64,000 bases of DNA from Candidatus Microsaccharimonas sp. (GTDB lineage: Bacteria > Patescibacteriota > Saccharimonadia > Saccharimonadales > Saccharimonadaceae): positions 556,699-620,698 of the forward strand of contig JBATAC010000002.1 in assembly GCA_049661485.1 (NCBI GenBank). Reading direction: 5' to 3'. The notes beneath the pieces were generated by a model. It did no database searches. It was not told where the DNA came from and was given only the letters and a program-made list of their open reading frames with translations. Below, piece by piece: positions 1-64,000 of this stretch. Numbering within the stretch: position 1 is the first letter of the stretch; every line of letters begins with the position of its first letter. The position numbers were made by a program, and so were the translations under genes.

Positions 1-1428
1 GGCGTCACCCCCAATGGCTAACTGGTAAAGTAAGACATCGTAGCGTCGTGGTTGCAAAATTTTCTGGGCAACATTTTGTGACTGATCACCCGGGTCAACG
101 ATATTCGTGGTTATTGTCACACCTAAAGTACGCCACTGCTTAGATAGCTCATCAAGTGCCCTTTCAAAGTCGGGGTTCTTCGTTGTTACCACCGTAAGGG
201 TAAGTGGCTGACCATCTTTTTTACGGATTTGACCATCTAATTTCCAGCCGGCCTCATCGAGTAGCGCATTTGCCTTACCGACGTCATAGACCGGTGCGGC
301 CGGGAGTTGCCCAGTCACTTGACTGGCAATAAATGGAAGGTAAAGCTCAGATAAATTCGAAGACACTGAAGTACGGACCGCTTCAGTATTCGTTCCAGAT
401 TGTAAAGCTTGCCGTACTTTAGCATCCTGAAGAACAGGACTTGATGTATTAAAAATTGCGTACACGCCACTGTTAATCGATTTATTTTCAACAATGTAAC
501 GCTGCTTATTTACCTCATTTGCTGTAATGACCGGCAAATCGCTCGCTGCGTTTACTTCGGACGTAGAAAGTGCCCGCTTAATTGACTCGGTATCTTTATA
601 CACATGTAATTGAATTCGATTTAGTTTAGGTTTACCGCCGTAGTAACTTTCATTACCCGCTAAGTACACGATCTTCCTTCCATTTGAATGATCGACATCT
701 TGTAGTAGCCGTACTGTAAATGGACCACTTCCTATAGGATTAGTACTAAAACTGTTTTCACGTAATTGTGATGGCTCTATGTCTCTTAATATGTGTTCCG
801 GCAAGATAGGCAGGAAGCGAAGCGCGTGAGGAAAGGCTGCATAAACAGCCGGTAGGGTGAAGCTCACTGTCCGATCATCAACTGCTTGAACTTTAACGTC
901 ATTCCAGCCAGTAAGTGTCGAGCGAGTTGCTGCATTCTGCAGAAGACCCACTGTAAATACCACATCACGCGCCCTTACATAAAGACCGTCACTCCAGCGT
1001 GCATCGGGACGCAAGGTAATAGTATACGTTTTTTGATCGCCACTTACAGCTAAGTTTTCTGCTAAGTCATAGTTTAAATGACCTGTTTCATCGTAAGTAA
1101 CTAACCGCGAGAAAAGTAGCTCTCCGGCCGATTCTTCGGCACTTGATTTTGCAAAAATTGGATTAAGCGTATCAATTGGACCCAACACTGCCTCGGCATA
1201 GGTACCACCATCGGCGTTTGCTGTTGTTTGGTAGTTGTCTTGATACCACCAAAACTGCAATCCGGCTGCACCAATGACAATCCCGATTGCTAAAACCCAC
1301 AAAGCAATTCGACGCCGTACTTCACGGAAGTTATCCCAGCGCTTGAATACAAAACGGCGGGCATGCTTTACCGTTGCCCCTTCCACCCTTTTCATACGAC
1401 GGGCTAAATCTTTTGAGTTAAAACTCAT
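1..1428 (-). CDS. ABC transporter substrate-binding protein, family 5 (peptide/nickel type); 3' end cut by window edge
   Basis: Own minus-strand translation from ATG at 1428 stays open in frame to position 1 (476 codons). It reads MSFNSKDLARRMK..., then a membrane anchor IALWVLAIGIVIGAAG, then family-5-like stretches (AVLGPIDTLNPIF, YTITLRPDARWSDG, GSGPF, YYGGKPKLNRIQL). It is absent from the ORF track because it runs off the window. Confidence 0.7.
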   Translation of the reverse strand, partial: MSFNSKDLARRMKRVEGATVKHARRFVFKRWDNFREVRRRIALWVLAIGIVIGAAGLQFWWYQDNYQTTANADGGTYAEAVLGPIDTLNPIFAKSSAEESAGELLFSRLVTYDETGHLNYDLAENLAVSGDQKTYTITLRPDARWSDGLYVRARDVVFTVGLLQNAATRSTLTGWNDVKVQAVDDRTVSFTLPAVYAAFPHALRFLPILPEHILRDIEPSQLRENSFSTNPIGSGPFTVRLLQDVDHSNGRKIVYLAGNESYYGGKPKLNRIQLHVYKDTESIKRALSTSEVNAASDLPVITANEVNKQRYIVENKSINSGVYAIFNTSSPVLQDAKVRQALQSGTNTEAVRTSVSSNLSELYLPFIASQVTGQLPAAPVYDVGKANALLDEAGWKLDGQIRKKDGQPLTLTVVTTKNPDFERALDELSKQWRTLGVTITTNIVDPGDQSQNVAQKILQPRRYDVLLYQLAIGGDA

Positions 1429-1484
1429 CTTAGGAATGCGTCGCCACTTACCTGGTTCGTTATCAGCCACGCGTCCCCCGTTTC

Positions 1485-1712
1485 TTAACTAGGTATTAAA
1501 AGACCCGCTAAAATAGAGAGCACGAAAATAACAGCAAGCACAACGGTTGCTTCAAAAAGATTCTTATCCACACCTCGACGGGTAGTAAATAGCTCGCCAG
1601 AACTGCCGAAGCCTGCACCAAGTGTCGCACCACGTTGCTGAAGTAAAATAGCAATACCCATCAAAATAGCAGACCCAAACATTACAATCTGAAGAACGGT
1701 ATCAATAGTCAT
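1485..1712 (-). CDS. secG: preprotein translocase subunit SecG
   Basis: 75 aa with two TM helices joined by a glycine-rich loop (LLQQRGATLGAGFGSSGELFTTRRG), which is typical of SecG. Confidence 0.85.
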   Translation of the reverse strand: MTIDTVLQIVMFGSAILMGIAILLQQRGATLGAGFGSSGELFTTRRGVDKNLFEATVVLAVIFVLSILAGLLIPS

Positions 1713-2114
1713 TTAGTTACTCCTGGTTCTTTCAACTGCGCGAATTTCCATCGCAGCACTTACTATATAGTTTATCAGACTTAGGATAATTCCGGTAATA
1801 ATCGAATTGCCAAACGACATCGCGATGCCCGGCGCAAGCATGAGTGAAATATATACTAAAACACCATTTACTACAATTGTAAATAATCCAAGTGTGAGAA
1901 GAATTGCTGGTAGCGAAACAATAACAAGCAGTGGTTTAAACAAGCTGTTTACAATTGAAAAAATAAGTCCGGCGAACAAAAAGCCCCAGAATCCAGCCGT
2001 AACATCGACATTGTCGTAGCCGGTCCCAAGTAGGCGAACCGCCAGCCAAAGCCCTAGCGCACTTAAGATCCATCGAATAACAAATACAAGAAACTGTTGT
2101 CGCATGATTACCAT
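1713..2114 (-). CDS. holin family 4 / DUF360 (YvlD-like) membrane protein
   Basis: 133 aa with four predicted TM helices. The layout and motifs (FKPLLVIVSLPAILLTLGLFTIVVNG) resemble the PF04020 family. Confidence 0.55.
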   Translation of the reverse strand: MVIMRQQFLVFVIRWILSALGLWLAVRLLGTGYDNVDVTAGFWGFLFAGLIFSIVNSLFKPLLVIVSLPAILLTLGLFTIVVNGVLVYISLMLAPGIAMSFGNSIITGIILSLINYIVSAAMEIRAVERTRSN

Positions 2115-2121
2115 AAGTATA

Positions 2122-3333
2122 TCACAATGCAGTAGATAGGCTTACACTGAGGTTTTCATGGCCAGTTTTGGTAACAAGAATATCATCCTCAATTCGAACA
2201 CCAATAGCTTCCTCAGGAATATATATACCTGGCTCCACTGTTAGTACCATCCCGACTTGAAATGTTTCAAAACCGCCAAGTGATTCATGAACATCAATGC
2301 CTAAGCCATGACCTACTGCATGCGGAAAATAGTGACGATACGTTTTATCATCGCTTTTAGACTTTAAAAGTCCAACCGAAATAAGTGCATTTTTCATGAT
2401 AACGTCTACTTTGTTTTGGTACTCCCGTAAACTTACTCCTGGCATTATTAGCTTTATTATTTGACGATGTGCTTTTTCAACCGCACTGTGTATTTCCATT
2501 TCTCTGGCCGTAACAGAATTAAGGCTGTATGTTCGTGTTATATCCGCTACGTACCCGTCGGACGTTTTCGCGCCGCTATCAATTAATATGAGGCCTTTCC
2601 CCGAAAGTGAGTGGTTGTTGCGAATATAATGAAGTGTACAGGCATTCTCGCCACTTGCAACAATTGGTTCGTATGCGTGGCCTTCAAGACCTCCGAAGCG
2701 ATACGCACGACTTAAGTCCGCTTCTATTTCGTATTCATAATTATATTGGGTTAGTTGTCGTCGCACCATTTCGAATGCCGCAGAGGTCATGGCTACTGCT
2801 TGTTTTATTTCGTCAATTTCAGATTGTGATTTAATGGCCCGCTGACGATTTACTTCAGGCCGACAATCATAAACAGATTGAAATATGCGCTTCAAACTTG
2901 TTTCGAGTTTCTTACGGGCTGGATTGATTGTAAAATTATAGTATTTTTCATAAGGCGGTGTACAAAGCGTCGCAATTTCAGGAGACTGTTTTGCTATCTC
3001 TGTAACTAGTTTTGTATAGTCCAATTGTGAAATGATAGCATCAATACCACTAGTCGAACGTATGTCCTCTAAACTTAATGACCCGTTAAAAATTTCATGC
3101 ACATCTGAAATTTTAGGTTGGGCAAGTTTCCAGTCTTTACCATCAAAAATAAGTTTCCAATTTGGCTCATTTATACCAGTGTAGTAGAAAAAAGTTGCAT
3201 CCTGAACGAAACGATATTCAGTATCCGACCGTGCCTGCATTTCAGTTTGGGCACTTAAGATGATTGGACGGGCAACAACTGCCACTAAACTATTTCGACG
3301 CTGGGTGTACTCTTCTGCATTAATCATTCGCAC
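2122..3333 (-). CDS. pepP: Xaa-Pro aminopeptidase (M24B metallopeptidase)
   Basis: 403 aa. Carries the M24 pita-bread metal-ligand context (LILIDSGA...DGYVADITRT, HAVGHGLGIDVHE, VLTVEPGIY, GVRIEDDILV). Confidence 0.85.
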   Translation of the reverse strand: MRMINAEEYTQRRNSLVAVVARPIILSAQTEMQARSDTEYRFVQDATFFYYTGINEPNWKLIFDGKDWKLAQPKISDVHEIFNGSLSLEDIRSTSGIDAIISQLDYTKLVTEIAKQSPEIATLCTPPYEKYYNFTINPARKKLETSLKRIFQSVYDCRPEVNRQRAIKSQSEIDEIKQAVAMTSAAFEMVRRQLTQYNYEYEIEADLSRAYRFGGLEGHAYEPIVASGENACTLHYIRNNHSLSGKGLILIDSGAKTSDGYVADITRTYSLNSVTAREMEIHSAVEKAHRQIIKLIMPGVSLREYQNKVDVIMKNALISVGLLKSKSDDKTYRHYFPHAVGHGLGIDVHESLGGFETFQVGMVLTVEPGIYIPEEAIGVRIEDDILVTKTGHENLSVSLSTAL

Positions 3334-3355
3334 TTACTATATCGAAGAGTTTATC

Positions 3356-4354
3356 TTATGGATAGAGTGCCGGCCCGCTTGAAGTTGATCCATTTGCAGT
3401 ACCGCTCCAAGTCCATCCCGAGCTTGTGCCATCGGCAAATTTTATAGCACCATAGCTGTTGTCTTTATACACCATCAATTTCGAAGCTTGAATATACTCA
3501 CCGCTATTTCCGGCCGACCATAATATCCTTAAGAATAATGGCTGCCCATCAAAGCCAGAGGGCACGGTGAAACTATACTCTAAAGCTCTTGGCGTGTTTG
3601 CAGTCAGGTTTATGTTTTGAGTAGTTGTACCGCCCAGGTTGGTCATACTTGTTGTTCCGCCGTAGCCTATCTGGACGTTAAGCGTTGCACTTGCATTTGA
3701 TTCAAGCGTTATCTTTACACCATATACGTCACCGGCCAGGGCGGTCATCATACCACCGTTTGCCCTTTCAATGTACATAGCGACCGCCGAAGTATTATTG
3801 CGAGTTATCCTGTATGATGATTCACTTAAACTATTATTGAAGATACCATGGCTTAGTGCTGAAGTGCTACTCCTAGCATAATACGTTGTATAGTTCGTAC
3901 TAGACGGCTGGGGGCTATGCGCCAGGTTTGTAATTGTAGGCGGAGTGACTACAGGCGGAGTGACTGGTGGAGTAATAATCGCATCACCACATGCACCTGA
4001 AATTGGATTATTTGTTTGGCGAGAGTCAAAATAAAAGCGAACTGTTGGTTGTATAGTACTGCTTGCATTAACACAGTAATACGAACCGTCACCACTAGCA
4101 AATGTTACAGTGGTATTACTGCTTGGTTGAAATGTTGACGGTAAAGATATCGGATAGGCGTCATTAAAATTACGTGCATTTTCCATTGATGTCGATACTT
4201 GTGTCAAGTCACTCTTTACGACATTCTCCGCAGTCTTCGTGCGCCAAGCACCATATCCAACTACACCAACCACGGCTAGAATTCCGATAACGGCAATAAC
4301 AACAATAAGCTCTACAATCGTAAATCCTTTGCTGCCCACGCGTTGTATGTTCAT
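3356..4354 (-). CDS. type IV pilin-like protein with large C-terminal domain
   Basis: N-terminal prepilin signature (SKGFTIVELIVVIAVIGILAVVGVVGY) with Glu at +5 after the predicted cleavage site. Followed by a proline-rich linker (TPPVTPPVVTPP) and a roughly 190-aa C-terminal domain. Confidence 0.75.
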   Translation of the reverse strand: MNIQRVGSKGFTIVELIVVIAVIGILAVVGVVGYGAWRTKTAENVVKSDLTQVSTSMENARNFNDAYPISLPSTFQPSSNTTVTFASGDGSYYCVNASSTIQPTVRFYFDSRQTNNPISGACGDAIITPPVTPPVVTPPTITNLAHSPQPSSTNYTTYYARSSTSALSHGIFNNSLSESSYRITRNNTSAVAMYIERANGGMMTALAGDVYGVKITLESNASATLNVQIGYGGTTSMTNLGGTTTQNINLTANTPRALEYSFTVPSGFDGQPLFLRILWSAGNSGEYIQASKLMVYKDNSYGAIKFADGTSSGWTWSGTANGSTSSGPALYP

Positions 4355-4378
4355 ATGCTCAATAGTAGCATAAGCGCT

Positions 4379-5938
4379 TTATGCAAGGTAGCGCTTTACA
4401 AGCTCTGCTCTACTTTTTCCTATAACTTGTTCTATTTCAGAGAGTTCAGTTGCTTTCAGTTTTGTAATACTACCAAACTTTTTAATAAGTGCCCGACGAG
4501 TGACGGGGCCAATCCCAGGAATTTCATCTAAACTGCTTGCCGTTTGTTTTGAACGTTTCAAAACGGTATGGTAGCTTACCGCAAAGCGGTGTGATTCATC
4601 GCGGATGCGTTGAAATAACTTCGTAAGATGGGCGTATTTTGCTGGCCCCGTATCGGCGCCGCGTAAATTTTTTGAGTGACCCGAGGCGTTCGTTTGACCG
4701 GCGTGAAGGTTAACGATAAAATAGCGACCACTTCTTTCAACATAGACACCACTTTCCATTAACTCGCCTTTCACATACCGCTCGAGCCTATCGGTCGAAA
4801 TATTCGAATCTAAACTATCAACAATTACCTCTTCTTCACGCTTGGCGATACTAATAACAGGAATGGTTAATTGTCGTTCTTTCAAAGCTTTTATAGCAGC
4901 TTCGAGCTGGCCTTTTCCACCATCGATGAGAAGTAAATCCGGTGTTCCCCAATCTTTAAGATTTTTTTCACTTAAGCGGCGAAGTAACACCTCGTTCATA
5001 TTGCCATAATCATCATTACGCTCTATACGGGTTTTAAATTTACGATAATTTGCTCGGTCGCTTACCCCATTCGTAAACGTTACCATGCTAGCAACTACGT
5101 TCGTACCACCCATGTGGCTAATATCATAGCCTTCAATACGGGCTGGAATTTTTGGAAGGTTGAATAATTCAACTAAGTCCCCTAGCGCCTTGTCTTTACT
5201 AATATCTAAAAATTCTCGGTCACCAAACATAATCCGCTGCTGAAGTGCCTTTAAATCATTAAGCTTATTACGATAAAGTGCTGCATTCTCGAAATCGTGT
5301 AACTTGGCTGCTAACTGCATGTTTTTTTCAATATCGCGGATGATTGCCTTGCGGCCACCTTCAAAATAGCGAATGAGTTGCTTTAAAGTCGCTTTATATT
5401 CTTGTGAAGATGTACCAGGACGAGGGCTTAAGCCAATGTGTGAGTCAAGGTCGGGCCTGTTTCCATCTTTAGGGGGTTTCGTATAATATGGAAAAACTTT
5501 TCTTAAATAGCGAAGTGCTTTTTTAATTGCAAAGCCATTATAGTACGGACCGAAATAGTCCGCCCCATCATCAATTGGGTTACGAGTAAACGAAACGGTT
5601 GGCCATTCACTTTTCATGTCAATTCGTACAAAGGTTTGCGATTTATCATCTCGAAGTAAAATATTGTAGCGTGGCATGTAACGCTTGACCATTTCAGATT
5701 CTAAGAACAAGGCATCAAGCTCACTTTCAGTTTCAACCCAGTCGGTGTCATAAATTTCTTCAACCAATGCCCTAGTTTTAATATCCATGTCGCGAGTACT
5801 TTGAAAATACTGACGCACACGGTTTTTAAGAATTGCAGCCTTACCCACGTAAATAATTTCACCGCTTTTCGACTTATGAAAATACACTCCAGCTGAGCGC
5901 GGGAGGCTTTTTAGTTTTGCTTCAAGCGTGGTATTCAT
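4379..5938 (-). CDS. uvrC: excinuclease ABC subunit C
   Basis: N-terminal GIY-YIG domain (GVYFHKSKSGEIIYVGKA...YNILLRDDK), UvrC endonuclease core, and C-terminal HhH (IPGIGPVTRRALIKKFGS). Start trimmed to MNTTLEAKL (ATG at 5938). Confidence 0.9.
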   Translation of the reverse strand: MNTTLEAKLKSLPRSAGVYFHKSKSGEIIYVGKAAILKNRVRQYFQSTRDMDIKTRALVEEIYDTDWVETESELDALFLESEMVKRYMPRYNILLRDDKSQTFVRIDMKSEWPTVSFTRNPIDDGADYFGPYYNGFAIKKALRYLRKVFPYYTKPPKDGNRPDLDSHIGLSPRPGTSSQEYKATLKQLIRYFEGGRKAIIRDIEKNMQLAAKLHDFENAALYRNKLNDLKALQQRIMFGDREFLDISKDKALGDLVELFNLPKIPARIEGYDISHMGGTNVVASMVTFTNGVSDRANYRKFKTRIERNDDYGNMNEVLLRRLSEKNLKDWGTPDLLLIDGGKGQLEAAIKALKERQLTIPVISIAKREEEVIVDSLDSNISTDRLERYVKGELMESGVYVERSGRYFIVNLHAGQTNASGHSKNLRGADTGPAKYAHLTKLFQRIRDESHRFAVSYHTVLKRSKQTASSLDEIPGIGPVTRRALIKKFGSITKLKATELSEIEQVIGKSRAELVKRYLA

Positions 5939-5949
5939 AGCCCACCGTC

Positions 5950-6852
5950 TTATGCCGCGACCGCAAGTGCTTTTTGACGGCAAATTTCAGTGTGAAAAAG
6001 CAGATCTGGGTTTGTTTTACAGTTTTCGCAAATCAACACAAGGTCGTTACAGTTTGCAAAGGCGCAGTTTTCAAAATTACTGGTTTTACTTGCACAATGG
6101 GTACACGCACCAATGGTTTTTGCATGGTCTGAAAATTCGACGGTCATTCGGTTATCAAAAACTCGCAGCGAGCCTTCCCATAAGCCATCGTCACCATAGG
6201 CTTCACCATACTTAACAATCCCACCATCAATTTGATACACATCTTTAAAGCCACGCTTTTTCATCATGGCCGAAATAACCTCACATCGAATTCCACCGGT
6301 ACAGTACGTAACAACTTTCTTGTCTTTAATGTCGTTATATTTATCGCTTTCAAGCTCGGCAATAAAATCGCGGGAAGTATTAGTATTTGGTACAATGGCA
6401 TTCTTGAATTTACCAATTTTAGCCTCGTGTTCGTTTCGGCCATCGAAAAACACAACTTCATCACCATACTTTTCAATCAGTTCATGGACTTGTTTTGGTT
6501 TTAAATGAGTACCGCCACCAACAACGCCCTGTTCATCAACGTCAAATTCAGTCTCACTATTTTGGAAGCCAACCAGTTCACGACGATGCTTCACACTCAT
6601 ACGCGGAAAATCTTCGCGCCCACCATCACTCCATTTGAAAACGACATCTTTAAAACCAGGGTACTGCTTTGTCGCCTTTATGTAAGCTTTTAAATCTTCT
6701 ACCCCACCACCAACCGTGCCGTTTAATCCATGGCGACTGACAAGAATACGGCCACGCAAATTAAGGCTATCAGTCAGTGTTTTTTGCCATAGCTTGACGG
6801 CTTCGGGGTCACCGATAGGGACAAATTTATAGTAAAGAAGAATTTTCTGCAT
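5950..6852 (-). CDS. trhO: rhodanese-domain tRNA uridine(34) hydroxylase (UPF0176/YceA family)
   Basis: MQKILLYYKF start, rhodanese active-site loop CTGGIRCE, and a C-terminal Cys cluster (CTHC...CANC...CENC). Confidence 0.8.
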   Translation of the reverse strand: MQKILLYYKFVPIGDPEAVKLWQKTLTDSLNLRGRILVSRHGLNGTVGGGVEDLKAYIKATKQYPGFKDVVFKWSDGGREDFPRMSVKHRRELVGFQNSETEFDVDEQGVVGGGTHLKPKQVHELIEKYGDEVVFFDGRNEHEAKIGKFKNAIVPNTNTSRDFIAELESDKYNDIKDKKVVTYCTGGIRCEVISAMMKKRGFKDVYQIDGGIVKYGEAYGDDGLWEGSLRVFDNRMTVEFSDHAKTIGACTHCASKTSNFENCAFANCNDLVLICENCKTNPDLLFHTEICRQKALAVAA

Positions 6853-6916
6853 CGACACTATTATAGCGGTATGCACCTCTGTTGTCTAGGCACCAACAAG
6901 GGCGTATACTAAAACT

Positions 6917-7279
6917 ATGAAGTACACATCAAACCCACTAGTTGATACGTACATCGCTCAATTCAATGAGGCTACTCAAAAACGGCTCATCTGGCTTCGC
7001 GCCGCCGTGCAAGCTACCTTCCCTACAACTATTGAAGATATCAGCTACGGCATTCCCACCTATCGGCCCGAACCGGGAAAGCGCGGCATCATTCACTTTG
7101 GAGCTACAAAAGGACATATTGGAATTTATGGTGTGTTCGAGCCAAAAACCGACGCTTACATACATGACATAATGAAGCCTCATCGTAGTGGCCGTGGTAC
7201 TCTCCAATTTAAAAATGATGAGCCACTTCCAAAGCATGTGATTCGTGAGATATTAGCTTTTCATGCCGGTAAGATATAA
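6917..7279 (+). CDS. DUF1801 (YdhG-like) domain protein
   Basis: 120 aa. The pattern (VDTYIAQF...LRAAVQATFP...ISYGIPTY...HFGATKGHIGIY) is typical of DUF1801. Confidence 0.6.
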   Translation: MKYTSNPLVDTYIAQFNEATQKRLIWLRAAVQATFPTTIEDISYGIPTYRPEPGKRGIIHFGATKGHIGIYGVFEPKTDAYIHDIMKPHRSGRGTLQFKNDEPLPKHVIREILAFHAGKI

Positions 7280-7349
7280 CTCTTAGTTATCCTTCACAGC
7301 TACTTTATAACAGCGTATAATCAGGTGATGCAAAACTGCGAAAGGTAGT

Positions 7350-9149
7350 ATGAAGAAGACAAAAAAAGAATCTGTTGAGATTGGGCTAACGCTTAAACTT
7401 TACTGGGAAAGCATCCGTCACTACAAACGGTATTTTATACCTGTTGTAGTGCTCCAGCCTGCAGCCATTTTCCTTACCGGATATGCTGGCTTGTTCATTA
7501 TCTCACTTATTGTAAACCGGCTTACGACGGAAACCATACCGCCAGATCAACTTCTTTCAACCTTCATGCCGTATATTGTTGCGTTTGTTGTTTGCGTTGG
7601 AACGGGCGAACTCGTTTTATGGCGGCTTCTAATGTTTTTACAATGGACGATGGATGATAAAGTTATCTACGATTTAAACCGGCGTGTTTTCGATTCTTTA
7701 GCAGAGCAGTCCATGGAATTTCACTCAAACCATTTTGGCGGCTCGCTTGTATCGCAGTCGAATAAATTTACCGGTGCTTACGGTGGTTTATCAAGTTTAA
7801 CAATGTTCACAATAGCACCGCTTGTTTATTCTTTTATATTTACCTTTGCCATTCTCACTCCTGTACTACCTTGGTTTGCGCTATCTCTTGCTATTTTTGC
7901 TAGCATCTTTATGACTGTGGCCTGGTTTAGCTTTAAGTCAATTCGAGACCTCAGCGTACGTCGGTCAAAAGCACAAAATAAAGTTAGCGGTCAAATTGCC
8001 GATAGTATTACAAACATTCTAGTTGTGAAAAGTTTCAGCCGTGAGTCGCACGAAAAAAAACGTTTTCAAAGCTATGCAGGTGATGTCCAAAAGGCAGCTT
8101 TTGACGTACGGACGGCCGTAATAGCACGTGACTTTTGGTTTGGTCTTCTAATTACACTTATTATGGTTACAACTCTTTTTATTTTAATATTTGGAAATGT
8201 ATGGTTTGGCGTAGCTATTGGTACCCTCATGCTTGCTGTTTCATATTCAATGGGGATACTTGGAAACCTGTGGGGATTCAATGCTATGCTTCGTCAATTC
8301 AATCAAATCTTTGGCGATGCCCGCGATATGAGTTTAATTCTTAAAACGCATCAAACAATTACGGATAAAGCGAATGCAGAAAAACTTCGCGCTACAGTGG
8401 GTCAAATAGATATTAAAGATATTACGTTTAGGCACGCCGAAACCAAAGAAGAAGAAACCATTTTTAAAAACATGTCCGTTACCTTCAAACCGGGCAAGCG
8501 AGTTGGCTTGGTTGGTCATTCTGGCTCTGGGAAAACAACGCTCACAAAACTCATTCTCCGTTTTGCAGATGTTCAGGAAGGTTTGATTCTTATTGATGGC
8601 CAATCAATTAGTGAAGTAGGCCAAAAAAGCCTTCGAGAAGCAGTCGCATATGTGCCGCAAGAACCAATGCTTTTCCATCGTTCGCTTAAAGAAAATATTC
8701 TATATGGTAGGCCAGATGCAAGCGATGAAGATGTTATCGAAGCAGCAAAACGCGCCAACGCCTACGAGTTTATTCAAAAACTACCAGACGGCTTTGATAC
8801 GTTGGTTGGCGAACGTGGTATCAAACTTTCCGGCGGGCAGCGGCAGCGTATTGCTATTGCCAGGGCAATACTTAAAGACGCACCTATTCTTATTCTTGAT
8901 GAAGCCACTAGCGCGCTTGATAGTGAAAGCGAGAAATTAATTCAAGATGCACTGCAAAAGCTCATGAAAGGCCGTACAAGTATCGTGATCGCCCACCGCC
9001 TATCAACTATCGCTAACCTCGACCGTATTCTTGTCATGCAAGACGGTGAGATCATCGAAGACGGTTCACATGAAGAGCTGCTTGCAAAAAAAGACGGTCA
9101 GTACGCCAAACTTTGGGGTCATCAATCGGGCGGGTTTATTGAAGAGTAA
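7350..9149 (+). CDS. ABC exporter, fused permease/ATPase (MsbA/multidrug type)
   Basis: Six-TM N-terminal domain. Walker A GHSGSGKTT, ABC signature LSGGQRQR, Walker B ILILDEATSALD, and H-loop IAHRL. Confidence 0.9.
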   Translation: MKKTKKESVEIGLTLKLYWESIRHYKRYFIPVVVLQPAAIFLTGYAGLFIISLIVNRLTTETIPPDQLLSTFMPYIVAFVVCVGTGELVLWRLLMFLQWTMDDKVIYDLNRRVFDSLAEQSMEFHSNHFGGSLVSQSNKFTGAYGGLSSLTMFTIAPLVYSFIFTFAILTPVLPWFALSLAIFASIFMTVAWFSFKSIRDLSVRRSKAQNKVSGQIADSITNILVVKSFSRESHEKKRFQSYAGDVQKAAFDVRTAVIARDFWFGLLITLIMVTTLFILIFGNVWFGVAIGTLMLAVSYSMGILGNLWGFNAMLRQFNQIFGDARDMSLILKTHQTITDKANAEKLRATVGQIDIKDITFRHAETKEEETIFKNMSVTFKPGKRVGLVGHSGSGKTTLTKLILRFADVQEGLILIDGQSISEVGQKSLREAVAYVPQEPMLFHRSLKENILYGRPDASDEDVIEAAKRANAYEFIQKLPDGFDTLVGERGIKLSGGQRQRIAIARAILKDAPILILDEATSALDSESEKLIQDALQKLMKGRTSIVIAHRLSTIANLDRILVMQDGEIIEDGSHEELLAKKDGQYAKLWGHQSGGFIEE

Positions 9150-9154
9150 AACGC

Positions 9155-9769
9155 TTACTTTAAAATACCTGCTTCAATCAGCATGTCATAGTGGCGAGGG
9201 TTCTCAACCTGTATAAATGCGGCAATCTTACCTAGGATAAAGTCGTTGGTTGAAAGACTATGTTGCTTTGCAAATGCAATAATTTCTGCATCAGCCTCAT
9301 CGGCTTCTTCTTCACTATTTACAAGTTTCTCAATTTCAGCGATTGAGAACGTAAATTCTGAATCATCATATGTAGCTGTATCGATGTCAATTGTAAACCC
9401 ATCTTTTTTATAGGTTCTACGGGTTGTATGACAAGTTACAAAGGCTTTAATACCGGCTTTTTCTAGTGACTCTTCAAAACTGCTTCGCGGTTTTAAATTA
9501 AGTTCTTTTAATATAAGGTCATAGTCTGTGATTTCCCGAAAGCGAATGACGCCCGATTCAGAAACCGCACCAACAGCAAATGGTGCCTTCAATTCGAAGG
9601 CACCATCACGAAGGCGCAGCCAATTTCCATTAAGCGTTAATGAAAACGAATCGTCATCAAAGTAAGAATCGACAATTACTTTTTCACCAACAAATGTTGC
9701 ATTATCTAGTAATATTTGTTGCTGTGTTTCCGTTAAACGAAACTTCTTTTCAACTTCAAATGTTGCCAC
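9155..9769 (-). CDS. CYTH domain protein (triphosphatase / class IV adenylate cyclase fold)
   Basis: N-terminal ExExK motif (FEVEKKF) and about 200 aa of CYTH-like beta-barrel pattern. Confidence 0.65.
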   Translation of the reverse strand: MATFEVEKKFRLTETQQQILLDNATFVGEKVIVDSYFDDDSFSLTLNGNWLRLRDGAFELKAPFAVGAVSESGVIRFREITDYDLILKELNLKPRSSFEESLEKAGIKAFVTCHTTRRTYKKDGFTIDIDTATYDDSEFTFSIAEIEKLVNSEEEADEADAEIIAFAKQHSLSTNDFILGKIAAFIQVENPRHYDMLIEAGILK

Positions 9770-9809
9770 GCCATACCTCCCCTAGTACTTTTACTAAGAG
9801 TACTCTAGG

Positions 9810-10550
9810 TTACTTGTTTGCGTCAACGTTTGACTGCTTCGGCTCGTCTTGTTGCTTACCGCCTGGGCGGGTTTCCTCTGCTTGGCTGTCTTGAGGAGTA
9901 TCGCTACCATGTTCAGCTTCAACATCAGCGGCACTTGGATCTTCAGCGTCACCGGCAGCAGCCTCATTGGCAGCTTCAAGCGCAGCTGGCTCGTAGACAT
10001 TAGCCACGACAAGGTCAAGATCTTGCTCAATATCAGCGTACTCAACACCTTCTGGTAATGTAATGTCGGCGAGAGAAATTTTATCTTCATCAGTTGCAAG
10101 CTCTGCAATTGAAACTTCAAGTGCTTCAGGAAGGTCACCTGGCTTGGCTTTAATTTCAACCGTTTCAATGGCTTGAAGAATAATAAGACCAGCTTTTTCG
10201 GCAACGCTTTCACCCTCACCAATAAGGTGGATTGGCACTTCAGCTTGAACTACTTCATTAGCATTAACTGCGTGGAATGATACGTGGCGAACACGAGCTT
10301 TTACCGGGTCGCGGTCAATGTCTTTAATAAGAGTAATTTTTTTCTTACCGCTGACTGTAATATTTACAGGTGTATGCTTTCCAGCTTCGCGAACTACTTT
10401 ATCGATAACGCCATAGTCTGCTTGTACAAGAATCGGGTCGAAACCATGACCATATACAACACCTGGTACTATTCCTTCTTTACGAAGGCGAACTACCTTT
10501 TTACCCTGCTGATCACGTACATCAAGGTTTAAGTTAATTTTATCTCCCAT
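9810..10550 (-). CDS. rplY: 50S ribosomal protein L25 / general stress protein Ctc, with acidic C-terminal tail
   Basis: Start trimmed to MGDKINLNLDVRDQQGKK (ATG at 10550), preceded by GGAGGAGAG. L25/Ctc core present (RKEGIVPGVVYGHG...VNITV...IKDIDRDPV...HVSFHAV). Confidence 0.85.
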   Translation of the reverse strand: MGDKINLNLDVRDQQGKKVVRLRKEGIVPGVVYGHGFDPILVQADYGVIDKVVREAGKHTPVNITVSGKKKITLIKDIDRDPVKARVRHVSFHAVNANEVVQAEVPIHLIGEGESVAEKAGLIILQAIETVEIKAKPGDLPEALEVSIAELATDEDKISLADITLPEGVEYADIEQDLDLVVANVYEPAALEAANEAAAGDAEDPSAADVEAEHGSDTPQDSQAEETRPGGKQQDEPKQSNVDANK

Positions 10551-10682
10551 CTCTCTCCTCCTTTTGGTGGATACCTTTACGGAAATTGATATTGTGTCTA
10601 CTATTATACAGAATTTTCTGATAATAATCTTAAAGCTCATTTTTTACTTTATTTATTGTCGCACGTGCTATAATTGGCTGTA

Positions 10683-11360
10683 ATGATTCCTGGCGTTGAT
10701 CTTCTTGAGTTTATTAAGTTCGTAAGCATCTTGGGTGTTGCGGCTGTAGTTTTTGCCGAGTCTGGCCTTTTAATTGGTTTTTTCCTGCCAGGCGATAGCT
10801 TACTTTTTGCAACCGGCTTCCTTATTCATTCAGGTATACTTAATTTCAATATTCATTTAGCCGTACTTATTATCTTTATCGCTGCTGTACTCGGTGACAG
10901 TGTCGGTTATAGTTTCGGACGCAGTGTCGGCCCGCGTATTTTTAATAAACCAGACGCCCGTCTATTTAAGCAAGAATACATTCGTCGCGCTCAGGAATTT
11001 TACGAGAAGCACGGTGGTAAAACTATTATTATTGCCCGTTTCGTACCAATTGTACGAACGTTTGCTCCAGTTGTAGCTGGTGCAAGTAGAATGGATTACA
11101 AACGATTCCTCGCTTTTAACATCATCGGAGGTGTTTTGTGGGCAGCCGGTGTAACGTATGCAGGGTATGCACTTGGGGGCTTCTTCCACAGTATAGGTGT
11201 TGAAATTGATCACATCCTTCTTCCACTCATCTTTATTATTATTCTTATTTCGGTACTACCACCTGCAATTCATATTTTTAAAGACAAAAAAACTCGTGTT
11301 GCCTTTTGGGAGGGTACCAAACGCGAGCTAAAATCTATTTTTACTAAGCGTAAAAAATAA
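10683..11360 (+). CDS. DedA family membrane protein
   Basis: DedA/SNARE-associated motifs (ESGLLIGFFLPGDSLLFATG, IIIARFVPIVRTFAPVVAG). The ORF track starts at TTG 10674; the ATG at 10683 lies just after a TATAAT box, so the start is ambiguous. Confidence 0.85.
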   Translation: MIPGVDLLEFIKFVSILGVAAVVFAESGLLIGFFLPGDSLLFATGFLIHSGILNFNIHLAVLIIFIAAVLGDSVGYSFGRSVGPRIFNKPDARLFKQEYIRRAQEFYEKHGGKTIIIARFVPIVRTFAPVVAGASRMDYKRFLAFNIIGGVLWAAGVTYAGYALGGFFHSIGVEIDHILLPLIFIIILISVLPPAIHIFKDKKTRVAFWEGTKRELKSIFTKRKK

Positions 11361-11410
11361 TACGCGCCATATTGCTAAATACCACTCCTAGCCTCATACT
11401 GTAGCCAGGT

Positions 11411-13189
11411 ATGGGGCATCGTCAAAACAAACATCTCGGTTCTATTGCACATGATAATGGTGTCGACTTTTCGGTTTGGGCACCATTCGCCAAAAACGTG
11501 TCACTCATGCTAGCTGTTGAATTTGACTCTAAGGAAATTCCCATGACAAGCGACGGCAAAGGGTATTGGTTTGTACTGGATGTTGAAGCAGAGCCTGGAC
11601 AGTCATATAAGTATAAAATTTTTTCTGAAAATGGAGAGTTGCTTCGAAATGACCCTCACGCTCGCCAGCTTACTGACTCTGATAGTGGTTCATCCATTAT
11701 TGTTTCGAATGAATTTGACTGGGGTGACTCGGATAATTTCTCTGCAGTAAATAAAGATCAAGCTATTATTTACGAGCTTCACATCGGTACTTTTAATCGT
11801 CCCGACCCTTCAACCAACGGCACCTTCGCAACGGCAATCGAAAAACTCGGCTACTTAAAAGACCTCGGCGTAAATTATATTGAACTTATGCCCGTCACTA
11901 GCATGGCAATGAGTCATGGATGGGGGTACGCACCAAACTATATATTTTCAATTGAGAACAGCTACGGTGGAAGACACGGCTTACTTCAATTTGTAAAAGC
12001 CTGCCACGAACATGGTATTGGTGTTATTGTTGATGTAGTTTATAACCATTTTTATACCGATACCGACCTATGGCAATTTGATGGCTGGAGCGAGAACAAT
12101 CGGGGTGGCATCTATTTCTATAACGATGAACGCGGTGATACACCTTGGGGTGGGCGGCCCGATTACGGGCGACCTGAAGTACGACGATTTTTACTTGATA
12201 ATGTTGCCATGTGGTTTCATGAATTTAAAGTTGATGGCTTACGCGTCGATTCTACTATATTTATGCGAACCAAGAACGGTAACGACGAAGATCCCGCGCA
12301 AGCGATCCCTGACGCCTGGAGCTTACTAGGCGAGATGAATGAGTTGGCGCATAAAATAAACCCGCACGCACTTATGATTGCTGAAGATAGCTCGTGTAAT
12401 GCCGGCCTCGTAACATCCGTCAGCAGCGGTGGTGCTGGATTTGATTCTCAATGGGAGGTTGGTTTTCCGCATGTTATTCGTGATAGTTTAGGAATTACCC
12501 AAAACGGCCAGCAGGCACCACTACAAGGTATTGAATACGAGCTTTCCCATACCTACACAAGTAACGCCTTTGACAAAGTAATTTTCAGCGATTCACATGA
12601 CACAGCCGCAAATGGTTCTGTACGCTTAAATGAAGCCGTATCACCAGGAAACGCCGAAAGCTTATCTGCTCGCCAGCGGGTATTAATAGCAAGTACACTT
12701 GCCCTTACTGCTCCGGGAATTCCTATGCTTTTACAGGGTCAAGAGTTTATGCAAGAAGGCGCCTTTAATGACTGGAAAATGCTTGAATGGGAAAAAACTG
12801 AACAATTCTCAGGTATTGTACTTGCCCACCAGCATCTTATTAAGCTTAGGTTAAACGCCTATGACAATACTCGTGGATTACTTGGCCAATACACCAAACT
12901 TATTCATCGCGATGATACGAACAATGTCATTGCTTACCATCGAAAAAAAGACGGCGGATCCCATGATGACACAATCGTTATTATTAATTTTGGCGCCTCT
13001 AGTTTCAACAATTACGAGCTATCTCTTCCCTATGAAGCCACATGGCGAACGCGTTTTAATACCAGCTGGAAAGGTTATAACATTGATTTTCATGAAGTGC
13101 CCGTAGCGAGTATTGTAGCTAAGTCTAATGGTCTTGGAAGTGTGAATCTTTCAGCATATAGCGCTCTCATTCTGTCGGTTGATGAGTAA
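11411..13189 (+). CDS. GH13 alpha-glucan branching-enzyme-like protein with N-terminal CBM48
   Basis: CBM48-like N-terminus (GVDFSVWAPFAKNVSL...YKYKI). GH13 conserved regions present (VDVVYNHF, VDGLRVDS, MIAEDS, FSDSHD). Exact specificity (GlgB versus TreZ-like) cannot be resolved by eye. Confidence 0.75.
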   Translation: MGHRQNKHLGSIAHDNGVDFSVWAPFAKNVSLMLAVEFDSKEIPMTSDGKGYWFVLDVEAEPGQSYKYKIFSENGELLRNDPHARQLTDSDSGSSIIVSNEFDWGDSDNFSAVNKDQAIIYELHIGTFNRPDPSTNGTFATAIEKLGYLKDLGVNYIELMPVTSMAMSHGWGYAPNYIFSIENSYGGRHGLLQFVKACHEHGIGVIVDVVYNHFYTDTDLWQFDGWSENNRGGIYFYNDERGDTPWGGRPDYGRPEVRRFLLDNVAMWFHEFKVDGLRVDSTIFMRTKNGNDEDPAQAIPDAWSLLGEMNELAHKINPHALMIAEDSSCNAGLVTSVSSGGAGFDSQWEVGFPHVIRDSLGITQNGQQAPLQGIEYELSHTYTSNAFDKVIFSDSHDTAANGSVRLNEAVSPGNAESLSARQRVLIASTLALTAPGIPMLLQGQEFMQEGAFNDWKMLEWEKTEQFSGIVLAHQHLIKLRLNAYDNTRGLLGQYTKLIHRDDTNNVIAYHRKKDGGSHDDTIVIINFGASSFNNYELSLPYEATWRTRFNTSWKGYNIDFHEVPVASIVAKSNGLGSVNLSAYSALILSVDE

Positions 13190-13259
13190 CGATGATTTAC
13201 ACTTGCTTGTGGTTTTCTTGAGACTAAAGTATACTTTGGACACATAATCGGAGAACTCT

Positions 13260-13736
13260 ATGGAACCTAAAACATCACCAACAATACAGACACAACCATC
13301 ACTACCTACGAATCAAGAATCAGAGCCGCGAAACCTACTGGCAGCTTTCGCTCTCGTTATATTATTAGGATACACTGGTGTTCATCAACTTTATCTTGGA
13401 AATAAAACACAAGGCTGGGTACGCATTGGTATTTTCTTAGCAAGCATTCCACTTTTATTTGTGTTCGTTGGTTTCCTATCATTCATCGTTTTATATGTTT
13501 GGGCAATCGTCGACTTCTTCCTTATCTACCTAAAGCGAGTTGACAGTGAAGGAAAACCCCTTGTCGGAACTAATCGTGACATCAAAGCAACGAAAGCCCT
13601 ATTTATAGGAACGATCATCTTTGTAGCTATCTATGCCTTACTACTCGTTGCGAGTATTGTTATCAGCTTAGCATTAGGTCAATCTTACGGCGCACCAACC
13701 GGTACTTTTGAAAGCTCACTTTACAACAGCTACTAA
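13260..13736 (+). CDS. TM2 domain membrane protein
   Basis: TM2-like core (LLGYTGVHQLYLGNKTQGWVRIG...WAIVDFFLI) plus additional TM helices. Confidence 0.65.
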   Translation: MEPKTSPTIQTQPSLPTNQESEPRNLLAAFALVILLGYTGVHQLYLGNKTQGWVRIGIFLASIPLLFVFVGFLSFIVLYVWAIVDFFLIYLKRVDSEGKPLVGTNRDIKATKALFIGTIIFVAIYALLLVASIVISLALGQSYGAPTGTFESSLYNSY

Positions 13737-13741
13737 TAAAC

Positions 13742-16555
13742 CTAGAGGAGTGGCTTTAAGTATTTACCTGTAAATGAATCGGCTACTTTGACAATTTGTT
13801 CAGGGGTGCCGGTTGCAACAACCATACCACCACCAAGGCCACCCTCTGGACCCATATCAATCAAGTGGTCAGCCGTTTTAATAACATCGAGGTTATGCTC
13901 AATAATAACCATGCTGTTTCCGCCTTCAACTAATTTTTGTAAAATACCAAGCAAACGTTTAACATCTGCGCTGTGCAACCCAGTGGTTGGCTCGTCGAGA
14001 ATATACAATGTTTTACCAGTTGATCGGCGCGAAAGCTCTGACGCAAGTTTAATACGTTGGGCTTCACCACCACTAAATGTCGTAGCTGGCTGACCCAAGC
14101 GAATATATCCCAGCCCAACATCTACTAAAGTATTCAGTTTTCGGGCAATTGCAGGAATGTTTTCGAAGAATTTTGCACCCTGATCAACGGTCATTTCAAG
14201 GACGTCACTAATAGTGGCGTCTTTATATTTAATTTCTAAAGCTTCGCGGTTGTACCGTTTACCGTTACAGACATCACACGTCACATACACATCAGGCAAG
14301 AAGTGCATCTCGATTTTAATGACACCATCACCTTGACAGTTTTCACAGCGTCCACCTTTTACATTAAAGCTAAAGCGACCAGCTTTGTAGCCCCGAATGT
14401 TTGCTTCAGGTGTACCGGCAAACAACTCACGAATGGCAGTGAATACACCCGTATAGGTTGCAGGGTTTGAACGAGGTGTACGACCAATTGCCGACTGATC
14501 GATGACAATAACTTTGTCGAGTTGTTCAATCCCCTCAACATTGTCGTGCGAACCTGGTACTTCATGAGCACGATGCAAACGAGCCGAGAGTTCTTTAGCG
14601 AGAATATCATTTACAAGCGTCGACTTGCCACTTCCACTTACTCCGCTTACAACAGTCATAACACCCAGCGGTATAGTGACATCGATATTTTTGAGGTTAT
14701 TTTCGCGAGCACCTTTAATAACCAGTGCACGATCCTTTTGAATTGCTCGACGCTTTTTTGGTACGTCAATTTTTTCTGTACCACTTAAATAACGGCCCGT
14801 CACACTGTTGGGATCATTAGCAACTTCAGCTGGTGTACCGTGGGCAACAACTTCGCCGCCATTAACGCCAGCCCCAGGCCCGATATCAAGCAAGTAATCG
14901 GCTTCACGAATCGTATCCTCGTCGTGTTCAACTACTAGTACGGTATTGCCTAAATCACGAAGATGTTTAAGGGTTGCGATAAGGCGGTCGTTATCACGCT
15001 GATGGAGCCCAATTGACGGTTCGTCTAGAACATACAATACACCTTGAAGGCCCGACCCAATTTGGGTAGCTAAGCGAATACGCTGCGCTTCACCACCAGA
15101 CAAGGTATTGGCTGCCCGAGTCAGCTCAAGATAGCTTAGCCCAACATTATTCATAAAGCCAAGCCGAGACTTGATTTCTTTCATAATCTGACTAGCAATA
15201 AAGGCTTCTTGGTCGGTAAGCTTTAATTTGTTATTGAATAAATCAAGTGCATCTTCAACACCCAGTGTACAAATATCCATAATGTTTAGGTCGTGAATAG
15301 TTACCGCTAATACAACCGGCTTTAAACGAGCACCGTGACAGGCGTGGCATTCACGCTCGCGCATAAAGCGCTCGATATCTTTTCGCATAAAGTCACTGTC
15401 TGTTTCTTTGTAGCGACGCTCAAGATTTGGAATAACACCCTCGTATGTTGAATCATACGCCCGACCATCACCAAGAGAAATACGGTATTTTTGTTCACCA
15501 GTTCCGTAAAGAACCTTTTGGATGGCCTCTTCGGTCATTTCTTTGACCGGAACTTTCAAGTTAAAGTTATGGGCAATTGCTACAGCCTGAAGGCGTTTCA
15601 TATACCAAGCATCGCTATTCACGCGGTTGTACGGACGAATAGCGCCCTCTGCAATCGTAAGATTTGGGTTGAATACAAGCTCGGGATCAACTTCTAAGCG
15701 GCTTCCTAAACCGGTACAAACTGGACAAGCCCCTTGTGGCGCATTAAAGCTAAATAAGCGCGGCTCAAGTTCAGGAATTTCTTCATTTGGATGGTCGACG
15801 CAGGCGTAACGCTGGCTGTAAATATGCGATTCTTCAGCGTCAACGTCTAGCACCTCAACCACCCCGTCGGCAATTTCAAGTGCCTGCTCGACGGACTGAG
15901 CGACACGTGGCCGGAGTTCATCTGAAATTGCGATACGATCTACTACAATTTCTATATCGTGTTTATACTTTTTATCAAGCTCAGGGTATTCATCAAGGGC
16001 ATACACTACGCCATCAACACGGGCACGGGCAAAACCAAGTCGACGGTATTGTTCAGGGATATGGGCGAATTCACCTTTTTTACCTTTCGCAATCGGTGCA
16101 AGAATCATAAGCCGTGAACCAGCCGGAAGCTTGAGTACTTCATCAATAATATCTTGTGGGGTTCGGCGACTTACCGGCTTACCACAAACCGGACAGTGCG
16201 GAACACCGATACGTGCATAGAGAAGACGAAGGTAATCATAAATTTCAGTGACTGTTGCGACGGTTGAACGCGGGTTTCGACTGGTCGATTTTTGATCGAT
16301 ACTAATCGCCGGACTAAGGCCGTCGATTTGGTCGACATCTGGTTTCTCCATTAATCCTAAGAACTGACGAGCATAGCTCGAAAGGCTTTCAACATAGCGG
16401 CGTTGGCCTTCGGCATAAATAGTATCAAAAGCTAAGCTCGACTTACCCGAGCCGCTTAACCCTGTAATAACAACCAGCTTGTCGCGCGGAATTTCAACAC
16501 TAATATTCTTTAGGTTGTGCTCGCGCGCACCTGAAACACGAATTACCTCTGACAT
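13742..16555 (-). CDS. uvrA: excinuclease ABC subunit A
   Basis: 937 aa. Two ABC modules (GLSGSGKSS and GVSGSGKST Walker A; LSGGEAQR twice) and zinc-finger Cys pairs ([13 protein letters not shown]...CDVCNG). Confidence 0.95.
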
Positions 16556-16669
16556 CTAAGCTATTATACGCTTTTCTTGATGGCTTTTCCAGTATGTAGC
16601 ATTGTTCCTCTTATGCTTGCAAAATCGTGTCACAAAGACTACTATACAAGTCACTTAAAGAGTTAAATT

Positions 16670-16930
16670 ATGAAGAAGACATTTGCAATTATTTTCACTA
16701 TTATGTCGGCTGTTTTAATACTAGATAGCGTAAACGCCAGCCATGCTATTGCTATGTTTTTACTTGCAGGAATTATACCAGGAACAGACGCAACAATAAG
16801 TGCATCTCAAATGCTTGAACTGTTTGCTTTTCTTCTTGGTTTCACACTCTCGCGTATTGCCATATGGGTAACTAGCCTTCTACTGTCTACAAAAACGCGC
16901 CAACTCGAACTGATATCATCCCAGACCTAA
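16670..16930 (+). CDS. small hypothetical membrane protein
   Basis: 86-aa ORF with three hydrophobic helices. No recognisable family. The coding call rests only on ORF length and hydrophobicity pattern. Confidence 0.4.
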   Translation: MKKTFAIIFTIMSAVLILDSVNASHAIAMFLLAGIIPGTDATISASQMLELFAFLLGFTLSRIAIWVTSLLLSTKTRQLELISSQT

Positions 16931-18345
16931 TCTTGAAACGGAACAATACTTTCAGCCCAAAGCTGTAGTTCTTGAAAAATAAAACTCTTTGAGTCGTCGG
17001 CTCCATGTATAGCAGCAAGCTCTTGCAGACGGCTTACGAAACCTGGTAGCTGTTTCTGAATTCGTGCTGCCCGCCATTGTTCCCACTCACCAACCTCATC
17101 TTCAGCTAGGCTTTGTGGGTAGTTACGAGCTTTGTAGTGAAGTAGTAAACCGTTAAGGCGCTCGTCGGTAAATTCAGGATGTAGGTCAGCTAAAGTGTTT
17201 GTATTAGCTTGACGCACTTTTTCAATTCGAAGCTTATCGATATCAGGAACAAAACCATCGTACAGTTGACCTTCCGGATCGGTAACTCTTTCGAATTCAG
17301 GGCGGCTTTCATAAAGCGACCGAATATTTTCAGCAAAAGACGGCGAAGATAATAATGTATTTCGATGCTTTTCGATAATTTCCTGGGTTAGCGCAATTTT
17401 TTCCCAGCCGGCCTCTTTTTCAAGTACACCAACTGGTGCGACTGCTGGGGCGCGGTTATACTGCAATTCTTTCACGGGTAATTTTACAAAGTCGTCTTTT
17501 TGACGCTCTTCCCAGGTTGCAAACATGCTTTTTGCTAGCTCTTTAACTGATAAATTCAGAAGCGGCGCTGGGTCATAACGCAAATCATACACAACTACAT
17601 TACCGTTACGCCCAGAGGTGAGCGGAAACGCGACGGTTGCTTTATGGTACGAGGGGTCGTAGCGGCCACTTACATAAACAAACGGCTTCTTATCGTCTAA
17701 ATTAACGAGTTCAGCTACTTTTTTCTTGTCTTTCATCGCAAAAAGGTGTGCGTAAATTTGTGGCTGCTTTTCTTTGACTAATTTTGTAACAGCAATTAAA
17801 GCTTCAACATCACTAAGAGCATCGTGGGCTTTAAAATGGTCAATACCATTTTCTTTGGTAATAAGTTCTAGTTTATTTACTTCCTTACCGTCAACAACCG
17901 GCCACTGAATACCTTCTGGCCTAAGTGCACGAGTCATCCGAACAACATCAAGCATATCCCAACGGCCACGACCATCACGCCACGCCCACTCGTACGGGTC
18001 GTTAAAGGTTCGCCAAAACAACGCACGGATAAATTCATCATCGAAGCGAATACTATTAAAACCGATTGTGATAGTGTCTTTGGTAAAAATTTCATCGATG
18101 AGTAGCTTAGCAAACTCAGCTTCAGTAAGCCCGTCTGACTGAGTTTGTTGCGGACTTATGCCGGTCACAAGAATAGCATCTGGATTTGGTAAGGTGTCAT
18201 CGTTTAATTTAACGAGGATGTTATATGGTTCACCAATTGGCTCAAAATTAAGTGTGGTACGCTGACCGGCAAACTGCATTATACGATCTTCCCGTGGGTT
18301 AAGCCCAGAAGTTTCAAGGTCATAGAAGAAAAATGTTTGTGACAT
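16927..18345 (-). CDS. sbcB: exodeoxyribonuclease I
   Basis: 472 aa. DEDDh exonuclease motifs (FFFYDLETSGLNPREDRIMQFA, GFNSIRFDDEF, HDALSDVEA) and an Exo I-type C-terminal domain. Confidence 0.85.
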   Translation of the reverse strand: MSQTFFFYDLETSGLNPREDRIMQFAGQRTTLNFEPIGEPYNILVKLNDDTLPNPDAILVTGISPQQTQSDGLTEAEFAKLLIDEIFTKDTITIGFNSIRFDDEFIRALFWRTFNDPYEWAWRDGRGRWDMLDVVRMTRALRPEGIQWPVVDGKEVNKLELITKENGIDHFKAHDALSDVEALIAVTKLVKEKQPQIYAHLFAMKDKKKVAELVNLDDKKPFVYVSGRYDPSYHKATVAFPLTSGRNGNVVVYDLRYDPAPLLNLSVKELAKSMFATWEERQKDDFVKLPVKELQYNRAPAVAPVGVLEKEAGWEKIALTQEIIEKHRNTLLSSPSFAENIRSLYESRPEFERVTDPEGQLYDGFVPDIDKLRIEKVRQANTNTLADLHPEFTDERLNGLLLHYKARNYPQSLAEDEVGEWEQWRAARIQKQLPGFVSRLQELAAIHGADDSKSFIFQELQLWAESIVPFQD

Positions 18346-18442
18346 ACCCTTATTATAGATGAGAACTATGAAGTTGTTCTTTAATGGCTTTAGAAAAACA
18401 AAAAAACACCTAGTTGGTGCTTGGTACGAAGGTGTCGGTAAC

Positions 18443-18453
18443 CCGACAGTGTA
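18443..18453. repeat. left arm of a perfect 11-bp inverted repeat (CCGACAGTGTA) flanking high-GC cassette A
   Basis: CCGACAGTGTA at 18443-18453 is the exact reverse complement of TACACTGTCGG at 19033-19043. Confidence 0.8.
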
Positions 18454-18484
18454 GTGCTAAAGCAGTAAATCAAGACGAGCCAAC

Positions 18485-18518
18485 GGCCCGGATGCGCGCG
18501 CGTTGGCGCATCCGGGCC
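18485..18518 (-). terminator. GC-rich hairpin downstream of the high-GC ORF (terminator-like, no clear U tract)
   Basis: GGCCCGGATGCGC, an 8-nt loop, then GCGCATCCGGGCC form a 13-bp perfect stem. It lies about 90 nt past the stop of the 18610..18933 gene. Confidence 0.5.
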
Positions 18519-18609
18519 GCCTTTGCAGCTCATCGGCCAGAGAAGCCGCACCGACTTCTTGGCTGAGGAATGCGTGATGAACTGCAGCTTGATGTCGCGC
18601 CGACGTCGG

Positions 18610-18933
18610 TCAGGCGGCGACGAGCTCGCGGGTCACGACGTCGATCGCCTGGACCACATCGGGGTGGAGCGGATCGCTGCCGGTGGCCTGGAGATCGAAG
18701 CCGCGACCGCGGGTCTCGATGATCTCGATGGCCTCGGCCTTGGTCGGCACCTGGCCGGCGTAGTCGACGATGTCGGACTCGACGCCCTTGCAGCCCTCGG
18801 TGCCGTCGGGCTTGAGGAGGGTGTCGATCATGTGGTCGCCGAGGCCGTCGCCGAAGCCCGAGCACGTGGAGTCGAGGATGAGGTTGTTGTCGATGCCGTC
18901 GTCCACGGGCTTGGTCGTGTGGTGCATGGTCAT
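18610..18933 (-). CDS. hypothetical protein of foreign (high-GC) composition, 107 aa
   Basis: ATG at 18933 follows AAGGAG with a 7-nt spacer. Almost every codon ends in G or C (ATG ACC ATG CAC CAC ACG ACC AAG CCC GTG GAC GAC GGC ATC...). Sequence MTMHHTTKPVDDGIDNNLILDSTCSGFGDGLGDHMIDTLLKPDGTEGCKG... matches no family I recognise. Confidence 0.7.
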   Translation of the reverse strand: MTMHHTTKPVDDGIDNNLILDSTCSGFGDGLGDHMIDTLLKPDGTEGCKGVESDIVDYAGQVPTKAEAIEIIETRGRGFDLQATGSDPLHPDVVQAIDVVTRELVAA

Positions 18934-19032
18934 GGTGTCTCCTTGGTTCGGTGTTGCCAGGATCCTGCGCACGTTTGCTAACAGGTCACTACCTAAGAAT
19001 GATCTTATATAGAGACCTGTCAGCAAATTTTA

Positions 19033-19043
19033 TACACTGTCGG
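19033..19043. repeat. right arm of the perfect 11-bp inverted repeat (TACACTGTCGG) flanking high-GC cassette A
   Basis: Exact reverse complement of 18443-18453. Confidence 0.8.
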
Positions 19044-19093
19044 ATTATTAATGATCTAATGAGAACAAAAGCTCAATCATTAGCTTAAAATGT

Positions 19094-19122
19094 ATTTTAT
19101 CACTAAAGTACGTTTTTGTCAA
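19094..19122 (-). promoter_or_regulatory. near-consensus sigma70-type promoter reading into high-GC cassette A
   Basis: The minus strand reads TTGACA (19122-19117), a 17-nt spacer (aaaacgtactttagtga), then TAAAAT (19099-19094). It sits immediately after the obg stop codon. Confidence 0.6.
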
Positions 19123-19130
19123 TAATATCT

Positions 19131-20473
<1,343 letters not shown>

Positions 20474-20494
20474 AACTGAAATGTATTACTAGAT

Positions 20495-21271
20495 TTAATG
20501 TATGTAGTAGTACTGGCCGACTTGACTTGCCGATAGAATACGGCCAGAAACAATGTTGTAACCACCACCTGATACAGAGGCATTCATTTCACTAAGCTGT
20601 AGGTCACCATTCGGTAGTACCGCTTCAACAACAGCCACGTGACCCCAGTCTTGAATGATTGCACCAGCCGAAGGTGAACGGTCAACTTGATAGCCAGCAG
20701 CACGAGCATTTGCCGCCCAAGCACCAGCGTTACCCCACATAGAACCAATTGGTGCGCCCATTTGAGCACGACGCCAGTGAACATAGGAAGTACAGTTACC
20801 ATAAGCGTACCCACCAGAAGCACCGATACCTTTACTAATAAACCATGTGCTAGTACCGCTAAACCCAGAACTGTAGCCGGTAATAAACGTTGCAGTGTTA
20901 GTAGCTGACGCCGCAGCACGTGGCGCAACGTAGCCAGGACGCTCAGTCTCGGGAAGTTGTGCATTTGGAACAACAATCTTTAAACCGGTCGAGAGGCCAT
21001 TAATTTCAAGGTCATTATAAGTAGTAATAAGTGAAGCATCCGCTTTATACTTATCAGCAAGACCCTGAATCGTATCACCTTCCTTAACGGTATAGACAAC
21101 ACCATCACGTGGTAGGATTTCAAGGCTTGAACCAGCAGCCACAGTGTCACCTGTAAGGTTGTTAGCCCATTTAATGGTATCAACAGATAGGCCGTACTTA
21201 GCAGCTACACTTGTAACAGTATCACCTGGCTGAACAGCGTAGGTTGTAATGTTACGGCTCGCTGATGACAA
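20495..21271 (-). CDS. LysM-LysM-CHAP peptidoglycan hydrolase (annotated core; N-terminus probably extends to about 21630, see findings)
   Basis: Two LysM repeats (YAVQPGDTVTSVAAKYGLSVDTIKWANNL; YTVKEGDTIQGLADKYKADASLITTYNDL). CHAP domain with catalytic Cys/His context (GNCTSYVHWR...WGHVAVVEAV). The ORF-track start is a TTG. Confidence 0.85.
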   Translation of the reverse strand: MSSASRNITTYAVQPGDTVTSVAAKYGLSVDTIKWANNLTGDTVAAGSSLEILPRDGVVYTVKEGDTIQGLADKYKADASLITTYNDLEINGLSTGLKIVVPNAQLPETERPGYVAPRAAASATNTATFITGYSSGFSGTSTWFISKGIGASGGYAYGNCTSYVHWRRAQMGAPIGSMWGNAGAWAANARAAGYQVDRSPSAGAIIQDWGHVAVVEAVLPNGDLQLSEMNASVSGGGYNIVSGRILSASQVGQYYYIH

Positions 21272-22000
21272 CTGTACAATTGCCGGCTTACTAATAGTTG
21301 AGCTAACACTACCAGCACTTTGTTGGTATTCACTTTGTACACGAGTTGAAACGGCTAGCTCGGCGACGTTAGGCGCAACAGCTAAAGAAGCTGCCTGAGC
21401 AACTGAAGCCGCAATACCAGTAGCAACGACATCATTAACTGCAGGTTGATCGGCAGCTGATGGTGTATTTGCAACAGCAGTAGATGCAGCCGTTGCAGAC
21501 TGCTGCGGTGCACGGTAGCCAACGCCAATAACTGCAACAAGCAGTACGAAAACGCTGGCATAAATAGCGACGGTTGACGATTTAATGCGACCTTTTTGAG
21601 ATCGCTTTTTTGTAATATGTGCTGGTACATTGCTTGAACGTACTACAGCTACCCCACCCTGGGTAGTGTGAACACTACCGCCCGTAATGTCATTACGAAT
21701 TATCGTTCTCCTGCCGCTCGGATTTCTCTCGAGGGCGTCTACCGTAATAAGTCTTTGCTTCTTGCTTTTAAAACAAGAAAAGGATACATGTCGACCAGTG
21801 TTATTATATTATAGTTTCTGGTACCCGTACGACTGTTCAGATAGGCGCATTAAGCTTCATACATCTTACTCGCAGGTGCTTTCGGCTAAATCGGCCGGAG
21901 GAAACACTAGTAGATATGAAATACTCAATGTGCTTACCCTATTGTAGCAACTATGGCTTTTTAAGTCAATTTATTTTATAACTATGCTATTTTGTCAAGT

Positions 22001-23128
22001 TTAGAGGATTTGGCACTTGCTTTGGCAGTGGTCATGAATATTAGCCTCGTGCTCCTCGAAGGTGCGGCCATAATACGTAATATCGTCATCACCACTTAAG
22101 AAATAGAGGTAATCGCCTTCCGCCGGATTAGCAACCGCCATAAGTGATTTTTTACCGGGTACGGCGATAGGACCCGGTGGAAGGCCTGGGTAACGCCGCG
22201 TATTATATGGCGAATCGAGGTTAGGATCCCTTGCTACCCCAGTTTTGTCAGCAATATATTGATAAGTGACATCTGAACCAAGCGGCATGCCAAGCGCGAT
22301 ACGGCTATAGAAAACCTGGGCGATTTGGGGCATATCGTCACCACCCCGGCTCGCTTCACGCTGAATAATCGAAGCAAGGGTGATGCCTTGATAAAGATTA
22401 AGTCCCCTTGCTTGGTATGCTGATACTAGATTATTAACTTCAATAACATCGTAATAAATTTCGAAAACATGCTCTAGAACCTCTTCGGCGGTTGCGTTCG
22501 AACCAAAACTATAGGTTTCACCGTAGATATAGCCTTCTAAATCACTTCCGGCTGGCTTATCTTGAAACAGTGGTGAGCTGTAGGATTTAGCGAAAGCCGC
22601 ATCAGTTTCTTGTTCAGTGTAGCCGGCTTCAATAAATTTTTTGCGATTTTCCGCCAATGTTGCCCCTGGTAAAAATGTGATACTAAACGTATCGACATTG
22701 CCTTTTACAATGTGCTCTACGATTTCAGGTGTTGATTCAGAAGCCGATAATCGGTATGTACCAGCTTGCAAACTGTTTTGAACGCCTTCGAGCCGTGTGT
22801 ACCAAAGGAATGCCTCGGCGCTTCGTATGACGCCGTCTTTAGAAAGTTGGTTCGCTATAGTTGTCGGTGAGCTTCCAGAGGTAATCTCGATCATCTTTTT
22901 GGTTGTATCCGAAGTGTTAACAGGGTTTAACTGCGCCTGATACCATAAAAATAGCCCGACTATACTTGTAACCACCATTACTACAACCGCAATACAAATG
23001 GTAAGAATAATTTTCTTTACTGGTCGTTTAGGCGGCGTAGGTTGCGGCTGTTCAACCGGTGCCGGCATTTGTTGAGGAGGAATAGGCGGTGGAGTTGGCC
23101 GCGGAAGGGGTCGGCGAAAATCATCCAC
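22001..23128 (-). CDS. mltG: endolytic murein transglycosylase MltG (YceG family)
   Basis: Proline-rich cytoplasmic N-terminus, one TM helix, and the YceG core (ITLASIIQREA...YNTRRYPGLPPGPIAVPG). Confidence 0.9.
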   Translation of the reverse strand: MDDFRRPLPRPTPPPIPPQQMPAPVEQPQPTPPKRPVKKIILTICIAVVVMVVTSIVGLFLWYQAQLNPVNTSDTTKKMIEITSGSSPTTIANQLSKDGVIRSAEAFLWYTRLEGVQNSLQAGTYRLSASESTPEIVEHIVKGNVDTFSITFLPGATLAENRKKFIEAGYTEQETDAAFAKSYSSPLFQDKPAGSDLEGYIYGETYSFGSNATAEEVLEHVFEIYYDVIEVNNLVSAYQARGLNLYQGITLASIIQREASRGGDDMPQIAQVFYSRIALGMPLGSDVTYQYIADKTGVARDPNLDSPYNTRRYPGLPPGPIAVPGKKSLMAVANPAEGDYLYFLSGDDDITYYGRTFEEHEANIHDHCQSKCQIL

Positions 23129-23543
23129 GCTGCTGCTCCAGGTAATCTTGCAAAATAATTGTCGCGGCCTGGGCGTCGATATCGGATTTTGCGTACGGTT
23201 TATTGTAGCTTTTTAACCGTTGTTCGGCCAGAACGCTCGTTAATGATTCGTCTTGAAAAACAATTCTCGCATCAATTAATTCTAGTTTTTCAACAAATTT
23301 TTCGACAAAATCAGTTTGGCTGGTTGCTTCGCCCTGCTGATTGCGTGGATAGCCAACCACAATCGTGTCCGCCCCTTCTTTTAAAACTATTTCTGTAATA
23401 GTTTGAATTTCTTTACCGTCAACTTCTACGGTCGTAAACGGTACTGCAATACGAACGCTAGCGTCGGCAACGGCAACACCTATTCGCTTTTCGCCTACAT
23501 CGAGGCCAACAAGCGCGTTACTGCTCATCAACTTTAAATTCAA
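23121..23543 (-). CDS. ruvX: Holliday junction resolvase-like RuvX (YqgF)
   Basis: GLDVGEKRIGVAVAD motif and about 140 aa of YqgF pattern (DESLTSVLAEQ). Confidence 0.85.
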   Translation of the reverse strand: MNLKLMSSNALVGLDVGEKRIGVAVADASVRIAVPFTTVEVDGKEIQTITEIVLKEGADTIVVGYPRNQQGEATSQTDFVEKFVEKLELIDARIVFQDESLTSVLAEQRLKSYNKPYAKSDIDAQAATIILQDYLEQQRG

Positions 23544-25167
23544 TGGTTATTTTATCAGTGTTATTTGGAACGGTACGAACCCAGAAGTACGAGAACCGAA
23601 CATCGACGTCTTTAATACCGTCAATTGTTTGTAAGATTTGTTGAACTTCGCCGTATCGCTTCCCCTTTACTTGCTCTTTAATATCTGTTTCGTTAATTTC
23701 TGGGCCAACACTCCCTGTCGCGTTAATGGTTGCAAGTGATGCATCACCCTCTTTTCGGAAATTACTCAATGTAGAACCATCTATTCCCGTCCTGTACACT
23801 TTTTGCGTAGCAGGGTCAATCTTTGCTTCAAGTACGGCTTTGAGGTATGAATCTAGGTCATCTCTCGGAACCGCTTGGATAGTGTACGTTACTGGAATTG
23901 TTAACTTAGCTTTACCCGAAGAAGCCTCTTGATCAACCGCAGGTGATGACACGGGCGAGCCACGCTCAACTGTAAAGCTACTTTCTATAGTCACCTCATC
24001 ATTTGTGAACTTAGCGATCAGTGCTTTCTTTTCATCATCAGTTGATTCGCCAACTAACTGGCCTTGAGCTCTTTCAACATCAGCTGCTGATACTACTTTT
24101 ACAACCTGGGACGTCCCGCCCGAAGTTGCATTAACCAGATTCGCAGAAACCCCTGACGGTGCACCAGACATAGAGCCACTTGCCCCGTTGTAGTTTGTCC
24201 CGGAATCGGCAGCTGTAATACCTGTCGTTGCTCCACTTCTCGCATTTGCAATTGTAAGTGTCACCGACTCGTCGGTTGTAAAGACGACACCAGATGTACT
24301 TCTTAGCTGCGTTCCAGCCGGTATAGTGCCAAGTGAACTGATTGAATCAGTCGTAAAACGTACTGTACCAGTGGCCTTCTCACCAACATCTTTTTGCCCA
24401 GTTGCATCAAACTCAATCGTTTCATCCTTTTTGTCTTGCTGGCTAACTGAGCTTATTACTCCGGCCTTATAGTCAGTAGCCGCGGTACCCCCAAGTCTTA
24501 CAGCAACATTCATTGGTTCCGGTGCAGTACTAGCAGTAATAATAACTGTCGCCGCCGGTGCAAATACAAACATCCAAATCAATAGCGCGATAAGGGCGAT
24601 ACCCCCACCGATACCTAAGAAAAGTTTTTTTCGGAATGAATCGAAGTTTGGAATTTTAGCACGGCTTTTAGGTTTTTTTATCACACCTCTGGCTGCCGCT
24701 ACAGTAGCGGTACTAGCGAGTGCGTCTTCGCCATCAATATCAATATCGGTTGAATCAATCGCTTTGTTGCGAGCATCAGCTAAAGCAGGTTTAGTACCAT
24801 CTTTTACTTTAATGCTATTAGCATGGTCGCCAACGGGTAGTTCAGAGCCATCAATAATATCATCACCATCATCAATAATTAGTGCTGGTATTTGAGCTAA
24901 TTCTGGTTTACTTTGTAAGTTTTTCGCTACAGGAATTTGAGCATTCGCTGCTAGTGCCACTAACGCGGCGTTATTCGTAATAAGAACCAACTTTTTATTG
25001 TCGATTTTTGCCATTCGCTCAAGAAGGCGTAAATTAACAGCACTTTGAAGCGCCCCGGTTCGTTTAGGGGGTACTAACGCGACGATTTTTTCTTTAGCGC
25101 TTTTGATTTTGCCGATAATGGCGGTAATATCGTCGTCAACATCGATGTAGATAACGTCTTTATTCAT
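23518..25167 (-). CDS. hypothetical single-pass membrane protein downstream of the ftsA-like gene
   Basis: 549 aa. Cytoplasmic N-domain of about 90 aa, then a TM helix (LFLGIGGGIALIALLIWMFVFAPAA), then a Thr/Ser-rich extracytoplasmic domain. No family recognised. Confidence 0.5.
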   Translation of the reverse strand: MNKDVIYIDVDDDITAIIGKIKSAKEKIVALVPPKRTGALQSAVNLRLLERMAKIDNKKLVLITNNAALVALAANAQIPVAKNLQSKPELAQIPALIIDDGDDIIDGSELPVGDHANSIKVKDGTKPALADARNKAIDSTDIDIDGEDALASTATVAAARGVIKKPKSRAKIPNFDSFRKKLFLGIGGGIALIALLIWMFVFAPAATVIITASTAPEPMNVAVRLGGTAATDYKAGVISSVSQQDKKDETIEFDATGQKDVGEKATGTVRFTTDSISSLGTIPAGTQLRSTSGVVFTTDESVTLTIANARSGATTGITAADSGTNYNGASGSMSGAPSGVSANLVNATSGGTSQVVKVVSAADVERAQGQLVGESTDDEKKALIAKFTNDEVTIESSFTVERGSPVSSPAVDQEASSGKAKLTIPVTYTIQAVPRDDLDSYLKAVLEAKIDPATQKVYRTGIDGSTLSNFRKEGDASLATINATGSVGPEINETDIKEQVKGKRYGEVQQILQTIDGIKDVDVRFSYFWVRTVPNNTDKITIEFKVDEQ

Positions 25168-25169
25168 AG

Positions 25170-26432
25170 TTAAATTTTTAGAAGGCGATTAAATTTATCT
25201 TTAATTGAATCTCCCTCACCACTCCCTACTAGTGTATCATATCCAACCCTTAAAAGGCCCATGGCGGTGATAAAGGTGTGGTCCTTTACATCACCGGTTG
25301 TATCAATTACCCCAAGCACTTCGTTCGGATTGATGTGTTGTACAGTCGGCTTACGAGTAAAGGGTAATTCTTTATGCCAAGCAGCCCCTTCCAGTGTGTC
25401 GACGAGCTTTTCAAGGCTTGAGCCACCACCACACAGCAAGATACGGTTAGGGAGATGGTCGACTGAATCAAATTCACTTAAAGCTAGCTCGACACCAGCA
25501 ATCCAAACTTCTAAAGTCTTATCGATTGCTTCGGTAACTTCTTTTTTTACTGACGGTTTAATTTGCTCATGCCCTATATTTACCTTGAGCTTTTCGGCAT
25601 CTTTATAGGGTAAGTTCATATCGCTGGCAATTGTTTGAGTAAAACTTCGCCCACCAATACCAAACATCTTCGTGCCTTCAACGCCACCGTCATTTACAAC
25701 CGCAATATCTGTCGTACCACCACCAACGTCGGCTAAAATTGCAGTAAAATTACTATTTCCGTCGTTACCAAGAACACTTCGGCTGACCGCAAATGGCTCG
25801 GCGGCAACAGCCAAAAGCTCTAGGGAAAGCTCATCGGCTACTCGTTCAAGGGCACCAATATGCACCATCGGTGCAAAAGCGGTGTAAATTTGAACCGCTA
25901 CATCACGACCCTGAAACCCTATTGGGTTACTTACCTTGTAGCCATCGATATGAATACCGACAAGTGCACTGTTAACAAGCTTTACTTCTACTTCACTGTT
26001 CCCAGTTTCAAGCGCAATTTGTGTTTGTGCCTTAGCCTGGGCTCGTTCTTGAACTTTCTCGATGATAAATTCCATTTCAGAATCATCGAGTGGACGGTCG
26101 GGCTGAGGGCGCCGATAACGAATTGTGTCAGTCACACCTTTTACAAGCTCGCCTGCGATACCAATAACAACCCGCTTAGCCTGTAGGCCAGCTTGATCTT
26201 CTGCTTGAGCTAAGGCCTCTTCACAATTACGAACCACCCCTGCTATATCTGCTATCGCACCGGAATGCATATCACTCACATCCTGCCGGGCGCGCCCGAC
26301 GCCTATAATCTGCAGCTCATCACCCTCTAATTTTGATATTAATGCTTTAATAAATTCCGTACCAATGTCGAGGGCTACAATGTAATCGTCGTCATCGGTT
26401 TTTCGTGATAATTTGAATTTTTTTAATACCAT
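25170..26432 (-). CDS. ftsA: actin-like ATPase, FtsA-like cell division protein
   Basis: ASKHA fold motifs (VALDIGTEFIKA, LADVGGGTTDIAV, LLCGGGSSL). Size and position upstream of ruvX and mltG fit FtsA/PilM-type proteins. The FtsA versus PilM assignment is uncertain. Confidence 0.7.
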   Translation of the reverse strand: MVLKKFKLSRKTDDDDYIVALDIGTEFIKALISKLEGDELQIIGVGRARQDVSDMHSGAIADIAGVVRNCEEALAQAEDQAGLQAKRVVIGIAGELVKGVTDTIRYRRPQPDRPLDDSEMEFIIEKVQERAQAKAQTQIALETGNSEVEVKLVNSALVGIHIDGYKVSNPIGFQGRDVAVQIYTAFAPMVHIGALERVADELSLELLAVAAEPFAVSRSVLGNDGNSNFTAILADVGGGTTDIAVVNDGGVEGTKMFGIGGRSFTQTIASDMNLPYKDAEKLKVNIGHEQIKPSVKKEVTEAIDKTLEVWIAGVELALSEFDSVDHLPNRILLCGGGSSLEKLVDTLEGAAWHKELPFTRKPTVQHINPNEVLGVIDTTGDVKDHTFITAMGLLRVGYDTLVGSGEGDSIKDKFNRLLKI

Positions 26433-26537
26433 AGTTATTGTCCATTATACCATTACTGATGAGTAAAATAAGTTGTGTAGCATAACCTTTTTCTACTAGT
26501 TGAATATTATTAAAATATATGATATAAATATAAAAAT

Positions 26538-27536
26538 ATGGACCAGGTTTATCCAGATGATTCATTCGATAATGAGGTAGACTTTGAGGCTATCAATTTT
26601 ACAGAGTCTCTTGCTAACCAGGTAGCTTTTGAAAACTACTTATTTGACAATATGACTCAACGCAAAGTAACCCATAAGATGGACGTCGAAGATACTGAGC
26701 CACTACCAATCAGGATTACTAAAGAAAATATTGAAAAATTACTTCCGATCGAAGTTCGCGCTATTTTTGGAGACGAAGATTGTCTGGTTGAGCACTTGTC
26801 AGTTTTTCAAGAAGAGAGGCCTGAACTTGCGTTTTTCTTTATGCGCTTTACTGTTAACGACGAGGTACATTCTATTACAACGCAATCTAACGAGAGCAAC
26901 GCTGTTTATACAAGACCTAATGCTTATGGAGATAAGGTTGAGTACCATCTACACCCTTCAGTCGCTCAATCTTTATTAGCAAGTTTTTTGTATGTACGAG
27001 AGTATAGCGCCGTAAAACCACTCGATGAAAACAAAACTGCTGCAATAGAAGAAGGTCAAGCTGATGAGTGGTTTTCAACGGCAAGTATGTTTACGATTGA
27101 TGAATCGGCCATTGTATCGACTCGCATTGGTGATTGTGACTTAATAGAAAGACTAGTCATGACACTGGGTCATTTCGATGGAGTATCGCAAACAACCACT
27201 TCAGGCCTATTAGTTGCCAACGGTCAACTAATGCTTGCAGAATTAAGTCACACCGAAAGCCCTCATATCACTCACGCTTCAAACGAACTTGAGCTCTCAT
27301 CCTATGAAAACCCGATCGGAACAAATAAATTTGAACGCGTAAGCCTTGCGCAACATCTTGCTGATATTAAGGTATTCCAAGGAGAGAATTTTAATGATCA
27401 AGTTGGTGAAATTGCTTACAAAGACGGATCTAAAACCGTTACATCGCAGACTGATTTAAAAGCTTGGAGTAAACTGTGCTCAGAGTTTGCAAAAACGATG
27501 AAAACCGCGCTTCAACCTTACAGATACTTAGACTAG
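26538..27536 (+). CDS. hypothetical acidic protein
   Basis: 332-aa ORF with native composition and an AT-rich promoter region upstream. No recognisable motif. Confidence 0.5.
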   Translation: MDQVYPDDSFDNEVDFEAINFTESLANQVAFENYLFDNMTQRKVTHKMDVEDTEPLPIRITKENIEKLLPIEVRAIFGDEDCLVEHLSVFQEERPELAFFFMRFTVNDEVHSITTQSNESNAVYTRPNAYGDKVEYHLHPSVAQSLLASFLYVREYSAVKPLDENKTAAIEEGQADEWFSTASMFTIDESAIVSTRIGDCDLIERLVMTLGHFDGVSQTTTSGLLVANGQLMLAELSHTESPHITHASNELELSSYENPIGTNKFERVSLAQHLADIKVFQGENFNDQVGEIAYKDGSKTVTSQTDLKAWSKLCSEFAKTMKTALQPYRYLD

Positions 27537-29408
27537 TTGTGCCTTAACCCGCCGTATACCAGCACTTGATGCTTCTTCTTTAGTAATCTTAAACTTCTTT
27601 CCATCCTCACCAAGTTGTCCAGTATGGTCAACATGTGGGCCGCCACAAATTTCAAGGCTGACAATATGGTCGCCTTCGCCCATTTGGTAAACTTTCACTT
27701 CTTCATTGTATCGCTCACCAAATGGCCCAATTGCGCCCATATCAAGGGCTTTTTGTGTTGGGTACATCGAGTAGCTTACTGGAAGATCTTCAGCAATCCA
27801 CTGGTTTACAAGTGCTTCAGCTTGGTCGAGTTCTTCACGGGTAACTTTGCGATCAAAATTGAAGTCAAATCGTAATCGCTCTTCAGTAATATTACTACCG
27901 TGCTGCTGGAAACTTGTTCCAATAACTTCACGAAGTGCAGACTGAAGTAGGTGCGTTGCTGTGTGGTATTTAAGATGGATAAGTTCTTGGCCACCAAGAC
28001 CACCTTTAAACTCACCTTTTGTTGCCGTGCGAGATCGGTTACGTTGTTCTTCCATACGTGCATCAAACTCTTCACGCCAACTATCAGATACTGTAATACC
28101 TTGCTTAAAGGCTTCTTCGGTAGATAATTCGACAGGGAACCCATAAGTGTCATAAAGGGTGAATAATTCAACACCAGTAAGGCCCTGGTCTGCGAGTTTA
28201 GCAAGTTGCTGTAGACCTTTTCGCAGGGTTTGACGAAACACTTTTTCTTCTTTTACTAGCACTGAAATGATTGTTTCGCGATTTTCAGCAACTTCTGGAT
28301 AGTCTTCTGCATAAAGGTCAGCAATAACCGGAACGATCTGCTCGAAGAAGTTTTGCTCAATACCTAAATCAAAAGCAAACCGAATAGCCCGGCGTAGTAG
28401 CCGGCGCATAACGTAGCCCTGCTCTTTGTTGGCTGGCACGCACCCATCAACCGCTAGGAAAGTTGCAGCGCGCAGGTGGTCGGCAATTACCCGCATGCTT
28501 GTGGTGTTGCTTTCATAACTTTTACCACTTAGTTTTTGAAGTTTCTCTATAATTGGCCAAAGCAAACTAATTCGAAATGCATCGGGGCTATCGATAGCAG
28601 CAGCAGCAATACGTTCTAAACCAGAACCATGGTCAATATTCGGTTTTTCAAGGGGCTCAAACACACCCTCGGCAACTTTTCGATAGGCCATAAAGACATT
28701 GTTACCAATTTCCATAAAGCGGCCACAATCACAGTTGGGGTGACAGAATTCACCAAAAGAGGTGTCGTGAGGTGTACCGAAATCATAGAACATTTCACTG
28801 TCCGGGCCACAGGGGTCACCAACAGGCGTCGTTTCAGGTCCACCATTACGGCTCCACCAGTTTTTACTACTATCATAATAAAAAATACGCTCGCCTTCTT
28901 TAATACCTCGGGAATAGCCTTCTTCTTCGGAACCAATCTCAGCTTCACCACTTGATAAACTGCGAGCTTCAAAAAGTCGTTTCCACATACTGGCTGCTTC
29001 GGTATCTTTTTCGATACCATATTCAGGCGCACCAATAAAACAGGTAACGTAGAGGCGGCTCATATCAAGGCCGACAACTTCAGAGAGCCATTCAAACATC
29101 CACTCAATTTGTTGTTCCTTAAAGTAATCACCCATACTCCAATTTCCAAGCATTTCAAAGAAAGTCGTGTGGCGGTTATCACCAATATCATCGATATCCT
29201 GAGCACGTAGACAAGTTTGGCTATCAGTAATGCGTACGCCCTCGGGGTGCGGCTGCCCTAAAAGATACGGAATCATAGGTTGCATTCCCGAACCAGTAAA
29301 TAATGTTGATGGATCGTCTTTTAAAATAAGCGGTGCCCGTTTTACAACAGCGTGGCCACGTTCTTTAAAAAACTCCAAGTATGAGTTACGAATTTCTTGA
29401 GCGTTCAT
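27528..29408 (-). CDS. alaS: alanine--tRNA ligase, short form lacking the C-terminal (C-Ala) extension
   Basis: Start trimmed to MNAQEIRNSYLEFFKERGH (ATG at 29408). Class II AlaRS core present (FTGSGMQPM, GDNRHTTFFEMLGNWS). Editing-domain zinc motif present (HTATHLL...CGGPHV). About 626 aa. Confidence 0.9.
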   Translation of the reverse strand: MNAQEIRNSYLEFFKERGHAVVKRAPLILKDDPSTLFTGSGMQPMIPYLLGQPHPEGVRITDSQTCLRAQDIDDIGDNRHTTFFEMLGNWSMGDYFKEQQIEWMFEWLSEVVGLDMSRLYVTCFIGAPEYGIEKDTEAASMWKRLFEARSLSSGEAEIGSEEEGYSRGIKEGERIFYYDSSKNWWSRNGGPETTPVGDPCGPDSEMFYDFGTPHDTSFGEFCHPNCDCGRFMEIGNNVFMAYRKVAEGVFEPLEKPNIDHGSGLERIAAAAIDSPDAFRISLLWPIIEKLQKLSGKSYESNTTSMRVIADHLRAATFLAVDGCVPANKEQGYVMRRLLRRAIRFAFDLGIEQNFFEQIVPVIADLYAEDYPEVAENRETIISVLVKEEKVFRQTLRKGLQQLAKLADQGLTGVELFTLYDTYGFPVELSTEEAFKQGITVSDSWREEFDARMEEQRNRSRTATKGEFKGGLGGQELIHLKYHTATHLLQSALREVIGTSFQQHGSNITEERLRFDFNFDRKVTREELDQAEALVNQWIAEDLPVSYSMYPTQKALDMGAIGPFGERYNEEVKVYQMGEGDHIVSLEICGGPHVDHTGQLGEDGKKFKITKEEASSAGIRRVKAQLV

Positions 29409-29466
29409 TAGGGGTATTATAGCAGGATATTCGCTACCTCGCCACCGTAGAGATGATAGACGAAAA

Positions 29467-29493
29467 GCCACCTCTGGGTGGGCGAGAGGTGGC
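29467..29493 (-). terminator. rho-independent terminator after mnmA
   Basis: GCCACCTCT, a 9-nt loop, then AGAGGTGGC. On the minus strand the stem is followed by CTTTTCG. It lies downstream of the mnmA stop at 29532. Confidence 0.55.
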
Positions 29494-29531
29494 CTGTTTA
29501 AATATAATAGAATGGTTTGCTGAAAATAATC

Positions 29532-30572
29532 TTAAGCAACAATGCCACCACCAAGGCACTGTTGTTCACTGTAGATGACAATTGACTGCCCCGGCGCGAC
29601 TGCGCGCTCGGGGTTTGTAAGTACTAGCCGTATTCTACCGTCATCTTCATACGATAGCTCTGCGGAAATAAGCGGTGCCCGATGGCGTACACGAACTTGG
29701 TATATAGCTTGCTGTGGTGCCTCGTTAATCCAATGCATATTAGTTACCGATAATTCTGGTTTCCATAGACTGTCATCATTTAGGTTGGTTGTAACATACA
29801 CTTCATTCTTTTCCATATCTTTCCCAACAACATAATATGGAAGACCTCCACCGACATCTAAACCATGGCGCTGTCCAATTGTGTAAAATATAGCCCCGTC
29901 GTGCTGACCTAATACTTTTCCAGTTTGTCGATCAATAATAGCGCCGGCTTTTTGTTCAACATACTGGCTTAAAAACTCACGAATACCAATTTGCCCTACA
30001 AAACAAATACCCTGGCTGTCTTTTTTTGCAGCTGTGTAGAGGCCACGCTCTTTAGCCATTTCCCTCACCTGCGGTTTTGTAAATTCACCTAGTGGAAAAA
30101 GGGTTTTTCGCAATGCATGCTCTGTAACACGATATAAAAAGTACGTTTGGTCTTTGTTAGTATCAACAGCCTGCAGTAGCTTACCGTCGCTTACCCTCGC
30201 ATAGTGGCCAGTAGCAATAAGGTCGGCACCGTCATCAAGGGCAGCTTCTAGGAAAAGCTTAAACTTCACTTCTTGGTTACACATAATGTCAGGGTTTGGT
30301 GTTCGGCCATGTTTATATTCATCAATCATGTAGTCTACAACTTTTTGACGATAGTCATTTTCAAAATCGAACACTTTAAAATCAATACCTAATTGTACCG
30401 CTACTCGCTTTGCATCGGCTAAATCATCAGCCCATGGGCAGCGCATACCGGGTAGATCCTGCGTCCAGTTTTTCATATACACACCGGTGACGTCGTAACC
30501 TTGCTCGACTAATAATGCGGCTGTTAAAGACGAGTCGACCCCACCACTCATTCCTACATACACTTTTGTCAT
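29532..30572 (-). CDS. mnmA: tRNA-specific 2-thiouridylase
   Basis: Start trimmed to MTKVYVGMSGGVDSS (PP-loop SGGVDS). Catalytic Cys contexts present (NPDIMCNQEVKF, DSQGICFVG). Confidence 0.9.
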   Translation of the reverse strand: MTKVYVGMSGGVDSSLTAALLVEQGYDVTGVYMKNWTQDLPGMRCPWADDLADAKRVAVQLGIDFKVFDFENDYRQKVVDYMIDEYKHGRTPNPDIMCNQEVKFKLFLEAALDDGADLIATGHYARVSDGKLLQAVDTNKDQTYFLYRVTEHALRKTLFPLGEFTKPQVREMAKERGLYTAAKKDSQGICFVGQIGIREFLSQYVEQKAGAIIDRQTGKVLGQHDGAIFYTIGQRHGLDVGGGLPYYVVGKDMEKNEVYVTTNLNDDSLWKPELSVTNMHWINEAPQQAIYQVRVRHRAPLISAELSYEDDGRIRLVLTNPERAVAPGQSIVIYSEQQCLGGGIVA

Positions 30573-31168
30573 GAACGCACTCCAAGATAGAAAGCAATAA
30601 TTTTTACAATTTCCCCGCCAACTAACCACCAACCGCGAGGGGTGAGCCACCAGAAAAATCCCCAATCTTTATCGTTAGTAACTGGGTAGTTACGAATTGT
30701 ACCGTCGCTTGCTAAAGTGTGGAACTCGAGACTAACCCGTCGTTGATGATACCCAGATGTTACAAGAATAACGTCTTTTAAATGTTCTGCTTCAAAAATA
30801 GTTTGCGAATTTACAGCATTTTGCTGGGTGTTGACTGATTCTTCATCAATAATAATTGCCGATATTGGCACCCCAGCTTGTAATGCCTGTAGCTTCATTG
30901 TGGCGGCATTACTTGGACCAGTTTTATCAAAAGCGGCACCAGATAGTACTAAGTAGTTCGCCCAGCCGTTTTGGTACAAATTAATTCCGGCAGCAGTGCG
31001 TGCTTCAGTATCACCCCCACTAACAACGACAATCGCATCAGCCTTATCACATTGAGTTTGGGATACTGGCTTCGTGTCACAGCCAATAAAGCTGTTTGGC
31101 TGCAAATAGATACTAAGACCTAAAATACTTACAATCAACACAATAGGGGTAATGATAAGCCACTTCAT
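30569..31168 (-). CDS. DUF218 (YdcF/ElyC/SanA-like) protein with N-terminal anchor
   Basis: N-terminal TM helix followed by the DUF218 pattern (AIVVVSGGD...YLVLSGA...NTQQNAVNS...VILVTSGYHQRR). Confidence 0.7.
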   Translation of the reverse strand: MKWLIITPIVLIVSILGLSIYLQPNSFIGCDTKPVSQTQCDKADAIVVVSGGDTEARTAAGINLYQNGWANYLVLSGAAFDKTGPSNAATMKLQALQAGVPISAIIIDEESVNTQQNAVNSQTIFEAEHLKDVILVTSGYHQRRVSLEFHTLASDGTIRNYPVTNDKDWGFFWWLTPRGWWLVGGEIVKIIAFYLGVRS

Positions 31169-32346
31169 TACTTAGCACTCCGTTGGTATTCTTTCCGGAT
31201 CTCTTCAATAATAACGTCACCAGCCTTAGAGATATTCTCCTCATTCGATAAATGACCAAGCGTAATACGCAAACTTCCGTCTGCAACTTCAGGTGCTAAG
31301 CCAATTGCAGTAAGTACATGTGAACGAGTTCCCTTATTAGCAGCGCAGGCACTGCCGGTTGCAACAAGCACCCCCCGCATTTCTAGCGCAAACAATACCC
31401 TCTCGGCATCAAGGTTAGGAAACGAAATATGAAGGTGCCCCGCTAACCGACGTTTTAAATCACCCGACAGAATGGCGTTAGGAAATGTGGCGGTAAGTTT
31501 TCGTTGCAAACTATCACGAAGTTTAGATAGACGGTCTGATTCGAATTTACGATGGTTACTTGAAAGCTCTATAGCTTTAGCAAAACCAATCACACCAGCC
31601 ACGTTCTCAGTTCCGCTTCGAAGGCCACGTTCTTGCCCGCCCCCAACAATTGTTGGGGTAAGTGTTACAGCCGGTGATGCCCATAATAAGCCAACTTGCT
31701 TTGGACCATAGACTTTTGCCGCATTGAGAGTCAGGAGGTCAATGCCTAAACGTGCTACATTAACATCAAGCTGACCAACACCTTGTGATGCATCTGTGTG
31801 TAAAAATAGAGGCGTGTGATCACCGCTAGCCAAGCGGGCTTCTCGAGTTTTACGAATAACTTCTGCGATATCTCGAAGTGGCTGGATAGTACCAAGCTCG
31901 TTGTTGGCAAGACCAACGCTTACTAGCTGAGTGTCCGGGTGTAAAGCTGCTTTTATTTTTTCAGCCGAAACCACACCTTTAGCGTCAGCTTCAACCAACG
32001 TGTAATCGTGGCGTTTTACGGCGGCTAGTACCGCATGATGTTCAATGTTTGCACTTACAACATGTCCAGTAACACTTGAGAAGGCTAGGTTTATCGACTC
32101 GGTTGCACCAGCAGTCATAACAAGGTCGTCTGCTTTCGCACCAATTGCCCGAGCAATGGTTTGTTTAGCCGCTTCGTATTCACGACGAACTTTTACAGCC
32201 GGTGCATAAGGCGCCGAAGGGTTATAAAAGTCTTCAGAAAAAAACGGCATCATCGCCGTTAGGACTTTCGGATCAAGCGGTGTCGCAGCCGCATGGTCAA
32301 GATAAATAAGATCGCCATTCACTTTACTTATTATACCGTAAGTCAC
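31168..32346 (-). CDS. cysteine desulfurase (class V aminotransferase, NifS/IscS-like)
   Basis: PLP-lysine context (LTLNAAKVYGPKQVG), SGTENV motif, and active-site Cys loop (ATGSACAAN). Confidence 0.85.
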   Translation of the reverse strand: MTYGIISKVNGDLIYLDHAAATPLDPKVLTAMMPFFSEDFYNPSAPYAPAVKVRREYEAAKQTIARAIGAKADDLVMTAGATESINLAFSSVTGHVVSANIEHHAVLAAVKRHDYTLVEADAKGVVSAEKIKAALHPDTQLVSVGLANNELGTIQPLRDIAEVIRKTREARLASGDHTPLFLHTDASQGVGQLDVNVARLGIDLLTLNAAKVYGPKQVGLLWASPAVTLTPTIVGGGQERGLRSGTENVAGVIGFAKAIELSSNHRKFESDRLSKLRDSLQRKLTATFPNAILSGDLKRRLAGHLHISFPNLDAERVLFALEMRGVLVATGSACAANKGTRSHVLTAIGLAPEVADGSLRITLGHLSNEENISKAGDVIIEEIRKEYQRSAK

Positions 32347-32347
32347 T

Positions 32348-33034
32348 CTAAGCTGCGCGACGTTCTTCGGCTGGAGGTGTGTACTGTAGATCTTGAGAAA
32401 TCTCAGCTTTCAAACCTTCGATATCTGCATCTATTGGATAAAGCTTTTCAAGGATGACAGAACGATATTCACGAACCACTGAAAGAAAATTTTTCAGTTC
32501 GTCAACAGAAAGTGAATAAGAGTGGCCATTATAAATTTTCTGAACTGATGTAGGTGTCACCCGGTAGATCAGCGCGTAATTTGGTTGTTTTGTTTTCGGA
32601 TCTAGATTGGCATATACAAAATCGAGAACTTTTTCACCACCATAGGCTTTCTCGATAAGAGGGTTCCTATCATCCAATACAAAAAGGTGCTGTGAGCCAT
32701 CTTGAGCAAATAGTAATCCGGCTTCTTCAGCTTCGTTATTTTTTAAGTCTTCATTAGTAACAAGCGCTGGTTTTTCTTTTCCAGTTAAACGGTCAAACCA
32801 AGATTGTCTTTCGATTTCATTTTTACGTTCAATTACCGCTTCCGCAATTGCGGTTTCACGAAAAGAAAAAATCTCTTCACCCATATCAACAATTGAATGA
32901 TACGTCTCTGGCGGTTGACGAAAACGATCAGCCGCGTAAATAACATTACTCATAGACTTATCAGTGATCTGATTTTCTACGATATGTAAGTTTGGAAGCG
33001 CGTATTCGTCTTTTGGCTGTATTGAATTGTACAT
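32348..33034 (-). CDS. hypothetical protein
   Basis: 228-aa ORF tightly packed between the desulfurase gene and tatD. No motif recognised. Confidence 0.5.
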   Translation of the reverse strand: MYNSIQPKDEYALPNLHIVENQITDKSMSNVIYAADRFRQPPETYHSIVDMGEEIFSFRETAIAEAVIERKNEIERQSWFDRLTGKEKPALVTNEDLKNNEAEEAGLLFAQDGSQHLFVLDDRNPLIEKAYGGEKVLDFVYANLDPKTKQPNYALIYRVTPTSVQKIYNGHSYSLSVDELKNFLSVVREYRSVILEKLYPIDADIEGLKAEISQDLQYTPPAEERRAA

Positions 33035-33088
33035 AGAAATAATACTCTCGTCATTAGAGTGTTTTTTTATGTGTTGGTGTAAGAATGT

Positions 33089-33868
33089 CTATTCCGCTAA
33101 ACGAAATAAAGCGCGGGCATTTCGTGTGGTAGCATCGGCAATCTCTTTGAGTGAAATTCCTCGGCGTTGGGCATGATACTCAGCCACTGTCCTCACATAT
33201 GCGGGCTCGTTTACTTTACCACGATATGGTGCAGGCGTCAAGAAGGGCGCATCTGTTTCAAAGACAATGCGATGAAGCGGAATGGCGTCAAACATTTCTT
33301 TTTGGCTTTCATCCTTCGTAAATGTACTGATACCGTTTACACCTATATATAAACCTTTTGCAATTGCCCTGTCCATATTATCCTTCGAATCAGTAAAACT
33401 ATGAAGGACACCACGGATCCCTTCGTAGCCATCAAAAATTGGCCAAAAATCGTCAAAAGCTTCGCGTACATGGAAAATAATAGGAAGATCGTGCTTCAAG
33501 GCTACCTCAATTTGAAATTTAAGAGCTTCAATCTGGACCTCTTTCGGGCTGTTTGTATAAAAATAATCAAGCCCAATTTCACCAACGGCAATGATCTTTT
33601 TATCCGTATTGGCAAGCTCAGCAATTTTAACATAGCCATCTTTTGTATCATGCGGATGAACACCAATTGCAGCGTAGGCGTTGGTGTGTTGCTGAGCAAA
33701 ATTAATTGCTTGCTCCGAGCTCTGTTGACTTGTCCCTACGGTGATAACCCTGTTCACACCAGCCTCGTCAGCACGAGCAAGTGCGTCATTAATTGAAAGT
33801 TCGTAGGGTTCGTGAAGGTGACAGTGGGTATCAATAAGTGAGATAGATCGGTCGGTTACCATATTCAA
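33089..33868 (-). CDS. tatD: TatD family metal-dependent hydrolase/DNase
   Basis: LIDTHCHL N-terminal motif, plus GEIGLDY, IFHVREA, HSFT and ETDAPFLTP motifs. Confidence 0.85.
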   Translation of the reverse strand: MNMVTDRSISLIDTHCHLHEPYELSINDALARADEAGVNRVITVGTSQQSSEQAINFAQQHTNAYAAIGVHPHDTKDGYVKIAELANTDKKIIAVGEIGLDYFYTNSPKEVQIEALKFQIEVALKHDLPIIFHVREAFDDFWPIFDGYEGIRGVLHSFTDSKDNMDRAIAKGLYIGVNGISTFTKDESQKEMFDAIPLHRIVFETDAPFLTPAPYRGKVNEPAYVRTVAEYHAQRRGISLKEIADATTRNARALFRLAE

Positions 33869-34941
33869 GATTGTACTGCCTCTTCAGCGTTAATAATATA
33901 ATCTTTAGACATAATTTGTGCGTCCGGCAACGAGAGGGCAACTAGGCCAGCGCTAAGAAATTCTTTACGACGAAGCCTAGCATCGATTTTTCGCGCATTA
34001 CCGTATGTATCGCTTCTTAACTTATCACCGTAATTAGTACCGGTCTGAGTTCGCACTACATCGAGGGCACATACTGCCATAGCAGCAGCCAATAAACTAT
34101 TGGGCCTGCTTGGTTTCATTAATCCGAGCCTCTCATTACTCGGAAATAAGAGCCTATTTCCATCCCACGATAATTGAGGTCTCGCTTCTAGTCCTGCTGA
34201 TTGAGAAAAAAGTGTTACGTTGTAAGTTTCAGCTTCTAAAACATCATCCATGCCAGCAAGCCCACCTACGGATACTTCGTATAAGGAGCTAGCATTCCTA
34301 GCTTTAAGTGGAAATTGAACTTTAGGAATATACACAGTGTGCCCACTGTTTAGGCGTAACTCGTGAGAAGAAGCGAACGATTGTCTTAATGGCACTTCTA
34401 CAAACAGGGCATTTCTTATTTCATACTGTACCTCAACTTGCTCGACTGTTGTTGGCTCGATCTTTAGTGTATCCAGAAACTCATTTAGATAGCCATTACG
34501 TATAGCGTCTTCAAATTTCTCCCCAGCGTATAACATAGATTGCTCGTCCGATAACACAGCAGATTGAAACACTTTTAGCTTTTCGCTTTGATCGTTCGTC
34601 ATAATATCTACAAGCTCACCTGAAGCTTGAGCAACTCTTTTTAATGATGGGCTAGCAAGCAACTCGCTTTTACCGCCCCTTGCACCTGATACTATTTGTT
34701 TTAGTCCATCAAGCACTTCGGGTGGACTAACATTATTCCTACCCACCAAACTACCAAACACATCACTAATAAAATCCTTACCAACCGAAAGCTCGCTTGT
34801 AACTTGATACTGCAAACCCGTCACACTATCCTGAGAGGCGGCAATCATCACCTTTGGCCTTGAATGGTTTGCCAACACAAAAGAACTGTCACCTGTCAGT
34901 TCTCGCTCGTCAATAAACACTTTTCGATTGGGTTGGTGCAT
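33865..34941 (-). CDS. hypothetical protein (358 aa)
   Basis: Start trimmed to MHQPNRKVFIDEREL (ATG at 34941, preceded by GGTGGGGGA). The 86 upstream codons in the ORF track overlap metG in another frame. No family recognised. Confidence 0.5.
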   Translation of the reverse strand: MHQPNRKVFIDERELTGDSSFVLANHSRPKVMIAASQDSVTGLQYQVTSELSVGKDFISDVFGSLVGRNNVSPPEVLDGLKQIVSGARGGKSELLASPSLKRVAQASGELVDIMTNDQSEKLKVFQSAVLSDEQSMLYAGEKFEDAIRNGYLNEFLDTLKIEPTTVEQVEVQYEIRNALFVEVPLRQSFASSHELRLNSGHTVYIPKVQFPLKARNASSLYEVSVGGLAGMDDVLEAETYNVTLFSQSAGLEARPQLSWDGNRLLFPSNERLGLMKPSRPNSLLAAAMAVCALDVVRTQTGTNYGDKLRSDTYGNARKIDARLRRKEFLSAGLVALSLPDAQIMSKDYIINAEEAVQS

Positions 34942-34963
34942 AGATATCCCCCACCCCTTAGAA

Positions 34964-36466
34964 TTAGTTGGTAGTATTTTTTTCGTGTGGGTCGGGTGTA
35001 TGAATATACAACTTAGGGAATAACACCCCGTCAAGTGGTTGTACGACGCCAGATTCAAAAGTATGGTGAATTGCAGCTGCGGTTGTTGGCATAAATGGAA
35101 GCAGTAAGTCGCCAATTTGAATGAGGGCACCGGCGCAGTGAGCCAAAACCTCAGACAAATGCGATTCAGCCTCGGCGTCTTTTCCAACTTGCTTGGCAAT
35201 TTCCCATGGTTTCACGTTATCGATGTATTGGTTAAGGCTACGAACCATATTCCACACTTCATCAATACCCTTGTTAAATTCAAGGTTGTCCATTGCTTGG
35301 TGGTAAGCGGTCATATCATGCTCGGTTTGTTCAGACTCGCCAATAACGCCAGCTTGGTAACGGCTGATCATGCCAGCGACGCGTGAAATTAGGTTACCTA
35401 GGTCATTACCCAACTCGCCGTTATAGGCGTTTTCGAATTTTTCCCAGGTAAAGTCACCGTCATCAAGGGTTGGGATATGACGTGAGAAGAAGTAGCGAAA
35501 AGCATCAAGGCCGTATTGGTCGATAATTTCATTTGGATCAATGACATTTCCGACTGTTTTACTGATTTTTGCACCACCAATGTTGATAAAGCCATGAACC
35601 AGTAACTTTTTAGGAAGTGCTAACCCAATACCCATAAGCATAGCTGGCCAAATACCAGCATGGAAACGTAAAATGTCCTTACCAATAACTTCTACGTCAG
35701 CTGGCCAAAAAGCATTATATTCATCTGGTCGATCCGGGTAGCCGATAACGGTAATGTAGTTAGCCAACGCATCAAGCCAAACATACATTACTTGGTCTGG
35801 GTCGTCCGGTACAGGAATACCCCATGTAAGACTTTTCTTTGGGCGCGATACACTTACATCCGCTAGTCCATCTTTAATAAGCTCTAGGAATTCATTCTTA
35901 CGAAACTCTGGCACAATTTCCATTGTTCCGTTATTAATTGCTTCACGAATTTTTTCAGTGAATGCGCTTGTTTTAAAGAAATAATTTTCTTCACTTACCT
36001 GTTGATATTGGGTTTGGTGGTCTGGGCAAACACCACCGGTTGCCTGAACTTCCTTGTCAGTGAAAAATGCTTCATGCCCCATGCAATACCAGCCACTATA
36101 ACTTCCTTTATAAATATACGGCAGAAGCTGCTTCCAAATATATTGAACCGCTGAAACGTGATGGTCATCTGTTGTACGGACAAAATCAGTGTATTCGGCA
36201 CCAACTTTTTTCATTAGTGCTTCAAAATTGACATAAGTTTTGTCGGTGTATGTCTTAGGGTCAATACCAAGTTCAGCCGCTTTAGCGGCAATCTTGTTAC
36301 CGTGTTCGTCAGTACCTACTTGAAAACGAACCTCGTGGCCGTTTTGTTTTTGATACCGCGTCCAAATGTCACCTAGTAAGTAATCGAGGGCGTTACCAAT
36401 ATGTGGCGTACCGTTAACATAGGGAATAGCTGTTGTAATATAAAGCTTCTTTTGTATTTGTTCCAT
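34964..36466 (-). CDS. metG: methionine--tRNA ligase
   Basis: Class I signatures (PYVNGTPHIGNA for HIGH; GAKISKTVGN for KMSKS) and the MetRS anticodon-binding domain. Confidence 0.9.
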   Translation of the reverse strand: MEQIQKKLYITTAIPYVNGTPHIGNALDYLLGDIWTRYQKQNGHEVRFQVGTDEHGNKIAAKAAELGIDPKTYTDKTYVNFEALMKKVGAEYTDFVRTTDDHHVSAVQYIWKQLLPYIYKGSYSGWYCMGHEAFFTDKEVQATGGVCPDHQTQYQQVSEENYFFKTSAFTEKIREAINNGTMEIVPEFRKNEFLELIKDGLADVSVSRPKKSLTWGIPVPDDPDQVMYVWLDALANYITVIGYPDRPDEYNAFWPADVEVIGKDILRFHAGIWPAMLMGIGLALPKKLLVHGFINIGGAKISKTVGNVIDPNEIIDQYGLDAFRYFFSRHIPTLDDGDFTWEKFENAYNGELGNDLGNLISRVAGMISRYQAGVIGESEQTEHDMTAYHQAMDNLEFNKGIDEVWNMVRSLNQYIDNVKPWEIAKQVGKDAEAESHLSEVLAHCAGALIQIGDLLLPFMPTTAAAIHHTFESGVVQPLDGVLFPKLYIHTPDPHEKNTTN

Positions 36467-36497
36467 TAACCTCTATTGTATCAGAGTATGGAATTAT

Positions 36498-37706
36498 TTA
36501 TATGCCGTCTGCCCTTGACCAATCGGTTGCGATATCGAAGCCGTCAGGATATCGCTGAGCAAACCCACCGGTATCATATACTTTACCTGGGCCAACGCTC
36601 GTTTCGACAACCGAACAACGTGGGTAACGCCCATAATTCGCAGCAATAATTGCATAGCCATCACGGTCTACCTTTACCCCGTCAGCCCGCACCTCATAGT
36701 AGCCACCTTGTCCACAGGCGCTCATAACCACACTCATATTAAGATCGTAATAGGTTTCCCGGTGGGCAACACCATTGCTATCAACAAAAACCTGAGCACC
36801 TTTAGATTTTGTCAAAGCATTTGGATTACTTTTAATACCAATTACTTCTACTTGGGGTTGCGGTTGTTTTGTAATAATACTGTTAATTTCGTTTCGAGCT
36901 ATCTCAACACCATCACGTACTTCAATCTCGTACGTTACCATACGAACACCATCGGCACCTTGAGTACTAATCGATTTATATCCAACCAGGCGGTCAGCAT
37001 CAAATACTTGCTCTTTACCAAATGCGATTGGCTGGTCAATACTTACAGTTTGTTTACCTTCACGCCATACCCGAAGCTGCATGCCAGCCGTAATTGGCGT
37101 ATTTAAAGCGGTAGACACCCGATCCTTATCACGAAGCTCGATGCCTTTTTCCTTAAGCATTTCACCAACCGTGGTTGCCTGGGTGCGAATTTCTGTCTTT
37201 TTAGTGTAAAGGTCAAGCGTCAGTGGTATTGCACGATCAATTGTCATTTGAAGGCCAGCTCCATCACTAATAAAATCAGTTGAAGGGCTTAGTTTTGTGA
37301 CATCTTCATCATATAGCGACATGCCGACATCGCGGGCTATTTGACTACCAACCTGGTAAGGTGTCATTACCTTTGTTCTTACGGCACCGTCAATAACAAT
37401 AACCGGACGAGCCCGGTATATATTCACTTTGTATTCTGGGGCAACTAATTCCTCATCACGCGACGGCTCAACCGTGTCACGGGAATCAAGCTCGAACCCC
37501 TTATCCTTCAGCGCATCTATTAATATTTTCTTATCACTTAAAAATGAGATTGTTTCACCCCGGTCATACACCGTAATAAGCCGCTTTGTTTCATTTTGAG
37601 CCCAAGCAATATAACTATTAACATTCGACATACAAGCAAGACCGACAAGAAAAATGACTCCGAAAATCAATACTTTTTTTGAAACTATTTTTGCCCACAT
37701 ACGCAT
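36498..37706 (-). CDS. DUF348/G5 domain protein with C-terminal 3D domain (YabE-like cell-wall enzyme)
   Basis: N-terminal anchor, DUF348 repeats, G5 domain (QTVSIDQPIAFGKEQVFDADRLVGYKSISTQGADGVRMVTYEI), and a 3D-like C-terminus (GYAIIAANYGRYPRCSVVETSVGPGKVYDTGG). Its position next to rsmA mirrors the Bacillus yabE-ksgA arrangement. Confidence 0.75.
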   Translation of the reverse strand: MRMWAKIVSKKVLIFGVIFLVGLACMSNVNSYIAWAQNETKRLITVYDRGETISFLSDKKILIDALKDKGFELDSRDTVEPSRDEELVAPEYKVNIYRARPVIVIDGAVRTKVMTPYQVGSQIARDVGMSLYDEDVTKLSPSTDFISDGAGLQMTIDRAIPLTLDLYTKKTEIRTQATTVGEMLKEKGIELRDKDRVSTALNTPITAGMQLRVWREGKQTVSIDQPIAFGKEQVFDADRLVGYKSISTQGADGVRMVTYEIEVRDGVEIARNEINSIITKQPQPQVEVIGIKSNPNALTKSKGAQVFVDSNGVAHRETYYDLNMSVVMSACGQGGYYEVRADGVKVDRDGYAIIAANYGRYPRCSVVETSVGPGKVYDTGGFAQRYPDGFDIATDWSRADGI

Positions 37707-37754
37707 TGAAAAGGGTCACACCTCTGTTATTCTCTTTATTATACCATCGACACA

Positions 37755-38537
37755 CTAGCTGTCTTGGTGGATAATTTCAACTAATCGTTGCCAGTCTTGA
37801 ATAGAGAGATGTTCAGCCCGATCATCAGGGCTTATACCGGCTCTTTTTAATAAATCTTCAGCCTGTTGCTTTGGTACATGAAGGCCACTTGCAATGCTAG
37901 TTCGAAGCTTTTTGCGTTTCGCTGAAAAGCCAGCTTTCACTACTCGAAAAAATGCTTTTTCATCATTTGAATCTACAAGTGCCATAGGTCGCATCGTGAG
38001 TATAACAACTTGGCTGTCCACTTTGGGTGGGGGTGTGAAAAGCTCGGCTGGTACCACTTCGCCCAGTTTAACTTCGGCATATACCTGAGCACTGACTGCT
38101 AAAATACTCATGTCACCCGGCTCAGCCGCTAAACGCTCGGCTACTTCTTTTTGAATAAGCAGTACAATAGTTTTCGGTTTATTAACTGAGGTAGTTAATA
38201 GTTGAATAATTTTTGAAGTAATGTAGTACGGAACGTTTGCGACCACTACATAATTTAAAGGAAGTTTAGTCAGATCAAACGTAAGAATGTCCTGGTTGAC
38301 AACTTCGAGCGACGTGCCTGGGAATTGACCTGGAAGTTTTTCAGCCAGCTTTTCATCAAGTTCGACGGCGATGACCTTTTTAGCCCGTCGAAGTAACGCG
38401 CTTGTAAGGGTTCCGAGGCCAGGACCAATTTCAAGCACGGTATCGTCCGGTGCAATACGGGCTGCATTGGCAATCGAAGCAAGCACCTCACGGTCTTTTA
38501 GCCAGTGCTGCCCAAGTGATTTTTTTGGCCCTGCCAT
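37755..38537 (-). CDS. rsmA: 16S rRNA (adenine1518/1519-N6)-dimethyltransferase
   Basis: Start trimmed to MAGPKKSLGQHWL (ATG at 38537). SAM motif (VLEIGPGLGTLT) and NVPYYITS motif present. Confidence 0.9.
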   Translation of the reverse strand: MAGPKKSLGQHWLKDREVLASIANAARIAPDDTVLEIGPGLGTLTSALLRRAKKVIAVELDEKLAEKLPGQFPGTSLEVVNQDILTFDLTKLPLNYVVVANVPYYITSKIIQLLTTSVNKPKTIVLLIQKEVAERLAAEPGDMSILAVSAQVYAEVKLGEVVPAELFTPPPKVDSQVVILTMRPMALVDSNDEKAFFRVVKAGFSAKRKKLRTSIASGLHVPKQQAEDLLKRAGISPDDRAEHLSIQDWQRLVEIIHQDS

Positions 38538-38544
38538 TCGCCCC

Positions 38545-39723
38545 CTAGTACCAATGATTTTTCTGCCAGAAGTTGTATGCGCCTTCCCAGCCACCATAGC
38601 GTCCAACGTATTGGTTCATCCAGTTCAAAGCCACCACTGGATTACTCCAATTTGTACCTAGCTTACTACATGGCAAAGCTTGGGCTAACCCACAAGCACC
38701 AGAAGATTTATTAACAGCGTTAGGGTTCCAGCCACTTTCTTTTTGTACCATAAAATCGGCGTAGCCCCAGAATTCTTGAGGAATATTTGATGCCGCGAGC
38801 CATTCTGATTTTGTGCCACCACCGGTGTAAGGAAGAGTATTCGGTTTACTGCCTACTATTTCAACTTGTTTGACTGGCTGAACGGTAGTAATAGCTGCAA
38901 TTTTAGTACGAGTAACTTCTACACCATTTTGGATATCAATTTCATAGGTAACGGTTTGCTTACCAGCCTGACCGGCAGTTTGCACTTCCTTGTAGCCAAT
39001 TGGTCGGTCGGCGTCTTTAATTTGTTCTGTATCGAAAGCAACCGGCTCTTCTGCGCTAACGGTTTGTTTACCTTCACGCCAGATACGAATTTCCATACCT
39101 TGGGATATAGGAGTTTCAGATGAAGCCGATGCTCGACCGTCTACACCAAGGTCAATGTTTTTTTCCTTCAGCATTTCACCAACTGTTTCGGCTTGGGTAC
39201 GAACCTCAGTTTTTGTACCATAAAGATCTATAACAAGCGGTACGGCCCGATCAATCGTTAACTGAAGCCCGGCACCGTCACCAACAATATCAGCTGAACG
39301 TTTTAATGCTACTGTGTCTTCGCTATGAAGTTGAATATTTGCATCACTGACGATTCGTTCAGCCGACTGGTAAGGAGTGACGACTTTCGTACGGGTTGCG
39401 CCGTCAATCACCGTTACCGGACGGGCACGATAAATATTTACCTGGTAATCTGGTGCAACCAATTTTTCATCAAGTGACGGTTCGACGGCGTCTTTATCAT
39501 CAAGCTGAATGTCATGCTCAATAAGCGCTTCTTTTAATGTCGCCTTCGTTGTAATAAAGGCTTTTTCTGCACCGCGATCATGAACGGTAATTAAACGGCC
39601 AGACTGGCTTTGTGCAGTAGCTGAATTCGTAAAGAACGCAGGCAGCATTGAAACTACTAAAAGTCCCAACGAAACAAAACATGCGCTAACAATAGTGGTG
39701 GATTTTTTTAGATGTAGCCTCAT
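38545..39723 (-). CDS. DUF348/G5 domain protein with C-terminal lysozyme-like/transglycosylase domain (RpfB-like architecture)
   Basis: N-terminal 280 aa are a paralogue of 36498..37706. The C-terminus (VQKESGWNPNAVNKSSGACGLAQA...AYNFWQKNHWY) resembles lysozyme-like (Apf/Sle-type) domains. Confidence 0.75.
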   Translation of the reverse strand: MRLHLKKSTTIVSACFVSLGLLVVSMLPAFFTNSATAQSQSGRLITVHDRGAEKAFITTKATLKEALIEHDIQLDDKDAVEPSLDEKLVAPDYQVNIYRARPVTVIDGATRTKVVTPYQSAERIVSDANIQLHSEDTVALKRSADIVGDGAGLQLTIDRAVPLVIDLYGTKTEVRTQAETVGEMLKEKNIDLGVDGRASASSETPISQGMEIRIWREGKQTVSAEEPVAFDTEQIKDADRPIGYKEVQTAGQAGKQTVTYEIDIQNGVEVTRTKIAAITTVQPVKQVEIVGSKPNTLPYTGGGTKSEWLAASNIPQEFWGYADFMVQKESGWNPNAVNKSSGACGLAQALPCSKLGTNWSNPVVALNWMNQYVGRYGGWEGAYNFWQKNHWY

Positions 39724-39782
39724 ATAGCTATGAAGAATTTACTCCCTAAAGTATCTTAGTAAGTATAGCATATTTAATACTG

Positions 39783-41891
39783 CTAAAGCTTTTGAAGGTG
39801 TGCGTACTCGGCATTTAGTTTCTTGGTCTGGCCATTTAAAAACGCCACCGTTACGGCCATACCGTCAACTTCCAAAATCTCACCATCACCAAAAGCCGTT
39901 GAGCGCACTTTATCACCTTCTTCAAACCCAAGTTCGTCCGTGTAAAATGGCTCTTCTTCTTTGTACCCCATGATATTCGGCTCAGGAGTTACCATCGCTA
40001 TTTGATCACCCATATCACTAATGAAACGCGAAACAGGGTTATACCCGCGACTGCCAAACTGTAGACGGCTATAAGCATAACTAAGATGAAGCTCTTGGCG
40101 AGCCCGGGTCATTCCAACGTAACAAAGCCGCCGCTCTTCTTCGAGCTCTGATGGTGATTCAAATACGCGAGAGTGCGGAAGAATACCCTCTTCCATACCC
40201 ACCATAAATACAACTGGAAACTCGAGCCCTTTAGCAGCATGAAGTGTCATGAGGGTTACTTTGTTGCCTCCACTTTCACTATCAACACTCGACATCAAGG
40301 CAACTTCTTCCAAAAAATCGGGTAAAGTCGCAAAATTCTGTGCATCTGATAGAAGTGAACCCAGGTTTTCTTCCCTATCCTCAGCTTGAGGTGTACCGTC
40401 TAAAATATAATCGCGATACCCAACTACTTTAATCACATCTTCAATTAATTCAGCTGGAGTCGCTTCTTCCAAGCGTCCACGAAGAGTTTGTAATTTTTCA
40501 CCCAGCGTGGCCATCGCAGACTTAGCTTTGCCAGTAACAACACCGTTATTTCCAACTGCAACAAGCGCTGCAATAATATCTAACCCACTATCAGCTTGCC
40601 ATGTCAGGAAACGCTCTAGGCTGGTCGCCCCCACACCTCTTGTAGGAATGTTCGCAATTCGACTAAAACTCATGCGGTCATTCGGCTGATACAGGAGTTT
40701 TAAATACGCAACCACATCCTTTATTTCCTTACGATCATAAAAACGTACACCACCAACAATTTGATACGGAACACGCATTTGTAGAAATGCCCGTTCTAGG
40801 GTATAACTTTGAGCATTTGTGCGGTATAGCACTGCAAAATCATCATAGCGTCGCGCACCAATTGTTGTCTGCGCCGAAATACGGTCGGCAACCTGGCGCG
40901 CTTCCTCGGCCTCATCGTAGACACCGTGCGCCTGAACTGGTGCGCCGGCACCTTCCGAGGTCCATAATTTCTTATCGGTACGGTTAGTGTTTTTTGTAAT
41001 AACCGAATGAGCGGCTTGCAAAATATTGCCAGTACTTCGATAGTTTTGCTCAAGCTTTACAACTTTCGCTCCGGGAAAATCACGTTCAAAATTAAGAATA
41101 TTTGTAAAGTCAGCCCCCCGCCAACTATAAATCGATTGCCAATCGTCACCAACTACGCAAATATTCTGACTATCGTTCACAAGTAACTTAACTAGTTGAT
41201 ACTGTGCCGCATTAGTATCTTGGTACTCATCGATAAGAATGTACTCAAACTGCGAACGCCATTTCTCGCGAACTTCCTTTGATTCGCGAAGCATACGGAC
41301 AGCTTCGATAAGTAAATCGTCGAAATCAAGCGCCTGGGCTGACCTACGCCGTTCTTCATATTCACGGTACACTTTAGCGACACTTTTTTGAAATGGATAC
41401 TGCGCCGAGGCTTCATATTCATCTGGGTCTTGGAGTGCGTTTTTAGCAGAAGAAATTGCCCCGCTCACCGCAGTTGGTTTTATATCTCTATCGGAGATTG
41501 ATAGAGATTTCATTATTTGTTTAACGAGGCCTCGCCTATCATCCTCATCATAAATAACAAAGTTTTGAGGGATATTAATACTGCGGCCATCCATTTTCAG
41601 AAGCCTTACACATATACTGTGAAATGTTCCCATCCAAGGCATAAACGAACGATCGTTTGGCTGCCGTACTAGATGCGATAAACGCTCACGCATTTCTTTG
41701 GCGGCTTTATTGGTAAACGTTACTGCCAGTATATGGCTTGGCCAGATTTTCTGCTCGGCAACAAGCAATGCAATCCGATGCGTCAGAGTTTTTGTTTTAC
41801 CACTACCAGCACCAGCCAAAATCAAAAGCGGACCCTCCGTAGTAAGGGCCGCTTCTTTTTGCGGCTCGTTTAAATCCCCCAATAAATCCAT
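39783..41891 (-). CDS. pcrA: ATP-dependent DNA helicase PcrA/UvrD
   Basis: Start trimmed to MDLLGDLNEPQKEA (ATG at 41891). SF1 helicase motifs present (AGAGSGKTKTLTHR, TFTNKAAKEM, ILIDEYQDTN, VGDDWQSIYSWRGA, TLHAAKGLEFPVVF, YVGMTRA). Confidence 0.9.
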   Translation of the reverse strand: MDLLGDLNEPQKEAALTTEGPLLILAGAGSGKTKTLTHRIALLVAEQKIWPSHILAVTFTNKAAKEMRERLSHLVRQPNDRSFMPWMGTFHSICVRLLKMDGRSINIPQNFVIYDEDDRRGLVKQIMKSLSISDRDIKPTAVSGAISSAKNALQDPDEYEASAQYPFQKSVAKVYREYEERRRSAQALDFDDLLIEAVRMLRESKEVREKWRSQFEYILIDEYQDTNAAQYQLVKLLVNDSQNICVVGDDWQSIYSWRGADFTNILNFERDFPGAKVVKLEQNYRSTGNILQAAHSVITKNTNRTDKKLWTSEGAGAPVQAHGVYDEAEEARQVADRISAQTTIGARRYDDFAVLYRTNAQSYTLERAFLQMRVPYQIVGGVRFYDRKEIKDVVAYLKLLYQPNDRMSFSRIANIPTRGVGATSLERFLTWQADSGLDIIAALVAVGNNGVVTGKAKSAMATLGEKLQTLRGRLEEATPAELIEDVIKVVGYRDYILDGTPQAEDREENLGSLLSDAQNFATLPDFLEEVALMSSVDSESGGNKVTLMTLHAAKGLEFPVVFMVGMEEGILPHSRVFESPSELEEERRLCYVGMTRARQELHLSYAYSRLQFGSRGYNPVSRFISDMGDQIAMVTPEPNIMGYKEEEPFYTDELGFEEGDKVRSTAFGDGEILEVDGMAVTVAFLNGQTKKLNAEYAHLQKL

Positions 41892-41899
41892 TACTTCTA

Positions 41900-42823
41900 T
41901 TATAGCATTGGAAGCACAAAGAAATAGAATGCAGCACCGGCACCGGCGCCCAGAATAATCAATAAAAATATCCAAAGGATTGTTAGGCCACCTGACTTCT
42001 TTTTGACAGGGGATGAGAATGGTTGGTGATAATTTTCGGTATCGTAAATCGCACCCGACGCCTCTTCAAGGCTTGGCTGTTCAGTGTATTGCTGGGTAAT
42101 TGATACTGGGCCAACTGGCTGCTCTTCAATAACCAGCTCTTGCGGTTTGACCGCTAGTTGTTCTTGCTCGGCTTCAAAACGAGTAAACGTTTGGAGGTCA
42201 AATAGCTCTTCTTCATCATTTGTCTTTTTTTGCGTCTCAGTATCTTCTTTTTCTGAAGGTAGAATATCATTTTGGGCGGCGAAATCAATTGGGTCAGGCA
42301 TAGTATGGGCTTCTAGAAGCGGATCATCAGGGGCTTCAATGAGCTTGATTTCTGACTCTTTGGCAATTGGCTGTTCGACAATTGACTCTTTGATGTTCGG
42401 ACCTACCCAAGGCTCACCACCAAGCGGTCGCTTTTCGACTTTTGTACCAGCTAAGAATGGTGATTCCAGCGGGTCTTGCCAATCGAACTGCGCTACTTCC
42501 TCTAAAGGCTCTTCTTCAAAATGAAGGGTGGGTTCTACTACCACAGGCTCAGGTGGAGTGGGTTGAGCAACAGGAGGGATCTCGGCTGTACGAGGCCGCA
42601 TATCAGAAGAAGGATGAACAACATCCATAAAGCGACCAGCACTTCGGCGAATTGCCGGAGCCGAGCTTACTGCTGGCTTTGCAGGTACGGGCTGAGGCTG
42701 CTCGACCGGCTGTGCTACCGATTCTTCGTAGGTAAGGTCTGGGGTAGTACTAGCATTTGTCTTTTTGTTTAAAGCGCCAGTTACTGCTTTATCTATTTCA
42801 TCAAAATCAAAGTCTGCCATCAC
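41900..42823 (-). CDS. hypothetical Pro/Glu-rich protein with C-terminal membrane anchor
   Basis: 307 aa of acidic low-complexity sequence ending in a TM helix (LTILWIFLLIILGAGAGAAFYFFVL). No family recognised. Confidence 0.5.
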   Translation of the reverse strand: MMADFDFDEIDKAVTGALNKKTNASTTPDLTYEESVAQPVEQPQPVPAKPAVSSAPAIRRSAGRFMDVVHPSSDMRPRTAEIPPVAQPTPPEPVVVEPTLHFEEEPLEEVAQFDWQDPLESPFLAGTKVEKRPLGGEPWVGPNIKESIVEQPIAKESEIKLIEAPDDPLLEAHTMPDPIDFAAQNDILPSEKEDTETQKKTNDEEELFDLQTFTRFEAEQEQLAVKPQELVIEEQPVGPVSITQQYTEQPSLEEASGAIYDTENYHQPFSSPVKKKSGGLTILWIFLLIILGAGAGAAFYFFVLPML

Positions 42824-42829
42824 CCTACC

Positions 42830-43609
42830 CTATACTCGCTTCTTCGTGCTTTTATGAGCTTTTTCAATAATTGACATAAAAGCATGCTCATCAAGGCTAG
42901 CCCCGCCAACAAGAAGGCCATCTACTTCATGAAGTGCCAAGTAGTCTGAAGCGCTATCAACTGTGACACTTCCACCATATAATACCTGCACTTCCGCAGC
43001 GGCCTTTGCACCGTATAAATGTTTGAGTTGGCCACGAATAGATATAACTGCTTTACTCACATCAATAGGAGAAGCATTATTACCCGTACCAATCGCCCAA
43101 ACTGGTTCGTAAGCGATAATTACCCTGGAAAGCTCTTCGCTCGTAATATTTGCTAGCCCGCCAAGAAGCTGGTCATGAATTATGTCTTTGGTTTCACCCG
43201 CTGTTCGTTCGCTAGCCGTTTCGCCAACACAAAGCACCGGTCGAATGTCATTACGAATCGCAGCTTGCACTTTAGCTCGAGTATCTTTATCGCTTTCGTT
43301 AAAAACATGGCGACGCTCTGAATGACCAACAAGCCCGTAAGATACAATACCCCTTAGCTGTGTTGCTGATACCTCTCCGGTGTAGGCACCGTGGTCGCGC
43401 CAATAAAAGTTCTGGGCTGCTAATTTAAATTGGCGGTGATTAACTTGTAAGCTTAATGTCTGTAAAGCAAGCATCGTTGGCGCTAATACCACCTCGACGT
43501 TACGGTGCATTTTGACACGCTTGGCTATTTTATGAAGATACAAACTTGAATCATGAACATTCAAGTTCATTTTCCAGTTTGCGATGATGAGTTTTTTATC
43601 CCGTGCCAT
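42830..43609 (-). CDS. tpiA: triosephosphate isomerase
   Basis: ANWKMN, VGHSERR, AYEPVWAIGTG and YGGSV motifs present. Confidence 0.9.
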   Translation of the reverse strand: MARDKKLIIANWKMNLNVHDSSLYLHKIAKRVKMHRNVEVVLAPTMLALQTLSLQVNHRQFKLAAQNFYWRDHGAYTGEVSATQLRGIVSYGLVGHSERRHVFNESDKDTRAKVQAAIRNDIRPVLCVGETASERTAGETKDIIHDQLLGGLANITSEELSRVIIAYEPVWAIGTGNNASPIDVSKAVISIRGQLKHLYGAKAAAEVQVLYGGSVTVDSASDYLALHEVDGLLVGGASLDEHAFMSIIEKAHKSTKKRV

Positions 43610-43644
43610 TTTTTTGCTTATGCTTTTCTTGCCTTTAGTGTAGC

Positions 43645-44868
43645 CTATCTTGGGGCGTCGAGCAAACTTTCTACCCCAGGTAATTTTTTACCGGACATAA
43701 GCTCGAGCGAAGCCCCGCCGCCGGTCGAAACGTGCGTAAAACTCTCACCCCCGTTACCATCCCATTTCAACACGAAGTCAGCCGTATCACCACCGCCAAT
43801 AATCGAAGTTATTTTTGGATTGGAAGCAAGCTCAAGTGCCAGCCGGGCTGAACCGTGGGCAAATTCAGGGAGTTCCGCGTAGCCTAATGTTCCATTCCAA
43901 ATAACCGTCTTAGCGCTGTCAATTTCTTTAACAAGCTGTTCAATAGAACTATCGCCAATATCAAGTGCCTTATCACCATCAGCCACATCGCCAAGCTTCA
44001 CATTACGGCGCTTTTCGTTGTCATTTGTATTGTGCGCAACCGCAACATCAGTAGGCAGAATAATAAAATCTTCGACACTGCCCTCTAACTTATGATGTGC
44101 GGCGCTATAGATTTTATCAAGAACAGACTCCTGGCCTTCTTCGACCATACTCGAGCCCATGTGGTGACCTTTGTATTTCAAGAAAGTATTCGCCATTGCG
44201 CCGCCAATAATAATTTTGTCGGCAATATCGACAAACCGTTCAATAACAGTAATTTTGTCGCTTACTTTTGCCCCGCCCATTACGGCTATAAGTGGCCGCT
44301 TCGGCTTTTCCATAGTGTTCGTGATTGTGTCGTACTCACGTTCTAGCAAAAGCCCGGCTACACTTGGAATAAAGTGGGTAATCGCATCGGTACTGGCATG
44401 TGCACGATGCACCACACCGAAGCCATCCTGTACAAAATAACGAGCGTTAGTGCTTTTTGCTATTTTTTCGGCAAATTTGTCATCATTTGCCTCTTCCTCA
44501 GGGTAGTAGCGTAGATTCTCAAGTACAATGACTGCGTTGGCTGGTGACTTTTTAACAATCTGTGCAACCCTGTCGCCAAAGACACCATCAGCAAAAATGA
44601 CCTTCCTATTAAGGATAGTGGCTAAACGCTGGGCAATTGGCTTCAAGCTTAGTTTAGGGTCGTGACCTTCGGGGCGGCCAAAATGACTCATAATAACCAC
44701 CTTGCAGTGATGGTTGAGTAAATATTCAATTGTAGGAATACTCGCTCGAATACGTAGGTCGTCACTAATAGTACCGTCTTTATTAAGGGGTACGTTATAG
44801 TCAGCCCGTACTAAAACGGTTTTATGATGAATTGGAACATCTTTGACTGTGCGCTTAAAGAAAGCCAT
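43645..44868 (-). CDS. pgk: phosphoglycerate kinase
   Basis: RADYNVP, SHFGRPEG and GGAKVSDKI motifs, plus GGGDTA in the C-terminal domain. Confidence 0.95.
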   Translation of the reverse strand: MAFFKRTVKDVPIHHKTVLVRADYNVPLNKDGTISDDLRIRASIPTIEYLLNHHCKVVIMSHFGRPEGHDPKLSLKPIAQRLATILNRKVIFADGVFGDRVAQIVKKSPANAVIVLENLRYYPEEEANDDKFAEKIAKSTNARYFVQDGFGVVHRAHASTDAITHFIPSVAGLLLEREYDTITNTMEKPKRPLIAVMGGAKVSDKITVIERFVDIADKIIIGGAMANTFLKYKGHHMGSSMVEEGQESVLDKIYSAAHHKLEGSVEDFIILPTDVAVAHNTNDNEKRRNVKLGDVADGDKALDIGDSSIEQLVKEIDSAKTVIWNGTLGYAELPEFAHGSARLALELASNPKITSIIGGGDTADFVLKWDGNGGESFTHVSTGGGASLELMSGKKLPGVESLLDAPR

Positions 44869-44932
44869 ACCCCACCCTACTTGTTACTTGCTTCTATTGT
44901 ACTATGGAATACTATGGAACGTACAAAAACGT

Positions 44933-46345
44933 TTATGCTAATACACGAACTTTAATGGTATCAGTAGTACCAACGACACCAGGTTGTTGACCACTAACGA
45001 TAATTACTCGTGCTTCACCTTCACCAAATAGACCTTCGGCTTTTAATTCTTTGAATAAGTCAAAGCCAGCTTCAGATGAGTCATCACGAATGTATGTTCG
45101 GTTCGCGTAGCTAAGACCAAGCTGTTGTGCGGCTCGTTGGTCACTAGTAACAGTGATGATTGGCAAGTTAGGGCGGTGTGCAGCAATTGTCGCAGCTGTC
45201 GCGCCAGATTTTGTTTCGGCAATAATCGCATCAACTTTAAGTTGTTCTGCAAGGTCAACAGCAGCCGTACTAATAGCATCAAGCTGAACGTTCTTCGCGA
45301 TAATATCGTGCATTCGAGAAACTTGTGCGTTGTCTTGGGTGTAAAGGATTACTTTTTTCATTGCTTTAACAGTTTGAAGCGGATATTTACCGTTGGCCGT
45401 TTCATCTGAAAGCATCACGGTATCAGCGCCTTGAATAACTGCGTTTGCTACGTCACTTACTTCTGCACGAGTTGGTTCTGGGTTATCTACCATGCTCGCC
45501 ATCATTTGAGTTGCAACAATGCTTAATTTGGCGTGCTTTCGGCAAAGGGCAAGAAGTTTACGTTGTACGATAGGAACAATTTCAGCACCAGCTTCAACGG
45601 CGAGGTCACCACGAGCAACCATAATACCATCAGTCGCCTTAACAATCTCTTCCATAACATCGTCTTTAACAGCGGCTTTGGTTTCAATCTTGGCAATAAT
45701 TTGGGCTTGTGACCCACCAGCTACCAAAATTTGGCGTAGGTTGTGAATATCTTCGGCACTTTGCACAAAGCTTAGGGCAACGTAGTCGATGTCCTGCGTA
45801 AGTCCGTACTCGATATCTTTAAGGTCTTTAGGTGTAAGGATGTCACCACCAAAGTCAGTATCTGGAAGATTGATACCCTTCTTACTCATAAGTGTTCCGT
45901 CATTTTCAACCCGAAGCTTGATGGCGGTTTCAGATGGAATTTCAATTACAGTCGTACGAACCCTACCGTCAAAGATATAGATTGGCTCACCAACTTTTAC
46001 TTTTTCCGCCAGATTGTACTGTACAGGGAAAGTGAGGCCGTTGTGCTCGGCTGCGTAGTCAAGAACAATTTCGTCGCCAGTTTTTACGTCGGTGTTTTCA
46101 TTAAGCATACCAAGACGGATCTTAGGACCTTGTAGGTCTTGAAGAATTGCAACCGGCTTGCCTACCTTTGCACTCGCTTCACGAATCCAGCGGATTTGAT
46201 CGGTTCGCTCATCATAATCACCGTGGCTAAAGTTAAGGCGCATGCCATTAACACCAGCCCGAATAAGGTCTTCGATCATTTCTGGGGTACTTGTAATTGG
46301 CCCTAGTGTTGCAAGAATTTTAGTTCGTTTGAAAATGATTGACAT
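44933..46345 (-). CDS. pyk: pyruvate kinase
   Basis: TKILATLGP, MRLNFSHG, MVARGDL and MLSDETANGKYP motifs present. Confidence 0.95.
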   Translation of the reverse strand: MSIIFKRTKILATLGPITSTPEMIEDLIRAGVNGMRLNFSHGDYDERTDQIRWIREASAKVGKPVAILQDLQGPKIRLGMLNENTDVKTGDEIVLDYAAEHNGLTFPVQYNLAEKVKVGEPIYIFDGRVRTTVIEIPSETAIKLRVENDGTLMSKKGINLPDTDFGGDILTPKDLKDIEYGLTQDIDYVALSFVQSAEDIHNLRQILVAGGSQAQIIAKIETKAAVKDDVMEEIVKATDGIMVARGDLAVEAGAEIVPIVQRKLLALCRKHAKLSIVATQMMASMVDNPEPTRAEVSDVANAVIQGADTVMLSDETANGKYPLQTVKAMKKVILYTQDNAQVSRMHDIIAKNVQLDAISTAAVDLAEQLKVDAIIAETKSGATAATIAAHRPNLPIITVTSDQRAAQQLGLSYANRTYIRDDSSEAGFDLFKELKAEGLFGEGEARVIIVSGQQPGVVGTTDTIKVRVLA

Positions 46346-46400
46346 AATAAATAGCCCTGTTTAGATTGTTGGATTTGAATTTTGCCTTTGGTTCGTTCTT

Positions 46401-46475
46401 TGGTGACCTCACGGAGAATCGAACTCCGATTGCCAGGATGAAAACCTGGTGTCCTAACCGTTAGACGATGAGGCC
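46401..46475 (-). tRNA. tRNA-Glu (anticodon UUC), CCA encoded
   Basis: Hand-folded cloverleaf: GGCCUCA / UC / GUC-UAACGGUUAG-GAC / A / CCAGG-UUUUCAU-CCUGG / CAAU / CGGAG-UUCGAUU-CUCCG / UGAGGUC-A-CCA. The 3-bp D stem is typical of tRNA-Glu. Confidence 0.9.
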
Positions 46476-46583
46476 ACAAAAGAACAAATCAAAGGAACAA
46501 AAAAGTTTTTACCCGAAGTATTGTAACAAAAAAACCCCTGTTTGACTAGTGCCTATCGGGGTTTAAAATGCATTTTTTAAGTG

Positions 46584-46629
46584 CCCGCCGTCGAGCCTCG
46601 CAGCGAAGTGCCACGAGGCCCGACGGGGG
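46584..46629 (-). terminator. GC-rich hairpin downstream of high-GC ORF B
   Basis: CCGTCGAGCCTCG, a 13-nt loop, then CGAGGCCCGACGG form a stem with 12 of 13 bases paired, flanked by CCC/GGG. It lies 20-65 nt past the stop at 46650. No U tract. Confidence 0.45.
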
Positions 46630-46649
46630 TATACCCCGGGGGTGGAGAT

Positions 46650-47066
46650 TCAGGCGACAGCCGTCACGACCGGTCGGCCGTAGACGGTAGTGGCAGAAAC
46701 CACCACGGTCGTCTTGCCACCCGAGGGCTGCTGACGGCGTGCCCGTTCCTCTTCGCAGTAGACTGTCATCCACCTCTTACCAGAGGGGTAGACCGACGAC
46801 TTCGCGCAGTAGGCGCGGGTAACCATCAGGAAGGCGTGCGCAAGGGCAGCCTCCCACCCTTCCAGGTCACCGGCGATAGCCTCGAGCTTGGCCTGAAGGC
46901 CGGACTTGGGCTGACGACGATGATCATCCAGAAGCTTGGCAGCACGTTCCTGGCAGGCGGTGTACGAGAGGTTCTTGATCTCATATTCCGGCACATTACG
47001 TGCAACCCAGTTCGCGAGCTCCCAGTCCGCGTCGCTCATCGTCTTTTCAAGCAGTTCAGTACTCAA
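46650..47066 (-). CDS. hypothetical protein of foreign (high-GC) composition, 138 aa (129 aa if started at ATG 47039)
   Basis: TTG at 47066 follows GGAG with a 5-nt spacer; an in-frame ATG lies at 47039. Third codon positions are GC-rich. Sequence (...MSDADWELANWVARNVPEYEIKNLSYTACQERAAKLLDDHRRQ...) shows no signal peptide, no TM helix, and no family I recognise. Confidence 0.6.
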   Translation of the reverse strand: MSTELLEKTMSDADWELANWVARNVPEYEIKNLSYTACQERAAKLLDDHRRQPKSGLQAKLEAIAGDLEGWEAALAHAFLMVTRAYCAKSSVYPSGKRWMTVYCEEERARRQQPSGGKTTVVVSATTVYGRPVVTAVA

Positions 47067-47178
47067 TCTGACTCCATCAATCTCGACCCCAACTTATGGG
47101 GTGTATAGCCACGATTGGCTTCACAACTCCGATTACGAAGCAGTGAAAGCTGAATAAACAGCCCATACTTAGTCGGAA

Positions 47179-47207
47179 AATATACGCTTTTTGACAAAAA
47201 ATGTCAA
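47179..47207 (-). promoter_or_regulatory. near-consensus sigma70-type promoter reading into high-GC ORF B; its -35 box lies inside a perfect palindrome
   Basis: The minus strand reads TTGACA (47207-47202), a 17-nt spacer, then TATATT (47184-47179). The plus strand at 47191-47207 reads TTGACAAAAAATGTCAA, a 6-5-6 perfect palindrome. Confidence 0.55.
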
Positions 47208-47337
47208 ATAGTATCTAATTTAGTGTATTTGCGGCTACAGAGACCCCATATATAGCGGATTATAGGCTGAAATGTGCTCCTTCGACTAAGCTCTCATAAA
47301 AAAGCTTGTGCTTTTACTATCTATATTGTATAAAGCA

Positions 47338-47366
47338 TTGACATTTTGAACATTATGTGATAAATT
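47338..47366 (+). promoter_or_regulatory. near-consensus sigma70-type promoter reading into high-GC cassette C
   Basis: TTGACA (47338-47343), a 17-nt spacer (ttttgaacattatgtga), then TAAATT (47361-47366). The spacer ends in GTGA, as does the spacer of the cassette A promoter. Confidence 0.6.
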
Positions 47367-47428
47367 AAGTACATCATTCACGGGTGCGGTGCGAGAGACC
47401 ACGCCAGGGTGAGGAGGTCGTTAACAAG

Positions 47429-47450
47429 TCAGATCATTACAGTGCATCAA
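47429..47450. repeat. left arm of the imperfect inverted repeat bracketing high-GC cassette C
   Basis: TCAGATCATTACAGTGCATCAA compared with the reverse complement of 49814-49837 (TCAGATCATTACAATGTGCATCAA): identical except for a 2-nt indel. Weaker similarity extends to about 50 bp (GGTCGTTAAC... versus GGTTGTTAAT...). Confidence 0.8.
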
Positions 47451-47629
47451 TTAGTGCACTGATTTGCTTTAGGAAAAGCTGAGTACTTATTGGAAGCAGC
47501 GCGCCAGTTCGTTTATACGAATTGACGCGCTGCTCCCAACCACCCTCTCAGGGAGCTAGCTGCGGTAAACGCATTCAACATGCGCGAACCCGCGCAACCG
47601 ATCCCACGAGAGGGAGAAACGAGTACATC

Positions 47630-48133
47630 ATGTCCACTTCCACCGCCCCCACGACGCCCAGAGTTCCCAATGTTCTCGTGCTCAAGCGAGCAGACATCTT
47701 CGTCGGTTCGTTCGTCATCGGCCTGGTCGCCAACCTGGTTCTGATCATCGCGGTCTTCACGTCTGGCGTGTCGACCGGGGTGGCCGGGACCTTCGGTTTC
47801 GACTGGTCTCAGTTCCAGAACACCCTGACCTTCCTCTTCGGAGGGATCGGGTCGGCTCTGTGGCTCATCGGCGGTATCGTCGTCCTGGCCGCGACCGGCT
47901 ACGCTTTCTACTGGCTTTCGAGCCATGGTCATCACAAGTGGGTCGTCGTCGCATCCTTGATCGGCATGTTCGTCGGAGGGTTCATCCTCTGGCGACTGGT
48001 CGATTGGTCCAACTTCGGGTTCGGCTTCGTGCCGCTCCTCATCCTGATTGCCTACACCGCCTTCTGGGCGGGAGTGGCATCGTTCATCATCCCGCTTCGC
48101 CCCAAGCTGTCGCGCAAGCGCGGCACCAACTGA
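47630..48133 (+). CDS. hypothetical 4-TM membrane protein of foreign (high-GC) composition
   Basis: ATG at 47630 follows GGGAG. 167 aa with four hydrophobic helices and a basic C-terminal tail (RPKLSRKRGTN). Third codon positions are almost all G or C. Confidence 0.7.
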   Translation: MSTSTAPTTPRVPNVLVLKRADIFVGSFVIGLVANLVLIIAVFTSGVSTGVAGTFGFDWSQFQNTLTFLFGGIGSALWLIGGIVVLAATGYAFYWLSSHGHHKWVVVASLIGMFVGGFILWRLVDWSNFGFGFVPLLILIAYTAFWAGVASFIIPLRPKLSRKRGTN

Positions 48134-48146
48134 AAGGAGGTGCGCT

Positions 48147-49655
48147 ATGCAGCGCATCGTAGCGGCTCTGTCCGCATCCATGGTGGCCGTGCTCCTGCTC
48201 GCAGGCTGTTCATCCACTAACGTCAACTGGGCGGGCGGTTCGTCCGACCTCCCCGACGTCAACCTGAAGGACACCGCTTCCGTGCAGGCACTGTGCGGTG
48301 GGGAAGCCGAGACGGTTCTCAACACCGTCTCAGAGGCAACTACCACAGAGGAGAGCTCGGGCCAGCGCAATGCGCTGACTTCCCTGGGTCTCTCCGCTGA
48401 AGAGGTGAACGACAACAACATGCTGACGGAGATCATCGGCGCGCTCAAGGTTCGCGCTGCGGACAACGAGTGCGCGGCCGACGAGCAGACCTCGAACCAG
48501 TCCGGACAAGTGGGTGTCGAAGAAAACGACGGCACCCAGTTCACGCTTCCGCTGGTTTCGGGGTCCGATTCGACCCTCATCGTCGACAGCACAACACAGG
48601 CGGCAACCCCGCCGCTGCTGGATGGTTCGCTTCGCTTCACCGCGCAGACCCTCACATGGGAAGGCCTGGTGCAGCGTGTGGGCAACCAGCAATGGTATAT
48701 CGATGGCATCAACGCACGTGCGGCCCAGACGGGCTTCACGTGGGACGATGTTCTGAGGTTCGCTTCGGTGAACCGCATGAAGGACGGTAAGGTCGACAAC
48801 AGCGGCGTCAACGCGCTGGCAATTCAGATCTTCAACCGTCCCGATCTCACCGACGACCAGGCTCGCGCCGAAGTCGCCAAGTACATCACTCCCGAGGTCG
48901 AGAAGGTCATCAACGTCACGGTCTACCCCGTTCTCGACCAGAGCGGAAACATCGTGAGGGCGGGCCTTCCGATCCAACGGATCAACAACGGCTTCATCAA
49001 CACGATGAATGTCGGCTCGAAGGCCGAGCCGAGCATGGGTAACTACTTCGACACGCAGCGCATGGTTCGCGTGTCGCTGATGCCCATCACGTTCGACGAT
49101 GCAGGCAAGGCGGTCAGCCTCGACGGAAGTCGAGGTGCGGGTATCTTCATCGACTGCGGCAACCTTCACTGGGTGCCGAAGGCGGTGTGGTACTGCAAGT
49201 CCGACTCCTGCGAGAAACCGCAGTGTCCCATGGGCACTATCGGTACTCCGCCGAACTGTTCGGTTCCCACGCCCCCGACGCCGACTTCGCCGCCCTCGCA
49301 TCACGAGGAGTGCGTTTCGGACTGCCTCGAAGACAAGGACTGGGATAAGAGTCCCCAAGAAGACGGCTGGGTACCACTGGATGTGGGACCCCTGACCGAT
49401 GGAAGGGGGTCTCAAGCTCAGCTGGAATCCGGCGAGACCAGCGGGAACGTCATCGACAATCCCGTGGCGGAAGACACCAAGACGGGCGACACCACGACGG
49501 ATCTGCCGAGCGGTACAATCACCGCGCCGGGAGCTACGGATGGAGGTGACGACCCGTCACAAGGTGAAGTCGACGAAGAGAACACGAACGGCGACGAAGG
49601 TGGCACCGATGGTGACACCTGCGTTCCGGATGTGATCGCAGGCATCACCTGCTAG
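48147..49655 (+). CDS. putative secreted lipoprotein of foreign (high-GC) composition, Cys-rich with acidic C-terminal tail
   Basis: ATG at 48147 follows AAAGGAGG with a 6-nt spacer, 13 nt after the upstream stop, which suggests an operon. Signal peptide with lipobox (MQRIVAALSASMVAVLLLAGC). 503 aa. Contains a Pro/Thr linker (PTPPTPTSPP), a Cys-rich stretch and an Asp/Glu/Gly/Thr-rich tail. Confidence 0.75.
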   Translation: MQRIVAALSASMVAVLLLAGCSSTNVNWAGGSSDLPDVNLKDTASVQALCGGEAETVLNTVSEATTTEESSGQRNALTSLGLSAEEVNDNNMLTEIIGALKVRAADNECAADEQTSNQSGQVGVEENDGTQFTLPLVSGSDSTLIVDSTTQAATPPLLDGSLRFTAQTLTWEGLVQRVGNQQWYIDGINARAAQTGFTWDDVLRFASVNRMKDGKVDNSGVNALAIQIFNRPDLTDDQARAEVAKYITPEVEKVINVTVYPVLDQSGNIVRAGLPIQRINNGFINTMNVGSKAEPSMGNYFDTQRMVRVSLMPITFDDAGKAVSLDGSRGAGIFIDCGNLHWVPKAVWYCKSDSCEKPQCPMGTIGTPPNCSVPTPPTPTSPPSHHEECVSDCLEDKDWDKSPQEDGWVPLDVGPLTDGRGSQAQLESGETSGNVIDNPVAEDTKTGDTTTDLPSGTITAPGATDGGDDPSQGEVDEENTNGDEGGTDGDTCVPDVIAGITC

Positions 49656-49659
49656 CTCT

Positions 49660-49696
49660 GGTGAGCGGGTGGGGTCCTACGCCCCGCCCGCTCACC
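49660..49696 (+). terminator. GC-rich hairpin immediately after the lipoprotein stop
   Basis: GGTGAGCGGGTGGGGT paired with GCCCCGCCCGCTCACC gives about 16 bp including two G-U pairs. It starts 5 nt after the TAG at 49653-49655. The following sequence is T-rich but not a clean U tract. Confidence 0.55.
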
Positions 49697-49813
49697 ACCT
49701 AGTGATTTGCGTTTCCTTTAGCATTTCCAAGGAGTTGTTAAAATTGCTGAGTTTCTAGCGAACTCGCTTTCATACAACTCCTTGTGAGTTACTTTTGTAA
49801 ATCGCGCAATTAG

Positions 49814-49837
49814 TTGATGCACATTGTAATGATCTGA
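49814..49837. repeat. right arm of the imperfect inverted repeat bracketing high-GC cassette C
   Basis: TTGATGCACATTGTAATGATCTGA is the reverse-complement partner of 47429-47450. Confidence 0.8.
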
Positions 49838-49940
49838 TTTGATGACTATTAACAACCTGGCAACAATGTTCAAACTTTTATTAAATAATATTAATTTTTG
49901 ATCTTAATCTGCGAGATAGATCAATAGAAGGAGTATAGAT

Positions 49941-51584
49941 ATGAGTAAACTTATGTCTCTCATTCGTCGAGCCCCTAAGCGCTTTAGCGCAGGTGTGATA
50001 ATGGCTGCAGCTGCAATCATTATCCCTGCCGCTGCATATGCTTGGGGTCCTAGTCGACCAACTTTTACAGGAGCTAACCCAGCCCCTTACGTAACATTTA
50101 ACTCAATTACAGATAATGCACAGGTTGGAGACGAACGAAACTTTGTTCGAATCCGTGAATCTGGCGTTAGCGCTAATTATGGCGATAATGTATCCCTCAC
50201 CCCAGGTAAGGTCTATGATGTGTCTGTGTATTATCACAACAACGCCGCATCTAACCTTAACGATAGTGGAAAAGGTATCGCTAAAGATGCAAAACTTAAG
50301 ATGGAAGTTCCTGGTATAGTAAATGCCGGCGTTAACGCTGTGTTTACCGGTACCGTATCCGCTTCAAATGCTAATCCTGGTTCAGTCTGGGATGAAGCAT
50401 ATGGTAAGAACTCGACAAATGGCCAAGTTGCGCTTCGTTATGTTTCAAACTCTGCAAAGTTTACCAGTAATGGCGCAATTAACGGACAAAAGCTTCCAGA
50501 TACATTGTTTACAACAGGCGCAAACCTCGGTTTCAACGCACAAGACGGTACAGTACCTGGTTGTAACGAATATTCTGGCTTTGTTACATTCCAGATTCGT
50601 GTTGATCAACCGGACTTTAATGTTGTGAAGAAAGTAAGTGTTGACGGTGGTAAGACATGGGCGGATAGCGCAAAAGCAGAAGCCGGTGCAACCGTACAAT
50701 ATTACATATCGTACCAAAATACAGGTACTACACAACAAGACAATGTACTTGTTCGTGACATGCTCCCTCAGGGTGTTTCATACACCGCTAACAGTACAGA
50801 GATTATGAACTCAACCACAGGTGGTCAGTTCAAGAAAACTGTAGAGGGAATTACTACTAATGGTCTCAACGCTGGATCATACCAGCCAAAAGGCAACGTC
50901 GGGTACAAGTTTAGCGCTAAACTTCCTAATGAAGATGCACTCAAGTGTGGAACAAACACACTTACAAATACTGCTCGCGTTACTACAAATGCAGGCTACA
51001 AGGAAGATACTGCCACTGTTACAATTGACCGTGAATGTAAGCCAACCGTTAAGTACACCTGTGACGCCCTCTCAATCAAGACTATTAGCCGTACTGAATT
51101 CCAATTCACCACTGCTTATACTATTGAAAACGCCACATTCAAAAATGTTACCTACGTGATTCGCAACGCTCAGGGCCAAGAAATTGACCGTAAGACTGCG
51201 ACATCAAACACACTTAACTACACCCAAACAACTCCTGGTGCATACTCTGTTCAAGCTATCGTAACAGTTACCGTTGATGGCCAAGACAAGACTATAACCA
51301 GTAACGGTTGTAAGGCTGCCTTCGAAGTTCCTAAGACACCTGGTGATATCACCGTATGTGAACTAGCTACTAAGAAGATTGTTACTATTAAGGAAAACCA
51401 ATACGACGAGTCTAAGTACTCTAAGGACCTTAGTAAGTGTGCAGAAACACCTACACCTCCAGTCACTCCACCAGAACTTCCAACTACTGGTGCGACTGAA
51501 AACATTGTTGCCGTTGTTGGCCTTGGTGCATTGATTGCAAGCGCTGCTTATTACATCGCAAGCCGTCGTGCTCTAAACCAATAG
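49941..51584 (+). CDS. LPXTG-anchored cell-surface protein (DUF11/Ig-like repeat type)
   Basis: Signal peptide (MSKLMSLIRRAPKRFSAGVIMAAAAIIIPAAAYA). C-terminal sorting signal LPTTG, then a hydrophobic helix (IVAVVGLGALIASAAYYIA), then SRRALNQ. Native low-GC composition. GGAG lies 8 nt upstream of the ATG. Confidence 0.8.
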   Translation: MSKLMSLIRRAPKRFSAGVIMAAAAIIIPAAAYAWGPSRPTFTGANPAPYVTFNSITDNAQVGDERNFVRIRESGVSANYGDNVSLTPGKVYDVSVYYHNNAASNLNDSGKGIAKDAKLKMEVPGIVNAGVNAVFTGTVSASNANPGSVWDEAYGKNSTNGQVALRYVSNSAKFTSNGAINGQKLPDTLFTTGANLGFNAQDGTVPGCNEYSGFVTFQIRVDQPDFNVVKKVSVDGGKTWADSAKAEAGATVQYYISYQNTGTTQQDNVLVRDMLPQGVSYTANSTEIMNSTTGGQFKKTVEGITTNGLNAGSYQPKGNVGYKFSAKLPNEDALKCGTNTLTNTARVTTNAGYKEDTATVTIDRECKPTVKYTCDALSIKTISRTEFQFTTAYTIENATFKNVTYVIRNAQGQEIDRKTATSNTLNYTQTTPGAYSVQAIVTVTVDGQDKTITSNGCKAAFEVPKTPGDITVCELATKKIVTIKENQYDESKYSKDLSKCAETPTPPVTPPELPTTGATENIVAVVGLGALIASAAYYIASRRALNQ

Positions 51585-51640
51585 AGTCTGACCGCTCATC
51601 TTGCCTTTGGCAAGCGAAGCAGTCAAGGCTTCAAAACTAC

Positions 51641-51669
51641 AAAACCCCGTTCGTAAGAGCGGGGTTTTT
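51641..51669 (+). terminator. rho-independent terminator after the LPXTG gene
   Basis: AAAACCCCG, loop ttcgtaaga, G, then CGGGGTTTTTGG. The stem is followed by a T run. Confidence 0.65.
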
Positions 51670-51686
51670 GGTATACTGATGTATAT

Positions 51687-51908
51687 ATGGCAAATAAACC
51701 AAAGAAGAAACGCAATAAGCAGTATCAAGGTGCTGACGCGGCAATTACTAGGCCCGTCGTCACGCGCATCTCGGCAGCGAATCGTTCAAAGCCGGGTCAG
51801 TGGTGGTTTGAACGCAAACGAATTTTAAAACCAGTTCTTATTGCACTGCTCGTTATCGCTTTGGTTATTTGGCTTATCTTCGAGATTGTTCGTATTACCA
51901 ACCAATAA
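51687..51908 (+). CDS. small basic membrane-anchored hypothetical protein
   Basis: 73 aa. Lys/Arg-rich N-terminus and a single C-terminal TM helix (ILKPVLIALLVIALVIWLIF). Confidence 0.45.
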   Translation: MANKPKKKRNKQYQGADAAITRPVVTRISAANRSKPGQWWFERKRILKPVLIALLVIALVIWLIFEIVRITNQ

Positions 51909-51910
51909 CG

Positions 51911-54079
51911 CTACTTTTCAGTAATTGGTAAACGGAATCCAAAAGTACTTCCTTTGCCTTCTGTCGATTCGAATAAAATAGTACCACCATGTTCATCAAT
52001 TACCTTTTTCGCTAAGAAAAGGCCGACACCGGTGCCATCTGGCCGCGCTCTTCGTGCATTAGTAGCGCGAAAGAACTTACTAAATAAGTTCTCTTGTTCC
52101 TGTACCGGTACGCCGATCCCAGAGTCAATCACCTTGAACTCTACAAACCCAGGGATCTTCTTTAATACCACCTTTATAGTGGCGTTTTCTCTTGAATAAT
52201 AAATTGCGTTATCAGAGAAATTCATAACTACCTGCTGGATTTTATTCTCATCTAAACTTAGCATTGGTATATTTTTTGGTTTTTTATAAGTAAACTTCAT
52301 ACCACGAGCTGCCGCATTCGCTTCTAAACCTTCAATCTCGCGTTGGACCAAAAGCGCCAAGTCAACAGGGTGCTTATCAATCACAAACTTACCAGTTTGT
52401 AACCGTGAAACATTTAAGAAGTCACCAATTAAGCGAACCATGCGCTCGCTACTAATGAATGCCTCGTTAAGTACATGCTTTTGGTCCTTCGTCACCTCTC
52501 CAACATCACCCTCCATAAGCATCGAAAGGTAGCCCTTAATACTCGTTAACGGTGTGCGAAGCTGGTGACTGGCCATACTGATAAACTCATCCTTTGTCTC
52601 ATCAAGGCGATGAAGTTGAGCGTTACTGGCGCGAAGCTCACCGGTCGCTTCCTGTATTCTCTGCTCAAGATTAGTATTAAGGTCGCGAATCTCTTCAATT
52701 GAGAGTGCATTTTGGATAGATACCACAAGCTCGTTAGCAATTGTCTCTAACGTACGTAGCTCAATTTGGCTATAATCCCCCCTCGGGTGCGGACTAAGTA
52801 AGAAATAACCAACCTCTACGCCAGATTGCAATAAAGGCAATACCAGCCCAATCCTATGACTTACTAACAATCTGTAAATATGCGGGTTTTTATCATGAAC
52901 TAGACCCGTAACAATAACGCCCCCACCATTCTGTCTGATATATTCATCAAGTATTTGAGCATCTTTTATGGGAACATCTACTGCTTTTGGATAGCCGATA
53001 CTTGCAACCCTGCGCCTATCGTCACGATAAATCACAAACGATGCATTTTCTACTCTAATATTCTCAGCAATAAATTTTGCAATACTACTAAGTAACACCC
53101 GTAGATTACTTGTTGATGTAAGCAATTTGTTAAATCGAGATAAGAAAAGACCACTATCTAAACTATCTCTAAAAAAGATCCTGTTTGTGACCCTATCAAA
53201 GAACTGTTTGGTTGGTTGGAAAATAAATGCAATTGTAAGAGCTAAGGCTATATTAATAGTGGTCTGTAGTGTTGAATCTGTGTAACCAAGCAATTTTTGA
53301 GAAACAATAAAAGCAATAAACCCGTACAACACGGCAAGTGTTATTAGTGTTAATATGTATACCACAGAACGAATCGCATATAGCTTAATGTCAAGCAGTC
53401 GGCCCTTTGCAATACTCAATGACAACCCAATAGCAAAAATAGCTATAACTAACATTCCCCACTTAATTAAGCTTTGGCTGTTTGTTATAACCGGCAACAC
53501 AATATTAAACATAACCCCGTATCCAGTAGCAAGAATGACAGTAATTAGAACTGTGTTAATGGCATATCGCTCTGTCGATCTAATTCTGCTTCGGTGTCTT
53601 TGAATAAGGATTTCAGTTACTAATAGTCCCATAGAAACCACAATACCAACCAAATAAATAGCATACCCGTATGCACGTTCAAGGTTCAGCACCCCATCCT
53701 CAAAATAGACTTTAGAAAATATAGTAAACGTGAAGATTGGTATAAACTGCAGTAACAATGCAACACAAAATAAAACAGATATCCATTCGTTATGATTTTT
53801 TTGTGAAACATTTTTTTTGAGTAATCGTATAAACCAAAAACAGCTCGCAATGGCTGCAGTTGGCCACAAAAATACTAAAGTATTAAGAATTAAAGCATTA
53901 TTAGGTGTTGAATCGGCGATAAAGATACTATTTTGCCAGACTAGCAAACTGATAATTGTCGCTACTAATGTTACCCTTAATCGAAAAGCTACGGTGCGAG
54001 ACACTAAAATAATAAGCACCATAATAATGGCTATAGCGTTCGATACAATCAAAGGTACCGTTTCAATAAGCATAAGCAT
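51911..54079 (-). CDS. sensor histidine kinase with polytopic N-terminal membrane domain
   Basis: About 290 aa of multiple TM helices, a central GAF-like region, HisKA H-box (FISMASHQLRTPLTSI), and HATPase_c N/G boxes (NFSDNAIYY, DSGIGV, GTGVGL). Confidence 0.85.
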   Translation of the reverse strand: MLMLIETVPLIVSNAIAIIMVLIILVSRTVAFRLRVTLVATIISLLVWQNSIFIADSTPNNALILNTLVFLWPTAAIASCFWFIRLLKKNVSQKNHNEWISVLFCVALLLQFIPIFTFTIFSKVYFEDGVLNLERAYGYAIYLVGIVVSMGLLVTEILIQRHRSRIRSTERYAINTVLITVILATGYGVMFNIVLPVITNSQSLIKWGMLVIAIFAIGLSLSIAKGRLLDIKLYAIRSVVYILTLITLAVLYGFIAFIVSQKLLGYTDSTLQTTINIALALTIAFIFQPTKQFFDRVTNRIFFRDSLDSGLFLSRFNKLLTSTSNLRVLLSSIAKFIAENIRVENASFVIYRDDRRRVASIGYPKAVDVPIKDAQILDEYIRQNGGGVIVTGLVHDKNPHIYRLLVSHRIGLVLPLLQSGVEVGYFLLSPHPRGDYSQIELRTLETIANELVVSIQNALSIEEIRDLNTNLEQRIQEATGELRASNAQLHRLDETKDEFISMASHQLRTPLTSIKGYLSMLMEGDVGEVTKDQKHVLNEAFISSERMVRLIGDFLNVSRLQTGKFVIDKHPVDLALLVQREIEGLEANAAARGMKFTYKKPKNIPMLSLDENKIQQVVMNFSDNAIYYSRENATIKVVLKKIPGFVEFKVIDSGIGVPVQEQENLFSKFFRATNARRARPDGTGVGLFLAKKVIDEHGGTILFESTEGKGSTFGFRLPITEK

Positions 54080-54097
54080 AGTATAGCGCGGTGTTGT

Positions 54098-55333
54098 TTA
54101 TTCTTCTATAGGTTGCCCGTTTGGTTCTGAGCCTAGAACTGGCACATCGGAATGCTTAAGTATGTTTTTTCTTTTTGAATCTGATAATGAGCTTTTCGTT
54201 TCAAGTACAGCTCCTAACGCAACTGCTCCTCCAGCTACGACATTTGCATACCAGGGGTAATCTTGGCCATTAGCGTAAAAGTACATATACGGCGCCGCAA
54301 AACTTGCAGCCGTACCCGCTACGCCCAAAAGTCTTATCGGCCTTGTCTTGCCTTTTAAGTACATCTCCATACTGCCGACTTGAGTGAAGGCGGTGGCTAT
54401 ATCGATAGCCGCAAACGCTGGCACGGACCCCTCGAATTCTTCAAGCGAACCTGCACCTGTAAATCGAAGTGCAGAGTACCCTAGTATAAATCCATAAAAC
54501 GTAGCTGCTTTATTTCTCATAAGCCGATTAAACTGTGTTCGATGTGGGTGTTCAGTTGTAGTTTCAATATCATTTTCGTGAAGAAGCTTCACTGTACTTG
54601 CTTTAAGATTTAAGGTATCAATACCTTGAAATGCTTTTTTAATATCTTCTTTGTTCATATTGGTAAACCGCGAAGCACCCGGTGCATTCGCATCCGCCCG
54701 AAGAACTGCTGTTGTTACTTCGAGCGGATCTAGAGCAACAGGAGTGGTATCGTCACCAATGTACTTCTGTTTTTCACCAATGACACTATAGCTTTGAGGC
54801 CCAAGAACTCTAGTAAGGAACTTCTGCATATCATCATCGATATTCATGACCCATAATCGATGACCCTGTTCAACAGAATGTCTTAGGGCCTGCGAGTAAA
54901 GTTGCCTCGTGGCATCAAACGATTCTAATGCTTCAGAAGCTGATACATTACCTTTTCGTGCCACCGCGCCAAGGCCAGATATTTCTACAATACTATCTTT
55001 TTTGATTTGTGAGAGGCGTGATACTTTGGCAGCATCACGAAGCGAAATGGGATCAATCGTAAAATGTCGCAACGTTGGTAAATCAAATATATCATTACTT
55101 TTAGGGTCACCATGAAGAATACGAAGTGCCGACTCTTTTTCTGGTGTAGACACAACAATACGGTGAGTCCTATCACCTTTTTCATTAACATCATAATCAT
55201 CAACGTACAAGCCTTGATTGTTTAAATCGCCGGTAGTTATGATTTTTTTTCGAGCAAAAGCATCGGTTCTAATTTCTACACCCTTACGCACTAAAGGATC
55301 GCCACTCAACGGTATTTCAGATGGATTTATCAC
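54098..55333 (-). CDS. hypothetical protein; N-terminal part resembles GNAT-fold N-acyl amino acid synthase / autoinducer-synthase-like enzymes; C-terminal membrane helices
   Basis: 411 aa. The pattern DDYDVNEKGDRTHRIVV ... LRILHGD ... VEISGLGAV ... HRLWVMNIDDDMQKFLTRVLG recalls the FeeM/PF13444 layout, judged from memory only. Hydrophobic helices occupy the last 130 aa or so. Confidence 0.35.
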   Translation of the reverse strand: MINPSEIPLSGDPLVRKGVEIRTDAFARKKIITTGDLNNQGLYVDDYDVNEKGDRTHRIVVSTPEKESALRILHGDPKSNDIFDLPTLRHFTIDPISLRDAAKVSRLSQIKKDSIVEISGLGAVARKGNVSASEALESFDATRQLYSQALRHSVEQGHRLWVMNIDDDMQKFLTRVLGPQSYSVIGEKQKYIGDDTTPVALDPLEVTTAVLRADANAPGASRFTNMNKEDIKKAFQGIDTLNLKASTVKLLHENDIETTTEHPHRTQFNRLMRNKAATFYGFILGYSALRFTGAGSLEEFEGSVPAFAAIDIATAFTQVGSMEMYLKGKTRPIRLLGVAGTAASFAAPYMYFYANGQDYPWYANVVAGGAVALGAVLETKSSLSDSKRKNILKHSDVPVLGSEPNGQPIEE

Positions 55334-55404
55334 ACTGGTAATAATACACTACGAGTATTAAATCTTTGCAAACTTTTGCTAATTGTTATAACTTAAGTGT
55401 AACC

Positions 55405-55773
55405 ATGACCAAAATAGCCATCATAGAAGACGACCCAGTAATCAGCCAGATGTATCGCATGAAATTCGAAGCTGACGGCTTTGACGTTGAGCTTGCGAAC
55501 GACGGCATAAAAGGGGTTGCTCTTGTCGAGCATCTCTCGCCTGACATTATTTTGCTCGACCTTCAGATGCCAGAAATGAATGGCGCCGAAGCTCTTGAAG
55601 AAATTCGTAAAAATGATTGGGGTAAAGATATTCCCGTTATTGTGTTAACAAACCTTGGCGAAGAAGAAGCTCCTAAAAATATTCGTGGCCTGGGTATTCA
55701 CAGCTACATCGTAAAAGCCGAACTAACACCACGACAAGTTGTGCAGCGCGTTAAAGAAGCTTTAGGCCTCTAA
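55405..55773 (+). CDS. single-domain response regulator (CheY-like receiver)
   Basis: Start trimmed to MTKIAIIEDDP. Phospho-acceptor context (IILLDLQMPEMNG) and downstream VLTNL and K (VKA) motifs. No output domain. Confidence 0.85.
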   Translation: MTKIAIIEDDPVISQMYRMKFEADGFDVELANDGIKGVALVEHLSPDIILLDLQMPEMNGAEALEEIRKNDWGKDIPVIVLTNLGEEEAPKNIRGLGIHSYIVKAELTPRQVVQRVKEALGL

Positions 55774-56579
55774 CCTTCAGCTGTTTTTCGAGCAGCCGTA
55801 ATAACGTTATCGAATAACGCCGTAATTGTCAGCGGTCCTACCCCACCCTTTTCGGGTGTAATTGTTATATCTTGGCGCTCACGAACCTCAGCCGAAATAT
55901 CACCAACAATCACGCCGTCTTCTGAAGCTGTGCCAGCATCAACTACAACTTTTCCGGGTGATATCATCGAAGATTGAATTAAACCAGGCGTACCTGTTGC
56001 GGTCACGATGATATCAGCATTTCGCAGGGCGGTTTTTAAATCAGGTGTTGAGCTATCATATACTGATACATTTAACCCACCATTAAGCCATAACTTCGCC
56101 AAAGGTGCACCAACAAGCCGGCCATTCCCGACAATTGCAATAATCCGGTCGCGCAGTGTGACATTATATCCGGCAAGTAGCCAATCGATTGAAGTAGCAG
56201 TAGCTGAAACATAATGAGAATTTGCCCCAAGTCCATCGACGTCCTTATGTGGAGCAATTAAATTAACGAGCTTATCCGTTTCAGCCGTGTTAATAAGTGG
56301 AAGTTGCAAAACAATTGCATGAACCGAATCATCGCCATTAAGCTCTTGGATTAATTCTGGTACTACTGATTGCTCGACTTTATGAACAGTAACCTCAACT
56401 AAGATATCTTCGCCATACGAGTGTTTTAAACGTACAAAAGTATCAATAACTTGGCTGTCGTTTGCAACGACTAATGCCAGCTTAGGAAATACATTCCAAG
56501 CCTGACGCAAAGCACGTACCTGCTTAGCTTGGCGCTCTTTTATATAATCGGCTAGCTCACGCCCGTCAAGAATCTTCAT
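55770..56579 (-). CDS. folD: bifunctional methylenetetrahydrofolate dehydrogenase/cyclohydrolase
   Basis: MKILDGRELA start, LQLPL motif, NAD(P) site (VGNGRLVGAPLA), and PGGVGP-like C-terminal motif (KGGVGPLT). Confidence 0.9.
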   Translation of the reverse strand: MKILDGRELADYIKERQAKQVRALRQAWNVFPKLALVVANDSQVIDTFVRLKHSYGEDILVEVTVHKVEQSVVPELIQELNGDDSVHAIVLQLPLINTAETDKLVNLIAPHKDVDGLGANSHYVSATATSIDWLLAGYNVTLRDRIIAIVGNGRLVGAPLAKLWLNGGLNVSVYDSSTPDLKTALRNADIIVTATGTPGLIQSSMISPGKVVVDAGTASEDGVIVGDISAEVRERQDITITPEKGGVGPLTITALFDNVITAARKTAEG

Positions 56580-56619
56580 CTCTCTAGCCTATCAGATGGC
56601 GTGATACAATGAAACCACC

Positions 56620-57120
56620 ATGAATACACTTTTCTACCTAGCACACGCAGGCCATAACCACGCTGAACAGCACACGGCTTCAAGCTCAAACCTTAGTGAT
56701 GCCGAAATTGCAGCTTTCAGCGCATTTATATTTTTATTTTACGGCATAGTTTTCATCACTAGTGTTGTTGTATATGTAGTTGTTGCGCTCAGCCTTATGC
56801 GTATCTTTAAAAAAGCGGGTGTTAAACCATGGGTAGCTTGGGTGCCATTTTATAACAAATGGAAACTTCTCGAAATTGGTGGTCAAAGAGGTTTCTGGGC
56901 AGTTCTTTCCATTATCCCAATAGTAAACATTGCTTCAGCTGTATTTATATATATAGCTCAGTATCACGTTGGTAAAAAGCTAAATAAAAACGGCGAATTC
57001 GTCCTCTGGGCAATTTTCATACCACTAGTTTGGTATATTTGGCTGGCCGTTGATGCGTCGAAATGGAACGACAAAGCGAGCGCCGCACCATCACTTCATA
57101 AGCCAGTTTCTAAAAAATAA
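56620..57120 (+). CDS. membrane protein, DUF5684-like
   Basis: 166 aa. The pattern (IFKKAGVKPWVAWVPFYNKWKLLEIGG...) is typical of that small membrane-protein family. Confidence 0.5.
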   Translation: MNTLFYLAHAGHNHAEQHTASSSNLSDAEIAAFSAFIFLFYGIVFITSVVVYVVVALSLMRIFKKAGVKPWVAWVPFYNKWKLLEIGGQRGFWAVLSIIPIVNIASAVFIYIAQYHVGKKLNKNGEFVLWAIFIPLVWYIWLAVDASKWNDKASAAPSLHKPVSKK

Positions 57121-57131
57121 TCAATATAAAG

Positions 57132-57160
57132 AAAATACCGCTTTAAACAAGCGGTATTTT
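57132..57160. terminator. bidirectional-looking terminator hairpin
   Basis: AAAATACCGC, a 9-nt loop, then GCGGTATTTT. A and T runs flank both sides. It lies between the stop at 57120 and the 3' end of tRNA-Lys. Confidence 0.6.
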
Positions 57161-57163
57161 CTT

Positions 57164-57240
57164 TGGAGGGTCAGGTGGGACTTGAACCCACGACATTCTG
57201 CTTAAGAGGCAGACGCTCTAACCAGCTGAGCTACTGACCC
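57164..57240 (-). tRNA. tRNA-Lys (anticodon CUU), CCA encoded
   Basis: Hand-folded: GGGUCAG/UA/GCUC-AGCUGGUUA-GAGC/G/UCUGC-CUCUUAA-GCAGA/AUGUC/GUGGG-UUCAAGU-CCCAC/CUGACCC-U-CCA. Confidence 0.9.
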
Positions 57241-57251
57241 ACAATTCATCT

Positions 57252-57328
57252 TGGTACACCCGGCAAGATTCGAACTTGCGACACCTGGTTCCGAAGACCA
57301 GTGCTCTAATCCACTGAGCTACGGGTGC
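57252..57328 (-). tRNA. tRNA-Arg (anticodon UCG), CCA encoded
   Basis: Hand-folded: GCACCCG/UA/GCUC-AGUGGAUUA-GAGC/A/CUGGU-CUUCGGA-ACCAG/GUGUC/GCAAG-UUCGAAU-CUUGC/CGGGUGU-A-CCA. Confidence 0.9.
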
Positions 57329-57419
57329 TCATTTCGTCTCTTGAGAGAAAAGTACAGGGGTAATTGTAGCATAAAGCTTTCAAAAAAGCTATAACCTAGG
57401 CTATACTCTAAACTAGTTT

Positions 57420-58469
57420 ATGGAAATCAAAACGGACATATCATTAAAAAGCCTTACCACAATGCGACTTGGTGGTGTGACGCAATATTTTGCCGAAGCA
57501 CGCAGCGTTTATGAATTACGCGAACTATACGCAGATGCAGTAGCCAAAAACGTACCCGTGTTCATTATTGGTGGCGGAAGCAATATTGTCGCCCACGACG
57601 AAGGCTACAAAGGCCTTGTTATTCGTATACGTATACCTGGTTTTGAAATTATAGCGGATGATCTTTATTCAACTACGATAAAAGTAGGTGCTGGTGAAAT
57701 ATGGGATGAAATCGTAAAGCGTACTGTCGATATGAAACTTACCGGTATTGAGGCAATGTCTGCCATACCGGGCACAACCGGGGCAGCACCGGTTCAAAAT
57801 ATCGGCGCCTACGGCCAAGAAATCTCGGGAACATTAGTTTCACTTGAGGCCTTCGATACGCTCGAAAATACTATGGTCACATTACAAAATGTCGACTGCG
57901 AATTTTCGTATCGCCACAGCATGTTTAGGGGTAGTCAATCGGGGCGCTATATTATTACAAGTACCACCTTTAAACTTTCAAAAAATCTGCCAATACCCCC
58001 ATTCTATGACTCACTTCAAGCCTACTTTGATCAACACAACATCACAACGTACAGTGCTCAAATTGTCCGCGATGCAGTTATTGCAATTCGTACCGATAAG
58101 CTTCCTGATCCAGCCATTAAGCCTAGTGCCGGATCATTCTTTAAAAATGCCATTATTGAAGAATGGCAACTAAGGGATTTACAAACTCAGTACCCAGACA
58201 TTAAAGCCTATGACATGGCTAATGGTACTTTCAAAATTTACACTGGTTGGCTTATTGAAAAACTTGGCTTTAAAAACCAGCTACTGCACGGTATTCGCAT
58301 TAACGAAAAAAATTGTCTCGTACTTATTAACGAATCCGCCGCAAGCTCTGCCGACCTTCAGGCCGCTGTTGATGAAATTAAAAGTAAAATACGCGATACG
58401 TTCCGCATAGAAATCGAGCAAGAACCGCTTGAAATCCCACCAAAGCCCCCAGTTGCGATTTCTGCCTAA
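57420..58469 (+). CDS. murB: UDP-N-acetylenolpyruvoylglucosamine reductase
   Basis: FAD-binding PCMH N-domain (LTTMRLGG...FIIGGGSNIV) and MurB C-terminal domain (SAGSFFKN...GWLIEKLGFK). Confidence 0.9.
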   Translation: MEIKTDISLKSLTTMRLGGVTQYFAEARSVYELRELYADAVAKNVPVFIIGGGSNIVAHDEGYKGLVIRIRIPGFEIIADDLYSTTIKVGAGEIWDEIVKRTVDMKLTGIEAMSAIPGTTGAAPVQNIGAYGQEISGTLVSLEAFDTLENTMVTLQNVDCEFSYRHSMFRGSQSGRYIITSTTFKLSKNLPIPPFYDSLQAYFDQHNITTYSAQIVRDAVIAIRTDKLPDPAIKPSAGSFFKNAIIEEWQLRDLQTQYPDIKAYDMANGTFKIYTGWLIEKLGFKNQLLHGIRINEKNCLVLINESAASSADLQAAVDEIKSKIRDTFRIEIEQEPLEIPPKPPVAISA

Positions 58470-58476
58470 ACCGCTT

Positions 58477-58995
58477 ATGCTTAGAACTATGCATAGAATG
58501 GGCTTCACTATTGTTGAGTTAATCGTAACGATTACTATTATGGGTATCCTCCTCACCCTGGGTGTAGTTGGACTTGATGCATCACAGGTAAACGCACGTG
58601 ACGCTGAAAGAAAAGCTGACGTTGAGATCATTCGACTCGCTTTAGAATCATTTTATGATACACCTAATAGTTCTCATCTAAATACAGCTGGTGGCTCATA
58701 CCCGGGAAGACTTGATATTGCTAATAACTTTTCAAGTGTCTTTCCGGCAATTGATCAGAAAGCAACTCACGCCCCTAATGTCGATATTGCTATCCCTGCG
58801 CCGGCAAGTATCGTTCTCACAAATTCGTTGGCTCCGCAGTATCCAACCACTAGTCAGTACATTTATCAGCCCATTACAAAAAGCGGCATCATATGCGACA
58901 ACGCAAACACAACCAAAGATTGTCGAAAATATGTTCTTTATTATCGCCTAGAGTCTGATAATACTGTTTATACCATTACAAGTAGACATCAGTAA
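58477..58995 (+). CDS. type IV pilin-like protein (minor-pilin candidate)
   Basis: Prepilin N-terminus (MGFTIVELIVTITIMGILLTLGVVG). Start is ambiguous among ATGs at 58477, 58489 and 58498. The ORF-track start at 58429 overlaps murB. Confidence 0.7.
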   Translation: MLRTMHRMGFTIVELIVTITIMGILLTLGVVGLDASQVNARDAERKADVEIIRLALESFYDTPNSSHLNTAGGSYPGRLDIANNFSSVFPAIDQKATHAPNVDIAIPAPASIVLTNSLAPQYPTTSQYIYQPITKSGIICDNANTTKDCRKYVLYYRLESDNTVYTITSRHQ

Positions 58996-59086
58996 AAAAT
59001 CACGAAAAAAGCTTGTGTTTAAATTGTAAAAAGGGTAAAGTATCACTAGAACTATAAATGTTTATAAAAATAGGGGGCAGCTCATA

Positions 59087-59635
59087 ATGAGTCTCACAAA
59101 TACCAAAAATAAAAGCCAAGGTTTCACAATTGTCGAACTTTTGATCGTTGTGGTTGTTATCGCTATCTTGGCTGCTATCACCATTGTTGCATACAACGGT
59201 ATTACGCAACGTGCTAACACATCAAGCGCACAAAGCACGGCAGCGAACTTCGCTAAGAAGATTGAAGCTTACAATGCAGACCAAGGTTCATACCCTGCTA
59301 ACGGAGCTGCTTTAACTTCCGCCGCTGCTAGTAACACTTATGCGGTAACCGGTGTTACCATCAACAATAACTCAGGTAGCCCTGTAGCACTTACTGCCGC
59401 ACCAAGCTCACCAAGTACCATAGCCCTATTCCTATGTGGAACTAACACATCAGCAGCTGCAACAAACCTTGCGACTGTTACGGTTCGTACGGGATATCGT
59501 GTTGACTTCTGGAACTATCAGACAGGTGCATCAAGCTCTGCAGCTTCAGGTACAGACCCTAAATCTCCTACAGCTGGTCAAACTTCAGGTACAGCGCCAA
59601 ACACTTACAACGTTACTTGTTACCCATCACTATAG
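59087..59635 (+). CDS. type IV pilin (major-pilin candidate)
   Basis: MSLTNTKNKSQGFTIVELLIVVVVIAILAAITIVAYNG is a classic class III signal with Gly at -1, Phe at +1 and Glu at +5. Ala/Ser/Thr-rich globular part with a C-terminal Cys pair. Confidence 0.85.
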   Translation: MSLTNTKNKSQGFTIVELLIVVVVIAILAAITIVAYNGITQRANTSSAQSTAANFAKKIEAYNADQGSYPANGAALTSAAASNTYAVTGVTINNNSGSPVALTAAPSSPSTIALFLCGTNTSAAATNLATVTVRTGYRVDFWNYQTGASSSAASGTDPKSPTAGQTSGTAPNTYNVTCYPSL

Positions 59636-59651
59636 TAAGTAGCTACTATAT

Positions 59652-59681
59652 AAAAAATCCCTCACTATCGAGGGATTTTTT
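59652..59681. terminator. bidirectional rho-independent terminator between the pilin gene and glyA
   Basis: AAAAAATCCCTC, loop actatc, then GAGGGATTTTTT. An A run precedes and a T run follows the stem. Confidence 0.7.
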
Positions 59682-59714
59682 ATTGATTGAAAAATACACG
59701 CTTAGCCGCTGTGT

Positions 59715-60938
59715 TCAGCGGCTAATAATCTCGATAATACGACGAGCAATTTCTACCATATCTTCTTCTTTAAGCCCCATGGTTGTCATCGCAGGTGTAC
59801 CTAAACGGATACCACTTGGCCTGTATGGTGGTAACGAATCATCAGGCACCGAGTTAGCATTAAGGATAATACCCTCGGCTTCTAGGCGCTCCTGAGCCTC
59901 CTTTCCATCAATACCGAAGCTTTCATAGACATTGGCCAGAATAAGATGGTTTTTTGTACCACCTCCAATAAGCTTAAGCCCGCCCTTCTTCAACTCTTCA
60001 GCTAAAACAGCAGCATTTTTCACTACCTGTTGAACATATTCTTTGAATTCAGGCTGAAGGGCCTCATGAAACGCAACAGCCTTAGCAGCAATTACGTGCA
60101 TGTGCGGCCCACCCTGCATTCCTGGGAATACTGCACGATCAATAAGTGTAGGAATGTTTTCAATTGTTTTTTCAGGCGCTTGTAATGGATTACCCACCTT
60201 ACCCTTTGACAAAATCATTCCACCTCTTGGGCCTCGTAACGTTTTATGTGTGGTCGTTGTAATAACATGGAAACCATAGTCAAATGGATTTTTCGCTACA
60301 CCACCGGCAATAAGTCCAGCAATATGCGCCATATCTGCCATAAGTAATGCCCCTACTTCGTTACCAATTGCAGCGAACTTCTCGTAATCAAGCTCACCAG
60401 AATAGGCACTAAAACCAGCCAGGATAATTTTTGGCTTATGTTCTAGTGCAAGCCGACGAAGCTCTTCATAGTCAATTTCACCGGTGTCAATGTTTTTCAT
60501 TTTATACCGAACAAAATTATAAAGATGCGCACTTCGGGTGACAGGCGCACCGTGAGTTAAGTGACCACCGTGGCTTAGATCCATCGCAAGGACAGTATCA
60601 CCAGGTTCGAGCCACGCGCTATAGACAGCTTCGTTAGCTGGCGCACCAGAGTGAGGTTGCACGTTGGCGTGGTCAGCCTTGAATAGCTCTTTGGCGCGAT
60701 CGATCGCTAATTGTTCGAGCTGGTCGGTATACTTTTGGCCGCCATAATAACGCCTGCCAGGATACCCCTCTGAATATTTATTTGTAAAAACACTTCCTAA
60801 TGCATTAAGAACATCTTCACTCACGTAATTCTCACTTGGAATTAATTCAATAACATCATGTTGTCGCTCTGTTTCACCTGCGATTAACTGCGCAACGGCA
60901 TCATCATGTTGCACCGTAGGACGATTTGTATCAGCCAT
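59715..60938 (-). CDS. glyA: serine hydroxymethyltransferase
   Basis: LIPSENY, PLP-lysine context ([14 protein letters not shown]) and SGIRLGTPA motifs present. Confidence 0.95.
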
Positions 60939-61015
60939 AGTTTTCTCCCCTTATTGTCACTATTGTACTGCAATTCACAGCACCAAGCAAAGCCTCAAGA
61001 CATTACTAAATAATT

Positions 61016-62515
61016 TTAATAGCCAGTGAAATAATCTGTTTTTATACGAGTTAGACCAAGATTTCGGACTGCATTCTTGGCATTAGCTACAAATGGGGTT
61101 GGCCCCGATATGTAGGCTACCCGGCCTTCAATTAGTGATGTGAGTGCGCCAAAATCAACACGTGAACCTTGTTGATAGATCCAGTTCCTTGGCATGTCGC
61201 TTGGTTGAGTCGGTGCAACAATAACTACTTGAATAGCAGATTGTACTAGTAAGTCTTTGTAAGCAATTTCATCGACACTTTTTACCGCATATATTAACGC
61301 AACATCACGAGTTTGTCCTACTTTTTGAAGCCATCGTAACTGGCTGATAAATGGCGTAATCCCAATACCCCCAGCAATCATAACAATAGGGGTCTCTACA
61401 TTTTTAGGTAATACAAAATCGCCACTTACGTTTGTTATCCGAAGCGTTGAATCTTTCACTAAGGCTTTTAAAGCTTTTTTAAACGAACTAGAGGGTTCAT
61501 AAAACTTTACACCTAACGAAATTTCATTTTTTCCCGGTGCAGACGTAAGACTAAACATACGCCGCTCACCCCTTAAGTCAGCTTTTTTGTGGGGTAACTC
61601 GATTTCAACATACTGTCCCGATATGTATCGGAGTGGTTTATTTGTTTCAAATATAAACTCATCCGATGTAGGGGTTAAAGCATGGCGTTTTTTAAGTGAA
61701 ATCAGTACCGCCGATCGCCGGGCAAACACAGCCGCAATCACATTACCAACAACTATTGCTAATGCGGGGGTCATTTCAGTGACACCTAGGTTTACCGGCC
61801 ATGCTACAAATACACCTACGACGGCTGCCACAATATACATTTGCCACTTTCGCGGCGGTAACGTTAATGGTTCGGTGAGCATAATACCGGCTATAAAAAT
61901 AAGCGGCCATGAAAGCAGTAGTAATAAACTCTCGCCAAATGTGACACCGAAAGCCAGGAACTGTATAACCAGAATTGGAACCGAAATGGCCAAGAAAACA
62001 CCAGCTACGGTTAGTCGCTTTGTTTGATACAGCGATACGAAAGCAACAAGTGCTACTATTGGTGTCAGTAACGGCGAAGCAACCCACCAGTGGGCCGAAG
62101 CTAACCCAGTAAAGGCAATAACAACAGCGGCAAAGGCAGCTGGATTGAAGATATGCCTACCTGATAGTACAATGATATATTTAGAAACCCCAGCAATAAG
62201 TCCAATAAAGGCGTATACAACCAACATAGCCGGCACGAGCGTTGGATTAAAAATAAGAGCTAAAATACCGCCAGTTATATACGATGATTCTGCGTGAGTT
62301 CCGACACCAAAAAGCCTGCCACATATAATGCTCGCAATGTAGGTCGAAAAACCAAACACTAATAAACTAGCAAGCATCGCCCATGGGTTAAAACTTAGCA
62401 CGCCAAAAAGGGCAAGGACAAATGCATTCAACCAAATAGCCGTCAAGCCAAATGAGATACCTTTATACATCGAAATAGGCCGAAGTATGTTGTTAAATCG
62501 TTCCACTAAGGTCAC
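61016..62515 (-). CDS. fusion protein: RnfD/NqrB-like polytopic membrane domain plus FNR-type FAD/NAD(P)-binding reductase domain
   Basis: About 260 aa of multiple TM helices, then an FAD-binding R-x-F-S motif (RRMFSLTSAP) and an NAD-binding motif (MIAGGIGITP). The ORF-track start is GTG at 62515; an alternative ATG lies at 62470. Confidence 0.65.
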   Translation of the reverse strand: MTLVERFNNILRPISMYKGISFGLTAIWLNAFVLALFGVLSFNPWAMLASLLVFGFSTYIASIICGRLFGVGTHAESSYITGGILALIFNPTLVPAMLVVYAFIGLIAGVSKYIIVLSGRHIFNPAAFAAVVIAFTGLASAHWWVASPLLTPIVALVAFVSLYQTKRLTVAGVFLAISVPILVIQFLAFGVTFGESLLLLLSWPLIFIAGIMLTEPLTLPPRKWQMYIVAAVVGVFVAWPVNLGVTEMTPALAIVVGNVIAAVFARRSAVLISLKKRHALTPTSDEFIFETNKPLRYISGQYVEIELPHKKADLRGERRMFSLTSAPGKNEISLGVKFYEPSSSFKKALKALVKDSTLRITNVSGDFVLPKNVETPIVMIAGGIGITPFISQLRWLQKVGQTRDVALIYAVKSVDEIAYKDLLVQSAIQVVIVAPTQPSDMPRNWIYQQGSRVDFGALTSLIEGRVAYISGPTPFVANAKNAVRNLGLTRIKTDYFTGY

Positions 62516-63404
62516 CCGCTACTCCTTTTCTAAAAAAATCCGAATACTCTACTTCGCCGTTTTTGCGGATAAGCATATATTCATAAGTATACCGCTTAGC
62601 AAGCTGTTTTTGATCACAAAAGAACAAGGCTGTCGCTAACCCATCGGCAATCATGGCCGTGTCGGCAATTACCCATGTTGCAATGACACCATCTACTGGT
62701 TTGCTCGTCTTAGGGTCAATTATATGATGTAGGCCTTGCCAGGCTCGACGGTTCGTAGCCGAAGCAGCTAAGGCTTTATTTTGTAGTGGAACAACACCAA
62801 GAACCTCATTCGTGTTTAACGGGTTTTCTAGCCCAACTCTTTCGAGCTTTTTGCCTACACAACGCATATCACCACTAGCATCTACCACGAAATCTTTGTG
62901 CCCATATGAAATGAGCTGCTCAACAACCAAATCAACCAGGTACCCTTTCCCGGCGGCACCAATATCAATCACTACAGGTTGATTTACTGTAATGGTGTTT
63001 GCTCGCCTATCAAGAACGGATAGCTTAGGCGTTATGCGAATTGAACTATTCGGCCTTAAAGAGTAGCTGCTATCATACCCCATATCCTCAAGCGTCGCAC
63101 CAATAAGCGGCGTGACATAGCCATTACTTATTTCGTAAAGGTCTTCATAAAAATCAAATACATCCCGGGCGTTTTCAGGAAAAATATACTCACCCTCTGC
63201 CTTCGATATTGCATACACCAATGAATCTTTTCTGAACCTTGAATAGGTTTTATCAAAATTCTCAATGGTTTTAACTACGCTTGCCTTAGCGGTTTCTAGT
63301 AATGGAGTGTCCGTGACAATCTCCCACTCTGTTCCTAAAGCCGCGAAACGCCAGTTAAGCTTTGGCGTCGTTTTTAATTTGGTCGAGGGCATCATTAAAT
63401 CCAT
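62493..63404 (-). CDS. apbE: FAD:protein FMN transferase (ApbE family)
   Basis: 303 aa with an ApbE-like pattern (FDKTYSRFRKDSLVYAI..., VIDIGAAGKGYLVD, HHIIDPKTSKP, ADGLATALF). Confidence 0.8.
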   Translation of the reverse strand: MDLMMPSTKLKTTPKLNWRFAALGTEWEIVTDTPLLETAKASVVKTIENFDKTYSRFRKDSLVYAISKAEGEYIFPENARDVFDFYEDLYEISNGYVTPLIGATLEDMGYDSSYSLRPNSSIRITPKLSVLDRRANTITVNQPVVIDIGAAGKGYLVDLVVEQLISYGHKDFVVDASGDMRCVGKKLERVGLENPLNTNEVLGVVPLQNKALAASATNRRAWQGLHHIIDPKTSKPVDGVIATWVIADTAMIADGLATALFFCDQKQLAKRYTYEYMLIRKNGEVEYSDFFRKGVAGDLSGTI

Positions 63405-63837
63405 TTGTTGTTAGTGACGACCCAGCCACGCGAGTTAACGATACTTCATTTACAGACTTACCGATAACAAGGTCTTTGTAATTGTTGGCAAAAAGCGTTT
63501 GGTATTCTTCAGCATCACGGTCAGTCGCATTCTTCACGACACTTGTGTCGGTAATGACACCATCTTTAATTGTTACCGTTAAATCAATCGACTCTCGCCC
63601 ACCCGGTGAAACATAACTACCAGTTGCACTGTACGTGCCATCCTTATAAGTAGAGGTGTCTGTCGACTGGGTTTGAGTGGTAGATGACGATGACGAGCTT
63701 GTCTGCTGACTGGTGTTCGTTGCCGTATCTGTTTGTTGATTCTGGCTAACAACAATAGCAGCACTCGCCACAATACCAATAAGTACTATAACGATGAGTG
63801 CCGCGAGGGCAGGGTGTAATTTTTTGGGTTGATTCAT
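63355..63837 (-). CDS. membrane-anchored FMN-binding domain protein
   Basis: N-terminal TM anchor, Ser/Thr/Gln-rich linker, and an FMN_bind-like domain (YKDGTYSATGSYVSPGGRESIDLTVTIKDGVITD ... VAGSSLTTNGF). The usual S-G-A-T flavinylation motif is degenerate here. Confidence 0.65.
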   Translation of the reverse strand: MNQPKKLHPALAALIVIVLIGIVASAAIVVSQNQQTDTATNTSQQTSSSSSSTTQTQSTDTSTYKDGTYSATGSYVSPGGRESIDLTVTIKDGVITDTSVVKNATDRDAEEYQTLFANNYKDLVIGKSVNEVSLTRVAGSSLTTNGFNDALDQIKNDAKA

Positions 63838-63901
63838 ATATTTCTCCGAATAATAGTATTAGTATAATTTAGATTACTGAGAGATTCTTTAGAAACTCGT
63901 A

Positions 63902-64000
63902 CTAATACGTAATGTGCACTTCGTTAAGCCATAGCTTTTGAGGGCGTGTCAGTATGAAGACAATCACCTGAGCCAAATCATCGGGTTCTGTATATTTCTC
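63902..64000 (-). CDS. C-terminal fragment of a short-chain dehydrogenase/reductase (5' part lies outside the window)
   Basis: Own minus-strand translation from position 64000: EKYTEPDDLAQVIVFILTRPQKLWLNEVHITY, then a stop at 63902-63904. This is the typical SDR C-terminal pattern. Confidence 0.5.
   Translation of the reverse strand, partial: EKYTEPDDLAQVIVFILTRPQKLWLNEVHITY

Follow-up and report, generated by a model that had tools for sequence, protein, structure and literature searches.

Flanking sequences of bacterial rRNA operon precursors and phage T7 early mRNAs form processing helices that are substrates of RNase III. The mRNAs of hok/sok-type type I toxins are subject to fold-back inhibition, in which their 5′ and 3′ ends pair with each other, and RNAIII of Staphylococcus aureus, about 0.5 kb in length, has a dual function as a regulatory RNA and as the message for delta-haemolysin. 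The Correia elements of Neisseria are miniature inverted-repeat elements whose transcripts are cut as hairpins.

The G+C-rich region between obg and sbcB described here, which lies in a 64-kb stretch of Saccharibacteria DNA (the window, meaning the whole stretch that was analysed), resembles these systems in part. As in rRNA precursors and T7 early mRNAs, upstream and downstream sequences are predicted to pair over a long range and to bracket the whole RNA, and the helix of a sister unit in the same window (25–34 bp, with conserved G·U pairs) has the size typical of RNase III-type sites. In contrast, the helix at obg-sbcB is 15 bp long, which is short for a classical RNase III site, where about 20 bp or more would be expected, brackets a small coding message, and has no sequence kinship to rRNA stems. 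Like RNAIII, the unit has its own promoter and terminator, many hairpins, domain-closing long-range helices, and an embedded open reading frame (ORF), and one subfamily of relatives carries several CCCC(C)-loop hairpins that resemble the anti-Shine-Dalgarno loops of RNAIII; unlike RNAIII, with which it shares no homology, the RNA in the window has no C-rich loops and its ORF is four times longer. A small independent message with paired 5′ and 3′ ends also recalls hok/sok-type mRNAs, but the encoded protein is acidic and hydrophilic (GRAVY −0.19, pI 4.27) and not a hydrophobic toxin, the pairing is predicted not to mask the ribosome-binding site, and no antisense RNA gene is evident. With Correia elements and integron cassettes, the unit has in common that it is short, intergenic, equipped with inverted repeats, and variable among strains with differing cargo genes. 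Unlike in those elements, however, each copy has repeats of its own, which do not form an insertion boundary and lack target duplications, and there is no integrase or attC-type site of the integron kind among the neighbours. The structured RNA lysM-TM7 (RF03005), which is present 3 kb away in the window, is likewise restricted to a lineage and found in a conserved genomic context; the unit differs from it in having no Rfam 15 model, in its much larger size, and in its variable interior. Literature searches for Saccharibacteria non-coding RNAs and for G+C-rich genes or islands in these bacteria found nothing relevant. We put at about even the chance that the region is one independent transcription unit and a member of an undescribed structured-RNA family that many Saccharimonadaceae carry between obg and sbcB.

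Results

The block between the two genes contains 66–70% G+C in a Saccharibacteria genome of ~43% G+C, in agreement with the initial annotation, which had described a block of about two-thirds G+C that interrupts low-G+C sequence between two core genes. Measured in 200-nt windows, G+C is 0.57–0.70 over positions 18400–18999 and about 0.37–0.47 on either side, and the only further such blocks in the 64-kb window lie at 46.4–47.2 kb and 47.6–49.6 kb. The flanking genes encode an SbcB-type exonuclease I (PF00929 and PF08411) and Obg (PF01018 and PF01926), and the called neighbours of the unit are Obg, SbcB, UvrA, a LysM/CHAP protein, YceG, and RuvX. The picture of a discrete unit with a single orphan gene and core genes on either side thus holds; among relatives, the spot is variable and the unit dispensable.

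The transcript ends, the closing helix, and translation described below are predictions from sequence. On the minus strand, directly after the obg stop codon, lies a sigma-70-type promoter (19094..19122; TTGACA-17-TAAAAT with a TG upstream of the −10 box). A promoter scan gave it 11 of 12 consensus matches with an extended −10 (19122–19094), which bears out the strong promoter proposed earlier, and it aligns with TTGACT-17-TAAAAT of the related locus L002. Transcription is predicted to start at about 19086. All further elements are read on the same minus strand. A leader hairpin, P0 (19056..19083), stands at the 5′ end of the transcript, is included in the minimum-free-energy fold, and has equivalents in relatives; it is followed by a conserved CATT motif (19053–19050) and by the 5′ arm of the closing helix, P1 (UAAUCCGACAGUGUA, 19033..19047). 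Directly inside P1 is a long imperfect hairpin, P2 (18974..19027), with 25-nt arms that are 84% complementary, and L002 has a hairpin that is equivalent in position with a different sequence. The 3′ untranslated region contains a G+C hairpin (18484..18519), which had been given as a perfect 13-bp hairpin at 18485–18518. It is indeed perfect, but its stem is 14 bp long, with arms of 14 nt (18484–18497 and 18506–18519) that are 100% complementary. This hairpin aligns with the G+C hairpin of L002 and may serve as an initial, weak terminator; relatives, too, commonly have a long G+C hairpin immediately preceding the 3′ arm. The 3′ arm, P1′ (UACACUGUCGGGUUA, 18439..18453), precedes an intrinsic terminator (18394..18422) composed of a 7-bp stem and then TTTTGTTTTT, which lies just upstream of the sbcB promoter and is homologous to the terminators of L002 and L014. 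The whole transcript folds with z = −11.3 against shuffled sequence, and its minimum-free-energy structure includes the closing helix. Transcripts of relatives gave z = −6.6, −8.6, −6.2, and −10.0, with the closing helix in each.

The two arms contain the perfect 11-bp inverted repeat reported in the initial annotation, CCGACAGTGTA at 18443–18453 (left-hand copy, in P1′) and its complement at 19033–19043 (right-hand copy, in P1). The repeat extends to 15 nt (18439–18453 and 19033–19047) if one mismatch is accepted, at which the minus strand forms a U·G pair, and the predicted pairing probability of the 5′ arm with the 3′ arm is 0.98. No third copy of the arm CCGACAGTGTA was found in the 64-kb window with one mismatch allowed. 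When the window's spacer is shuffled, 7% of the shuffles contain a perfect repeat of 11 nt or more, and the scored stem between the two ends of the spacer has p = 0.005–0.015. The earlier view that a chance match is unlikely is therefore borderline on the statistics of the repeat itself, and the repeat is accepted as real because of the comparison with relatives.

Among 41 occupied obg-sbcB spacers of relatives, 23 (19 distinct sequences) have a perfect long-range repeat of 12–19 nt in the corresponding place, each with p ≤ 0.02 against shuffles. The closing helix is 12–22 bp long in relatives, compared with 15 bp in the window, and its 5′ arm starts 85–141 nt past the obg stop codon in relatives and 84 nt past it in the window, where the perfect 11-nt core occupies spacer nt 88–98. 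Promoter, leader, CATT, 5′ arm, next hairpin, G+C hairpin, 3′ arm, and terminator can be aligned with those of L002 and L014, and the interior of the window unit is alignable to no relative. Covariation of the helix was measured on 20 loci anchored on CATT, in an alignment (A4) that leans towards structure in that its 3′ register comes from each sequence's own best repeat; 17 of the 19 pairs have changes on both sides, doubly changed cells number 119 where shuffles give 43 ± 5 (none of 500 shuffles reached 119), and the covariation score was 0.70 as compared with 0.06–0.15 when the partners were slid. In a six-member subfamily, 20 of 63 predicted pairs of internal helices are compensatory.

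The spacer RNA family as defined in this analysis from the relatives is an independent unit on the obg/sbcB strand with its own sigma-70 promoter and intrinsic terminator; a leader hairpin and CATT precede the 5′ arm, a long G+C-rich hairpin stands just before the 3′ arm, and the 3′ arm lies just upstream of the terminator. All of these were found in the window unit (G+C-rich hairpin at 18484–18519). One subfamily has an internal core of its own, with C-rich hairpin loops and a GGAGGGGUGAU/AUCACCCCUCC hairpin. Since the interior of the window unit cannot be aligned and lacks this core, its predicted fold having no CCC loops, the family is defined by its ends and not by its interior. Across the family, C-rich hairpin loops number 20 against 15.6 ± 3.4 in shuffles, which is not a significant excess. 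The apparent peptides MxESPP... (L024, L010, and L013) and MSPP... (L005 and L009) were rejected as conserved because indels break the frame between relatives; the 'ESPP' codons form a hairpin with a CCCCC loop. Neither the unit nor the relatives' spacers matched Rfam 15 at the gathering score or at E ≤ 1–10, and ARAGORN detected no tmRNA in them. RNase P RNA, tmRNA, 6S RNA, and SRP RNA were accordingly discarded as the identity of the spacers (Rfam at the gathering score and E ≤ 1, and ARAGORN).

The orphan ORF of the window unit (18610..18933, minus strand) has 107 codons; the NCBI annotation starts at the second ATG and gives 105 aa. Its G+C by codon position is 0.66/0.41/0.95 (GC1/2/3), with 103 of 107 sense codons ending in G or C, as expected from the earlier remark that nearly all third positions are G or C. 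Judged by these codon statistics, the ORF is truly coding. Its GC3 of 0.95, set against 0.31–0.40 in core ORFs, makes its composition atypical for the genome. A long plus-strand ORF over the same interval was rejected; its GC1 exceeds its GC3 (0.82/0.47/0.69), and it is therefore only a shadow of the minus-strand gene. The AAGGAG ribosome-binding site that had been noted was found at 18944–18939 (minus strand, 5 nt before the ATG at 18933) and is mostly unpaired in the predicted fold. The predicted unpaired probability of this Shine-Dalgarno sequence is 0.61 when the 3′ arm is included and 0.58 when it is left out, so the closing helix leaves its accessibility unaltered and the fold implies no regulatory role.

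The 107-aa protein is acidic and hydrophilic (pI 4.27, net charge −13, GRAVY −0.19) and probably cytoplasmic. As had been said of it, it belongs to no nameable family; no Pfam or NCBIfam model matched. Searches of 5.8 billion protein clusters and 1.84 billion representatives gave back only the protein itself, about 15 billion proteins overall contained no homologue, and collections of phage, plasmid, and viral contigs contained no match. No actinobacterial relative of the kind envisaged in the initial annotation appeared in the collections searched. Searches with PADLOC, PHROGs, and the PDB were all negative, and nothing speaks for or against the immunity or antitoxin role that had been suggested as speculation. 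The sole non-self match, to P0002 (4319 aa, no Pfam domain; E = 2e-4), covers residues 1–50 and was judged spurious as a repeated short match. AlphaFold, run on the single sequence, gave a pLDDT of 46.6, with residues 1–61 below 50, and the model is therefore too poor to serve as a query in a fold search.

That the unit, in line with most of its relatives, is a purely structured non-coding RNA, the 107-codon ORF not being translated into a functional protein, seems unlikely to us. In most relatives the interior lacks any conserved or long ORF, helices are conserved in the relatives' RNAs, the window unit itself is extremely well folded, and the pLDDT of 46.6 signals no confident fold, all of which would suit such an RNA. 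The three-base periodicity extending over the 107 codons, however, is not something that G+C-rich non-coding RNA produces, and it is absent from the relatives' interiors; the canonical AAGGAG stands at 5-nt spacing and is predicted to be accessible, and the proteins encoded by the sister unit are clearly conserved, with 37 homologues.

In 13 relatives the obg-sbcB spacer is empty (28–73 bp; 28 bp in L012), and other close relatives differ in its content. None of the relatives' spacers compared holds the 107-codon gene; the initial annotation had said that its reading would fall if relatives had this high-G+C gene there with no sign of insertion and the protein belonged to a conserved CPR family, which is not the case. 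In L067, which by SbcB is the closest relative, a quite different G+C-rich orphan gene takes this place on the opposite strand, and cargo turnover by some transfer process is therefore real. Together with the orphan status of the gene and the actinobacterial look of its G+C and codon usage, this presence and absence among close relatives would fit a recent foreign cassette from a high-G+C donor, either an actinobacterial host or its phage, in which the repeats are mobile-unit ends or recombination sites. We nevertheless regard such an origin as quite unlikely, for several reasons. The repeat is conserved and covaries in relatives whose interiors differ. What is present or absent takes in the promoter and terminator outside the repeat: the empty-spacer relatives lack the whole ~750-bp unit, and promoter, leader hairpin, and terminator, all outside the repeat, are homologous in L002 and L014. 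No target-site duplication was found beside the arms, where the outside bases (GGTGTCGG... and ...TTAATGAT) are not direct repeats. The arm occurs nowhere else in the window, arms differ between units, and the protein and mobile-element searches described above gave no homologue. In addition, no transposase or recombinase is among the called neighbours, and the only ORF of the unit has no family match. The idea of a former terminator hairpin split by an insertion was also rejected, as neither arm precedes a T-run and a separate terminator is present. The proposal that the inverted repeat bounds an inserted cassette is thus not upheld, given the same pairing at the same relative position in relatives with other arm sequences and interiors; we give roughly even credence to the repeat being the closing stem of a self-contained structured transcript and not the end of a mobile element.

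A second unit in the window (47338–49846) has a promoter, a 25–34-nt closing helix, a hairpin, G+C-rich genes, and a G+C hairpin. All 7 orthologous loci that have enough flank possess its helix, and two G·U pairs at fixed positions in all seven together with one compensatory change point to an RNA helix on the sense strand. The strand test, which separates RNA-level from DNA-level selection, is decisive only at this sister unit. At the obg-sbcB locus it is weak and mixed: internal G·U pairs and A·C mismatches stand at 5 to 1, and the sense stem scores higher in five clear-stem loci and the antisense stem in at least three. DNA-level selection may therefore act on the repeat at this locus. The genes of the sister unit keep a GC3 of 0.76–0.89 in syntenic orthologues at 37–61% protein identity, and the flanking pyruvate kinase is 87–92% identical in orthologous loci. 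Since high GC3 is stably kept in these orthologues, composition is no evidence of recent import here, contrary to the earlier use of foreign composition as a sign of acquisition. Atypical composition does not appear to be a transient, datable state in the sister unit, on which this was tested, the window ORF having no orthologue. End-pairing was significant in six of nine G+C-rich units and in none of six core-gene controls; the third G+C-rich block of the window (46580–47110) showed no significant end-pairing (p = 0.16).

An invertible DNA switch, in which a recombinase flips the repeat-bounded segment so that the gene is read or not from a fixed outside promoter, is very improbable. The promoter does lie outside the repeats and the gene inside, the arms are identical within a genome and different between genomes, as if homogenised by recombination, and the mixed strand test at obg-sbcB does not decide against it. 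However, the window and the L002 group (four assemblies) agree in the orientation of the interior and all eight sister-unit loci show one orientation, although this is a weak test in that it draws on the available assemblies; the G·U pairs of the sister helix leave the DNA repeat imperfect at fixed positions, no recombinase is among the called neighbours, and the internal hairpins covary too. Furthermore, the arms of the two units in one genome differ, which makes a common invertase site unlikely. An assembly or binning artefact, in which high-G+C DNA of another organism was misjoined into the contig, is scarcely credible despite the metagenome-assembled source and the abrupt change in composition, as Saccharibacteria sequence lies on both sides, the outer parts of the unit are homologous to those of relatives, the identical 107-aa protein occurs under three NCBI MAG accessions on contigs of 0.2–1 Mb (734 kb and 892 kb for two of them), and G+C-rich interiors at the locus recur in independent studies (L002, L033, L034, L069, and others).

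Discussion

Under the reading of the region as an independent unit of a structured-RNA family, the near-consensus promoter directly after obg would yield a transcript of ~690 nt. Past the leader hairpin, 15 nt of its 5′ region would pair with the 15 nt between the G+C hairpin and the terminator, and this closing helix would join the RNA ends around a G+C-rich, strongly folded interior. In the window, the interior would be a working message with an exposed AAGGAG and a 107-codon gene for a small, very acidic protein. The closing helix and terminal hairpins may protect or process the RNA ends, either as a block to exonucleases or as a site for a double-strand RNase, and protected ends would give a long-lived transcript. 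The extreme preference for G- and C-ending codons may be a trait of a fast-evolving class of genes kept in helix-closed transcripts and not a mark of recent import. The 107-codon ORF itself could stem from a swap within a G+C-rich gene pool or from an older import.

A more far-reaching version of this reading, which we consider doubtful, is that Saccharimonadaceae keep a separate class of fast-evolving genes and RNAs in helix-closed, G+C-rich transcripts, a reusable RNA 'chassis' with swappable cargo, whose actinobacteria-like codon usage (GC3 0.75–0.95) is kept because the RNA itself is selected for stability, processing, or export. One cargo of the chassis would then be the obg-sbcB unit and its orphan acidic protein. 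In its extreme form, the codon usage would be kept because the messages or their products have their action inside or on the actinobacterial hosts of these epibionts, which are high in G+C.

The spacer units are a candidate new structured-RNA family that is not in Rfam and that, in dozens of Saccharibacteria, combines a conserved position with helices that covary. Since one carrier, strain TM7i (locus L008), is in cultivation, the family is open to experiment. These data also suggest that aberrant G+C is an unsafe sign of horizontal transfer in the Saccharibacteria lineage: a syntenic operon keeps GC3 near 0.8, against 0.35 in core genes, in orthologues whose proteins are now about 50% identical. 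Why one small genome has two stable classes of codon composition needs explaining; the folding or stability of the RNA may be under selection, recombination hot spots may undergo biased gene conversion, or there may be a link to the high-G+C hosts. The helix-closed units may have a design for expression in common. Since they carry fast-evolving surface and orphan proteins in obligate epibionts, their genes may matter for host interaction.

Arm sequences differ between the two units of the window and between loci. The sequence AACAAGTYRGAY was considered as an end motif common to both window units and rejected, as it occurs once in the window and in 4 of 71 loci and is not a repeated end; it resembles the arms of L006 and L037.

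Results

The G+C-rich block that the initial annotation placed between the genes for exonuclease I (sbcB) and obg is present, with a G+C content of 0.57–0.70 at about 18.47–18.97 kb against about 0.43 elsewhere, as are the perfect GC hairpin, which measures 14 bp (18484–18519), and the ORF at 18610..18933 on the minus strand. This ORF is genuinely coding and of high-G+C type, with AAGGAG 5 nt before its ATG and G+C by codon position of 0.66/0.41/0.95; 103 of its 107 codons end in G or C, four in T and none in A. An overlapping plus-strand ORF was dismissed as a shadow of the minus-strand gene. In view of the gene's codon periodicity and its ribosome-binding site, it is unlikely that the unit is a purely non-coding RNA.

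The window belongs to a Saccharibacteria (TM7) genome. The ORF's product has the same sequence as a hypothetical protein from the Candidatus Microsaccharimonas MAG GCA_049661065.1, and the identical protein is found under three NCBI accessions, on contigs of 0.2–1 Mb (two with reported lengths, 734 kb and 892 kb). It had been described as belonging to no nameable family, and indeed Pfam, NCBIfam, PHROGs and PADLOC returned zero matches and PDB no relative. A search of 5.8 billion protein clusters recovered only the protein itself, as did a complete HMMER scan of 1.84 billion representatives, besides one repetitive hit that was judged spurious. tblastn against phage and plasmid records found nothing, viral contigs held no relative, and comparison of the spacer in relatives, a check suggested in the initial annotation, found neither the gene nor a relative of its protein among 70 related loci. 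With a pI of 4.27 and a net charge of −13, the protein is acidic; it lacks a hydrophobic segment, and AlphaFold without an alignment gave no usable model. Nuclease inhibitors, immunity proteins and DNA mimics are among the small, very acidic proteins.

Both genes could be placed in 54 related loci, and obg and sbcB were adjacent in all 54, separated by 0–73 bp in 13 and by 350–1357 bp in 41. The occupied spacers, in which a convincing ORF is usually absent, share an architecture on the obg/sbcB strand: a near-consensus promoter directly after obg is followed by a leader hairpin, a conserved CATT motif, a 5′ arm, a G+C-rich interior of 157–670 nt, a long G+C hairpin, a complementary 3′ arm, an intrinsic terminator and the sbcB promoter. 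The window unit (about 18394–19122, minus strand) is independent, having its own promoter and terminator. Both of its ends, but not its interior, align with the related loci L002 and L014, one end comprising promoter, leader, CATT, 5′ arm and first hairpin, and the other the G+C hairpin, 3′ arm and terminator. The inverted repeat had been taken for a cassette boundary; however, the repeats of relatives occupy the same position with other sequences, and genomes with empty spacers lack the whole unit. Because the parts beyond the repeat are missing there too, the repeat is a conserved element lying within a transcription unit and not an insertion edge. No Rfam family, nor tmRNA, matches the window unit or the relatives' spacers.

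Two spacers (L009:2781–4000 and L044:1370–2726) hold two tandem units, every unit having a promoter and a terminator of its own; G+C in the first L009 unit rises to 75% in a 150-nt window. The sbcB gene is apparently leaderless, TATAAT (18357–18352) and ATG (18345, minus strand) being 6 nt apart, a layout also seen at L012:3985–4003 and kept in relatives, including those with empty spacers. The TM7-specific lysM-TM7 RNA (RF03005, 75 bits) lies 3 kb from the window unit at 21708–21846 (minus strand), upstream of a LysM/CHAP gene (20495..21271), and has the same position in 15 relatives.

The 11-nt inverted repeat exists as annotated (18443–18453 and 19033–19043) and grows to 15 nt (18439–18453 and 19033–19047) if one minus-strand U·G pair is included, but by itself it is only borderline unusual: in this spacer, perfect repeats of 11 nt or more have p ~0.07, and a scored stem joining the unit's two ends p 0.005–0.015. 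Of the 41 occupied spacers, 23 (19 different sequences) have a perfect long-range repeat of 12–19 nt at the equivalent position; every one of these reached p ≤ 0.02 when compared with shuffles, and the arms vary by lineage (e.g. GAAAATTCGACAG, GACAAACTGGATAAAGA, AAGTCGGACAATAAG, ATAGCTAGGTACAT, CAACAAGTCGGA, TAACTTGTTGGACAA). When 20 loci were aligned on CATT at the 5′ side, with the caveat that the best repeat within each sequence set the 3′ register, 17/19 pairs of the closing helix were changed on both sides, doubly changed cells numbered 119 against 43 ± 5 in shuffles (0/500 attained 119), and the covariation score was 0.70 against 0.06–0.15 with slid partners. These alignments demonstrate, at the level of sequence, that complementarity of the two ends has been kept despite sequence change in many relatives.

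Folding was also stronger than that of shuffled sequence (z = −11.3 for the window unit and between −6.2 and −10.0 for four relatives), and the closing helix appeared in the minimum-energy fold of the window unit and of each relative. RNAalifold predicted further helices in a six-member subfamily, with compensatory pairs at 20/63. The interior of the window unit is truly coding, and its ribosome-binding site is good and predicted to be accessible (unpaired probability 0.61). In the subfamily L010, L024, L047, L048, L049, L013 and L052, several hairpins carry CCCC(C) loops. There is also a long hairpin (CCACGGAGGGGUGAU/AUCACCCCUCCGUGG) that covaries and looks like a Shine-Dalgarno/anti-Shine-Dalgarno pairing, a hint of a regulatory RNA aimed at ribosome-binding sites.

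End-pairing was significant in 6/9 testable G+C-rich units and in 0/6 core-gene controls, and G+C-rich coding regions folded somewhat better than shuffles (z −2.4, −1.5 and −2.95; obg −0.02). L067 is the closest relative when SbcB is compared (88% identity across the available part). Its spacer (632–1288) contains another orphan ORF, 155 aa long and on the opposite strand (674–1141; G+C by codon position 0.62/0.36/0.93). This ORF has a TTGACT-17-TATAAT promoter, a GAGGAG site and a terminator of its own, and the start of its message pairs perfectly over 10 nt with the bases right after the stop (1167–1176 with 663–672). Short high-GC3 stretches occur in the spacers of L002, L005 and L026. Judged from these spacers, turnover of cargo is real. 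A third G+C-rich block in the window (46580–47110) adjoins tRNA-Glu (46401–46475, minus strand); its 138-aa ORF (46650..47066, minus strand, GC3 0.71) matched no family, and its end-pairing was not significant. Equivalents in relatives hold other G+C-rich ORFs, e.g. one of 146 aa in L027 (GC3 0.84) with significant end-pairing.

A second, sister unit of like design (47338–49846, plus strand) lies between a pyruvate kinase gene and a surface-protein gene. It comprises a promoter (about 47338–47366), a long-range helix of 25–34 nt (47420–47453 with 49811–49846), a hairpin with 23-nt arms (47490–47539), G+C-rich genes for a membrane protein (47630–48133) and a 502-aa lipoprotein-like protein (48147–49655), and a G+C hairpin (49659–49697). 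The 502-aa protein has 37 homologues, of which every named one belongs to Saccharimonadaceae; the locus is syntenic. The helix occurs in 7/7 orthologous loci with enough flank, with one compensatory change (A-U to G-C) and two G·U pairs at identical positions in all seven. Because these G·U pairs are kept, the two DNA copies of the repeat mismatch at fixed positions and proper pairing is achieved only in sense-strand RNA, supporting the view that the helix acts as RNA. Downstream, the 547-aa product of a gene at 49941–51584 (plus strand) carries an LPTTG-type sorting signal and then a hydrophobic stretch at its C-terminus, and its orthologues match the CLIPPER domain (PF01345), which places the second unit in a surface-protein neighbourhood.

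The composition had been called foreign, and the gene possibly acquired. However, second-unit cargo keeps a GC3 of 0.76–0.89 across all orthologues (core genes 0.31–0.40) at 37–61% protein identity, where the flanking pyruvate kinase shows 87–92%, so the cargo evolves far more quickly than the genes beside it; high GC3 in such diverged orthologues indicates a maintained state of these genes and not the fading trace of a recent import. It is accordingly improbable that the window unit is a cassette of recent import delimited by the repeats, since the repeats of relatives covary, empty spacers lack the whole unit, the second unit combines maintained GC3 with an RNA-type G·U pattern, and a donor homologue is absent from the searched collections. 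A repeat-bounded mobile element was also rejected, three defining features of such elements (repeats as boundary, target duplication, shared ends) being absent. An invertible DNA switch is very improbable, as one orientation is seen at the level of assemblies, G·U pairs are conserved, and there is neither a shared site nor, among the called neighbouring genes, a recombinase. An assembly artefact is scarcely credible in view of three MAG records of the identical protein and homologous units from independent studies.

Discussion

The observation behind the initial annotation is real and no artefact, and its reading as a foreign cassette between terminal repeats needs replacing. With middling confidence, we regard the window unit as a helix-closed G+C-rich transcript carrying an orphan gene, one member of an undescribed family of such transcription units in Saccharimonadaceae. 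From a predicted pairing probability of 0.98 and the G·U pattern of the sister unit, we infer that the arms pair in RNA. The closing helix and terminal hairpins would protect or process the transcript ends, which would yield a stable message. A hok-like translational lock is unlikely because arm pairing leaves the predicted accessibility of the ribosome-binding site unaltered.

Three kinds of system offer the nearest functional analogies. Ribosomal RNA precursors and some phage messages are bracketed by long-range helices; the unit appears similar in this respect. S. aureus RNAIII combines long-range helices with an embedded ORF, as the unit seems to do. The 5′–3′ pairing of hok-type messages is a further apparent likeness, but the unit's protein is not a hydrophobic toxin and its ribosome-binding site is predicted to be unmasked. 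On these grounds, and with no Rfam match, the unit belongs to none of these systems.

The literature searched contained no description of such an RNA family or of a second codon-composition class. The units represent a strongly covarying candidate for a new RNA family, and a second codon-composition class, unexplained, that is maintained in Saccharimonadaceae genomes. A spacer RNA of the family is found at 3362–4000 of L008 (CP075337.1, the complete genome of Candidatus Saccharibacteria bacterium TM7i), with arms TACAGATTGGATAAA and p = 0.01; TM7i is presumably cultivated and, if so, would be a practical experimental system.

Follow-up and report, generated by a model that had tools for sequence, protein, structure and literature searches.

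Two GC-rich segments bracketed by complementary arms, cassettes A and C, lie in the 64-kb stretch of DNA analysed here (the window). Cassette A is on the minus strand and consists of the following features, listed from the promoter onward.

19094-19122, minus strand: promoter; TTGACA, 17-nt spacer and TAAAAT with an extended -10 TG, agreeing with the consensus at 11 of 12 positions
19056-19083, minus strand: leader hairpin, a two-tier stem near the inferred 5' end of the transcript; CUAAUGA, loop UUGAGCUUUUGUUC, UCAUUAG (minimum-energy fold, z = -3.2)
19057-19048, minus strand: junction motif AGATCATTAA, followed by the 5' arm; aligned by the profile on the family consensus aggtaCattaAcaagttgga
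19047-19033, minus strand: 5' arm TAATCCGACAGTGTA, 15 nt; base-paired to the 3' arm when the whole transcript is folded to minimum energy
18974-19027, minus strand: long AT-rich hairpin (25-nt arms) that separates the 5' arm from the GC-rich cargo; part of the minimum-energy fold
18610-18933, minus strand: cargo ORF of 107 aa, start MTMHHTTKPVDDGIDNN, GC3 0.95, without homologues
18484-18519, minus strand: GC-rich 14-bp hairpin in the 3' UTR, immediately upstream of the 3' arm; 100% complementary
18439-18453, minus strand: 3' arm TACACTGTCGGGTTA, complementary to the 5' arm (93%) with one U·G pair
18398-18422, minus strand: intrinsic terminator, GCACCAACUAGGUG then a U run, outside the arms; a terminator occupies the same position in 24 orthologous cassettes

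The minimum-energy fold of the whole A transcript includes the closing helix (-309.8 kcal/mol, z = -11.65), and the 3' UTR is itself strongly folded (z = -5.2). The position equivalent to the GC hairpin of A is GC-rich in 25 of 26 orthologous cassettes. Cassette C is on the plus strand and is followed by a surface protein gene.

47338-47366, plus strand: promoter; TTGACA, 17-nt spacer and TAAATT with an extended -10 TG, conserved in loci L001 and L002
47374-47412, plus strand: leader hairpin, a two-tier stem found by folding; the stems change yet still pair in other C-type loci, e.g. L093
47414-47453, plus strand: junction motif AGGTCGTTAA, then the 5' arm (47420-47453, about 34 nt); contains AGATCATTA and ACAGTG
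47440-47469, plus strand: local hairpin CAGUGCA...UGCACUG with a U-rich tail, overlapping the inner 5' arm; an alternative, terminator-like fold conserved in L001 and L002
47490-47539, plus strand: long GC-rich hairpin with 23-nt arms that opens the GC-rich interior, conserved in L001 and L002
47543-47616, plus strand: helix between CCCUCUC (47543-47549) and the RBS GAGAGGGAG (47608-47616) of the membrane-protein gene, in the minimum-energy fold; both halves conserved in L001 and L002
47630-48133, plus strand: cargo gene 1, multi-pass membrane protein, 167 aa, GC3 0.83
48147-49655, plus strand: cargo gene 2, lipoprotein, 502 aa, lipobox LLLAGC, GC3 0.76
49659-49697, plus strand: GC-rich hairpin with 16-nt arms directly past the lipoprotein stop, with equivalents in L001 and L002
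49811-49846, plus strand: 3' arm, complementary to 47420-47453
49941-51584, plus strand: gene of native GC content for a DUF11/CLIPPER surface protein that has an LPXTG anchor; lies downstream of the 3' arm and is always found after the lipoprotein gene

Strong folding was also predicted for the C leader (z = -7) and for the C 3' UTR from the GC hairpin to the 3' arm (z = -11.3). There is no terminator after the 3' arm of C, and the next terminator-like site is at 51651-51678. The C transcript may run on into the DUF11/CLIPPER gene, which may belong to one operon with the lipoprotein gene. The AlphaFold2 model of the lipoprotein (mean pLDDT 55.6, pTM 0.38) was too poor for a fold search. Two further GC peaks in the window, at 42526-42751 and 60526-60726, were considered as cassettes and rejected, as they fall within ordinary long ORFs.

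The initial annotation had described the promoters and leaders of A and C as homologous. Its account of the promoters holds: both consist of TTGACA, a 17-nt spacer and TG-n-TAAA(A/T)T, at 19122-19094 (minus strand) and 47338-47366 (plus strand). The pattern TTGACA-N14-TGNTAWAWT matches only these two promoters in the 64 kb, where about 0.25 matches are expected by chance; since the pattern was drawn from the same two sequences, this test of its rarity is post hoc. The stretches containing ACAGTG were likewise placed correctly, and a repeat search found them at both loci within the promoter-proximal arms of inverted repeats that bracket GC-rich DNA. AGATCATTA occurs three times, always at a cassette (19057-19049, minus strand; 47431-47439, plus strand; 49835-49827, minus strand). 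ACAGTGYAT occurs in the window only at 19040-19032 (minus strand) and 47439-47447 (plus strand), which is not unusual, as two matches were obtained in 29 of 100 shuffles. The pairwise alignment that had been proposed as a check did not bear out the homology. Local alignment of 47338-47475 (plus strand) with 19122-18990 (minus strand) scored 19, compared with 16.4 ± 2.3 for dinucleotide shuffles, 157 of 1000 of which equalled it; global alignment of the A and C regions was no better, with 288 of 1000 shuffles as good. This result favours the view that A and C are not related by descent but are independent genes, each with a strong promoter and local 5'–3' pairing, whose likeness is due to convergence or chance.

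A leader profile HMM gave a different result. Its input was 24 orthologous obg–sbcB leaders from other Saccharibacteria genomes, and the window was left out. Over the whole window this A-family profile matched exactly two sites, leader A (19126-19033, 24.3 bits, E = 9e-7) and leader C (47332-47440, 21.0 bits, E = 1e-5), each across its full length. The C match thus extends over promoter, hairpin spacing, junction and arm, and its 21 bits stand against a top score of 10.7 bits in 60 block-shuffled windows. No other promoter in the window was matched. The profile also gave its top match at the leader in every C-type locus to which it was applied, and it matched upstream of the remote lipoprotein homologue in L096. 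In the profile alignment, AGATCATTAATAATCCGA of A is aligned with AGGTCGTTAACAAGTCAGA of C. This register differs from that of the AGATCATTA and ACAGTG matches, indicating that those identities, on which the initial annotation had partly based the homology, are probably coincidental. By these profile comparisons, the scaffold common to A and C is real, in a register other than the one first proposed; in the 64-kb window it is represented by these two copies, which are highly diverged from each other.

The contribution of the promoter to this result has to be weighed. The promoter part accounts for about 11 bits of the profile score and the leader and arm for about 8 bits, so that roughly half of the score reflects a generic promoter consensus; the promoter part matches the cassette A promoter with E = 0.0036. 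After removal of the promoter from the profile, C scored 8.2 bits (E = 0.28) and A of the window 3.9 bits. Even so, no site in the window scored higher with the promoter-less profile than the C arm, and the same was true of every C-type locus searched apart from L093; the CRTTAACAAGTYRGA motif forms one column block in an alignment of both families. In the reverse direction, a profile made from eight C-type leaders was run over 745 kb of obg loci and found no significant A-type match (the best was L070, E = 0.3), which is as expected if the leaders arose independently; the breadth of this C profile is probably insufficient to recover A-type leaders. Cassette B, which is bracketed by 12 bp, shows no likeness to the leader profile, and this also agrees with independent origin. 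All 24 leaders tested, each folded singly, form the same kind of two-tier hairpin. RNAalifold found no consensus structure for 18 mixed leaders, because stem lengths differ among them. A profile of A-type 3' ends (arm and terminator) found only generic terminators (E ≥ 0.03) and thus provides no evidence for A–C homology on the 3' side. Considering the full-length match and the ranking of the C arm together, independent origin of A and C, for instance through convergence towards a strong promoter with a short motif, is regarded as rather unlikely.

The scaffold recurs outside the window. The same order was found in about 50 of 80 obg–sbcB loci from Saccharibacteria: strong promoter, leader hairpin, 5' arm, GC-rich interior, GC hairpin and 3' arm. 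Sometimes the site holds two or three tandem units, each with its own promoter and arms. The complete genome CP075337.1 "TM7i" (L026) is among those whose site is occupied. Every C-type locus whose leader region was examinable also carries the scaffold. The initial annotation had inferred one architecture at two loci from A and C, and this repeated, shared expression scaffold is thereby upheld. The polarity of the units is fixed. Of 26 A-type loci, 25 carry the GC hairpin towards the 3' side. Wherever leader and lipoprotein gene could both be located at a C-type locus, the gene follows the leader in sense orientation, and no inverted orientation of the bracketed segment was found among the 26 A-type loci and the C-type loci examined. 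Inverted repeats of 15-34 bp around a segment downstream of a fixed promoter could belong to an invertible DNA switch, in which a recombinase flips the segment relative to the promoter. The constant polarity argues against such a switch, as does the tolerance of G·U pairs on the sense strand only (see below), and an unsystematic look at the neighbouring genes noticed no recombinase adjoining either cassette; an inverton is therefore scarcely credible here.

The arms were analysed for evidence of pairing. Among the A-type loci they are 13-26 nt long, and in a simple search only 27 of the 51 occupied obg–sbcB loci yielded convincing arms. The median complementarity score was 23 for arms of the same locus versus 15 for arms of different loci, and scores of 26 or more were reached by 21 of the 51 within-locus pairs versus 0.3% of cross-locus pairs (p = 6e-12). 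The closing helix of C comprises 33 pairs and is 92.5% paired over nine loci, whereas slid controls are 25-39% paired. Eight of its pairs have changed on both sides, and the observed score was reached by none of 500 shuffles. Pair 19-82 is G·U in six of the nine loci and pair 38-60 is U·G in six of nine, both on the sense strand. Since the arms co-vary and retain sense-strand G·U, pairing in RNA is indicated. Complementary segments near the ends of the unit, together with covariation that preserves their pairing, are what a clamped transcript would have, and the positions of promoter and terminator are consistent with both arms lying on one RNA molecule. On this comparative evidence, the arms most likely form an RNA 5'–3' closing helix rather than transposon ends. 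In the outer helix of C, 13 of 21 pairs are invariant, a sequence conservation well beyond what pairing needs; this over-conservation could reflect protein binding or a role at the DNA level. A TTGACA inside the arm motif was considered as an antisense promoter and rejected by eye, having no -10 element at the right spacing.

The initial annotation had taken the repeats as pointing to a docking site, or to a family of elements, by which foreign genes are captured. Worked out further, that reading would make them the ends of a MITE- or MIC-like cassette (or its docking site) that brings high-GC genes, for example from an actinobacterial host, under native promoters. Several observations agree with capture. 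The bracketed interior is sharply distinct in composition (GC 0.60-0.70 vs 0.43, GC3 up to 0.95). Some genomes have a unit at the obg–sbcB site where close relatives have none, and the cargos found there are unrelated between species (no more than 6 of 1275 pairs share DNA similarity). Both the A protein and the B protein are orphans. However, the empty obg–sbcB sites lack the promoter and terminator as well, both of which flank the arms externally; they are gained and lost together with the arms, so the arms are internal to the unit and not its ends. The promoters are also part of the cassette and did not pre-exist at the site, contrary to the proposal that the cargo was put under native promoters. 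No direct repeats flank the arms of A (CATTAA|arm ... arm|CCGACA), and hence no target-site duplication was seen there; in C, a TTAACAA repeat occurs about 10 nt past the 3' arm, but its 5' copy is part of the helix. Between orthologous loci the arms diverge gradually, and their changes include compensatory ones and G·U pairs on the sense strand. The units thus resemble mobile insertion cassettes and MITEs in having inverted repeats around a cargo of other composition and in being present in some genomes and absent from others, but differ from them in these features and in their orthologous location across species. They differ also from integron gene cassettes, since they have their own promoter and terminator and repeats that bracket the cargo.

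The history of the cargo bears on the same question. The position of cargo C is constant in ten genomes and in the remote homologues, the latter having been placed by genomic context. Its GC3 is 0.68-0.91 in the ten genomes, compared with 0.30-0.47 for flanking genes, down to 31% protein identity; the membrane-protein orthologues (gene 1) are 29-66% identical and have GC3 of 0.80-0.91. High GC3 at a fixed position over such deep divergence indicates that the GC-richness is old and maintained rather than recently imported. The relatives of the lipoprotein were found in Saccharibacteria/CPR contexts only. Searches of the cargo against phage genomes and viral contigs gave no match, and no homologues in a donor lineage were found. 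A recent transfer island should have a composition missing from the loci of relatives and homologues in a donor; here, the composition is present in relatives and a donor was not found. The A protein matched only itself among 5.8 billion proteins, and the four cargo proteins matched no family in Pfam or NCBIfam. Judging from the sequences compared, the GC-rich islands look like an old, maintained feature and not freshly captured foreign DNA, and capture by a mobile cassette or docking site is considered quite improbable.

The cargo is also unusually structured. The mean folding z of 20 unrelated interiors is -5.3, versus -0.7 for obg coding controls. In the coding parts the extra folding is modest (z = -1.9 to -4.6); thus, RNA structure alone may not explain their GC3 of 0.76-0.95. 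A convincing ORF is present in about 10 of the 51 obg–sbcB cargos, and some of the cargos hold small ORFs. A search with the Rfam 15 covariance models, covering the window and 15 loci and run with gathering as well as E-value thresholds, detected only tRNAs and the lysM-TM7 RNA, and the cassettes matched no family. Sub-threshold matches to miRNA models in the same search (E = 0.4) are noise. The lysM-TM7 RNA (RF03005) is the only described Saccharibacteria-specific structured RNA in the window. It is similar to the leaders described here in being a lineage-specific structured leader RNA of the same genomes, but it is unrelated to the cassettes in sequence and structure.

Taken together, we lean towards the view that A and C both belong to a family of self-contained transcription units with paired termini, widespread in Saccharibacteria. 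The family appears to be previously undescribed; no description was found in the literature, and no Rfam family corresponds to it. Sequence comparison shows that a unit starts with a sigma-70 promoter of its own, near consensus and with an extended -10, followed by a two-tier hairpin near the inferred 5' end. A short conserved junction (consensus CAUUAA) leads into the 5' arm (consensus ACAAGUYGGA...), and then into a GC-rich, strongly folded interior that may hold ORFs for small or surface proteins, a GC hairpin and the complementary 3' arm; in A-type units, an intrinsic terminator comes last. Pairing of the arms in the RNA is predicted to close the transcript as one large domain, with a helix of 15 bp in A and one of about 33 bp in C. 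With the hairpins that flank it on the 5' and 3' sides, this clamp most likely shields the RNA from exonucleases or serves as a double-strand-specific processing site of the RNase III type. In C, the RBS would also be sequestered, and the message may be inert until processed. The raised GC, mostly at third codon positions, would then be a maintained property of the clamped interior. The function of the units is probably RNA stabilisation or processing.

Paired termini have a precedent in engineered Escherichia coli RNAs, in which flanking inverted repeats pair both termini into a double-stranded stem that is reported to stabilise the RNA (Nakashima et al. 2006, PMC1635301). The Saccharibacteria units are similar in that flanking inverted repeats pair the 5' and 3' ends of the transcript. 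The engineered RNAs, however, are synthetic, short and antisense, whereas the units described here are natural, 0.4-2.4 kb long, equipped with their own promoter, leader hairpin and terminator, and conserved over a phylum-level lineage.

A second parallel is found in the processing stalks of ribosomal RNA. In bacterial rRNA operons, the sequences flanking 16S or 23S rRNA pair with each other and are cut by RNase III. Similar to these stalks, the units have a long-range helix around a GC-rich structured RNA in an AT-richer genome and look like strongly expressed units; in contrast to the stalks, their cargo is not rRNA and includes protein-coding genes and hypervariable sequence. An RNase III stalk would have a near-perfect double-stranded helix of about 20 bp or more; the helix of C has 33 pairs, that of A has 15 bp, and A-type arms in general measure 13-26 nt. 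A helix of 15 bp, as in A, is short for a typical RNase III substrate.

The 5'–3' pairing is also reminiscent of type I toxin–antitoxin systems. In hok-type toxin mRNAs, fold-back (fbi/tac) pairing of the 5' and 3' ends encloses a stable message whose RBS is occluded. If the cassettes were of the hok/sok or aapA/IsoA kind, their 5'–3' pairing would silence a stable toxin mRNA until 3' trimming. The closing helix around a highly structured message, the RBS of C that is sequestered in the minimum-energy fold, the small ORFs of some A-type cargos and at least one hydrophobic-looking cargo peptide (that of L047) are all in keeping with this idea. The proteins are not: the A protein has 107 aa, is acidic and is not membrane-like, and C encodes proteins of 167 and 502 aa over 2 kb of coding sequence, whereas small hydrophobic toxins have fewer than about 60 aa. 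The scarcity of convincing ORFs in the obg–sbcB cargos also weighs against it. A consensus scan detected no antisense promoter-like site inside cassette A from which a cis-antisense antitoxin could be expressed. A toxin–antitoxin function is thus very unlikely, and units with paired termini acting in RNA stability or processing remain the preferred reading.

GC-rich islands in low-GC genomes are routinely taken for recent horizontal transfer, and this interpretation fails here. If the family is as described, the scaffold offers a testable natural example of control of RNA stability or processing by paired termini, in organisms with minimal regulatory repertoires. The units also provide fast-evolving candidates for the epibiont–host interface, namely the membrane protein, the lipoprotein, the adjacent LPXTG surface protein and the small peptides or structured RNAs. 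They further raise the question of what holds the GC3 of the cargo at 0.7-0.95 while other genes are at about 0.35. A bolder reading, distinctly unlikely at present, is that these are an as yet unrecognised, CPR-specific class of genetic elements, "clamped RNA cassettes", in which a dedicated process would keep the interior GC-rich and in fast turnover while the scaffold stays fixed. Their products (hypervariable structured RNAs, small peptides and surface proteins) could serve epibiont–host interaction. The hosts of cultivated Saccharibacteria are high-GC Actinobacteria, and, if this reading were true, host-like codon usage could even reflect a function tied to the host cell.

For the annotation of Saccharibacteria genomes, GC islands enclosed by this conserved RNA scaffold, which has no Rfam entry, provide a practical rule. 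Such regions are often mis-called at present, an example being the antisense ORFs in L001.

The window, part of a Saccharibacteria (TM7) genome, has an overall GC content of approximately 43%, and its Obg showed 70-85% identity to Obg in 80 genomes, the majority of which are labelled Saccharibacteria. Three GC-rich islands were located:

~18475-18975, minus strand: island A, flanked by obg and an sbcB-like exonuclease gene
~46560-47100, minus strand: island B, adjoining tRNA-Glu
~47480-49700, plus strand: island C, with a DUF11/LPXTG surface-protein gene downstream

GC3 was 0.95 in the A ORF, 0.71 in B, and 0.83 and 0.76 in the two C genes; genes neighbouring the islands had a GC3 of 0.33-0.38.

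In 80 obg loci fetched for comparison, the length of the obg–sbcB gap was bimodal: about 25 genomes have a low-GC spacer of ≤100 nt, and about 50 have a gap of 390-1740 nt with a local GC of 0.51-0.74. Occupied sites share one common architecture: the obg stop codon is followed by a strong promoter (TATTGACAaaa...TGcTATAAT), a two-tier hairpin, a CATTAA junction, the 5' arm, the GC-rich interior, a GC hairpin, the complementary 3' arm, an intrinsic terminator, and the sbcB promoter. Empty sites also lack the promoter and terminator, as is the case in the two closest relatives (loci L005 and L037). In larger gaps, units stand in tandem, two or three to a gap, and every unit carries a promoter and arms of its own; those of the following loci from other genomes have arms of the TGACAAGYTGGAT type:

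L016, 2459-3891: tandem cassettes between obg and sbcB
L031, 5309-6734: tandem cassettes between obg and sbcB
L065, 5296-7027: tandem cassettes between obg and sbcB

Some cargos in these three loci are barely GC-enriched (0.46-0.49).

The initial annotation regarded the promoters and leaders of cassettes A and C as homologous, and all the motifs it listed were found at both sites. Both promoters combine TTGACA, 17-nt spacing, and an extended -10; the strict pattern is unique to these two within the window, although this test is post hoc because the pattern was derived from the sites themselves. The ACAGTG stretches do lie within the promoter-proximal arms of inverted repeats around GC-rich DNA:

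19047-19033 and 18453-18439, minus strand: arms bracketing island A
47420-47453 and 49811-49846, plus strand: arms bracketing island C

The pairwise alignment of A and C, by which the annotation itself proposed to judge the homology, gave a local score of 19 versus 16.4 ± 2.3 for shuffles (157 of 1000 equal or better); by that measure the claim would fall. A profile HMM was then built from 24 obg–sbcB leaders of other genomes, from promoter through 5' arm, with the window left out. Across the 64-kb window this A-family profile matched at two places only, each over its full length: A (19126-19033, 24.3 bits) and C (47332-47440, 21.0 bits); the best scores in 60 block-shuffled windows were 5.0 ± 1.9 bits (maximum 10.7). 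It gave the top match in every C-type (lipoprotein) locus, and also matched upstream of a remote lipoprotein homologue in locus L096 (E = 0.003). When the profile was split, roughly 11 bits came from its promoter part and roughly 8 bits from its leader-arm part. A reverse search with a narrow C-family profile gave no significant match. A scaffold shared by A and C around the GC-rich islands is therefore supported at the profile level with moderate strength, convergence being a possible alternative. The motif alignment originally proposed was wrong: the profile pairs AGATCATTAATAATCCGA of A with AGGTCGTTAACAAGTCAGA of C, so the identities at AGATCATTA and ACAGTG are out of register.

Arm complementarity had a median of 23 within loci versus 15 between loci, and scores ≥26 were reached by 21 of 51 within-locus pairs versus 0.3% of cross-locus pairs (p = 6e-12). 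The C-locus helix from nine genomes comprises 33 pairs and is 92.5% paired, with both sides changed in eight pairs; none of 500 shuffles did as well, and pairing in slid controls was 25-39%. It contains conserved G·U pairs, which would be A·C mismatches at the same positions on the other strand. For the putative A transcript (690 nt), the minimum-energy fold includes the closing helix (-309.8 versus -233 ± 6.6 kcal/mol for shuffles, z = -11.65). Of 26 loci, 25 carry the GC hairpin at the 3' side; the C-type loci examined are all in sense orientation, and promoter and terminator are located outside the arms. Covariation, G·U pairs, fold, fixed polarity, and external promoter and terminator, taken together, favour the arms as an RNA 5'–3' closing helix. 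Inverted repeats may also be read as transposon ends or as an inversion switch; the same evidence argues against both.

The A-type interiors are unrelated between species: DNA similarity was found in 6 of 1275 pairs, which were near-identical genomes or mere 21-44-nt matches. They are unusually structured (mean z -5.3 in 20 loci versus -0.7 in obg controls), and only about 10 of 51 contain a convincing GC3-rich ORF. Neither the A protein (107 aa) nor the B protein (138 aa) of the window had any homologue. Alanine-rich tails (..DVATA, ..DLATA, ..AAGSA, ..ATSA, ..LVAA) are common on small GC3-rich ORFs in the A-type cargos of L007, L009, L011, L013, and L076 and at 18610-18933 of the window, and a DGIDN motif is common to the window A protein and an L009 peptide; these features may reflect common ancestry or a shared degradation signal. 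The otherwise unrelated cargos of L006 and L010 have in common only a tiny ORF (MMRLRP, stop) with a strong GAAAGGAG ribosome-binding site; similar mini-ORFs are present in L026, L013, and L007.

Cassette B is bracketed in the manner of A and C, and the A-family leader profile did not match it:

46527-47207, minus strand: cassette B, the third GC-rich unit
47207-47179, minus strand: promoter
47090-47079 (GGGGTCGAGATT) and 46650-46639 (AATCTCCACCCC), minus strand: 12-bp bracket enclosing the orphan 138-aa ORF
46563-46527, minus strand: terminator, adjoining tRNA-Glu

The divergent promoter region between B and C (47179-47366) is conserved as DNA in C-type loci L001 and L002, including GGTTGACAAAnAATGTCAAnTATTGTGT.

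Cargo C, a membrane-protein and lipoprotein pair followed by a DUF11/CLIPPER gene, lies beside pyk in most related genomes fetched; remote lipoprotein homologues with other neighbours (L094, L096) still have the CLIPPER gene after the lipoprotein gene. Cargo C had a GC3 of 0.68-0.91 in each of the ten genomes compared, versus 0.30-0.47 for pyk and DUF11. The lipoproteins diverge to as little as 31% identity, pyk holding 82-91%, and at that divergence passive foreign composition should have decayed; judged from these comparisons, the high GC of cargo C is maintained. Phage, viral-contig, Pfam, NCBIfam, and Rfam searches gave no match. The capture or docking of foreign genes, as originally proposed, is a wrong reading. 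The coding parts show only a modest excess of folding (z = -1.9 to -4.6). At L001 5322-5975, public gene calls place minus-strand ORFs over the plus-strand GC-rich membrane-protein gene, suggesting that GC-rich cassettes mislead gene callers.

Each cassette would be an autonomous unit driven by a very strong promoter, in which a hairpin near the presumed 5' end, the arm clamp, and flanking long hairpins may shield both RNA ends from exonucleases:

19027-18974 and 18519-18484, minus strand: flanking long hairpins of A
47490-47539 and 49659-49697, plus strand: flanking long hairpins of C

As an engineered precedent, paired termini confer stability on RNAs expressed in E. coli (PMC1635301). The C helix, 33 bp long, appears suited to a double-strand-specific nuclease, and in this resembles rRNA processing stalks. 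In the predicted fold, the ribosome-binding site of the C membrane-protein gene (GAGAGGGAG, 47608-47616, plus strand) pairs with CCCUCUC at 47543-47549; L001 and L002 retain the two halves of this helix, which suggests that translation is occluded. A terminator-like local hairpin of 8 bp with a U-rich tail (47440-47469, plus strand) can form from the inner half of the C 5' arm; it would compete with the long-range helix and may be an attenuator or regulatory switch. Together, these two predicted structures suggest regulated or processing-dependent expression of cassette C. A literature search found no description of clamped GC-rich units, and the cassettes appear to be an undescribed, Saccharibacteria-specific family of clamped GC-rich transcription units, whose function, transcript ends, and processing we infer from sequence. 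A lysM-TM7 RNA (RF03005; 21708-21846, minus strand) lies upstream of a LysM-repeat ORF (20495-21271), and its motif recurs at an equivalent relative position in 12 related obg loci.
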